The notes under the pieces were generated by a model, which saw only the letters and a list, made by a program, of their open reading frames with translations, ran no database searches and had not been told where the DNA came from. DNA of 63,119 bases, filler included, from Reclinomonas americana ATCC 50394 (lineage: Eukaryota), in NCBI GenBank assembly GCA_048213135.1. It is 13 parts of 13 records of this genome, joined end to end, with 100 filler letters (N's around TTAATTAATTAA, not from the genome) between each part and the next. Parts side by side here need not be neighbours in the genome. Positions count along the whole stretch, not along the records: positions 24,295 to 26,683 come from AFZH01019030.1; 12 more parts are not named here. One strand, given 5' to 3'. The position numbers and the translations under genes are program-made. This document shows positions 1 through 63,119 of the stretch, in pieces (positions within the stretch are counted from its first letter, which is position 1; each line of letters opens with the position of its first letter).

Positions 1-14
1 GAAGAAGAAGAAGA

Positions 15-53
<39 letters not shown>

Positions 54-281
54 AGGAGAAGGAGGAAAAGAGAGAGACAGGAATGCAAGTGTCTTGTAAA
101 GCAGTGCAGCACACTGCGGATAAGTCGTGTTGAAGTTTGGACCACACAATCACTCAAAAAGAGACAAGAACAAATGCAGCTACTTGTCTCTCTCACCCCC
201 GTGTACCCGATATACAACAGGAGAGAGAGATAGATCAAAGACAGCAGGCAACAGTCGAGATATCCCGAGGAAAAGAACTCA

Positions 282-2968
282 CCGGCAAACGAATCACCCA
301 GTGCCGCAATGCACAAGTGCTCGTCCTTGCCAGTGCCCGACCACTTGGCCGTCACATTCAGCTGCGGCATGTCCAGCCATGAGTGGCGGAAGTCCACGCC
401 ATCGGACGCTGCGAGCAAAATAGAGTGAGCAACATTGCCCAGCGCCGCCGCGGCCGCCGCCGCCAAGCACACGTTTGACATACCCAGGAGCTCTTCAGTG
501 GCCGAGGCGTACAACTGCAACGCCATCTCGGCCTGATTGCGGCCAATGATCTCGGCGCTCTTGTACCTGCAGTGCAAGCACGTGAGCACGAGTACAATCG
601 ACTCCCGAACCAACCAATCAACCACCGGCACGCAACTGATCAGGGTATCCCGGTCCGCGAGCCACACACAACTCCGTCTTGCCGCCGCACGTGGACGTGA
701 TGCGGTCGCACGGCGTGTTGTCGGGGCAGAACGCGCCTATTTCTCACACATGTCAGTCACTGGCGCGCGGCACGAGCAAGGGCGCACGACGCACGCACCC
801 AGCGTGTTTGGCGTCACATCGCCGGCATTGGCTTGCACAAAGGCGGCGACGAACGCGCCAGTGCCAGGGAGTGAACCGGGGTTCTTGATCTCTTCCACGA
901 TTTGCGACGCGATGCCCTTGTTGTCGCCCGAGACGTACTGCGCGAGAGAAATCGGAAGAGTTGGAGAAATCGAAGTGTGAGGAAACGAGGTGCAGTGAAA
1001 GATGATGAGGCAAGGACAAGCACGGAAGCGGGGGTGACATCCAACCAAACGAACCCTATTCTTGTTGCCAATGGCCGTTCCGTGCTGCGCGAACAAACAC
1101 AGTTGCTCGTCAGGCACACAAAGCAGAGAGAGACAGCCGAGCCGCAGACACCACTGATGCTCACCACTGCAAACCACGTAATCATGCCGCGGTCGCTGCC
1201 GTCCATACCGACAATCTTGATCACGGTAATGTCCTTGTCCGTGTCGCCGTCGGGGTACTGAGCGCGCTCCGACTCCGGGTTGAGCAAGTACGACGTGGCT
1301 GAACGGCTGCGGCGAATCGATCAGGAACTCAGCAAATAAACAGACAACAATGTCGGCAGGCGCCGCAACTTGGCGTTCGAGTTGTACAGCTTGCCCTGGT
1401 TGACGTAGACGCGCGACGGCTGCATGCTGTTGTGTGCAGCGTCGATACTGTGGCGTGGAGAGGTTAGGAGAGTGGAGTGAACACGTGCACAGACGTAAAC
1501 AGAGTCACACACGAGAGATGATAGTGTAGCGAGAGAGAAAGAGAAAGACAGAACATCGCAAGACTGCACAAACGAGACAAGAGAGACAGCGCAGGAACAG
1601 ATGAATCCAAAAAATGAGCGAGTGAGATCGAGTCTTGCAGCAGAGAGAGCAATCATGCACACATACGAGTCTCGCACAGCGTGAACGGAGCACAATGTCA
1701 CAATCATCTCCTTCCCAAATCAAACCTGGCAAGAATACCGCCGACCACCGCCTCAAAGTTCTCCTTCGAGAAGCCAAGCGACGAAATCTGTTCACAGCAT
1801 TAGACACCACGCCCTCACTTTCTCTACACGCTCACGAAAAATAAACAGCCGCCGTCTCACGAAACGTCATACAAGGCGTAGTAGCTGTAGGCGCCTGGTC
1901 CGCTGTGGGTGTGCGTGCCCGTAATCATCACTGCGCGTGCAACGATGCACAGTGAGCACAACGGTTCACATGCGCCATGTCGTCACGCCGCACCATTGTC
2001 GTGCTTGTAGAGCGAGCCGTACTTGGCTCGCAGCCTCTCAATGACCATGAGCTTCACCGATTGCATGGTCATGCAAGAATCTGCACGTCAGACAGCGTGA
2101 CACAGCAGTGAGCACGTGAGAAGCAACAAGCAGCACCACACTCGCACGTCGCACGACGTACCGAGATTCACCACGACCACGCGTTGGCCATTGGCCTCGA
2201 AAATGTACGCGCGCGCGCGCTGAGCGGAGAATCTTTAGTCTCTCGGATCATGGTCGCCCGAAACACGTGTGACGGGGAGAAGGAGAGGAAGAAGGGAACG
2301 GGGTGAATGAACGCACGCACCAGACGCAGGTTCAAACCCTCGGCAATCTGCTCCAGCATGGCGTCTGCGCCACAGCAAATACACTTGTGAGTGACTGGGA
2401 TTTCCCGCCACTCGTCATTCAGTAAACGACGCAACATCCCATCATCTCGACGCCTTGCACGGGGCCTGTGCATGCAGCAGAACAAGGCGTGTGAGAGAGG
2501 GAGAGGGAGAGAGGGAAAGGCGGAGAATAATTGCTCGAATCGCGCGGGGGAATTCACACTCTCACTCACTCGCTCTCTCTCGCACAAACACACATTTGTG
2601 CGTGCGTAGTGTGTGGGGCACTCACCGGTGATGTCATAGGTGCCAATCTACGCACGACGACACGAAGAAAAAAAAGAAAGTGAGCGGGGGTCAGCGCACA
2701 TCGACATGAACAACACTCTTTCCGCACAACACCACACCACGAATCATCTCTTCGCACATAACTCGCGCGCATTCGCGGGCACTCTGACACACTCGACACA
2801 CACACACGCACACACGAGTACGAGAGGAGCGTGAAACGCAACTCCGACATTAAAGTTGGACGACTGCTCAGTGTGGAAGTGCTGCTCCTCGTTCGCCGAG
2901 ACCAGCAGCGCGGTGGCGACAACAGTGCACACCAGTACGCACAAAAGTGCACTGAGAGAGCCTCGCAT
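282..2968 (-). CDS. Neutral/alkaline non-lysosomal ceramidase (multi-exon; 3' end runs off the left edge of the window)
   Basis: Spliced translation gives a signal peptide MRGSLSALLCVLVCTVVATALL, then FNVGIGTYDITGPVQGVEMMGYA, RLRARAYIF, ITGTHTHSGPGAYSYYALYD, NRSATSYLLNPESERAQY, WFAVHGT, SGDNKGIAS, FVAAFVQANAGDVTPN and CIAALGDSFAG. These match the ASAH2-type neutral ceramidase motifs in order. Confidence 0.93.
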
Positions 2969-3479
2969 GGCGTGCCACGCAAAACAAACTTGATTTCCGT
3001 CCATCCGTCTGTCTGTGGACTGACCGCCGGATGAACTCTTGGGCTGCTGAAGCGAGAACCAGCAGGAACCGGAACAAACAGCTGTCTCAATGATCAAGCC
3101 CGCCCATGTTCAAACACCGTTCTTGAATGCAGCAGCCGTGCTTTTTCTCTGCTTGTGTTCGAATTCACGATCGACGCAGTCGGGAACTGCGACTTGCAGC
3201 GAAGCACGGAAGTGAGCAACTGTATAGTACGCAGAGTTGCGGAGATGCCCACTCCTTTATGCGGTCGTTTGTGCCTCGTCCAGTAAATTGCTTACAATGA
3301 AGTGCGAAAACTGGGACCGCTGGTTCGTTTGCGAACTCACTTTGCAGCAAGATGCTTTTCCCAATGTCGATTTCTCCTCCCAGCGCCTCCTGCAATGTTT
3401 ATGCATCCCTGGCGGAAACTCGATGCCAAAAGCCATGCTTGTCATGTTGTTGACGAGCCGTGGCTTCATTTGCCAATTC

Positions 3480-3579
3480 NNNNNNNNNNNNNNNNNNNNN
3501 NNNNNNNNNNNNNNNNNNNNNNNTTAATTAATTAANNNNNNNNNNNNNNNNNNNNNNNNNNNNNNNNNNNNNNNNNNNN
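3480..3579. other. Artificial scaffold linker (N44-TTAATTAATTAA-N44, stops in all six frames); first of 12
   Basis: The identical 100-bp pattern starts at 3480, 8590, 18999, 24195, 26684, 29239, 36614, 38817, 42959, 49908, 55043 and 57518. Confidence 0.98.
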
Positions 3580-3712
3580 CTTCCCCTCCCCCCTTCCCAC
3601 CTTTCCCTTCCCTCCCCCCTCCCCCCCTTCCCCTCCCCCCTTCCCCTTCCCTCCCCCCTCCTCCCAAAAACACCATACTTACAATACTACCCCCTTTCCA
3701 TCCACCGCCTCT

Positions 3713-6700
3713 CACCGCAACGACAAGCTCTGCCTCAATCGCGCCTTCTCCTCCTGCGTCGAGCGAACTCGGGTGGCCAGATCGTCGCGTCGGTTCGACA
3801 AGCGGCGCAATGCTGCACGCTGACTGTCCGTTTCGCGACTGGCCGCCGTGGTGGGTCGCCGCGACGCGGCCGACGACGCCTCAAGGTGCACAGGACTGCC
3901 CGACAGCTCCAGTGACTCTCGCGCTGCATCTCCACTGCATGAGCTCTACGTTTTCTACTCGCTTTAGCACGGAGACAGAGACGCACCTGCTTCCAACCTC
4001 TCGCGTCCGGATAGCACGACTGGCGGCTCCGGCTCAGGATCCAACATGCCCGTTCCCGTCAGCAACAACTCGCGACGCAGGCGCTGCTTGGTGCGACTGA
4101 CGCCGGAGCTGTGGGCGGCCGCTGTGGAGGAGGAGGAGGAACTGGCCGTGCGCGCTGCGGCTGTCGTCATGGTGGTGGTGGTCGTGGTGGTGGAGCCGTT
4201 GCCGTGACCCGGCGAACGGCTGCGGCGACGAGACGAACCGTCGCCATGCGCAATGTCGTCGAGTGCGAGCGACTGCATCTCCTGCCGGAGAACGCGGTTC
4301 TGCGCCTCCAGATCTCGCATCGCCGACTCGACGTTGCGGATCTTGGACTCGTACTCGTGACTCATGCGGGAGCGCGCGTCGAGAGCCGACGACGCTGCTG
4401 CTGCTGTTGTCGCAAAGGCCACATCCGACGACCGCACACCCGACGCTCCCACGCCCGACTGATGTGAGGCGCGCGCGTCCATCATCAGCGAGTTGAGATC
4501 GGCCTTGAGTTGACTGCTAATGTCTAGCAGCTTCTCCCGCTCCGACATGAGTCGCTTCAGGTCGCCCGCCGCCTCGCGAAGCTACACAGAGGTGACCAGA
4601 AGTTACCTACCAAGCACGCACCGCCGTCGACAAGAGGAAAGATGGTGCAAGTACCTTGGCGCGCAACAGCTTGTTCTCCTTCTTGTGGGCCGACGCGTCG
4701 GCCAGCACTTTCTGGTACGCAGATTGTCGCTGCGCCAACTCGGTGCGCAGATCCGACACCTCGTTGTCCACGCGCTCCAGCAGCGGAGCCGATGCTGCGA
4801 CATGCAACAAGAGCAAGGACGCTCAATGAACCTAGTGTAGACGCAAACGGCAAGCAAGGGGATGTCAACCAACCTAGCACCACCGTGCTCTCCGGCAGTG
4901 GCGACGGGCGATCCAGGCGCGGTTGCAGCGGATCATCGGCCAGCGATGTCATGCTGTTCAACTCCTGTCGCAGCATTCGCACCTGCTGCTCCAGGTGCCG
5001 CAAGACACCCAGGTCCACGTTGCTGGATGCACATCAGTGAGAAACAAACTGCAATCACCCTTCCCCTTATCTTAGGCACACCTGCCGGATGTCGCGCCTG
5101 TTGATCGCCCACCAGCTGTCTCCGCTTCCAGCTCGTGTAGCCGTCGCTGCCGCTCCACGAATCGCATCTCCAGCGTGTCGTAGTTGTTGCGTGCCATCAG
5201 CAAGTCGTTTCGCAGTCGCTCGTTCTGATCGCCATCCACGTGCGGTGAGCGCGGGCGGTTCAAGAGCAAGCGCCAAAACAAATTGCTTACCTCCTTTCTT
5301 GTCTGCGCCAACTCGTCGTTCACTCGTCGCAGAGACTCATTGAGGTCGGCCACAGTCGACCGCAACCGCGTCAACTCGGCATGGTCTGCCTCAAACCCGA
5401 CGCTGGCCATGGCGTCGCCGCGCCGCCGCAGCGTCTCGTTCTGAGTGCGCAGCACGCGGATTTCCTCTTGCAGTACGCGCTGTGGCACGCGAGTCAACAT
5501 CAGCTCTCCAGTACTCATTCTCACTCATTCTCAGATTCTCTGAAGTAAATACAATCGTTCTCGCTTCGTAGCACTTCAGACCCCTGGTCCACACTCCCTC
5601 CGCTGAACTCCATTACTTGACTCTCTCTCTTTCCTTTATTCCCTCTTTCCTTCCCCCGTACTTTGACTCTCTCCCCTTCATGCCGTCTTCCCGTTCACTT
5701 CATACGCTCTCCTCCACTCCTTTATTCCTGCCCTCCCCCTCTCCTTCACTTCTCGCTCCCCCACTTTTCCTCCCCTGCACTTGCTCTCTCTCTCTCATGC
5801 CGTCTTCCCCTTCCCTTCATACGCTCTCCCCTCTCTCCTGCACTCTTTTATTCCTGCCCTCCCCCTCTCCTTCACATTCTCACTCCCCCACTTTTCCTCC
5901 CCCGCACTTTGACTCTCTCGTTCATGTCGTCTTCCCCCTCTCCTTCACTCCTTTCTCCCCTCTCATCTTTCATTCCTCTCCTTCTCTCCTTCATTCCTTC
6001 TCCCCCTCCTTCATTCCCTCTTTCCCTCCTCTGCACTTGCTCTCTCCCCTTCACGCCCTCCCTCTTATTTTTCATTCCTCTCCTTTGCTCCTTCATTCCT
6101 TCTCCCCCTCCTTCACAATCTCTCTCCTCCTCTCCTTCATTCCCTCTTCTCCTTCTCTTCAATCCCTCTCCCTTTCTCTCCTTCATTCCTTCCCCCTCTC
6201 TTCACTCTCTCTCCTCCTCCTTCATTCCCTTTTCTCCCTCTGCTTCATTCCCTCTTACCTTCCCCTTTACTCCCTCTCCCCCTCCCCTTCTCTCCTTCTC
6301 CACCCTACCCCTTCCCTTCTCTCCCTCCCTTCCCTTCGGCTCACCTTCTCTTGCTCGGCGCTCGGTGACATCCCATCACTCGCCAACGCCTGCTGCTGCA
6401 GCGACTCCATCTCCATCCGCATCTGGCGAATCACGTCGCGAATGCGGGCATTCTGCGACTCCAGCTCCTTGATGCGGCTCTCGTAGCGCTCACGTTCCGC
6501 CGCGTCCATTCCCATGGCGGCGACGCCAGGGAAGCTGCCGACCGAGGACCGCAGTCCACCAGAGGCGCGCAGTGCGTCCGTCTGTGCGCGAGGCAACACA
6601 ATGAGCCTGAGTATATTTTGGCACACTTGCCAACAAAAAGCTCACCGGCGCCAGATGCTGACGAGTGCCAAATGCCGGACTGGCCGGCCACGGTGGCAGT

Positions 6701-9700
6701 GGCGAAGGTGGTGGCATGGAGTCTGTGTTAGATTGACAAAAAGTGAGCACCATTGGAGACCTCCCTGCGACACCCACAGATGCTCACCAGAGTACTGCGA
6801 CCGCGCAGTTACGAGCACTGAGGGCTGGCCGGGTGCGGCTGACGGTGGTCTGCGACTCAAGTCGTCCACCAGTCGTCGCTCCACTTGCTGCTGCTCCAAC
6901 AGCTCCATCTCCAATCGCTCGGCGCGCTTGCGTTGCGCGTCGGCCTGCCGCCGCAGCTCCAGCAACTCACGCTGCATGTCAAGCATGCGCTCACTGGCCG
7001 CAAAGTCGCGATCACGCACATCGGTGGTCTCACGATGCTGTCGCTCCGTCAGGCGACGCTCCGCATGCACAGCACGCAGCTCAGCCTCGTCCATCCGCGC
7101 TTGCAAGTGGACTCGCTCCTTGTCCCATCGGTCGACCTGAAGCACGCAAGAGTGGAAACATATTCAGTAAAAGATGCAAGAAGACACCGCCCTCCTCTCC
7201 TCTCCTCTCCTCTCCTCTCACACTCTCTCGTATACAAATACACACATGTATACAAGCATGTACTCATCTATTTTGCAAACAACACATACAAAACCAACAA
7301 CAAACATACACACTCCCCCCTCTCGCTCTACTCCCCTCCCCTTCCCCGCACCTGATCCTTCACCCGCAGCAACTCCTCATTCCGCCGATGCACCTCGGCC
7401 TCTGCCTTGTACAACAGCTCGGACAGTCCACGTGACCTCTCGCGCTCAGCAACCAGCTCGTCGGTGAGGGCCTGCTCACGACCATCCCGATTGGCCGATT
7501 GCAGGCGCGTGGCCAGGCGTACTTCGCTCTCCAGCCGCGAGATTTCCATCTCGCGCTTTCGCGCTTGCGATTCCCACTGTCGTGCAGACTCCACAGTCTC
7601 CTCCAGTTGTCGTCGCAAGTCGTCCTTCTCCAGCTGCCAGTTGCGAATCCATGCCTCGTGCCGGTCCTTGACGTCGCGCACACTCTCCGTCGTGCGCATC
7701 TGTTCCCGCTGCATCTCTGCCAGCAGATCGTCATAACGCTTGCGCGCGGCAGTGAGCTCCTGTCGCAGCTGATCCTCGCGGTGCTTGTAGTCATTAATAA
7801 TCGCCTCCCACTCGTCGGCGTCGCTGGCACGTCCGTCGCGCCGCGCACTGCTCGGAGCCGAACTACCGCCACCACCATCGTCGCCGCCGCCATCCACTCG
7901 TGGTGTGAGCAGCGACGTCAGCGGATCGCTCGGGGCACGTGAGGGTGGACGGGAGGCTGACGACGAGGAGCGCGAGGCTTCAGCTTGCGCCAGCTGGCGA
8001 GACACTTCGCTGAGCCGCGTAGTCACTCGATCGAGTTCGCGTTGCAACGACTCGGCGCGAGCACGGTGCGTCGACACGGCTTCCTCCACCAGCCGCCGCA
8101 GTTCCTCTGTGGCGATTTATAAAGGGTGAGTGCCTCGAGTGTTCCCTCGTCACCGTTTTCTGTCATTTGTCTTCTTGCAGTCCCTCCTCCCATAGGAAAT
8201 GGAGAGTGGAGAGAGAGAGGAGGGGAACGCTAAAGAACGAGCCTGAAGAGCTGACAAGTACGTGTGGGAATATGGGGATCACAAACGCCGAAGAGGCAAG
8301 ACACTCGCAACAAGCGACAAAGATCGCTACGAGAGGGGACAAGTTCTTTCCACTCACTATTCCCTACCTACATCCTCTCTCCCCCCTCTCGCCCGCCCGG
8401 TATTCTGCTCGTTCCCTATTTCTCGCCCTTTTCTTGCTGCTCTCTTACCCCTCTGTGCATCTCTCTCTCTTTTTCTCTCTCCCTCTCTCCCCCCTCTCTC
8501 TCTCTTTCCTATCACCGCCCGCCTTCCCCATTTCTCGCCTTTTCCCCTTCAGCTCTCTCCCTCCACTCCGCCTTCTACTACCCTTCCCCNNNNNNNNNNN
8601 NNNNNNNNNNNNNNNNNNNNNNNNNNNNNNNNNTTAATTAATTAANNNNNNNNNNNNNNNNNNNNNNNNNNNNNNNNNNNNNNNNNNNNTGACCGCACCC
8701 TGCAGTATTTCGCGCTTCAGCTCCGACTCGTGCTCCGTGAGTCGCGTGACGTCCTCCCGCAGTCGTTCGACCTCACGCCGCCGCTCCTCGAGACTCTTGC
8801 GGTACGTCTCGATCTTGGTGCGCGCCTCGGCGAGCTCCGACTGCACACCCCACGTCTGCAACAGGGAGAGGTGAGACAAAATATGGCTTGTTGGCACGGT
8901 GCGCCTCCACGCAACGTCGTCTGTCGCCTTTTTGGCCTCGCGCTCCAAGTTGCGCAATTGCTCGCCATGCAACCGCTCCATGCGCTCCAGGTCGTTTTCG
9001 TGTCGCTGTTGCGCGTCCTCCAACTGCTTCTCCACCAGGCGGCATTGATTGCGTTGCGATTCCAGCTGGCCGCGCAACTCGATCATCTGCGTCTCCATGG
9101 ACTGCAGCTCGGCGCGGTGCTGGTTACGAATCTCGCGAATCTCATTGTCCTTGGCCTGCACGGCCGCACGGTGCCGGTCGCGGTCGTCCATCACCACCTT
9201 TTCCAGACGCAACACCTCTTGCTCGGCCTTGCCCAGCTTTTGTTCGTAGCGCCGTGAGACCGTATCGCGTTCCTCCGTGTTCTGCACCGAGTCAATGGTT
9301 GGCACTGGTTCTCCCCCCGCCTTTGTCTTTCTTGCACAGTGCATCACTCACCTTGTCCACGGTCATTCGCAGCTCCGCCAGCTGATCCTCCTTCAGCGCG
9401 ACCGTATCGCTGAGCTCCAAGCGCACGGCGCGCAGCTCTTCCTCCGCCGCTCGCAGACGATCTCGCACGTCGGCCAGCTGCAACTCGGCCTGCTTGCGCT
9501 CCCGCTGCGCATCAAAGGCCGCCGAGTCGGCCTCGGAGACCTTGCGCCGCCACTCGTCCTCTCGCTGCAGCATCTCCTCACGCCCCGCCCGCATGGCGCG
9601 ATCACGCTGGTCGACGACATCCTCCCACTTGAGGGTGATTTCTCGACGCGCCACATCAATCGCCTCCCGACTCTCACGCTCCATGCGCTTGGCGTCGGCT

Positions 9701-10667
9701 CGCATGCGCTCAATCTCGCCCATCAAGCGGCGCAACTCGGCGTCCTTGCGCGTACGCACCTCCTCCAGTTGATCCTGCACGGTGGCCACGCGCTCCTGGT
9801 ACTCGGTCTCGATCATGCCCATGCGGCCGCGTTCCTTGTTGGTGGCGTCGCCAGCGTCGCTCAGCTGAATGCGCAGCTCCGAGATCTCCTTGTCGCTGCG
9901 GTGCGCGGTGAGGAAGAGAGGGACGAGAGAAGGGGATGATGGAGAGAGCATGGGAGGGAGAGAGACAGTGCCGAGACGACTTCTTCTCTCGCGAGGCAGG
10001 CATCGGGTTTCGGAAACCACAGGGAACAAGTTTTGCGGGAGGGGTGCAAGAGGGAGAGCGCCGAGTAGAGTGCAGGTGTGGTGCTCTTTCTCTTCTCTAC
10101 AAATGCGAGCACGAGAAGACAGAAGGAGCGCCAATGCCGAGTAGCGTGCGGATGCTGTACTCTGCATTTTCTCGCAATCGGAAGAGCACAAGGACAATAG
10201 CCACCAGCGTTCACATGAACAGCAAGCAGGTGGAGACAGAAGGTGTGCCACCGATGCGAATGCTGTACTCTGCATTCTCGCGCAATCGGGAGAGCACAAG
10301 GACAATAAACACTAGCGTTCACATGAACAGCGAGCAGGTGAAGAAAGAAGGAGTGCAAGAGAGGGAGCACCAAGAGAGCACGAGAATGGGAGTGAAAACA
10401 AGCTGCTCCATCCCTCTGCCTCTCATGTTCTCGCACTCACCGATCAACAATGACCGCCTGCAGCTGCTGCACAGTGACATCCATTTGCGCAAGGTCCTCA
10501 TCGCGCTGCTTGATGAGCGTGAGGTTGTAAAAGAAGTCCTCCTTCACCTCGGCGTACAGCTGTTGCAAGGAGGCAATCTGCGAGGGGGGTGGGAGGGAGG
10601 GAGGGAGGACGAGGGTGTGAATGAGAGAGAGAGAGAGGAAGAAGGCAAGAGTGAGAGTGGGAGAGCA

Positions 10668-10698
<31 letters not shown>

Positions 10699-11444
10699 CA
10701 GAGATAGCGAGAGAGACTGAGAGAGACTGAGAGAGACTGAGAGAGACTGAGAGAGACTGAGAGAGACTGAGAGAGAATGAGAGAACCTGAGACAGACTGA
10801 GAGGGAGAGCGAGTGTGTGAGTGTGCGTGCGCGATCGTGTGCATGAGTGCAGGGTGGGAGAGAGTGAATGAACGAACAAGTACAAAGGATGCACATGCGT
10901 GTGCACGGAGTGTGTGTGTGAGAGAGACGAGACCTTTGAGGTTCACAACAGCATTCCTCACGCTCTCTCTCTCTCTCTCACACGCACGCAGACACATACA
11001 CACGCATTCGCTCCACAATCACTAATTCTCTCGCCCTCTCTCTCTCACACACACCCTCGCTCTCTCCACTCAGACTCCCACAATCACTCATTCTCTCTCT
11101 CGTCCTCTTTCTCTCTCTCTCCCTCCTTTCTCTCCCACTCATTCTATCTCGCCTCCCTCTCTCGCACAATCACTCGTTCTCTCTGTCGCCCTCTTTCTCG
11201 CATTCTATCTCACCCTCCCTCTCTTTCCCACACTCTCTCACCCTCCCTCCCTCTCCCTCCCCCCTCCCTCTCGCCCTTCTCTTCACCTTCTCCCTCCCCT
11301 CCCTTCCCTCACACCCACCTGCTCATCCCTTGAGGCAATCTCATTGCCGCGCATCTGCAACTCACTGCGCAGCGAGTCAATGATGTTGCCCAGCTGCGAG
11401 TCCACCACATCGCCCTCGCCGCTGTCATTCACCCCCGGCTCCAT
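3713..11444 (-). CDS. Long coiled-coil protein, CCDC57-like (centriolar); multi-exon, spans the gap at 8590; 3' end uncertain
   Basis: Starts MEPGVNDSGEGDVVDSQL at 11444. The segment KEDFFYNLTLIKQRDEDLAQMD...DKEISELRIQL resembles the conserved CCDC57 N-terminal motif. E/R/Q-rich heptad exons (ORFs 9292-, 8634-, 7328-, 6642-, 5072-, 3964-) follow in series. Confidence 0.65.
5600..6340. repeat. Intronic polypyrimidine/polypurine low-complexity tract with degenerate internal repeats
   Basis: Almost entirely C/T on the + strand, with recurring ttcattccctct and cacttttcctcccc motifs; lies between coiled-coil exons. Confidence 0.85.
10148..10355. repeat. Intronic tandem duplication, ~108-bp unit x2
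   Basis: atgctgtactctgcatt...gagcacaaggacaata...agcgttcacatgaacagc starts at ~10152 and again at ~10260. Confidence 0.85.
10711..10775. repeat. Decamer minisatellite (GAGAGACTGA)n
   Basis: About six tandem copies of gagagactga inside a GA-rich intron. Confidence 0.9.
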
Positions 11445-11548
11445 CCCAAAACCAGAGAAACGTGAAGAATGAAAAAATCGTAACGACTAGCGCGAGCGAC
11501 ATTGTCACGCCACGCACATCTGTCCTTCTCAACACCGACTTTCGTTTG
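11445..11548. promoter_or_regulatory. Putative compact bidirectional promoter between the CCDC57-like and Twinkle genes
   Basis: Divergent start codons at 11444 (-) and 11549 (+) are separated by only 104 bp. Confidence 0.5.
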
Positions 11549-14500
11549 ATGCTGCTGCGTCCGCTGCTGTTGAGCCTGGTGGCAGCGGCAGCCGCTCGAC
11601 CGCGAGTGCTCTCTGCCTCCTCGCCTTCTTCACTGTCGACATGCTGGTCACTGACGCAGCAGAGATGGTGGAGTGCATCACGTGCTCCGCGGACTCCTGC
11701 GGCCGGTGCGACTTCCACGACTGGTGGTGGCGCATCGATGGCCAGCGCGGCACTGTTGGCGCGCATTCGTCGCATGGTGGATCGTGGACAGTTGAAACAG
11801 GCACAGGCCTTGTGTAAAGACGCCACTGCCAAAGGAGTTTTGTATGCGAGGCCGTGTTGTTCTGTCGTCTCTCTTCTCCGCGCGTGTGTGTGCGTGTGTG
11901 CGTGCTGTGCGTGTGTTGTGCGTGCGTGTGTTTGTGGCTGACATGTTCGCTCTTGGTGGTGCAGGTCCGCGACCCTGAGATCGCTCGCACACTCAAGCGA
12001 CTCACGAAGGATCTGTCGTCGGAGAGCACTGTCGTGGCTGCGACAGTTGCTGCAGACGATGGAGGAGGAGGAAGTGATTCATCTGCAAATGTCATCGAGT
12101 CGACGCCGTCTGTGTTGTCCTCGTTGTCGATGACCGGTGGCGACTCTTCTCCTCCTCAGTCCTCTTCGTCTTCGTCTTCTTCTTCTCCTCCTTCGTCTTC
12201 GTCTTCATCGTCGTCGTCGTCTCCACCGCCGATCATTGTGTCGGAACATTATCGCGTGTCGGAGGCGGAAATGACCGAGTTCTTTGCGCGGCATCACATC
12301 AAGTATCGTGCGCGGGCCGATGAGGTTTGTGGGAGGGACTGGGGTGGAGGGTGGGTTTGCAGTCTCTTCCACAGCACAGGGCATTATGCAGCAGAGTACA
12401 GTGCAACACAGCACCGCGTAGTGCAGCGCAGCAGTGCTCATTGCGGCACAGCACGTGTGGCATCACACAGCATGTGCACTTCTCCGACAGCGCAGCATAG
12501 ACAGAGTCCTCAGTTGCACTTCGCTACACCGCTCTTCTTCTGGTGCTGTGTCGGTGCTTGCATTGCTGTGCGATGCCCTGTGCTGTACTGCATTTTACTG
12601 TAAGGCTCTTCTTCTGGTGTTGCGTCGGTGCTTGTATTGCTGTGCAATACAAGTGCAGTGCTGCACTTTGCTGTACCGTTCTTCTTCTGGTGTTGTGTCG
12701 GTGCTGTGCATGTGCCGTGCTGTACTTTTGCTTGTCGTTTTGTGCTGTGCTATGAAATACCAAGTGCGGTGCTGCACCGTGTTGCGCTGTGCTATACTGT
12801 GCCGTACTTTGCTTTTCGTGCTTTTCTCCGCCATACTTTGCTTGTCGTGCCGTTCTCACACATCCTCCTTGGCTTTCCCGTGGCAGTTCAACCTCTTCGA
12901 ATGCCCCACCTGTCCACCCCACAAGAACCAGCTCGACAATGTGTGGAAACTGTACGTGAACAAACTCAATGGCTCCTACTTTTGCCATCGCTGCGGCACC
13001 CGTGGCTCGTGGTGGAACTTTAAGCAGCTGTACAACTCTGGCATCTCAATCACGGACTGGAAAGGTCACGTCAGTCGCACGCACACGCGCACACGCACAC
13101 ACACACTTGTCGCTTCACTAACCCTCGTTGTTGTCTTCTTGTTGTCAACCACAGGCGCCACACCCGACGCACAGAAGCCCATTTACCCCGACGAATCCAC
13201 AGTCTCTCTCTACCCGGCGGCGCTGCAGTCGGTACATTCCTCCCTCCTTCTCCCTCCTCTCTCTCTCTCCCTCTCTCTCCCCCTCGCCCACCCTTGCTGA
13301 CACAGAACCCCGACGTACTGCAACGCCTCGCCGACGAGCGCCGACTGACCGCTCAAACTCTCGACTTTTACCGCGTCGGCCTCGCCACCTACTCCTTCAT
13401 GGACGACAAGGAGCGCAAGTGGGTGGAGCACGAGTGTCTCACCTTCCCGTGGATGGAACGCACGCGCCGCGGCTCCGACAAGTGGCGCACGATTCGGTTG
13501 AAGGTGCGCTCGCTGCTGCGCAAGGCATTCATGCGACTGGATCCGGCGGGCGGATCGTGGGGTCTCTTTGGGTGGCACACGGTGCCGGACGACGCCACGC
13601 AACTGGTGCTCACCGAGGGCGAATTTGACGCGCTCGCAGTGTACCAGGCGACCGGAATGCCGGCCGTGTCGCTCCCCAACGGGTGCCGATCGCTGCCGCT
13701 CGAGCTCATCAAGCAGCTGGAGCGTTTTGACCGCATCTACTTGTGGATGGACGATGATGTGCCTGGGCAAGAAGGAGCAGTGCAGTTTGCGCAAAAGGTG
13801 AAGTGGTGTATGAGAGAAAGAGTGAGTAGTAGATGTGGTCTCATTCGAGTGCGAGCAGCTGGGTCTGGAGCGCTGCTTCATTGTGCACGCCAAGGGCGAC
13901 CAACCGGATGGACCGAAAGATGCTTGTGAGGCGCTGGTGCGCGGTCTCGACCTGTCGGAGCGACTTCGTCAGGCGGCTCGCATCCCGCACCAGGCAATTC
14001 TCACCTTTGCCGATCTGAAAGCGGTGCGTGGTGTGCTGCGGATGGGGAGAGGGGCAGCGAGTGAGAGAGGCATCGAGCAAGGCGTTCTGTTGGTATCGTG
14101 TTGTTCTTCGCCTCACTTGCTGCGGCATCGCTGCTACAGGACGTGTTGCGAGAGATTCTGAATCCGGATCAGGTGGCTGGCGTGCAGAGTATGCATCTGC
14201 CGACGTTGAATGCCATTCTCAAGGTAACATTCCCCTCTCTTTACGACGCTGATTGCGTGTTGAGCAACTCATCCGCCGTCGCGCTCTCGCACAGGGTCAC
14301 CGCAGTGGCGAACTCACCATTCTGACGGGTCCCACCGGCATCGGCAAGACTACCATTCTCTCGCAAATGTCGCTCGACTACGCATCGCAGGGTGTACGCA
14401 CACTGTGGGGATCGTTTGAGATCAAGTTGCGCTGGCGTGCGTTCAGTGCACGTTGTGCGTTGCAGTGTGCTGACACGCGTCCAACAGAAACACTCGACTG

Positions 14501-15396
14501 GCGCGCACGATGATGACGCAGTTTGCTGCGGAGCCACTGGGACCGGCGAACTTTGAGGAGTGGGCCTCTCGTTTCTCCGAGGTGCCGATGTACTACCTCA
14601 AGTTCTTTGGCAGTACCGATGTGGACAAGGTTGGTCGGGCGTGGGATGATCTCGCACTTTGTTTCTTGCTATCTTTTGCACCCGCCTTCCATTCCCTGTC
14701 GCTTTCCCGTCTCCTCACCCTCCCCCTCCCTCCCCGCAGGTTCTCGACGCCCTCGAGTACGCGGCCTACGCCTACGACGTGCGCCATGTTGTCATCGACA
14801 ACATCCAGTTCATGACCAGTGGGCAGGCGTACGGCGCCGACAAGTTTGACATGATGGACCGCGCGATTGACAAGTTTCGCAATTTTGCCTCCTCCCGCAA
14901 CGTGCACGTCACGCTGGTGATCCACCCGCGGAAAGTCGACGACGAGGAACGCCTGGGCGTCAGCTCGGTGTTTGGCACGGCCAAGGCGACACAGGAGGCC
15001 GACAATATCATTATCGTGCAGCGAGGCACTGCGTTTAGGTGAGCCTTCCACGCGCTGTTGTCGCCCTTCTTAAGTGCTCAACACCCTTCGTCGCGCAGAT
15101 ATCTGGAGGTGAAGAAGAATCGCTTCGACGGTGAACTCGGTCGCATTCCGTTCCTCTTCGACAAGGCCACGTCGAAGATCTACGAACTGTCGTCGGAGGA
15201 GCAGCGACAGCTGGAGGCGCAGTACCAGCAGCAGTTGCAGGAGAGTGGTGAGTCGTCGCCCAGGTCGTCGTCGTCGTCGTCCTCGTCAATGTCGTGGTCG
15301 AATCGCTCGTCGGGCGGTCGCGGCACACGACGCAAGTACGCGTCGTCGCCCGGCAGTGCATCGCCCAGTGGCGGCGAGGGCACACTAATGACGTGA
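11549..15396 (+). CDS. TWNK: Mitochondrial Twinkle primase-helicase (T7 gp4-like, SF4)
   Basis: Arg/Ser/Leu-rich targeting peptide [19 protein letters not shown]. Zn-binding domain CPTC...[13 protein letters not shown] motifs [13 protein letters not shown] and WMDDDVPG. Walker [10 protein letters not shown], then [34 protein letters not shown] and KNRFDG. All introns read as GT-AG. Confidence 0.96.
12530..12725. repeat. Intronic minisatellite, ~73-bp unit x3, in Twinkle
   Basis: tcttcttctggtg(c/t)tg(t/c)gtcggtgct recurs at ~12533, ~12607 and ~12680. Confidence 0.8.
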
Positions 15397-15496
15397 TTGC
15401 GACTATTAAACACCTGCATATACAAGACAGAAGGCGAAAACTGCAGCGCGTCGATTGTACTTGTTATTACACACTCTGAGGCCGGCGGCGACCCCC

Positions 15497-16441
15497 TCAC
15501 TTGGTGTTCTTCCACTGGAAGTAGCCGGTCACAAACGCACCAAGCATGCCGAGCCATCCAATGACATCGTTCCGCAGACCAATGCCACCGGGAACGCCCC
15601 AGTGCACGGCCAGCACCAGATCGGCCGTCATCTTGGCCGACTTCCACCATGTGGCCCGTCGCTTCGCGCGCACCGTCTCCAGCTCATCGCGCAACGCCGC
15701 CACATTCTCCGACGGCGCCGCCGTGACAATCGAACGCTCCAGCTCGCGTTGCCTGGCCGCCGCCAACCGGTCGCGCAGCAACATGGACGAGATGTCCATG
15801 ACCAGGTTGACGACCCACAACCACATGGTGGCGAGCTCCACGGGCGTCGACACATGCTCTGGCATCGTGCCCGGGCTCATGTAGTTCACCCACAGCGCCA
15901 TCTCCAGTGGATTGTAGGCAATCATGCTGAGCGCCGATATGTCGTCGCAGCGTGAGGCCACTCGCAGGCGCCAATCCGACGACTGTCGCTCGGCATTCGG
16001 CGACGCCACCACCAGTGCATAGTCGATGCCCATGAAGAAGCGCAGACAGTAGCGCGTCATGGAGAGACCGCTGCCGACTTTTTGCACGGTGGTCAGAATG
16101 TGCTTGGCGCGCTCCGAGTTCGCCGGCATGTGTTGCGAGAGGTGGTAGGCTGTTCACACACACACAGCGCAGCGAGTAAGTAAAAAGAAAAAGATGCATT
16201 TCCCGCGCGTGTACGTGTGTGTCTTGTCAAACTGATGATCAGTGTGTGCGTGTGCATGTGTTAAGAAGGCGAGAGTGTGCGAGAAGACGCACACACACAC
16301 ATTCGCGTGTGGTGAGACGCAACAGACGATTTTGGAACCGTAGGCCAGAGAGCGATACACCTTGTCGGCTCCCCAAATTCCACTGAGGAAGCGCGAGAGA
16401 CGGCCCAGCGTCTGCAGTGCGCTTGAGGTGCTGTCGGACAT
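15497..16441 (-). CDS. PEX11: Peroxisomal biogenesis factor 11 (PEX11, gamma-like), 2 exons
   Basis: N-terminal FLSGIWGADKVYRSLAYGSK, SMTRYCLRFF, and C-terminal ADLVLAVHWGVPGG...GWLGMLGA are typical PEX11 features. Confidence 0.85.
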
Positions 16442-16874
16442 GGTCTGTGTGTTGGTGTGTGGGGCGGGCGTGCGCGAGCGAGAGAGGTGAAGCGGAGTTG
16501 AGAGGTGCGGAGATGCGCTCGCTCGGGACGTGGGACGAACATCTGCGGCCACGCCCAGCCTTTTCTCGAATTGAAGGCTTCCTTTCGTGCGTGGCCATTG
16601 TCGACAAGCTCGGCGACTGTCTGTTCCTTCTTCCACGAGGATTTTCCATCCAGCTCAAGCGATGACCTTCATCAGTTGATCAGTGAAGCTGCAGAAGACC
16701 ATGACCAGCATGTGATCAGTGAAGCTCCCCACAAGAACCACAAGCAAAAGACCCACTCTTTTCCAAGAGAATCGTCAGTCGTCAATCGCAAGAAACAAAC
16801 ATGCAACATTGATGGCCAAGTCCACCCTCCACCTTCTGTCACCATCACGCATCGATTGTTAGAATACACTCTCC

Positions 16875-18998
16875 CTACAGCGGCAATGCCATCTCCTTCT
16901 CCAGCACATCGGCGAGCACATGCAACAACTGCGTCTCCTGCGCGGCCTCCAATGGCACGCGCAGCAGGTGATCGTCGTTCTGTGCCTCCACGCGACTCGC
17001 ACCCACCACCTTCTCCAGCGCACGCCGACAGCGCACGGAATTGGCGGCCGCCAGCTCCACCAGACGAGTACGCATGTCGTCACCCGCTGGCAAATGGTCC
17101 ACCGCGTCTGTCGTGTCAAAATCGATAACCAGCTGGCCGCGCCGCAGTGCCACACTCGACGGCGGGCAGTCGACGAAAGCCTCGCCGAGAATGTTGTTCA
17201 GTGTGCGTGCCACCTGCTGCGGTGTGGACGGCGACGGTGGTAAGCCGACGGGACTCTGCGGTGACTCTGCGGATCGATACAGTGTTGTGTGTGTGAGTGG
17301 CTTGTTCTTGATGCACGCTCCCCCGGCCACTCACCCATCCACGATGTTGGCGACGTGATGGAATCGCGCACTCCCGCAATGATGGCATTGGTCTCACTCG
17401 TGCCCTCGCCCAGCCACTTGCAGAAGCACCGCACTGCCTGTTCACACGACGCGTCCAGCTCACTGTGCGCGCGTAGTCAGTCAATGATTCGCATGACATG
17501 GCGATACTTACAACACAACACACATTTGATCTTGTGTGCGCACACACGCACACACCACACACACACACGCAAGCACTCACACAGTTGCACACACACACGC
17601 AAGCACGCATACAGTTGCACACAGACGCACCCACCCACACACCACCCCCCCCCCCACCACACACAGACGCACAGACGCACACAGAGGCACACACACATTT
17701 TTGATCTTGCACACGCAGGCTCGAGTGCTCTCTGTCTCCCACTCTCTCCGTCTCACTTTCTCCTTCTCTCCTACTCTCCCTCCCTCTCACCGTTGCTGCT
17801 CCAGCTTCTTCTCCACCACCGACAGCGACTCCAACACAGACGGTTGCGGATTGTGCGCCGATGGGCTGAGCACCTCCAGCGCGGCAACCAGGCGACGCCG
17901 TTCAGAGCGCAGGGCCGCCAGGTCTCGTTGATTCTGCAAACAAAGGAATCAACAATGTGCTGAAAGAAGCTCTCACTCTCACTTCTCATACCTCCTTGAA
18001 CACCTCCAGCACCACCTCCCTCGACCTGAGCAATCGCTGCGCCCCGCCATCCTCGTCCTCCGAGGCCAAAATGTCGGAGTGTCGCGACACGGTCGTCTCG
18101 CATAGCTGATTGACTGTGTCGCGGAACCACGAGGCAAACGTGGCCTGAGGTGGCTTGAAGGGGTTGTCTTCGCCAGCGGCCGCTGCTGAAGCCGCGGCGG
18201 AAGACGACGTGGGTGACGACGCAGAAAACGACACTTGCTTCGGTGACGAGGGGCGACCCGATGCTCGACGATCGTCGCTCGGTTTCTTGACCTCGTTCAG
18301 CGTGTCCTTGCGCGCGAGAATGAGTTCCTTCTTGTTGTGCACGGCCATGATGAGCGAGTCCACGGTCTGTGCGCGTGAAGCAGCTGGCATGTCAGTCCCT
18401 GATTCCTTGCTGCGGTTGCCCTTGAGCACACTCACCGTCTCCTCCGTGTACAACAACTCCAGTCGTCGCTTGGCCTCACGCACCACAGCCTCCTGCTGCT
18501 CAATGGCCGCACGCACTGCGTCGTGCCGCGCCGACAGCATGCTCTCATCGGCCTCGCACTCCGACAGCGCCAGCGCCACTTCTTCGGCGGGCACAGCACG
18601 CCGTTCGGCGCGCGCCACAATGGCGCTCCACGTTTCGCTCTCTGCGCCCGTCGGTGGACGCCGCCAGTCCTCTGTGACGAAGCGACGCATAGTTTGTGAG
18701 GCCAGTGTGCGCGAGTCACCATGCGCTTGCATGTATCTGTGCATGAGAAAGACGGGAGAGACAGTGGTCAGCGACGGTTTGGCGAGAGGAACATCGCCAC
18801 ATGCACACGCAACGTCACGTCTCGGTCCTTTTCTGCGTTCTGCAGACCACGGTCGGAACGCGTCAGCGTCTGCGCCGTGTCGCGCCACTCGCTGAAGCGC
18901 GGTCGAACAATGTCATTCAGGTCGTGATGCATCTGAGCAAACACCTCTGCAGAAGACACAGATGGAGGGTCAACAATCTCCGTCAATCGTCGAGCAGA
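16875..18998 (-). CDS. Hypothetical coiled-coil-containing protein (multi-exon; 5' end in or beyond the gap)
   Basis: Protein-like exons (EVFAQMHHDLNDIVRPRF; AVRAAIEQQEAVVREAKRRLELL; VARTLNNILGEAFVD...DVLEKEMALPL*) are separated by GT-AG introns. No family recognised. Confidence 0.6.
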
Positions 18999-19126
18999 NN
19001 NNNNNNNNNNNNNNNNNNNNNNNNNNNNNNNNNNNNNNNNNNTTAATTAATTAANNNNNNNNNNNNNNNNNNNNNNNNNNNNNNNNNNNNNNNNNNNNGC
19101 GGGTTACGCATGGTTACACGACGCGG

Positions 19127-21369
19127 ATGGAATTGCAAGCTAAAACGAAGGGTTACCTCGCTTCTCTTTTCCTTCCTTACATGAGCGTTCCGCGTGATAT
19201 CCAGCTTGAAGGCGGCGCCTTCGAGTCGACCAGTTCGACGGTGATCAAGGCCAAGTACTTTCCGCAGTATTCGGCCGTGCTGGCCATCTCCACCATTGTC
19301 TCTTGCTACTTGATCTCGGGCGCCCTCGGACACACTCAGGTGAGCGCATCTGTCGCGAGAGAAAGAGGGAGAGAGCGGGAGAGAGGAAGGAGAGCGCGCG
19401 CGCGTGTGTGTGAGAAGTGTTGTTTTGGACGATGTTCATGATGATGGTCATTTGGCGCGATGAGTATGATGGGGGTCGCCGTGTCTGTGTGCACATGAGA
19501 GGTGAAGAGATGAGATGTGTGTGTATGAGAGAGAGAGAGAGGGAGAGGCAGTCATTTGATTGGGAGTCATTCACTGCTTCCTCTTTGTCATGCGTGCACG
19601 GACTCTCTGTTGTTCTCACTCTCCGCACGCACACACGCACGGACTCTGTTCTCTGCTACTCTGTGCGTGTGTGTGTGGCTTGCTGTCTGTCTCTCACCCT
19701 CCCTCTCTCGCTTTCTCACTTTCTCTCACACACACTTGCACACTTTGTCATCCTTCTTCACACTCCCTCTCCACTGTCACTTGCCACGACACATGCCATG
19801 ATCCACTCACTCACTCACTCTCTTGCGCGTCTTGTTTTGCTGACACAGTGGTGGCTGCCCGGTGAGTCTCGCTCCGCCCTTCTCTCTTTCCCAGCTCCCT
19901 TTTCCTCACTTCTCGCTGCTCAGACATTACGCACACGGCCATTAACATTCCGAGCTCGTACATTTTCCGCATTGGCATGCTGCCGTCGTCGTGTGCGCTG
20001 GCCGTCACCTGGTGGCTTGTTGCGTCGCTTGTTCTTCGCACACACACACGCATCTACATACTCGTCTGCGGCTCATCGTGTGCTCGCCAGACGTGCTCCA
20101 TGATTGACCGTCTGCGCCCGTCGGCGCCCACTGGCACCATCCTCGGACTCGGTGTGACGGCGTCGTGCTGCCTGATTGTGTCGTCGTCGGTGCTGGAGGC
20201 CGACGGTGTCTCGTGGACCGTGCATGTCGGTGCGTCTCTCGTTCTTTTTTCGCGTGTGTCGGTAGGTGCAGTGACTTACTGTTTGTGTCTTGCAGTGTGC
20301 GCCACCTCGTTCTTTGTGAGTGCAGCGTGGCGGCGTTCCACTCACTGCCACCATCACTCACTTGTTGTTGTGTGTGCTTCCATTTGTAGATTCTCACCTG
20401 GATCGCCCAGCTGTTGACGACGCTGTCGCTGCGCCAGGCGTACGCACGCGATCACACCTGCCTGTCGTCTGGCTCCATCAAGGCCAAGACCTCCCTCACC
20501 GTCATTGTGTTTGTGCTGCTGCTGGTGGATGCGTTCTCTGGCCTGCTGGCGGCGCACAGCAAGTTCCCGCTGGTGAGTGTGGGAGGAGACACAGTGGAGT
20601 GAGCGAGCGGCACTGTGTGTGTGTTGGTTTCAGTTCTGTTCTGGCTGTCGCAACCCTGTCTTGGGTGGAGACAAAGTGGAGTGACCGAGCAGCACTCCCT
20701 GTGGTCGCCAGGCTTGACGCAACCCTCTCTTATGTGGCACATTCTCCATTCTTCCTGTCTGAGTCGTATTCTAAGAGGCGCACAGGCAAACGACGAAGGG
20801 GAAGGGAAAGGCACAAGAGAGAAAGAAAGCATGCTACTTCCTGCGGTCGTTCATTCACTCCCTTACATTCACTCCTTGTGCCGCGTGAGCTCTCATTGCC
20901 CTTGTCTCCTTACCACTCCCTCCTCTTCAGTTATCATTCACGTTTCTGTTTCTCCTGGCCACCGTATCCCCTAATGTCGTCCTTTCTCTCCCTTTCCCCT
21001 TGTCTCCCTGCAGCACCTTCCTGTCACGTATCTTTCCCCATTTCTCTCTCCACTGTTTTCTTTCCACCATATCCACCTTCTCCTTCACTTCCTTCCTCCT
21101 TTCCCCCTGCCCTCCCTTCCCCTCTTCTCCTCACACCCTCTCTCACCCCCCACAGGGCAACGTGTGCGAGTGGACAATGACCATCCTCATCATTTCGTTG
21201 CGTTTCTTAATTCCGGCATGTTCTCCCCGCTCTCCACTCTCTTCCTCACTCCAACCGCAGCTACAATCTGACCTACATTGGCGACTTTGGCAACCGCCTC
21301 ACGGCCTCGGCGCTCTTTGCCAAGCCGTCGGCCGCCAAGCGCCTGGTGGATTCGTCGATTGCCATCTGA
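19127..21369 (+). CDS. Frag1/DRAM/Sfk1 (CWH43 N-terminal-like) multi-pass membrane protein
   Basis: Spliced translation reads AVLAISTIVSCYLISGALGHTQWWLPDITHTAINIPSSYIFRIGM...WTVHVVCATSFF...NVCEWTMTILIISYNLTYIGDF. It has about six hydrophobic helices and the family's P-x-I-S/T, H and EW motifs. Confidence 0.75.
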
Positions 21370-22290
21370 GAAAAGAACAGCGCGGAAGCAGTCCCTTGTA
21401 ACTTGAGTTGAAGGAGATCAATAACAGACACGCAATGTTTGCACCCCACCTCTTCGTGAGTTGTGCGGTTTATTGGGTGGATCGCTAGTCGGGCAACAAG
21501 CAAGCAAGTGTGTCTCATCGTCACCGACATGAAAAAGGCGCTTGTGCAAGCCGGAGCAACTGATGCCGACGCGTGAAAAGTAGCATGCGAGTTGAGATGA
21601 TCGCTCGTGAAGTTGTTGCCACAGTGTACGTTATGTAACAGCACAGTGTACCCACGGGTTCAGGGTTCGAGTGACGTCGATCGCCAGGATGGTGTCCGCC
21701 GGGACCCGTATTCGATTTCGATCTCGTCGCAAGAGCGATCGCAGTCGCACTCTTTCCTCTTTCCCCCCCGTCACACTTGAGCACTCGTTCACTGTACCTC
21801 TCCAGACAAGCTTTCTGCAGTCAAGGTTTGTGCGCTGCTCGTTCTTGTGTTCTCCTCGATCTTTCTTCACGCACTCTCATTCTCCCATTGTGTGCGCTCC
21901 ACCGATACACCCTTTCGACTCGCCCCTCCCCACCAGCGTACCTGTGCAATCCCCCTCTTCCGCCCCTTCCTTGCACATGTCTTGATTGTTCCGATGATCA
22001 CCACACTCCCTTCCCCTCGCAGCCTTTACCCTTGCACTCCTTCCCTCCCTCCCCCTCCCTCCCTCTCTCCCTCTCTCCCTCTCTCTTGCTCTCCTCATCG
22101 ACCCCCACGAGAACCCCCTCCCCGCACATTCGCTTCTTCCCAGTTTTTCGTCGTCTCCCGCATATTCCCCTTTCCCCACGTGCACACTCATCGCACGCCT
22201 CTGTGCTCCTCCCCCGGAAGCATTGGGGAGGTTGACTACCCCTGTGCACAGTGATTGCGTCAGCGACTGACACAATCCACACTTGTGCAG

Positions 22291-23965
22291 ATGTCTCGTC
22301 CGGATTCTCCGGCCTCTTTCCACTCGGCGCCTGATCGTCCGCCGGCTCGTGACGCCGCCAGTGTGCCGCCGCTCGTGTCAGTTGCGTGGCAACAGTGACA
22401 AGCCTCAAGCGATTTCCCCGCCCGCTCACTCACAATGCTTACGTCATCAGCAGGCGGAGCAAGCTCGCGCACGACCGCTACAGCCGTTGTATCGCCCACC
22501 GAGCTCTGCCTCGTATCACAGCTCCCGGTCGTTCCCCGAGTTCGCCATGCCTCCGACGCCGCCGCCCATGCGGTCTGAGGCGGTCGTGAACCGACCGGCT
22601 GCGCCAAGTTGAGTTGTCTCTGCGTCCTCTGCTGTCTGGGCGGAGTGAGCTCACTCTTGTGTGACTTTCACAGCTCCCGACGCGACCCCGACCAAGCTCC
22701 CTCCGTCGGATTCGCCACCGGACGACCGTGGCCACGACAGACGACGCCGTGGTGGCGGTGGCGATGGTCGTCGTGGTCGAGCAGGTGGTGCTGGTGGTGG
22801 AGCGCGAGGTTCTGGCGGCGGCGCCATTGTGCCCGTACGCAACGCCGCCAACAACTACAACAACGTTCCCGGTCGCGAGTTGATTCCGCGCGATCCGAGT
22901 CCCGAAGTCGTGCAGGTGTGTTCAGATAATCATGACATGGTTTTCCTCTCAGCTCATCACGTCTCTCGCAGCGTTCCTACGGCTCCTCGCCAACGTGGAA
23001 CGATGCCGATCGCCGACAGGTAGCGCGACGCGACTATCCGCACGACAGAGACTGGGCGCTGTCGGCCATGGACGACGTGGAGCGTGTCGGTCAGTCCATG
23101 ATGCAACGCATGCACAGCACCATGGAGAGTTGCGTGCAAAGGACTGCGTGTGTGAGTCGCGATGCATTGTCTCACTGTCTCTCTCGCTATCGCTGCCGCA
23201 CAGACATGTTCAGCAACATGCAGCGTGCATTCGCCGACGTAAACCTCGGCGATCCGGACGCACTGTGGGACTCCATGGCGCCGAGTCGTGAACCGCTGCG
23301 CATGCAGGCCAGTTCGCCATCGAAGCCCTTGCGTTGCTTCACGACCACACGTACCACGCGTGGCACTGGAGGGGTGTGTGTGTGTGCATACGCGGCGCGA
23401 TGCGAGCGCTGAAACCGTGGCAGTGTGCTCACCGTCGTTGTGTGCGCTCAGGTGATTGAGACGGAGCGCATCAGCAAGGACTATGAGGCAGGCACGGAGC
23501 AGCGAGTTGCGTGGCCTGCCAAAGTGCCTTTGTCAATCGATGTAGTGCTGACGTTGTGCTGCACAGTGGGTGAAGCGCGAGGCGAACGGAGCGGCGCACA
23601 CAGTGGTGAGTGAAACGCTGAGGAATTCGCCAGCCAGACAACAGGTGTGCTCACTGACCGGTTCGTGAACAGGGCTACGTTCGCGATGCAAGCGGGCGCG
23701 ACGAGACCATTGACTACGTGGAGAACATGGACGAAGGTTTGCTTGCCACCTTGCTTGCTTGGAAAGACTCTTTTTTTTTTTTCGAACGTCGCGTGCAGCC
23801 CATCGCACCCAATTCGACGACGCCTGGAACGCCACGTACGAGCACTCGCTGCCGGCGTGGAGCCGGCGCAACCACCCCGAGTACCGCGCTCTGCAGCAGC
23901 AGACATCGCCGCCGTCCGTCATGCGCCTGCCGGCCATCACCGCCAGCGCCAGCGGACGCCGTTGA
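22291..23965 (+). CDS. Myeloid leukemia factor (MLF)-like protein with Pro/Gly-rich N-terminus (start uncertain; possible upstream exon ~21689)
   Basis: Met-rich segment MMQRMHSTMENMFSNMQRAF. The C-terminal GGVIETERISKDYEAGTEQRWVKREANGAAHTV...DETIDYVENMDEAHRTQFDDAW resembles the MLF domain. Confidence 0.65.
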
Positions 23966-24465
23966 TCGACAGGCAACAACGAATGACAAGAAGAAGAACA
24001 GCAAGAGAAGAGTATGGCGGTTGTAAACATGTGTTTGACGCAACTCAACGATTTCACCAGCTGGTGGGCACAAAGCAATCACGAGAGCCGGCTTGCAAAT
24101 TGGTTCTCTCTCCGAACACTCCGTCACTTCTCTCTCTCTCTTTTGTTTCACGCACGCACAAGTTGCGCACTCTCTCTCTCTCTCTCTCTCACTCNNNNNN
24201 NNNNNNNNNNNNNNNNNNNNNNNNNNNNNNNNNNNNNNTTAATTAATTAANNNNNNNNNNNNNNNNNNNNNNNNNNNNNNNNNNNNNNNNNNNNACGACC
24301 GAACTACACACGAGACGGCGTCGTCACTAGTTCGTCTCTCTACACTCTCACTCTCTCTCTCTCTTTCTTTCTTACGCACGCACAACTAGTCGCGCACTCT
24401 CTCTCTCTCTCTCTCACTCCTCCTCTCTCTCTCTCTCTCTCTCACTCACTCTGACTCCCTCACAG

Positions 24466-25995
24466 TGTCACTCGCACCAGTGATCGACACCGGCGACACC
24501 GTCACATTTCGATGGCCTGTGAGTGACAGCGCCTCACAGTCCTCCTCCGTGCTGGTCACTGGCAGCTGGGATCGATGGTCGTCGCGAGTGCCACTCGATC
24601 GACGAGTGACAGTCACTGCCTTGTCGGAGGCACACACAACAACACCAAGTGATTGGTGGGAGGCGAGAGTATTCATCCCCTCGGATGTGGTGCAGATCGA
24701 GTACAAGGTGAGCGGGGAGAGTTAGTGAGAATGAGAGAGAGTGTGTGTGGCAGAGAGAGAGCAAGCAAGGACATTTTTGGCTTCTGTCATCGTTTCCCAT
24801 CGTCATCCCTCATGTGTTCACTTTGTGTTTCCACACACACATCGACACGCACGTACACACACACACACGTGAGCATCGCGCCTTTTGTTGCTGATCGAAT
24901 ATTCGCATCTTCTTCCCTTGCAGTTCATTGTCAATGGCATTTGGTTGTTGGATCCGGCGGCGCCGACGGTGACTGCGCCCGAGGGCTACATCAACAACGT
25001 GCTGCAGCTGGAGGATATGGTGGCGCGACGCATTCGTGAGGCGCAGGCACGTGAGCGGCAACGACGGGAGGAGGAGCTGAAGGAGAAGGAGAAGCAGGAT
25101 CGACAGGTACGTGCGCGGAGGTCGGGCGCTGTTTTTTGCTCTCCACTGCGCGTGACTCATTGCGTGTTTTGGCAGCCGTGGCGATGCAGGTGCTGTGCTA
25201 GTCAGCGTCGCAGAGACTCCCCGCCGTGCGCTTACCTGTGTTTGTGTGGGGTGCGCAGGAATTGCTGGGGCACAGTGTCAAATCTCACTCCGGGTCCTTG
25301 TCGGTTCCATCCAGTTGCGAGTCTGAATCTACGTCCACTGCTCTGCGTGCGTTTCTCATCCCCCATTTTCCTCGATGCACAGGGCCGGGTGTGTGCTCTT
25401 TGGTGCTATTGTTGTCGAATCATCTGTGCGACCCACTGACATGCATTCCATTTTTGTTCCCTTGCTGTCTCGGTGGATTCACGGACACAGTGTGTGAGTT
25501 GTCGTTGTCTAGCCTTGTGTGCCTCTGTTCTTTCGCACTGACGTGCTGTTCTTGCTCGCAGATTGTGCGTTATCAAGCGTCTTGCAAATGTTGTTGTTGT
25601 TGTTGTCGGTGTTCCATTCTGACACATCTGCGTTCCATCTCTTGTCGACGCGCGATCCGCTGTGCAGGGAGTGCGTTGTTTTCGTGTTCCTTTGTGATTC
25701 TGTGCCATTGTGTTGCTGCTCACATGCTTCGTGTTTGCGCAGAGAGTTGTGTGCCTGGATGCCGTGTGCGTGTGTGGTGCATGTTGACTCACTTTGCATT
25801 TCCCGTGTTCCCGTGCCGCACGACAACTCAAACAGCGAGTTGCGTCTGGAGCGCGCTCACGTGATTGCGCACTGTCAGCGGCTAAACTGTGCGTGTATGT
25901 GTGTGCGTCATGTGCAGTGGGCCTGTTGCGGATCCGATCCAGAGGCGACCGGCTGCAAGTTTACTCAATTCCACGAGCGTGAAACCCCGGACTAA
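24466..25995 (+). CDS. CBM48 (AMPK-beta-type glycogen-binding) domain + charged coil + Btk/CHORD-like zinc finger; 5' end unresolved
   Basis: CBM48-like VTFRWP...VLVTGSWDRWS...EYKFIVNGIWLLDPAAPTVTAPEGYINNVL. The C-terminus WRCRNCW...CRFHPGRCIGRRWACCGSDPEATGCKFTQFH is reconstructed through microexons. Confidence 0.8.
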
Positions 25996-26496
25996 ACCGC
26001 CTCGCCCTCTCCTCTCACGACTCTCTAGACGTGAGTGCACATGCTGTGCCATTGCTGCCTCGCAACATGCGACCTCACTCCCTCTCCTATGCAGTCAAGG
26101 CGCGGCGGCGCGAAATCTCTGTGGTGCGGTTCTGCTGCCTTGAAACGTTCAGGGTGGAAATAGTCTGCTGATCTCCATGTGTGTCGCAGTTGAATGTTGT
26201 TGTTTCTTACTCGTGTATGGTTTAATCCCGTCATCTTAACTCCACTCTGGAATCAATGGTGCGTCGCGTTTGCTTGCACGAGTCCGCGTTGTTGGTTCTG
26301 TTGCTCACAAATCGTTCTTCGCAGAACTGATTGTGTTTTGTTGCATCCGTCGGTCTTGCATTTTGGTTGCCTGATCTTGATGTCTGCTGCTGCTGCTGCT
26401 CACTCTGCCATCTGCCTCGCTCCCTTCCTTCGTGCTGTTGCTTGTCCCCTTGGTGACCTAGTTCGTCCCCTCTGTTCACTTCCCTCTTCTCCCTTT

Positions 26497-26590
26497 GTGC
26501 ACTTGCTCGTCCCTGCTTTGTGCTCTTGCTCGTCCCTGCTTTGTGCTCTTGCTCGTCCCTCCTTTGCGCTCTTGCTCATCCCCTCCTTCA
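26497..26590. repeat. 23-bp tandem minisatellite x~4
   Basis: The unit tgctcttgctcgtccctgctttg repeats with slight degeneration. Confidence 0.85.
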
Positions 26591-26783
26591 GGTCCCGATT
26601 CTCATACATACAAACAATGCGTCGGGGCCACTTCATTCAAAATTGGTGTTTCCTTTTGTGTCGCGCCAGAGTGGCTCCCACTTNNNNNNNNNNNNNNNNN
26701 NNNNNNNNNNNNNNNNNNNNNNNNNNNTTAATTAATTAANNNNNNNNNNNNNNNNNNNNNNNNNNNNNNNNNNNNNNNNNNNN

Positions 26784-26801
26784 AAAGAGGATCTTGGACA
26801 T
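26784..26801 (-). CDS. Start (MSKILF...) of a second copy of the secreted Cys-rich protein gene, running into the gap
   Basis: The minus strand reads ATGTCCAAGATCCTCTTT, identical to 36491-36508. Confidence 0.6.
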
Positions 26802-26921
26802 TTTGGGGAGGTGGTCTGCTCTCTCGAGGTGAGTGAGAAAGATATGAATAATGCTCGTGGCCTCGGAATCCCCGCCAAAGTGCGGCGCGGAGCCGCTGGC
26901 CGGAAAAATTACACCACCTGG

Positions 26922-26931
26922 CCAAATATGG
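26922..26931. promoter_or_regulatory. CArG box (CC[A/T]6GG), putative SRF/MADS site
   Basis: CCAAATATGG lies about 120 bp upstream of the ATG at 26801 (-). Confidence 0.45.
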
Positions 26932-28285
26932 GGTGGGGAAAAACATGGCTACGCTTGCCAAAAACGCCAACGCATCGAATCACTATTTTGGCGAGTTCTC
27001 TCTCGTGCGACGCAGCAGTGCTGCGCGCGGCTGCGAGCTTTGAGTTTCTCTGCCAAACAGCTTCGCGAACAAGATCCTCCGGAAAGAGGGATATCAATCA
27101 CCATCATCATCAGAGGTACACTCGATTGGTTGTGCGTCCTGCTTTCGCCGTATCGCAAGCAGGCAGACAGGTCTCTCTCTTCTTTCTGTCTGTGCGCCAC
27201 CTCTCACGTCGTTGCGTCGCGTTGCAGCAGTGGCGAATCGCACCTTGGAGCCGCGAGCTCATGATCAATTTTTCCGATCGCGTCATCAAACTTGCTGAAT
27301 TTGGTGAGCCCCTCTTATGGATGTGGCCAAACGCAGCGAGTGTGTCGAGGGCGCTTGTTGGTTGCACCGGCGCCTGTACAGTATGCCATCATTCTCCCGA
27401 CCTCCTTCGGGGATGATCAGCTGCGGCAGAACACAAGGGCAGAGCATCGAGCGAGGGTGCTTGTTGGTTGCACCGGTGACTGTACAGTATGCCATTATTC
27501 TCCCGACCTCCTTCGCGGATGATCAGCTGCGGCTTGCACAACCCTCTGCATGCTTTGTGTGCTGTCACTGCCACACAAGGGCAGAGCATCGAGCGAGAGT
27601 GCTCGATTGGATGCACGCCAGCATAGTATACCACCGTCTCGTGGATGATCAGTTGGAGCTTGCACAACCCTCTCCATGCTGTCACTGCCACCATTGAAGC
27701 GACTGTGACGACGCTACCTACATCACAACAACAGAAGGGCAAAGCATCGAGTGTCGAGGGTGCAGCCTGCATGGTCGTTCCTTGACGTCCCAGTCGCGAT
27801 CGCCAGCTTGTGCACCAGGAGAGTGACATATAGACAGACAGACAGAGAGAGTGAGAGAGTGTGTGTGTGTGAGTGAGAGAGAGAGAGAGAGAGACAGAAA
27901 GACATGAGTGTGAGATCGGATCATGAGTGAGATCCGAGAAGCATTCCCCGACTCCTTTCCGTGCTCTTAAAAGCACCTTTGCTGCACCCACTGACCCTGT
28001 CCACCCTCCTTGATCCACAATCTCCAACCCCACCTCCACCTCTCTTCTCCTCGTCGCGCCCGCGTGCATATTAACAAGGCACCCTCTCCCTGCGCGATTG
28101 CTTCGTTGTGCCAGACCGCACAGCCAGCATCATTGCCTGTCCGCCGCTGGCGAAACAGCAATCACCCAGCGTGCTGCGTGCGTGCGCGTTTAGTTCATCG
28201 TTGTGTCAGCAGTGTGATCGCGCGCCAAATTTCATTCCGCACACACACTCTCTCTCTCTCTCTCTCGTTCTGCGATCGCACCGCC

Positions 28286-31200
28286 ATGCAGTCGACATGC
28301 GTTGTCGGCTGGGGTCGCAATGCACAGCACCAGGTACGCTGCGCGAGCGATACAACTCACACCACATGCCACTGATCACCTTGTGCATCGCGCCAGTTGT
28401 CTCTCGCCGACGACGACCACCACCAAGAGATCCTGTCGCCGACGGTCATTGTCGCGCAGTCACAACGCACGCTACAGGCAGTGTCCTGCGGGCGAGAGCA
28501 CACGGTTCTCTTGTATGGTGAGGCGATTGATCGCTGTATATACATCGTCGCTGGGATCGCAGCGATCACTCGCTGACCTACTCGCGCACGCAAAGACGAC
28601 GGCGAGTTGGTTGTTCATGGACGCCTGTTGCGTCACGAGGCAGGTATACTGCCGGGCGTGTGGAGTGTGCCGATGCAGAGTGGCCTCCGCCTGCAGGCTG
28701 TGGCATCGGGCGACACTCACTTGATTGCGTTGTCTGGTGTGTTGATCACGCTCCCTCTGCCACTGGAAGGGCGTAGCTGACGCCTGCTGCAGACAACAAT
28801 GTGGTGTACTCGCTTGGTACGGGCGATGTCCTTGGGCGGCAAAGCACGCCACCGGCAGCTGGATTGGACAGTCGGTGTGCTGTGCGTGGTCTGGAACATG
28901 AGTCGATCGTGCAGGTGAGTGTGGTCGGAGAAAGAGAAATGGAGGAAGCGCATGTACTGATGGCGTGGATGCAGGTTGCCGCTGGGGCGCATCACTCGCT
29001 CGCGTTGACAACCACTGGCCGCGTCTATAGCTGGGGGAAAGGTACGGAATCTGCGTATGTGGTCGTGCAAGCCGTGATGTGCCAACGCGGGAGACATGCA
29101 GGCAACTTTGGTGCTCTCGGGCTCAACGAAAGCACCCTATCGGTGACCACCGCCACTCTTGTCGCCACTCTGCGGCATGTTGTGCGTTTTATTGATGCTG
29201 GAGGTAAGTGGTCGCTGTTCTTCATGACCTTACTTTGCNNNNNNNNNNNNNNNNNNNNNNNNNNNNNNNNNNNNNNNNNNNNTTAATTAATTAANNNNNN
29301 NNNNNNNNNNNNNNNNNNNNNNNNNNNNNNNNNNNNNNATTTTGATGTGTCGCGACAGCGGACGACGGCCTGTTGTATTCATTCGGCGATGGATTCCTGG
29401 GCGACGGCAGTCCGCTTGGCGGCTCCACCCACCCATTAGTCGTGTTGCACGACCTCGAATCGTTTGCAGTGACGGATGTGGCCTGCGGCTGGCAGCATAC
29501 GGCCGTGTTGGGTGTGTGCCATTTTTCTCCCTCATCTACTTCCCGTCCAGCCGTTCACTCACTTGCACCGTCTGCATCGTCGGCGTTCACTCTCACAGGC
29601 TCATGGGTCGCTGACGTAGCCTCACGAGACAGTGCATCATTACGTGCATCGCAGCATTTCCTACGCAACACCCGAGGCGACACGTTGAGCATGTCGCGGT
29701 GAGCACTTCCCTTCCCGGTCGATCGTTGCCGCCACACTGCCGAGCTCACTCCCTCGTTTCACGCGCAGCTCTTCATCATCCGCCCGCGCGCTGGCAACGG
29801 CAGCGAGCGACGGATCCGCCGCCGCCGCACGCTTCCGTGACCCAGTTGTGGCCAGCATCGAGAAGCGGACGTTTGTCAGCGATGTGTGGGGCCAGTTTCA
29901 CGAGTTGCACGACGTCCTCTCCAACTACGCCAAGGCTCTCATTCAACAGGAGCGCGACCATCCGGACCGAGTGGCGGCGCTTCTCCGCATCGCGCAACTC
30001 GAAAAATCAATGTTGGAAGGTCAGCTATTGATATGGCACTGAGATCGCTCTCCCTTTTATTCACACTCATCTGTGCGCAACAGGCCATGCACTCACCGAC
30101 GATGAGCTGGTGGAAATCAATCGTCTGCGCTCCATGGTCAATCTGTCGAGTTCGGCCTCGCTGCTGAACAACACTGTGCGCTTCAATCGCCCGCCACCAC
30201 CGCAGCAGCAGCAGGCGCGGCGTGCATCAATATCGATGACCGACGCGGCCTTGGCGCCGGCACCCATCTCGAGCGAGAGCCCACGTGATGTGCCGATGGC
30301 AGCGCGTCCCGCCATGCGACTGTCCATGTTGTCAAGTTGCGTCTCCCGTGCACCCTCGTGTTCACAAATCAGTCAGTGCTCACTGCATCTCCTGCATGCA
30401 GATGGCCACCCACCGTCCATGGAGGACGAAGTCGAGCAGTCGTTGCAGCGTTGCGTTGTTGGTCTGTCGCCACCCAGTTTGTTCACAAACATACTTACTT
30501 GTCGCTGTCGGCAGGCATGCATGATCTCACTCTCGAGCTGAGCGACATTCAGAACTCCATCCCAGCACCGCCGCCCTTGATGCTCAGCGGCAAGGTGTGT
30601 TGGCATGTCAATTGTGGGCTTGCGCTGTACGCCTATGCTCACTGTTGCTCGTAGGCCATGAGAGGAGCATCCGGGAGCCTGCTGCCGAATTCGTGGCAGG
30701 TGCGTGTGTTCCACATCCCGACTTCAGTGGAGTCGACTGTCGCTGAAAAATCTCGTCTTGCTCTGCCACAGGCAGCTGTTCAAGACCTCACGCGAGCATT
30801 CTCCGGTCTCGTCAAGAGCTGCAGCGGTGTGGGCGAGTTCCGCGACCGTGCTGGAGATCGTCTGGTGCTGTGGACCTCACTCAACGCACACGACGTGGAG
30901 ACTGAAGTCGAGGCCATTGGCGTGCTAGTCAATGTGGCCAGTGCGTGTGAGCTCATGCGCATCGTTGTCGACCGTCTCTGTTGCGTACTCTTTTTCGGGG
31001 CCACGGTAGTTGCATCTTGATATGTTCGTGTATACGTGATGTCGTTCTTGGTTTTCGACTTGCCCTTTGTTTTGTGTCCCTCCCTCATGCCTCTCTTCTC
31101 ACCCCCGCCTCTCCCCTGTAGGCCACACCACAAGCATCCAGTTTGACCAGGTTGCCGACCTGCAGAGTGCGTTGGACGCACAACGCCAGGCGTACCGCGT

Positions 31201-34200
31201 GGCGACTGAGAATGCTGCACAGCTGGCACGTGATTTCTTCGCACTCGCTTGCATTCATGTACTTCTTGTCGTCTGATCGTGGTGCCCTTCTCGCCGCCGC
31301 GCAGAGTCAGCAAACCGCCTCACTACAAATGCTGCTCAGCGAGGCCAAGCGACACAACGCGGCGCTCGACCAGCGACTAACCGAACTGGAGGAACGCAAC
31401 ATGCGGCTGCGTGACGCAGAAGATGAGCGCGCTGTCATGGAGGAGCGACTGCGTCTGGTGGAATCGCAGCTGCAGCGCGAATTCACCGACCGGGCGCGCG
31501 CAGAGGAGCAAGTGACGGAGCTCCACGAGACTTTGTCGTCGTATGAGAGGTTACTTCGAGGAGAAAGAATGGCGGTTGTTTGCAGTTGGTTCTAACGTAT
31601 GTGTGTCTGCTCCGCAGACAAATCGAGTCGCTGGAGGGTCGCCTGGAGACTCTGCTACAGGAGCGCAGCACGTTTGACACGCGCGATGCGAGTCAGCAGT
31701 CTGAGCTGCGGCGACTGGGTCAGGAGTGCGATCGATTGTACCAAGAGCGTTACGTCGTACGCAGCCGCTGTCGCTCCGTCTTTTCCCCTCTCCCTCCTTC
31801 CTCTCACTCCACCGCACAGTTGTGGATCTACGTGAGGAGCATGCTGGAGAGCATGAGGTGTGGACGCGGTACACTCGACGCAGCATTGAGACCTCGCTGG
31901 AGCTCGGCTTGCAGTGCGAAGATCTTCGTGCACAGCAGTACGAGCTGGAGCAGCAATTCGACCGCGCCCATGCCGAGTGGTCCCACAGCCATGTGCAACT
32001 CGCGCGGCAGCTTGAGCAGCGCGAGGCGGCGCTGGCCGATGTTGATGGTGGCCGTCGTCAGATGGCCGACATGTTGTCGGAGGTTAGCCGCACACTCGAG
32101 CAGCGTGAGTATCGCCGAGCGGAAAGCGAGCGAATGTTGGAGGAGTGTCGACGCGAACGTGACGAGCTGCGTCTTGAGCTGGAGACCACGAGGTTTGGGC
32201 AGATTGTTGTGCGGAATGAGAAGAAGTATCATCGATTCATTTGTGTGTGTGTGCAAACAATAGCGCGCAAGCACAACTGAAGCACTCGGAACTGGTGGTC
32301 ATTGCTGCGCAACTGGAGGAACTTCGTGATCGGCAGTCGGTGCAGGCGGCCACGAAAGAGCTGACATCAGTTGTGGGAAGGGTACGCGTCACACGCACGT
32401 ACACACTGCCGCGCCGACAATTGCCTTCATTAGCTGATCGTGGAGAGAGCCTCACAGGAAGTCGACGCTCTGCACCGACGCACCACTACGATACTCGAAT
32501 CCTGTGTCGACTTGCTGCATGTTGATATTGATGGTGTGATGCATGACCCGTGTTGAGTGGTTGCGTTGGTGATCTCACCACTCTGCATGTACTGCAGAGA
32601 TTGCGCACATGTCTCTTGACCAGCATCTGGAGCACATGAGTCGCATCATACAGGGAGCCGCATCACTGCAGAACAGTCGTGCGCAGCTGCAATCGCAACT
32701 CGGTATAGTGCAGGCTGGTGTCTTTATTGCTTGCTGGCGCTGACGCAGACTGCACGCAGAGGAACTCACCAGCCAGTTGCAACACGCCGACTCGGAACGC
32801 CAGCGCCTGACAGCAAACACCGAGAATCTGCATGTCTCTATCCAGCAGCTGGGAGCGACGGTTGAGAACTGTTATGTGCTCTCGTGCTGTCTTCATTCCT
32901 CACGCACTTCCACGCTTTCGCATGCACTTATTCGGCGCATAACAGTGACTCTGCAAGTCAACAACAAGGACGACGAGCTGTCCAGGATTCGAGCCGATCT
33001 GGAGGCAGCACAGGGGGAGATCGATTATCTGCGAAGTGAGCAGCACGCTCGTGCCGCGGTCGCCTCCCCTCATTCCACCTCGTCGCGCCACCCGTCGTTG
33101 TCCGACAGTGCTCTCTCGGATACACACGAGCTGCGAGTGCAGCTGGAAAGCGAGCAACTGCGAGCGGATCGCTTGGCGCGCCGCGTGGATCACTTGACCT
33201 TGCTGCTGGACGAGAAGCACGACGGCCATGACGGGAGTGATCGGCGAGCCGTCGACTCCGAGTCGCAGGTCCGCCAACTGTGGCAGCAACTGGACGCACT
33301 CAGTGAGCGCAATCGACAGCTGCAGCGCGAACTGGACTTGCGCCCGTTGACCACGAACCGATCCGCTGCACGAGAGGTGTGTGGAGGCAAGCAGCTCGGT
33401 AGTGGAGAGCTGTGAGCTGTTGCTGATTGTTTTTTCACTCGTAGGAGGGGCACGGTGCAGCGTCAGGTGACTTGGAGGCACTCGAGCGGCGAGTGGCCGA
33501 GTTGCTGCGCGATCACAGCATGTTTGGACGCGAGCGTGCCGCATTGGAGGTGCAGCTGGCAAATGAGCGCTCACAATGTGAGAAGATGGAGGACCACGTG
33601 CGTGGGCTTAATGCGCGAATCGAGAAACTCACGCACGAGCTGGAGGTCTGCATGGTGCCCGACAGTGTGCTGATGTGAAGCAATAGACTGAGCGCCTCTC
33701 TCGTGTCAGGTGGAACGAGAGCAGTCGACAGTCATGCAGCGCCGTGCGCAGCATGCCGACGACGGCAGGCAGGCGGTGCAAGAGGAGCGCAGTCGAGCCG
33801 ATCGGCTGGCGCGTGAAGCCGATCGACTCACTGCGCAGGTCGAAGCGCTGAGGGCGCAACTCGACGACTGCCGCCGCGATCTGACGCAGGTCGAGGAGCG
33901 CGAGACGCAAGCACGACGAGCGCATGAGGAGGAAAAGGCTCGAAACGAGCGAGCACGTGAGCAGCTGCAGATGCACGTGCAAAAGGTGGCCACTCTGGAG
34001 CACATGGAGGAGGTGAGACAGCAAAACTCGTCGCCAGAATCCGTTGTAGGCGAGTGCTCAACGACTGTGTTGTTGTACAGTCGGCAGCACGCTCCGAGCG
34101 ACGGCTGCGCGAGGTACAGACGCAGTTGGATGAGACGGTGGCGGTGAATCGGAAACTGCAGACCGTGCAGTCACAGCTGGAGCGCGAGGTCGAAAGTGGT

Positions 34201-35628
34201 CGACATCGTGCCGACTCGCTGCAGGATGAGCTCGGACGAGTGACGTCGCTGCTCGAGCAGCAGGCCGTGGTGCAGGAGGTGTGTACGTGCCTGCTGCGTT
34301 TGTGCTGCGCGTTTGCACTCACTTGTGGTGAAAGGCGGAGCAACGTCGGCTGTTGGAGCGCCTGGACAAGGTCACACGGGAGGTGACGAGCGTGAACCAG
34401 GAACTGGACGGAGTGCGCGACGAGAATCGCAGGGTTTGTGCAAGTTGTCGTCGCCTCCATAATGCAGACCCACTCACACGTCTCCGTTCCGCGACAGCTA
34501 TCGCTCCACGCGGCCGAGTTGGAGGCGGTGCTCCAAGAAACCCAGAGGCGAGCCAAGGAGGCCGCTGAAGTGGCGTTGCGCGAATCACGTCGAAACGACC
34601 AGTCAAGGTTGGCCTCACGCATGTTGTTGTGATCTTGGACGTGTCGCGTTCACTCAGTTGTGTGTGTGCGTATGTGCAGTGTCATTCAGCGCCTCCGCGA
34701 CGACTTGCGAGTCTCTCAAGACGCGCGCCGGGAGACTGCGGCTGTGGCGCACGCGCTGCACTCGTTTGTGTGTGCTGTGGATGAGGCGTGCGACGAGTCG
34801 AACCCGTCGTTGAGTGGTCGCACGCGCATGTTGGAGTCGCGTGATCCTTTCGTCGACAGCGAAGGGCGCCAGCTGCCCGATCGGTCGGCCTTGTTGCGTG
34901 TGTTCTCGCGAGTGCGCGTGCAAGTACTGAAGTGGGGTGCGTCTGCTTTCCGTGCATCGCTGGCTATTTGACTGCGCCACTCATCCTTCCATTACTTGCA
35001 GCGATGCTCTCACCGGTGGCTGGTGCGACGTCTCGTGCCTTTCATCCTGCATGTTCGTCACAGCTCTCACTGGTGTGTACACAGGCTCGCCACAGGGACC
35101 TGTGCAGGAGAGAATACGAGCCAGCGAAGAGGCAGTGGTGAGTCGTCGGCGTGGCTGTGGCCGGTGCGAGTGCACGTGTGTCATTATGTCAGTGTGCAGG
35201 CACAACGTGAGCGCGAACTCGGTCTCCTGCGGCGCGAGCTGAAGGACCTGTGTCACATTTTCTTGCTGGTGATGCCACTGTTGCAAAAGAGTGCCATGTT
35301 TGCCGACGCTGCGGGCCAGCAAACACTGCAAGATATTGGTCGACGCTTTGCCGAGCTGTCGCCCACCAGTGCGCCGCTCACCGTCGCCATGTCGTCGCCG
35401 ACTTCCACCGTCACGACTGATCTCATACGACGCGCGTCGTCGCTGGCCGGATCGTCGGCAGGATCGGGTACACCACTACCACCACGTGCTCCCTCCTCGT
35501 CCTCGCGAGCGAATTCCAGGTCGCCAACGCGACCGCCAGTGCGCTTGTCTTCAACGGCGATCAGCGCCGCCACGCCGTCATCGCGATCGTCGAGAAGTGA
35601 GTCCACCACCATTTTACGGCCCGAATGA
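28286..35628 (+). CDS. RCC1/BLIP-II repeat protein with long C-terminal coiled coil and Ser-rich tail (multi-exon; spans the gap at 29239)
   Basis: RCC1-type motifs VVGWGRNAQHQ, CGREHT, QVAAGAHHSLALTTTGRVYSWGKGNFGALGL and VYSFGDGFLGDG...DVACGWQHTAVL. E/R/Q-rich heptad exons follow, ending STTILRPE*. Confidence 0.8.
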
Positions 35629-35660
35629 AAACGAATTCGAGGTGCGACACTCTGCTCTTG

Positions 35661-36508
35661 GCGTCGTCACATCTGCTTCCGTGATGGCAGTGACAGCACA
35701 CAAAGCGTGCAGTGGGTTGTGCAAGCCGCAGCTGATCATCCACGAGACGGTGGTGGGGAGAATGGCATGGATATGCTGCGTGCAACCAATCGAGCACTCT
35801 CGCTCGATGCTCTGCCCTTGTGTGGCACACAAAGCATGCAGTGGGTTGTGCAAGCCGCAGTTGGTCATCCGCGAAGGAGGTCGGAAGAATGATGGAATAC
35901 AGGCTCTCGACACTCGACACTACACTCGCTGCGTTTGGCCACATCCATAAAAGGGGCTCACCAAATCCAGCAAGTTTGATGACGTCGACGCGATCGGAAA
36001 AATTGATCATGAGCTCGCGGCTCCAAGGTGCGATTCGCCACTGCTGCAACGCGGCACAACGACGTGAGAGGTGGCGCACAGACAGAAAGAAGAGAGTGAC
36101 CTGTCTGTCTGCCTGCCTGCCTGCTTGCGATACGGCGAAAGCAGGACGCACAACCAATCGAGTGTGTACCTCTGATGATGACGGTGATTGATTAATCGAT
36201 TTCCCTCTTCCGGAGGATGATCTCGTTCGCGAAGCTGTTTCGCAGAGAAACTCAAAGCTCGCAGCCGCGCGCAGCACTGCTGCGTCGCTTGGCGAAGGAG
36301 AAACCTCGCCATTTCGATGCGTTGGCGTTTTTGGCAAGCGTAGCCATGTTTTTCCCCACCCCATATTTGGCCAGGTGGTGTAATTTTTCCGGCCAGCGGC
36401 TCCGCGCCGCACTTTGGCGGGGATTCCGAGGCCACGAGCATTATTCATATCTTTCTCACTCACCTCGAGAGAGCAGACCACCTCCCCAAAATGTCCAAGA
36501 TCCTCTTT
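35661..36508 (+). repeat. Right arm of the long inverted duplication (partner 26784-27714)
   Basis: Near-identical reverse complement of the left arm. The ATG-proximal ~195 bp appear identical; the distal part has indels and a different number of internal repeat units. Confidence 0.95.
36361..36370. promoter_or_regulatory. CArG box CCATATTTGG, putative SRF/MADS site
   Basis: Perfect CC(A/T)6GG about 120 bp upstream of the ATG at 36491. Confidence 0.45.
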
Positions 36509-46897: not shown

Positions 46898-49331
46898 ATG
46901 GATCTCGAGTCTGTGCTCGATGACAGCACTGCTGGTGTGTTTACGACAGTGAGTGTGTGGGTGTTTCCTCTGCTGTGCTCACCCTCCGCCGCCAGTTCCA
47001 CAACTCTTTCGCTGTTCGATTTGCTCGTCGGTCGCTGATGGACCCACTCGCTGCGGCAATCGGTGTGTGTTCTCTCTCCTCACTCTCTCTTTCCCTCTCT
47101 TCTCTCTCACGCACGCACACAACACCAGCTGCTCTGGAGTCTTCTGTGAGACCTGCCTGAAGCGGTGGGCGGCCGAGGTGAGCAACCAACTGACACTCTC
47201 CTCTCTCTCTCTCGTGCGCCCTCTCTCACCTCACGTCCTCGCTGCACAGCGCGAGAGTTGTCCGACTTGTCGTCGTGATCTTGCGCTGCATGACTTGGGG
47301 CCAGGTGCGCGCGCGGTCTCTATCACTGCGCACACTGGTAGCAGGTTGCTTACAAGTTGTGACGCGCAGACCCACTGCTGGTGGAGCTGTTGGATGCGTT
47401 TGCCGCGCACTGTCCCTTCGCTGGGTGCCCCTTCAAGGGACCACTGGCACAAGTGCGACGGCACATTCGTGGTGTGGCCTCGAGCTCCTCGGCCGACTGC
47501 AATCCGTCGTCGGCCTCGTCGCCTCAGGCCTCCTCGCATGCGTGTCCGTTCGAGCCGGTGGCGTGTCCGCACCGTGATCGAGGCTGTGCGACGCAGATGA
47601 CTCGTGCAGAGTTGGCCGCCTCGTCGCACGTCGCCGAGTGTCCGTTCCGGCCGGTGGTGTGCTTGTGCGGCCGCACGCTGTGCTGGCGAGAGGTGGAGGT
47701 TGGTATGCAGGTGTTAACCACAGGCGTAGCTGCTCTATCTTAGTTGTTACGCAGGATCATCGAGTGCACGAGTGCCCAGCCGAGTCGATCGAGTGCCAGT
47801 ACTGCCACGAAAGTGTGCCACGCGGGAAGCTGGACTCGCATCACTCGGACTCGTGCATGGAGAGCCCCGGTGCGTTGCTGTGTGGGAGAATGGAGGTTGG
47901 TGAGAGAGCTCACGCTGGCGATGCGCAGTGGTGTGCACGCACTCGGAATTCAACTGTCCGTGGCACGGCAAGCGCAAGGACCTCAACGAGCACATCACCA
48001 CACAGTGCAAGTGTGAGCCGGTGAAGGACGTGCTGCAGTCGATGCGCCTGGAGAATCGGTTGCTTTGCAGACGGGTTTCTGAAGTGCGTTATTCATGTGC
48101 TGGCGGTGGAGTTGTCCATGTGACGCTGACCGTGCGCATGCCCATCGTGCAGCTCGAGGAGAGACTCCGATTGCTGCAAAGCGGAGTCGTGCAGCGTGCC
48201 GCCGAGGTGCGTTTTCATCTCTCCTCCATGTCTCACTCTGTCACTCACTCACTCACTGACGCACGATACAGCTCGACGCAGAATGGCAGCAGTGGCCGGT
48301 GGGCGGCATTCGCGGAGTGGCAAATCTGCGATCGAGTCGCTACCTGCAGTACCTGGACTCGCAGCAGTCGCCCGCGGCAGCGGCAGCGTCGTCTCTCGCA
48401 CGGAGCGGAAGCAACAATGGTTCCTGTTGTGTGTGTGTGTGGTTGTGGTACGTTGTCGCACAACAGCACTCAACTCTCGCAATGCAGGCGGAGGCACCGA
48501 TTCCGTGCATTCTCGGGTGCAACAACAGCTGCAGCGACTGGATGAGATTTTCGCCGGGCGACAGGCCTTACTGGCCGGGTTGGACCTGCTCGATTCATCC
48601 ACTGGTAGCTCACATGCGGACCTGTACTCTAGTGGCGAACTGGCGGCCATTGCCGAGGGCCGGCGATGGCGATCGGCAACTTTTGAAGACGACGACGACG
48701 ATGACGATGACGACGATGATGGAATTGGTGGTGGTGGTCTTGATATCGACGATGGAGATGACGATGACGACGATGACGATGATGATGACGGCGCTCTTGG
48801 TCGGTACGGTGACGGCGACGATGCGGTGTTTGTGAATGAGGAGGGCCAGCTGAGCGGCAATGTCGAACGCCTCGCTCGCAACCTGTCCTCGTATCACGCA
48901 CAGAGCAACCGACACAACTTGCTGGATCGCTTGCTGGCACGCTTGGACACTAGTGGAGCTGGTGGTAGTAGTGGCGGCGGTGGCGGCGCGCGACGCGGTG
49001 ACGGAGGCGACGACGATGACGACGATGACGATGATGACGATGACGACCGTGAGGATGGCGAGATCCTGCATCCCCCGCGTCGTGCTGCAGCTCGCCGGAC
49101 ACAGGTGCGTCTGCCACGATGGGCGCGCCAGCTGGCAGAACCGGCCGACGACGCAGTCAGTCGCGATCCCGTACTGGCTCGCATGCAGAGACGAAACGAG
49201 GTGTGTGAGATCCGCTGCTGGCACAGGGTACAATGAGCTGACTGTGTGTGTACGCCTAGCTTTTGCGCAGCATGCTGCGTCAAGAAGACGAGAGATACAC
49301 TGGCCGGTCGCAAGTCAACGCGCCGCCATGA
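46898..49331 (+). CDS. TRAF-like E3 ligase: RING + TRAF-type zinc fingers + coil + acidic tail (no MATH domain seen)
   Basis: RING CSICSSVADGPTRC...GVFCETCLKRW...SCPTCR. TRAF fingers CPFAGCPFKG, CPFEPVACPHRDRGC, ECPFRPVVCLCG, ECPAESIECQYCH and CTHSEFNCPWHGKRKDLNEHI. Confidence 0.88.
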
Positions 49332-49446
49332 TTCGCCGCCATGTTTGGTTGTCAGTGTAGCAGCAACTCGTATCGTTCACTATTCCCCCCACCTCTTCCT
49401 CCCTCTCTCTCTCTCTCGTTCTCTACGGGTGTGGGATGATCATCGA

Positions 49447-50112
49447 TTAGCCGGCAACGTACTTGGTCGGCAACTGCACCTGCTTGACACCGCCACTGGT
49501 GGTGCTGAGGAGACCGGCATTGGGTATGACATTCCAGTGCAACGACAGCTTGACATTACGATTCCTGCAGCGCGCTGCAATGTCAGCACCGGGTGGAAAA
49601 AACAAGAACCCACGACACACACACACGCACGCACCGCAAGTCGCGCCCGTGATCGACAAACACAAAGCTGTTCTCCTCCTCGTCCATGTCGAGGTCGGCA
49701 TCCTCGCGGTTCTCCAGCACACGGTTCCACAGGATCAGCTCGCTGCGAACCTGCGCACGACAGACAAGTGAGTGCACAACACACAAAGACAGAGGCCAGG
49801 CGAGACAAGACGCAACATGATCGGCGGTGACATACTCGGCCTTGAGGTAGGTGTAAATGACCTTGACATTCCAGTTCCACAGTGGTCGCAAGTCGGCCTT
49901 GATGGCANNNNNNNNNNNNNNNNNNNNNNNNNNNNNNNNNNNNNNNNNNNNTTAATTAATTAANNNNNNNNNNNNNNNNNNNNNNNNNNNNNNNNNNNNN
50001 NNNNNNNGGTGGAGTACAACGCCGAGGAGAACATGAGGCACAGAGTGGCCACTCCCAACAGAGTCACTGCATAAGTGAACAGCGCCGATGCGCGCTGCGC
50101 AAACGTGTGCAT
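49447..50112 (-). CDS. SPCS3: Signal peptidase complex subunit 3 (SPC22/23)
   Basis: N-terminus MHTFAQRASALFTYA, then ADLRPLWNWNVKVIYTYLKAEY, LILWNRV and NVKLSLHWNVIPNAGLL. Spans the gap at 49908. Confidence 0.92.
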
Positions 50113-50217
50113 GGCGAAGGGAGTGAGAGGCGAAGGACAGCTGCTGCTGGACTTTGTACACTCTTTTTTCTCTCATGCGACGTTGCGTTTTGTTTGTTTT
50201 TTTCTCCCTCCTCGTGC

Positions 50218-53200
50218 TTAGACGCAAGCGGCGACCGAGGTGGAGCCTTGTCCGGCGGTGGTCTTGCCTGCTGGGCACGGTGTGCACACCGGTGATCCTG
50301 GAGCGTCAGAGTACTGGCCAATGGGGCAGTTGATGCATGAGGTCTGGCCGCTGAGCGACTGGTACTTGCCCTTGGGGCAACTCGCACACGCTCCACCGCC
50401 TGTGGTATCTGTGGGTGTGTGCATAAGTGTGTGCAAGTGAATACGGGCCAGAAGGAGGGGTGACGTTGAGGGGGACGTGGGCGCACATTCTCCAGGCTGG
50501 CAATTGTAGCAAGCGTCTCTCCGGAAGGCCGACGTCTGACCGTTGGTGCACGTGGCGCACGAAGTGGCGGGCACGAGTGCATTCCACGTGCCAGGAACAC
50601 AGTTCAGGCACTGACGACCGCCGTTGCCGTAGGTGCCTGCACGCATGCACAGGAGGGCGATGAGGCGGGCCACACACACACAAAAACACGAGCGGCGATG
50701 AGGCGCACCATTCACGCATTGCTCGAGACGCCCGTCGCGACATGACGAGTTGGTGGGGCACTTGGTGCACACGCCATTGTTGTTGTACTCGTCGGCTTTG
50801 CACGGTGATCCGACTCCGTTGACGCACACCTGGACGAGAAACATGGTCAGGCCAGGGAAATGCGACGCCTCCTCTCCTACACCCTCGCAGTCTACTCACC
50901 CAGCCCGACGGACACGTGGCGCACGTCGACTGGCCGCCGAACGAGTGCATGCCGGCAATGGCACAACTGTACCGCTGCGAAGCCGAGCACGCCGATGCCA
51001 ATTCGCACCAGTGACAGGTGCCGCGGCGCTTCACCTCATAATAGTAGCCAGGCTGGCAGGAACACGCAACTGCGCAAAGAAGACAGGAAGTCACGGGTTA
51101 AACACTCCTCTTTCTGTCACGCGCAGAGATGCAGACACGCAACTGGTCGGATTGGCCACGATTTCGACGTCGTCAAAGAGCACAGCGCCCGACGTGAAGC
51201 CCGACAGCGTGAGTGTGAGCTGCACCGACGTGATGCTGCCGGTGGTCATGGTCAAGTCGTAGCTGAGCGACTGCCACACACCGACCTGACCAGCCGCCGT
51301 GTTGAAGGCGAGTTGTTGAGTGGATCCTGCGTTAGGGGAGGAGGCGAGGGTGAGACGCAGGTCGGAATCCCGAGGAGAGAGGGTACAGCCAACAACAAGC
51401 CGCCTGACAAAACCTACAACCCAGCATGCTTCTCTTCTCTTCTTTCCCCTCCCTTTGCCCTCTCGCCAAACCTGGTGTTATGACCGCAGTCATGCGCCAG
51501 TTACCAGCGCCAACCAGTGCCGTACGCATGTATCCCTTGACGCGCACACGGAAGTTGACGGCGTTGGTCTCCTGCACCGTAATGGTCTGAGTCGCCGAGT
51601 TGGTGCCACCGTTGCCGTCCATGCGCAGGAAGGGCGCGGTGCCGGTGCCGGCCGCGTTGCTGTCGATCACGTACGAGCCAGAGGAGAGCGTCCATCGCTC
51701 CAGTGCATTGGTGGCTCCCTGTGTGAACTCGGGCCACAGCATGTTGCCGTTCAGCACCCAGCCTCCACCAATGGCATTGATGGCCGCTGTGGATGCATGA
51801 GGAAACCAAAGAGACGGCAGAGTGCGACATTCTCTCTCTCTCTCTCACACACCGTAGTTTGCACTCGCACATGACACGCACTGCGAGTAGCCAACCAGCG
51901 AGTACTGATTCGCTGCGCAGGCTGTGCACGCCGACGCTCCTGAACCGCTGTATGTCGAAGCCGGACAGCGCTGGCACACGGAGAACGAGGAACCGCCGGC
52001 GGTGGTGCTGTACGTGCCAGGAATGCAGGGGACGCATTGTGTGAGACCAGTCTGGCCCCAGGAGCCGGCCGCACATCCAGTGCACTGGTTGACATTGGTG
52101 AGGCCCGGAGCACCACCAAATGTGCCCGGTGGACAGCCGACTGCGCATCATGAGGGTGAGTGTGAAGCGCAAGAAAAGGTACGCCGCCGAGCAGACGACG
52201 CAACTGCAACTGGCCACGCTCTGAGCGTTTGTGCCCGGGAAGTATGTGCCTTGCGGACACTGCGCCGTCAATCACGAGTGAATTTAGAAGCCGCTGTGAC
52301 GCAAAGTGTCGATTGCGGGACGGACGCAACATTGATGCACGACGACTGCCCGGTCTGGTCTTGGTATTTACCGGCCGGGCACACCGTGCAACTCGTCTGA
52401 CCCAGCAAGTTCTGTGCTCCCATCGCAGTGCGTCAGCATCTGTCACAAAGTAATATCGTGCTCGAGTGTGCTCACCTGGAATGTGCCCTTGGCGCAGGCG
52501 ACACAGGAGGAGAGTAGGGATTGGCCACTCAGCGTCGATAACATGGAGGTACCGGCTGCGCAGCGCAAGAGGCGGTAAGTGGGTGAAGCAGCGGCATCGT
52601 TCGCAAGTGCCGTGCTCCTGAGGAATACCTGGGCACTGGATGCAAGACGTGGACTGCGAGTTTGGTTGATAACTGCAACCAGAACACAAGAGGTGAGGCC
52701 AGCAGAATTGCAAGGCGATGAGCAAACGGCAAGAAGGACGCACGTTCCCGCGATACAATTCAGACAAGAACCGGCTCCACCCTGCACCAAAAAGTCGAGA
52801 ATTCTTTTCAGAAGACATGTCGTACACCAACTCATTCCACAACAATGCAACAAACCGCGGCCTTGAAGGTGCCCGGACCGCAAGGTGTACACGATGCGGC
52901 ACTCGCATTACTGCAAGGGACACGGTGCATGTCAGCTGCGGCGAGGCACACGGGTGGCAACCCAGTGATAACTCACCTATAGGTGCCAGCTGCGCAGGAC
53001 TGGCAGGCGGCCGTGTTGGGTGCGCCGAACGAGCCGGCAGTGCATGCCGTGCAGGTGCTGCTGCCGGCCACGGACACGGCACCAGTCTGCGCACAGGGCC
53101 ACCGAGTGAGTTTCACATCACGAACTACTGAGACGCACGCGTAGTGGTACTGTGCGCACCGGGCAAGCCAAGCAGTCGCTGGCCAGGGTGCGGCCGGTCA

Positions 53201-55782
53201 GGGTGCTGGAGCGACAGTGAGCACTCAGTGCATTCACAAGGGGTTCACATAGCACGCAACTTGAAAGTTCCGATCGGGCACTGTGTGCACGTCGCAGATC
53301 CCGTCACGGCGGCGTACGTGCCGGCCAAGCACGACTGGCAGACACTGATCGAGGTCGCATTGAGCTGCGCAAATCGGGGTGAGGGTGAGACGTAAATTGA
53401 ATACAACAGGTGGGGCGTGGCAAGCGCATGCCGTACGCAACCGCTTGACTCGCTGTACCGAGTGGACAGTTCCTGTTGCCAGCGCACATAGTAATATGAT
53501 AAGCGTGCTCCTCTCACACATGCACACACAGACGGCTTGCGCAACGAGCAGGAGGCCAACGAAGTGCCGCCAGGGGCGGTTGCATAGGTGCCTGCCGGGC
53601 AGCTGATGCATGTCGCCTGACCGGCACCATTGGTGTAGAATCCCTGCGCGCAAGTGGTGCACGAATACGCGCCTGCGTAGCACGCACGACACGCAGATGA
53701 GTTAAGTGATGACACTCGGGAAGGAGTTCACGAACGCCAGTCGCACCAATGGCAGAAATGCTTCCGGCAGCGCAATTGGAGCACTGTGACGTGCAGCAAC
53801 AGCAATCGAGTGAGTGGATGTTGCGTTAGAAATGGATGGGCACACGATCATTCACCGTGGAGTCACCAGCTGCGGAAAACTGTCCCGCCGGGCACGTTGG
53901 ACGGCTGTAGTCGGTCACTACGACACGGTGCGGTGAGTCGCAACGATTTACGATCGTGCGTTCCTAGTGACAGAGTGAGCGCAACTCCACGTGTCCGAGA
54001 GCGACTGGTACTGGTCTTCACCGCCGTGTACCCACACAGTGTTGTTGAACACAAACATGCCGAAATTGCGACGCACACCAATGGCCGTCGGGTTGCTGAT
54101 GGATGGTGTGTACCAGCGATTCAACACATTGTCGTACTCGATCGGTGATGCTGCAGGATGGACACATCAGTGGCACGAGTGAGAGAAACAAGAGAGGGGA
54201 GATGCGCAACTGAGGTAATTGGGAAACGTCGATCGGTAACCGCCGAAAATGAACATGCGATTGCCCTGCACCACGGCCTTGTGACTGGCACGACCAGCCG
54301 GTGGGCTCGCTGCAACAATATGGATATTGAGAAGCGGATACGCAAGGAAGGGGAACGGTAACGCATGCACGCAACAGGCATTGCTGATGGTGGTCCATCC
54401 GCCGGGAACTGCGCAACACCTACTTTAGGCAACCCTCTCACACACACACAGAGGACAGCGGATACGATTCCGCAACTGCAGTAGCTCATCAGGGTGGAGT
54501 ACACGGTGTAGACGACCGAGGTTGACACCGTGTTACCGCCAAACACATACATGCACGTGCCGAGCCACACGGCCGAGTGGTAGGCGGTGGCTTGTGGCCC
54601 TGCTGCGAGTGAAGTCCACGTCTTGGTCGCTGCGTGCTACAGTGAGTCGCGATCGCAGCGAAAGGCCTGTCACAAGACGCGCTTGCTCAACTGAAATCAA
54701 ACGAGTACAGGTCGCTGAGGAGACTCAGATCGGCAGCTGCGCCACCGTACAGGTAGCCGAGATTGTTGTTCGGATTCAATACAAACGTGGCGCCCTCCCT
54801 GATTGGCGGAGTCGAGCCACTCGTCGTGATGGGTCCCACCCAGGGTCCGTTGGCGCCGGCGGGATTGCCTGCACGATATCACACACATGAGCGGGCGGCT
54901 GGCACGCGGGGAGTGAAAGAGAGCGAGCAACGACACCACGCAACGATACTGCCACAGATCGTTCAAATACGCTGCGCCACTGTAGCCGCCAAAGATGTAC
55001 ATGGTGCCGTCGGGCGCGATCACGGCGCTGTGATCCACTCGANNNNNNNNNNNNNNNNNNNNNNNNNNNNNNNNNNNNNNNNNNNNTTAATTAATTAANN
55101 NNNNNNNNNNNNNNNNNNNNNNNNNNNNNNNNNNNNNNNNNNTCTCTCCATAAGTCGTCTCCACTGTGCTCTCTCTCTCTCTCTTCCTTCTTCTTCGCTC
55201 TCCCTCTCTCATGCCCTCTCTCGTTCCTCCCTATCTTCTCTGTGCTCTCAGTCTCAATCTCTCTCACTCACTCTTCTTCTCTTGTCGTCTTCTTTACTCT
55301 CTCCACCTCTTCAGTCTCCCTCTCTCTCTCTCTCTCTCTTCCTTCTTCTTTGGCTCTCTCCCTCTCCCATGCCCTCTCTCGCCCTCTCTTCCTTCCTCCT
55401 CTTCATCGCCTTGTCTCCTTTCTCTTTCATCTCTCTCTCTCCCTCTCTCCCACTCAACTCGTCAGATCCATGCGATACACATCGGGGCTGACACTCGGGC
55501 TGAAGTTGACCGTGACGACACCACCATAGGCGACCGCGTACTGTCCCACCACCAGCGTTGAGTGCCCGCGCACCACAGGAAACGTTGGACTGTTCTCCAA
55601 CGTCCATGATGCGCCGTCCACTGAGCAGCACAAGGAGACACAAGAGAGTGTGAGTGAGTGAGAGAGAGAGAGAGTGAGAGTGTGAGTGCGCGCGCTCAGA
55701 GGCACTGACCGAGAACGATGAGTGACAACATGATGCTCAGTGCTGCCGCGAGCAGCGATGCATTGTCGATGCGCCACTGCAT
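50218..55782 (-). CDS. Secreted protein: signal peptide + Kelch beta-propeller + GCC2/GCC3 (ephrin-receptor-like) Cys-rich repeats + embedded CBM/galactose-binding-like domain
   Basis: Signal peptide MQWRIDNASLLAAALSIMLSLIVL. Kelch motifs RGHSTLVVGQYAVAYGG, HSAVIAPDGTMYIFGGYSG...LNDLWQY and RASHKAVVQGNRMFIFGG. Many CxxCPxGxY repeats. The segment NGNML...ERWTL...VLFDDVEI is jelly-roll-like. Confidence 0.8.
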
Positions 55783-56624
55783 CGCTGGCAGTCAGTGTCA
55801 GCGTGTGTGTGTGTGTGTGCGAGCGAGCGAGCGTCGAAGTGATTGAGATCATCAACCAACCGAAATTGCATGTCTGAAAATTGCGAGTTTTTTGCTCCCT
55901 CCTTCGCCGGGAGCGGCTGCTGCTGTGTGCGAGCCGCTGGGTGTGGCTGGTGGCGAGTGCCGACAGTGCTCACCGGCTCGGATTGGTGGATGGAATTCGA
56001 GTACAAGTGAAATCGGACACTATCCGATATCGGGCCGACGCCGGCCTTGGATGCGTGGAGAGGGTGCAGAAGGCGTGGGTGGGGCGGAGAACAGAGAGAG
56101 GGAAGGTGCATCCAGCAGAGTTCACGTCGTTCCGAATTACGGTTTGTCAACTGATCGTGAAACCGGAAATGCATTGACGATTGATTTCCACCGATGTATC
56201 GGTCGCAGCTGATTCCGGCCTGCAGAGACAAAGAAGAGCAGGGTTCGATCTCTGCATATTCGACGCCACAAACAACCAGTTGCATGCATGATCGGTGGTG
56301 AACCAACTCTCGGTTTTTGAGTTCGATCGCTGCTGCACGTGCACGCGCGCGAATGCAGTACCTTGTCTTCAGTTCCGAAGTGGATGCCTCGGGGCTTCGT
56401 CCGGCTGTCGCGTCGAGCAAGCCAGCCGATGTCCATAGCTGCGCATGCTTCGAATTCGAGCCTGCAATTGGCTCGAGCTGCACAGTGAATGCAGGAACCA
56501 ATTCCGACAAATACTCGCTGCAGACTGGCGCCCGGGCAGCCACTGCACGTCGTTGTCCACAACACTCCAGGAAAGGAAGTAAAGGCCTTCAACCCGAGCA
56601 GGACACCACCAGTTTTCTCTCAAA

Positions 56625-58010
56625 ATGAGTGGATCCGGAGCAAAGGAAGAGCTGCCCCTCGACACGTTTCACGCCGCCGACGGTTTCGCGCTGCACTGCA
56701 CCGTGTATCGCCCGCACGGAGACGACACTGCGGAGAATGTAGACTGCCTGCTGGTGTGCCCGGGCATGGGAGTTCCGTGTCGCGCCTACCGGAGACTCGC
56801 CGACTTCTTTTCGCGCCACTGCCACATGCGCGTTATGCTGTTTGATTATCGAGGCATTGGTGTGTCGCGGCCACCGCAGTGTGCAGACAGCCTGCGAGGC
56901 TTTCACGCGCGCATGTCCACGTTGCGTGCACAGCAGAGAGAGAGAACACGCATTGCCCATTCATTCATTCATTCGCATGCAGGTGGGGCACGCAAGACAT
57001 GAGTGCGGCCATCAAGTTTCGCCCAATACCTCTCCTTCATCCCTCCCTCGCTCCACCTCTCGATCTCATGCATGCTTCCTGCACAGACACGCGCATGCAC
57101 ATGTTCGATCCGGACCCACTGGTCGTCTCTTCCTCTTCTGTCACTCCATGAGTGGCATTCTGGTCGGCATGTGCACCCTGGAGGCACTGGCGCTGCCGTC
57201 GGGATGCATCACGGCCGGCTCGATGAACGCGCACTCGGGTCACTATCCTTTCCCGCAGTTTCGTTGGTTCCTCTCCCTGTCGTCTTCTTTCCGTCGCTGA
57301 TGTGAGAGGGTGAGGCAGGCGGGCTGCTCGGTGGACGTTGGATCACTTTATCATCCCCGGTCTCACGCGTCTGTGCGGCGAGTGTCCTTCTGACTGGCTC
57401 GGCTTCGGGGCTCGACTGTTGCGTCGCTGTGCCGCTCGACGGCAGATCGAACCCCTCACATCCTGTGCATGCGAGCAGACCGGCCGGAGTCGCACTCGAG
57501 TCGGCGTGGTGGTCGTGNNNNNNNNNNNNNNNNNNNNNNNNNNNNNNNNNNNNNNNNNNNNTTAATTAATTAANNNNNNNNNNNNNNNNNNNNNNNNNNN
57601 NNNNNNNNNNNNNNNNNCGACAGTCGATTCATGCTGAGGCCGGACAAGGATCGCCGCTTCACTCCGCACTACGACCGAGTCAAGTTCCCCATGCTGATGA
57701 TGTCGTTTGACGACGATCCGTTCTTCGCGCCCAAACTTGCTGTGGACAAGCTGGCTGGTGCGCTGCGCTGCTCCCTGCCTCACTGCACCCTTGCCGACAC
57801 TCACTCCTTCCTCCAGAGGCATACTCAAACGCCAAGATCACTCGCGTCCACCTCTACCCCCAGCAACTCGGCGTGGCTTCTCTCGGGCACTTCCGCATCA
57901 TTGAGGCGCCGGCGGTGCCAGTGTGGGAGCGACTCGCCGAGTGGATGAGATCGGGGATTTTCCGCGAGCTTCCTCCCGTCGCACCACCGCAGCTGCGAGC
58001 CAAGCTGTAA
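56625..58010 (+). CDS. Alpha/beta hydrolase (bacterial COG4757-like) with C-terminal PTS1 (-AKL)
   Basis: AADGFALHCTVY, PGMGVPCRAYRRLADFF, LFDYRGIGVSRP, WGTQDMSAA, nucleophile elbow CHSMSG, FDDDPFFAP and LGHFRII; ends QLRAKL*. Spans the gap at 57518. Confidence 0.82.
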
Positions 58011-58081
58011 AGAGTACACACGTACACACACATGCAAGGTTTAGGAGGACACGGTTCATTGAGTTCGCGCGCCGCTTATGA

Positions 58082-60050
58082 TTATTTTTCGCTATGCGTA
58101 GCGTTATTGCGCCTGATACGTGAGTGTGATGTGGTACTCCGTGGTTGGTGCGGCCCCAGGTGCAGCTGCGGGTACCGCCACTTGTTGATGTGACTGGTAT
58201 CGACCTGCATGCATGCAACGGTGAGTGAATAACGATCACTGCCACTCAACAGTAATAGTGCACACGAACCATAGATGAACCTGGGCTGCGCTTCGACGGT
58301 CAATAGTAACGCGGCATTCAGAGACGCCTGCAATGACACGGCACCATGTGAGACGCAAGCACACGCTGCTGCAGCAACTGCCATCATCCCAGCTCATCAG
58401 ACCTGGGCCAAAAAGTACGGGAATCTCTTCCATTGACCATTGAGCTTGGTGTACAGCCGATACCGACCATCGTCCAACTTGAAGAACAGGTCGTTGGCTC
58501 GACCGTGCGTGGCGATTCTGTGCAGAACAAGTCAGGTACTGCATCGCAGACGCCCAGTACGCGAAGTCGATTGTGCCGCAACTTCTCAATCGTATCATGC
58601 TGGTCCATGTTGACCCAGTTATCCTTGGAGTTCTTCGTGAAGAGAGGAGTTGGTCTTCTGTGCAGCGCACTTGCGCGTCAGCCGTGCGCGTGAGCGTCGA
58701 CAACCACGACATGGACGCAACGGTGGCTGTGGAGGCTGGTGCCGGCGTGGAGAAGGGTCCCGGCGTTGCGGCGACCGCGATCGCGAGCGACGACGTCGGA
58801 TGTACTCGCCGTCCTCAAAGTCGTCGTCGTCGGAACCACTGCCAGCGTCCCGACCACGGCCTTGTCGGCCAGCGCCACCACCGCCGCCGCCGCGGCCACC
58901 AGCACCACCACCGCCACCGCGGCCACCAGCACCAAGACCACCACCGCCGGCACCACCGACACCCGGTGCAGCCGCACCGGCATCACGAACTGGTGCTGGG
59001 TTGTCAAACAGACCACGGCCACCAACACCAACACCGCCACCGCCACCACCAGCAGGAACACCACCACCGCCACCAGCAACACCGCCAGCTTGCAGAGGTG
59101 CCGCAGCGGGACGAGCGGGTGCCACTGCGGGCCGCAGGATGAGATGCATGCGAGTGAACACGTATTGCCTCTGCGGAGACGGAAGAGGTGTGAGACGCTG
59201 GCAACGACACCGACCGACAATGACCGCACCTGCAAGCCTGCATTATACAACGCAGCGACGGCATCCGCTGAGCGCGCGAGTGCAACGTTGTGGAATTGTT
59301 GCATGAGGATGTGGAGCTCGTCGTCTGCGTGCGTCAACGACACACGAGTGAACAATAGCGAAACACAGGCAGACACAAGTGTGAGAGAGAGAGAGAGAAG
59401 AACGCACCGCAAAAGCCAGCACGCATGTACAGCTCGACCCAAAACGTCTCGCGCTTCGTCTCGTTGCGCAAGTACTCGGCGTGCGTCCGCAGTGCACCGG
59501 CCACTGATGACAATGATGAAGAAATGTCAATCATCACATGCTGTCAGACAGACGGCCTTCCCACCCCCCTCTCTCTCTGCTTGCATGTGAGTGTGTGTGC
59601 ACGAGTACACAACAGGTGACAACGCACATAGAGTGTGTGATGTTAACGCAACAAATGGGCTCCACCGGAATCATACTAGGATACTGTTTCACGCGCGCCG
59701 ACTCCTCCGCCAACATGTACTACCACACACACACACACGCACACAAAGCAGATAAGCACCTTCTCTCCACAACGAACAAGAGCGGCGCCTCAAGCACAAA
59801 CCATGAGCTCAACGCGGTCACGGAACTGTTCTACTCACACACCCGCTCATAGCATGTCAGTGCCTTCAACCTCCAGTGCCAACACACACATGCACACAAA
59901 GAACGTACCCAGTGTCGGGGCTGCAGCAGGGGCAGGCGCAGGACCAGCCATGCCTCCTCCTCCTCCAAACCGAGGAGCCCCCGGTGGGTACTGTGCGTGC
60001 TGCTGCGGTGGCGGCTGCGGCTGTCCATAGGCGTATGGTGGTCGGTCCAT
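58082..60050 (-). CDS. Hypothetical protein with Pro/Gln N-terminus, Gly-rich/RS linker and a possible degenerate HNH-like C-terminal domain
   Basis: Starts MDRPPYAYGQPQPPPQQHAQYPPG, followed by helical exons and a Gly-rich/RSRSP exon. The C-terminal exons read DDGRYRLYTKLNGQWKRFPYFLAQ...VDTSHINKWRYPQLHL. Confidence 0.55.
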
Positions 60051-60202
60051 TGAGAGAACAGAGTGAGTGTGTGGTGTGCGCGCGTGCAAGGGATCGAGGA
60101 AAGATGACAAGGCCTGTCAGTTCTTGCCGGGTTTGGTTGGAATCCGGCAGCTGGCTTGTTTTTGTTGGAGAGGAGAGAGAAGTGTGAATCTCGCGTTTTG
60201 CG

Positions 60203-62181
60203 ATGGTGTGGTACGACAGGCTGCTGGAGTCCAACGTGCTGCCGGACTGGTCAGTGCTGCACGACATGCATGCTGCTTGTTTACGCGCGCGCTGCGACAT
60301 GGCGGTACTGATTGCCACCTCTCTCCCTCTCCCTTCCTCTCCCTCTCTCGCTTGCCGTTCGTTTGCGATGCAGGCTGGTGCGCATTGGCATTCGTCGACT
60401 GCTGCGCTCTCGTCTGCAGGAGATTGCATCACCGACGGCGGAGTTGCATCATGAGCGACTGCGACAGTACCTGACACGTTTGCGACGCGAGGACTGCATT
60501 GCGGTGGCCACGGATGAGGCCAACCAACAGCACTATGAAGTGTTGCGTGAAGGGCGAGGGAGGAGGAGGGGGAGTGAGGTGTGAGAAGTCTGCTGCTGCA
60601 GCACCAGCAATGCGAGAGTTTTTCGGCGGCGGAAACTCCGCTCGGCAGCGAGCAGTCAGCTGCAGGGCGCATGATACACTCTAGCAGAGTCCCTCTTCCT
60701 ATGAGCGAGCGCATGTGCGTGTGTCTCTCTCTCCCTCCTCGTGATTCTCTCTGTGACGGTGACGCGGCGGGGAGATTCGTCTAATGCGTTGTTCACAAGC
60801 GGAGTTTTCGCCGTCGCAAGCATCTTTTGCGCTGACGACCAGTGCTGCAGTCACCCCATCTCCGTGAGCTAGGCAAGATGTTTGTTTGAGTGCTTGTGCT
60901 TTACTCTCTCTCCACTCTCCCACCTGATATCGTTCTTTTTCGCTTTGTACAAGTTCTCACGTTCTCGTTCGCCACACTCCTTTGGTCTCGTCATGATCAC
61001 TTCTCTGCTCTGCAGTTGTCAATTCTCACCCATGCTCTCGCCCTCTCCCTCCCACTCTCTCTTCTAATGTCGCTCTTTTTCGCGTTGTACAAAGTTCTCA
61101 CACTGCGTACTCGTTCTCTGCAGCTGTCAAAACTCACTCCCTTTCCTCTCGCAGACCCACCGAGTTCTTCCACTTGTCTCTCGGGGCGCGGAAAAAGTAT
61201 TCGTCGTGCTACTGGCCCGACGGCTGTCGCACGCTGGAGGAAGCCGAGACGCACTGCTTGGAGTTGTACGTCGATCGTGCACAGCTGCACGATGGACAGG
61301 ATGTGCTTGATCTCGGCTGCGGGTTGCGTAGCCAAATGATAAAAGTGTCGCCTCTGCGATCGCTTACCGATCAGTGCAGGTGGGGCTCGTTTACCCTGTT
61401 CGCCGCCCAGCGATTCCCCAACTCGCGCATCACCGCCGTCTCCAACTCGTCGACGCAGCGCGAGTACATTGAGAGCGAGTGCCGCCGTCTGGCGCTGAAA
61501 AACGTCACAGTCATCACGTGCGACATTAACCGGCTGGCGCTGCCGGCGGCATCCTTCGACCGAGTGGTCTCTGTGGAGATGCTCGAGCACGTGAAGAACT
61601 ACGAGGCCGTGATGCGTCGCATTTCGTCGTGGATGCGCGACGACGGCCTCCTCTTTGTGCACGTCTTTTGTCACAAGGATACGCCGTATGATTTCGAGGA
61701 CGGGTGGATGGCCGAGCATTTCTTCACCGGTGGCACCATGCCGTCGGCACAATTGTTTCACTACTTTCAGGAGAATGTGGTGCTGGTGGATCAGGTGTGA
61801 GAGGAATGGGGAAAAGGGGGGAGAAGGGGGTGATTTGTTGACTGACCTGCCTGCAGTGGTTGATGAACGGCGAGCACTACGGCAAGACATGCGAGGCGTG
61901 GCTGGAGCGCATGGATATGCACGAAACTCGCATCCGCGATCTGTTTGCGGAGACGTACGGAGCAGGGGAGGAGACCAAGTGGATCGTTCGCTGGTGAGAG
62001 TGGGGAGTGCATGAATTGTTCACACAACACGAGTTCTCACCTCTCGGGCTCACCGCGCAGGCGCTTGTTCTACATGGCGTGTGCGGAGCTCTTCAACTAC
62101 GATGGTGGAAACGAGTGGTTCGTTTCGCACTACTTGTTCAAGAAGCGCGCAAGTCCACCGCCAGCCGCTGTGGTCATGTGA
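60203..62181 (+). CDS. SAM-dependent methyltransferase, coclaurine N-methyltransferase / cyclopropane-fatty-acid synthase family
   Basis: [98 protein letters not shown] and [24 protein letters not shown]. Confidence 0.93.
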
Positions 62182-62330
62182 TCCGCCAGTGAAACGGATC
62201 CATGTTAGAGGAGGCGAGTGAATCTGTATTGCTGAAAGACATGCACAATCGGTAGGTTTGACCACGAGAAGGCAACGTGCATTGATGCTTAGAGATGACA
62301 CAGAAAGAGAGAAAGGGGAGGAGAAATGTC

Positions 62331-63119
62331 TCATGAAATGGACTGGCGCACGTAGCGCTCCAGAGCTGCGTGCGACAGAGAGGAGAGTGAGGCGACGCTG
62401 CAGCACAGGCTGCAGAGAAGAAAATCACGCACAAACCATGCAGGTTGTCGAGCACAGATGTGCGGAATGACTTGGTGCCCACCAGCCACCTGTCGTGAGA
62501 GTGAGTAAGCAAACACGCACAAAGGCGTGCACTCGGTAACAACGAAACTTGGGAATCGACCCCGCAATGTCCACTGCGCAACAACAAAATATAGAAAGAC
62601 TAGTTGAGATTCTGATCGCAATATGTGCCGCATTTTGTGCCACGGCAAACCTTGCGTGCCGTAAAACACGCGACAGCCCTTCGCCGTCGGCTCGACCATG
62701 GTGAAACTGACGTGTACGACACCACGGACAGCCTTGGAGTCGCCGGGTACGTCACTGGCGGCGACGGTAAGTGTGAGACGGAGTCATGCGGGAAGCAAGA
62801 GAAACAAGTAACACAAACCCGTCATACGGCCGGCCAAACCACACGAGACTCTCATCGGCCGGCAACTTCAGATCGCTGGGTGGCGGACCCACATACCGGC
62901 GAGTGACAAACTCGCGGCCCGATACAATGCCGCCGCCAGCGGGCTTGGACTGTGGAAACGTGAGAAAGAGTGTGAGGAAAACATCCACGCCCGACATGAG
63001 GGGATTCGCACGCACCCGTCGGTACATGACGTCGACATGCCCGCTGGAGCCGTCAGCAAACGGCTGCGGAGGCAGCACCACACGCGACTCATCCAGTCTG
63101 CACACGTGTCAGCACAGAC
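62331..63119 (-). CDS. START/lipid-transfer domain protein, 3' part
   Basis: GIVSGREFVTR, KAVRGVVHVSFTMVEPTAKGCRVFY and VDIAGSIPKF(V) match START C-terminal motifs; ends ALERYVRQSIS*. One probable homopolymer frameshift near 62545. Confidence 0.7.

Follow-up and report, generated by a model that had tools for sequence, protein, structure and literature searches.

A 604-base stretch of a gene of Reclinomonas americana ATCC 50394, lying between an exon that ends in the residues CRFHP and one that begins with WACC, can be read as seven GT...CAG introns, one 6-nt exon and five 3-nt exons. The chain of splice signals in this gap is beyond chance. Judging from the genomic DNA, we place at about 0.65 the probability that it represents a real chain of single-codon exons, an extreme variant of the microexons already known. 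The window, that is, the whole stretch of DNA analysed, comprises 63,119 nt joined from 13 parts, and the gene lies on the plus strand of a 2389-nt contig within it (AFZH01019030.1). The window also contains a Twinkle-like Toprim/AAA_25 gene, of a kind that fungi are not known to possess; neither the region nor the window yielded an Rfam family or a tRNA.

The 5′ end of the gene is beyond the edge of the contig, and its 5′ intron likewise runs off it. Immediately downstream of the acceptor ...ctgactccctcacag, the exon at 24466-24707 encodes the N-terminal part of a carbohydrate-binding module similar to CBM53/AMPK1_CBM (Pfam CBM53, E=3e-5; AMPK1_CBM, E=5.7e-4, neither of which reaches the curated cut-offs). 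The AMPK1_CBM match is in two parts (profile positions 9-32 and 51-81), which are separated by a 216-nt intron (24708-24923, GTGAGC...CAG); the second part is encoded, together with a Glu/Arg/Lys-rich coiled-coil-like stretch, by a 183-nt exon (24924-25106) that ends in phase 0. The codon score of this exon, which itself belongs to the training set, is +33.9, as against -35 and -33 in the other frames. It is followed by a 69-nt intron (25107-25175) with a GTACGT donor, a CTCAT branch motif 52 nt from that donor and a terminal CAG, by a predicted 14-nt exon (25176-25189; PWRC and two bases), and by a second 69-nt intron (25190-25258, GTGCTG...GCGCAG) whose branch candidate, CGCTTAC, is non-consensus. 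The 14-nt exon is placed by frame arithmetic, being required because the 55-nt exon that follows (25259-25313, ...NCWGTVSNLTPGPCRFHP), which ends in CRFHP, would otherwise be out of the Cys/His frame. The intron ahead of the 14-nt exon has been corrected to 25107-25175, since the second exon ends at 25106.

Within the gap, the first putative intron (25314-25382, 69 nt) opens with GTTGCG and carries a CTCAT motif 44 nt from the donor, the branch A lying 24 nt from the CAG. The predicted 6-nt exon GGCCGG (25383-25388; Gly-Arg) comes next, at which out-of-frame donors are also possible at +8 and +10. The second intron (25389-25490, 102 nt; GTGTGT) has its CTGAC 50 nt from the donor and its branch A 51 nt from the CAG, and leads to the first predicted 3-nt exon, TGT (Cys; 25491-25493). 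For the third (25494-25561, 68 nt; GTGAGT, CTGAC) the same two distances are 47 and 20 nt, and for the fourth (25565-25667, 103 nt; GTGCGT, CTGAC) 57 and 45 nt; the exon between them, ATT (Ile; 25562-25564), is flanked on both sides by introns that pass our strictest definition. Beyond the predicted exon GGA (Gly; 25668-25670), the fifth intron (25671-25742, 72 nt; GTGCGT, CTCAC, 51 and 20 nt) precedes the predicted exon AGA (Arg; 25743-25745), which is the least certain of the series: an exon of 6 nt (25743-25748), also in frame, would be just as possible, its donor GTGTGC at 25749 scoring 15 near and 14 at the control distance defined below. The sixth intron (25746-25835, 90 nt; GTTGTG, CTCAC, 45 and 44 nt) is followed by the predicted exon CGA (Arg; 25836-25838) and by the seventh intron (25839-25917, 79 nt; GTTGCG...CAG). 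The last coding exon in this reading (25918-25995) encodes WACCGSDPEATGCKFTQFHERETPD and ends in a TAA stop. When checked directly against the sequence, the seven intron lengths given in the preliminary description are all correct, its eight exon coordinates and their flanks match exactly, and CAG ends each of the seven introns; all junctions are in phase 0, and the reading is free of stops, once the 14-nt exon fixes the frame.

The gap contains exactly seven CT[CG]A[CT] motifs in total. Introns 1 to 6 have one apiece, 44-57 nt past the claimed donor, and in each of them the claimed CAG is the first AG downstream of the motif; the corresponding donor-to-branch distance in short reference introns is 42-66 nt. 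The seventh intron has no consensus branch motif at a usable distance, CTCAC being just 20 nt from the donor, so that the usable branch would be CTAAAC at 25882-25887. Reference introns were hand-picked seeds, complemented by a seed-independent measure of donor enrichment, ORF bridging having been dropped as too noisy. For this measure, the target region was set aside and donor classes were learnt as the GT hexamers situated 55-81 nt upstream of 283 branch-plus-CAG signals, with a distance of 130-156 nt serving as the control. GTTGCG, the donor of the CGA exon and the most enriched class, occurs 26 times near and 5 times at the control distance, GTGCGT 23 and 9 times, GTGAGT 11 times and once, and GTGTGT 22 and 13 times. 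It had been claimed that all of these donors are used elsewhere in the window, and six of the seven do belong to enriched hexamer classes; the exception is GTTGTG at 25746 (3 near, 5 control). Candidate exons of at most 3 nt directly between canonical acceptor and donor sites are therefore found here, the strongest being TGT, ATT and GGA; that of CGA combines a donor of the top class with a non-consensus branch site in the intron that follows it, and AGA is weaker on account of its GTTGTG.

Some features of the chain are less typical. A G precedes the donor in one of the six micro-exons, versus about 58% of reference introns, and the branch-to-CAG distance is 44-51 nt in three of the seven introns, as it is in only nine of the 127 candidates elsewhere that are well-formed. 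Across the window, such candidates measure 49-113 nt, almost all of them 50-110 nt, under a definition that itself limits length to near 120 nt; the claimed lengths of 68-103 nt fall inside this range, those of 102 and 103 nt near its upper end.

The simplest pattern, CAG-NNN-GT, is weak as evidence on its own: it occurs 96 times on the plus strand and five times in the gap, four other 604-nt stretches also contain five, and chains of at least five appeared in 11 of 300 and 10 of 300 block shuffles of the whole window. Shuffles of the gap alone gave a chain of five in none of 5000. When the donor is restricted to GTTGCG, GTGCGT or GTGAGT, the window holds 11 sites on both strands, four of which are inside the 604 nt, where about 0.03 would be expected as estimated from the other seven. 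A dinucleotide shuffle of 25290-25925, repeated 20,000 times, gave chains of well-formed introns of length 0 in 5681 cases, 1 in 14047, 2 in 271 and 3 in a single one, the real sequence giving a chain of 6, with definitions of well-formed that were set after the region had been seen. By the strict definition, 56 introns in the window are well-formed, and the only two pairs at most 30 nt apart are both at this locus; admitting GTGTGT raises the counts to 87 introns and five such pairs (four exons), again all at this locus. No other well-formed pair this close was found anywhere else in the window and, therefore, tiny exons are no evident habit of this genome. Tandem duplication or an introner origin was considered and rejected, the units being dissimilar (26% column identity, alignment z at most 3.3), and the search for a paralogue or allele within the window returned matches to CT microsatellites only. 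As the sequence around the signals is without detectable similarity between units, the signals themselves have presumably been kept by selection.

The exact exon boundaries are a separate matter. The same seven 3′ sites might be combined with some different 5′ sites, which would produce fewer or larger exons and a longer loop of another sequence; we regard this as unlikely, while noting that GT is abundant in the gap (77 in 604 nt). Examples are the 6-nt exon AGAGTT, with the donor at 25749, or exons of 28 nt (25562-25589) and 23 nt (25743-25765) used jointly, where GTGCGT at 25766 would open an intron of a typical 70 nt. The first part could also be different: exons of 64 nt (25176-25239) and 32 nt (25315-25346), separated by the intron 25240-25314 and followed by one that runs from 25347 to 25490, would replace the 14-, 55- and 6-nt exons. 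The former of these introns is well-formed (GTTTGT, CTCAC at 47 nt, CAG), and a branch-plus-CAG module is also present within the 55-nt exon. A splice-site position-weight model with a length prior gives several in-frame, stop-free parses with the same acceptors and longer exons a score of 104-107 units, which equals or slightly exceeds that of the parse of the preliminary description, and the three claimed introns of 90-103 nt lie towards the top of the length range. Nevertheless, the later donors that these parses need sit 8-38 nt from the strong branch motifs of the claimed introns, well short of the distances in short reference introns, the longer exons would consist of TG-repeat-like sequence, and the presence of a top-class donor exactly 3 nt past four of the six internal acceptors would be left unexplained. 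The sizes of the exons at 25383 and 25743, the 14-, 55- and 6-nt exons and the coding 3′ end are thus open to alternatives, workable ones existing in each case.

The simplest model would make micro-exons unnecessary, the gap being removed in one step as a long intron, either 25314-25917 (604 nt), which joins HP directly to WACC, or 25314-25878 (565 nt), which stays in frame and adds 13 residues from 25879-25917; the internal sites would then be decoys or serve minor isoforms. The shorter version makes use of the rival acceptor inside the seventh intron, CAG at 25876-25878, which is in frame with WACC and has a consensus CTCAC with the branch A 19 nt upstream, and longer introns do exist in this gene, such as that of 216 nt and the 5′ intron that extends past the contig. 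We consider this model rather improbable. It has to account for six internal pairs of acceptor and donor, all complete and far more than chance would give, which, if unused, should be selected against because they compete with the long splice. It also stands apart from the well-formed candidates of the window, although the definition of these limits their length near 120 nt, and the 13 extra residues derive from TG-repeat sequence. Removal of the 604 nt would leave H-x3-CC, a spacing that we know of in no CHORD domain. It is likewise unlike the H-x10-CC of BTK (PMC3836457).

By contrast, the chain of single-codon exons would restore a recognizable spacing. The predicted splicing places CRFHP and WACC in one frame, giving HP-GRCIGRR-WACC and therefore H-x10-CC, a spacing that the micro-exons supply jointly; as the length of each is a multiple of three, none is individually required for frame. 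In canonical CHORD domains the His-to-CC spacing is about 14 residues, not the 10 of the spliced reading. The Btk motif normally lies directly C-terminal to a PH domain, whereas Pfam finds no PH match upstream in this gene, where the neighbours are the CBM-like module and the coiled coil, the 5′ end being off the contig. The zinc ligands of BTK, as given for that protein, are His143 and Cys154/155/165 (PMC3836457), and its spacing is consequently H-x10-CC-x9-C; that of the spliced reading, H-x10-CC-x8-C, which rests on predicted splicing, equals BTK in x10 and is one residue short of x9. The CHORD domain consists of two C3H motifs, each of which binds one zinc (PMC12129344), and the predicted peptide shows the same two-C3H layout, with the sets C-x2-C-x11-C-x2-H and CC-x8-C-x5-H, as a pattern read from sequence. 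The likeness to Btk and CHORD therefore comprises HP ahead of the loop, W-x-CC behind it, the two C3H sets and the H-x10-CC of BTK, and the differences are the missing PH domain, the lack of a tandem CHORD or a CS domain, and CC-x8-C in place of the x9 of BTK. We infer that the product may be a two-zinc CHORD/Btk-like module, a candidate for either family rather than an established member.

That the Cys/His reading is a coincidence, with real introns in a non-coding multi-intron tail, or in a stretch of the gene undergoing decay, and no functional zinc module, appears very improbable to us. Three more well-formed introns lie 3′ of the stop, the first (26031-26094, 64 nt) starting 36 nt beyond the TAA and the others at 26124-26189 and 26259-26324, as might be expected of such a tail. 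The 55-nt exon is open in three frames, and its codon score is -5.8 in the Cys/His frame versus +1.0 in another. A loose pair of motifs within 1 kb is not very rare, as C..HP occurs 13 times and CC...C...H four times in the six-frame translation of the window. The full pattern W.CC...GC...H, in contrast, has a single match among 126,234 six-frame residues, directly past an acceptor; the two complete C3H sets, in CHORD layout (PMC12129344), share a single frame, closed by a stop, and the codon score of the last exon supports the zinc frame (+0.98, versus -6.4 and -3.5).

Database searches were restricted to contiguous pieces. Pfam returned no family, BTK and CHORD included, at E values up to 10 for the 25-residue last exon, a 38-residue read-through or the upstream pieces, an outcome that the coincidental reading would also predict. 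Word-based protein searches found no homologue for the 188-residue read-through ORF, for the first exon against longer proteins or for the last 44 residues. An exhaustive HMMER search with the first exon gave 12 matches, and the six examined were five repeat proteins and one CBM-like protein (P0006), which has three CBM-like repeats and in which the zinc tail is absent. PDB sequence searches gave no match, and none of 598 pattern matches in metagenome contigs was confirmed. The putative domain is thus invisible to protein, profile and structure-sequence searches carried out on contiguous pieces.

Several known systems resemble the chain in part. Ratchet points of Drosophila are recursive splice sites in long introns, zero-length exons (CAG|GT) by which the intron is removed stepwise. 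As in these, a 3′ site stands immediately beside a 5′ site within a long non-coding stretch; the difference is that here 3 nt would stay in the predicted mRNA at each step, and CAGGT does not occur at all on the plus strand of 25314-25917. In Coprinopsis cinerea, long-read cDNA is described as revealing 3-nt exons in 26 genes (27 in all) and 2-nt exons in 50 genes (57 in all), among exons of 1-3 nt that have short introns on either side (PMC12230235). They are the closest likeness, and they imply that intron-defined splicing can handle exons of such size. By the counts given there, at most one Coprinopsis gene has two 3-nt exons, whereas in the present case five 3-nt exons in a row, together with exons of 6 and 14 nt, would lie within about 800 nt.

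The micro-exon genes (MEGs) of Schistosoma are reported to have most of their coding sequence in runs of 10-20 very short exons with lengths that are mostly multiples of three, most of them 15 bp, the minimum being 6 bp in the text and 3 bp in the abstract; their introns measure 0.1-5 kb and their products are secreted and schistosome-specific (bioRxiv 10.1101/2023.06.21.545858). Exon skipping that keeps the frame is an idea common to both systems. In Reclinomonas, however, the predicted exons are of 3 nt, their introns measure 68-103 nt, and the splitting would be confined to the C-terminal domain of a gene that is otherwise ordinary. Among plant and animal cases, adjacent micro-exons of 5 and 12 nt are described in Peptidase M1 (PMC8831610, PMC11096116) and micro-exons of 3, 18 and 22 bp in RPS24 (PMC12207440), as are single 3-nt exons in cytohesin-1 and Drosophila hth, and 1-nt exons in APC11/VPS55 and Fusarium CYP621A. 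These share with the present chain canonical GT-AG introns around exons so small that aligners and gene finders cannot cope with them; such exons often go unannotated and lie in conserved protein motifs. As described, they have at most two or three adjacent micro-exons, only one of them of 3 nt or less, and they are verified by RNA, whereas the Reclinomonas chain is predicted from DNA. Single exons of this size are already known; the consecutive run is what differs, and no report of a run of single-codon exons this long was found in the micro-exon literature searched.

These data suggest a model in which the 604 bp would be seven ordinary short spliceosomal introns of 68-103 nt rather than one intron. 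Each would start at a separate 5′ site, contain a CTSAY branch some 45-57 nt further on as well as a pyrimidine-rich tract, and end at the first AG, an acceptor CAG, with the next 5′ site 3 nt (once 6 nt) past the acceptor. The adjoining sites would be used as paired, with recognition across introns, and removal would probably proceed in order, the upstream exon growing with each splice. The mature mRNA would retain GGCCGG, TGT, ATT, GGA, AGA and CGA, and nine exons, the 14-nt one included, would encode the C-terminal Cys/His module, in which the 6-nt exon and the five single-codon exons may form the loop that leads from the His ligand to the CC pair. The resulting zinc module would be placed behind a sugar-binding CBM and a coiled coil. 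A stronger version, which we put forward only tentatively and as rather less than an even chance, is that a 600-nt spacer within a coding exon leaves as seven introns, the single-codon 'scars' of which constitute the CHORD/Btk-like His-to-CysCys loop, through an obligatory sequential, recursive-like splicing. As a 3-nt exon has no room for the two adjacent splice complexes simultaneously, the order in which the introns leave would have to be fixed. We further speculate that skipping of exons, which preserves the frame, could give rise to variants in loop length.

If confirmed, the chain, with nine introns in about 810 nt, would mark how small and how closely spaced exons can be in practice, and would provide a compact natural substrate on which to study the recognition of 3′ and 5′ sites situated 3 nt apart and the order of intron removal; were the stronger version true, it would be a natural model of obligatory sequential, recursive-like splicing. 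Should it prove otherwise, it would serve as a warning, since the signals are statistically overwhelming while the exact exon boundaries are ambiguous. Confirmation would mean that the intron-rich genes of protists can conceal whole protein motifs from gene finders and homology searches.

The proposed single-codon exons lie on a small contig (24295-26683, 2389 nt), one of those of about 2-10 kb that make up the window and are joined by 12 linkers (3480-3579, 8590-8689, 18999-19098, 24195-24294, 26684-26783 and seven more), each consisting of 44 N, TTAATTAATTAA and 44 N (24 N runs). The window DNA is eukaryotic, with a G+C content of ~52-62% and short GT-AG introns. Other genes of the window, at 1-1504 (minus strand), 13024-15039 (plus), 15500-16153 (minus), 28777-29699 (plus) and 60997-61797 (plus), are, by Pfam in ORF pieces before 31 kb, neutral ceramidase, a Twinkle-like primase-helicase (Toprim plus AAA_25), PEX11 and RCC1 repeats, and, by Atlas, a CMAS-type methyltransferase. 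On the plus strand of the contig under study, an acceptor at 24463-65 opens exon 24466-24707, which together with exon 24924-25106 matches carbohydrate-binding modules in Pfam (CBM53, E=3e-5; AMPK1_CBM, covering profile positions 9-32 and 51-81); as all scores are under the curated cut-offs, the module is divergent. The second exon ends in phase 0 with a Glu/Arg/Lys-rich stretch and is followed by a 69-nt intron (25107-25175), a 14-nt exon (25176-25189), another 69-nt intron (25190-25258) and a 55-nt exon (25259-25313); with the frame set by the 14-nt exon, the 55-nt exon gives ...NCWGTVSNLTPGPCRFHP. Beyond a gap of 604 nt, exon 25918-25995 reads WACCGSDPEATGCKFTQFHERETPD and then a stop. The 5' exons of the gene may sit on the preceding contig if the two adjoin. 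Across 92 nt of CT-rich sequence, its last part (24105-24194) is 82.6% similar to the first part of the present contig (24335-24419), so the two contigs are possibly neighbours, broken at a microsatellite. The T-rich contig tail (26470-26584, plus) carries four to five copies of a 23-nt unit similar to CTTTGTGCTCTTGCTCGTCCCTG.

The best reading of the gap (25314-25917, plus) is a series of seven genuine short introns, alternately short and long (69, 102, 68, 103, 72, 90 and 79 nt), separated by the exons GGCCGG (25383-88), TGT (25491-93), ATT (25562-64), GGA (25668-70), AGA (25743-45) and CGA (25836-38); the coordinates, flanks and intron lengths of the preliminary description are all correct when checked against the sequence. 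The region is rich in T and G and poor in A (T 208, G 168, C 150, A 78), with 77 GT and 17 AG dinucleotides. It holds eight CAG, the last being the final acceptor; NNN-GT comes directly after five of the remaining seven and N6-GT after one, and the CAG at 25876-78 has neither. There are exactly seven CT[CG]A[CT] motifs, and the branch motif described for every intron is found once in each of introns 1-6, whereas intron 7 has no consensus at a usable distance. In those six introns the motif keeps a constant distance from the donor (44, 50, 47, 57, 51 and 45 nt; 42-66 nt in short reference introns), the branch-to-CAG distance alternates (24, 51, 20, 45, 20 and 44 nt), and the claimed CAG is every time the first AG beyond the motif. 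Three introns have long branch-to-CAG distances (44-51 nt), a feature of only 9 of the 127 well-formed candidates elsewhere. The introns, of 68-103 nt, stay within the span of well-formed ones in the window, which runs from 49 to 113 nt with a peak at 56-78 nt and which the definition itself limits to near 120 nt. The seventh motif, CTCAC, has as its partner the CAG at 25876-78; use of this rival acceptor, which is in frame with WACC, would insert 13 residues derived from TG-repeat sequence. As the gap contains no CAGGT, zero-length recursive sites are ruled out; the next donor lies 3 or 6 nt past each acceptor, and the intervening bases therefore would remain in the mRNA.

The observed signal pattern is real and not due to chance. 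CAG-NNN-GT occurs 96 times on the plus strand of the window and 102 times on the minus strand, and five copies are also present in four other 604-nt stretches; the simple count alone is not convincing evidence against chance. With unit spacing of 45-120 nt, a chain of five arose somewhere in the window in 11/300 and 10/300 block-wise dinucleotide shuffles, and in 0/5000 shuffles of the gap itself. Donor classes were learned without the target: at 283 signals of branch motif plus CAG in the rest of the window, GT hexamers 55-81 nt upstream were set against those at 130-156 nt as the control. The enriched hexamers were GTTGCG (26 vs 5), GTGCGT (23 vs 9), GTGAGT (11 vs 1) and GTGTGT (22 vs 13). 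The claimed donors, said to be used elsewhere in the window, are in order GTTGCG, GTGTGT, GTGAGT, GTGCGT, GTGCGT, GTTGTG and GTTGCG; six of the seven fall into the enriched classes. GTTGTG, the donor of the AGA exon, is poor (3 vs 5); a 6-nt in-frame version of that exon, with its donor at 25749, is equally possible. GTTGCG, the most enriched 5' splice-site hexamer window-wide though off the usual GTNNGY pattern (for instance 8856-8915, minus; 23129-23203, plus; 23506-23566, plus; 1307-1369, minus), might, speculatively, pair with U1 via a bulged T.

Counted over both strands, the window has 11 sites at which a CAG is followed, after 3 nt, by a hexamer of the top three classes; four of them fall inside the gap, where ~0.03 would be expected from the other seven. 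Well-formed introns were defined by a donor of a named class, a CT[CG]A[CT] branch A 40-66 nt downstream and a CAG that is the first AG at least 7 nt past the branch A. If only the top three donors are counted, the two strands of the window together carry 56 introns of this kind, with only two pairs at most 30 nt apart, both at this locus; with GTGTGT added there are 87, and five such pairs (four exons), all at this locus. When any GT was allowed as donor and a chain was built of well-formed introns with 3- or 6-nt exons between them, 20,000 dinucleotide shuffles of 25290-25925 reached a longest chain of 0 (5681 shuffles), 1 (14047), 2 (271) or 3 (one shuffle), compared with 6 in the real sequence; the definitions were set after the region had been seen, and the margin is nonetheless several orders of magnitude. 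A repeat origin of the seven units was rejected: apart from a (TGT)6 run no tandem repeat was found among them, mean column identity is 26% and pairwise alignment z is at most 3.3. As the units share no sequence outside the signals, the signals appear to have been maintained and not to stem from recent copying. In other genes, well-formed introns flank exons of 21, 39 and 40 nt (35002, 23567 and 43285, all plus); small exons are thus not rare in the window, though no well-formed pair less than 21 nt apart occurs outside the target locus.

The same seven acceptors could also serve longer exons, such as 25562-25589 and 25743-25765, and several such parses are in-frame, stop-free and at or slightly above the single-codon parse under a position-weight model with a length prior; we rate them lower, however, as their donors lie just 8-38 nt from strong branch motifs and they give no account of the donors at +3. 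The size of the GGCCGG exon is uncertain, with adjacent donors at +8 and +10. Upstream, a rival well-formed intron lies at 25240-25314 (donor GTTTGT); its consensus CTCAC branch motif, pyrimidine tract and CAG fall within the 55-nt exon (25284-25314, plus). Used with a donor at 25347, it would leave exons of 64 and 32 nt where the single-codon parse has those of 14, 55 and 6 nt; this arrangement would still end in the WACC frame but lose HP. Downstream of the TAA stop lie three well-formed introns of 64-66 nt (26031-26094, 26124-26189 and 26259-26324, plus), and TAG at 26026-28, 2 nt (AC) and GTGAGT at 26031 repeat the acceptor, tiny exon and donor layout. Either the 3' UTR holds several introns, or the coding end differs or an alternative 3' end is used.

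In the single-codon parse, CRFHP and WACC share a frame and give HP-GRCIGRR-WACC, that is, H-x10-CC. The zinc ligands of BTK, listed as His143 and Cys154/155/165 in PMC3836457, have this same H-x10-CC spacing, so the Btk spacing said to be restored is present in this part, whereas CC-x9-C in BTK is CC-x8-C here. Including the upstream C-x2-C-x11-C-x2-H, the spliced reading gives two C3H sets, a layout that the predicted module has in common with CHORD domains as described in PMC12129344. The pattern W.CC...GC...H occurs once in the six-frame translation (126,234 residues), directly after an acceptor. The codon score, trained on a set poor in Cys-rich proteins, gives a mixed picture: it prefers the zinc frame for the last exon (+0.98, against -6.4 and -3.5) but not for the 55-nt exon (-5.8 vs +1.0). 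Pfam gave no BTK or CHORD match on any contiguous piece, word-based protein searches found no homologues, PDB sequence searches no match, and a metagenome scan 598 pattern matches with 0 confirmed; in an exhaustive profile search the zinc tail was absent from the six examined of 12 exon-1 matches. One study, cited in PMC12129344, reportedly relates CHORD to Btk fingers. The module may belong to the CHORD or Btk family.

All together, we give roughly two chances in three to a true chain, the most likely reading, in which five single-codon exons, or possibly four, together with one of 6 nt encode the loop of a CHORD/Btk-like zinc module; its introns would be spliced in order, and combinatorial skipping of the single-codon exons may occur. 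Long reads of Coprinopsis, a fungus with short introns, support exons of 1 nt (13 exons), 2 nt (57) and 3 nt (27) (PMC12230235), conserved exons of 1 nt are known in plants, as is an adjacent pair of 5 and 12 nt (PMC8831610, PMC11096116), three micro-exons of 3, 18 and 22 bp stand side by side in RPS24 (PMC12207440), and Schistosoma MEGs have 10-20 symmetric micro-exons in runs, mostly of 15 bp and with long introns (10.1101/2023.06.21.545858). Our literature search found no report of at least three consecutive 3-nt exons. Exons of 1-3 nt being established, the arrangement is of a known kind, and this locus of Reclinomonas americana would be an extreme variant of it.
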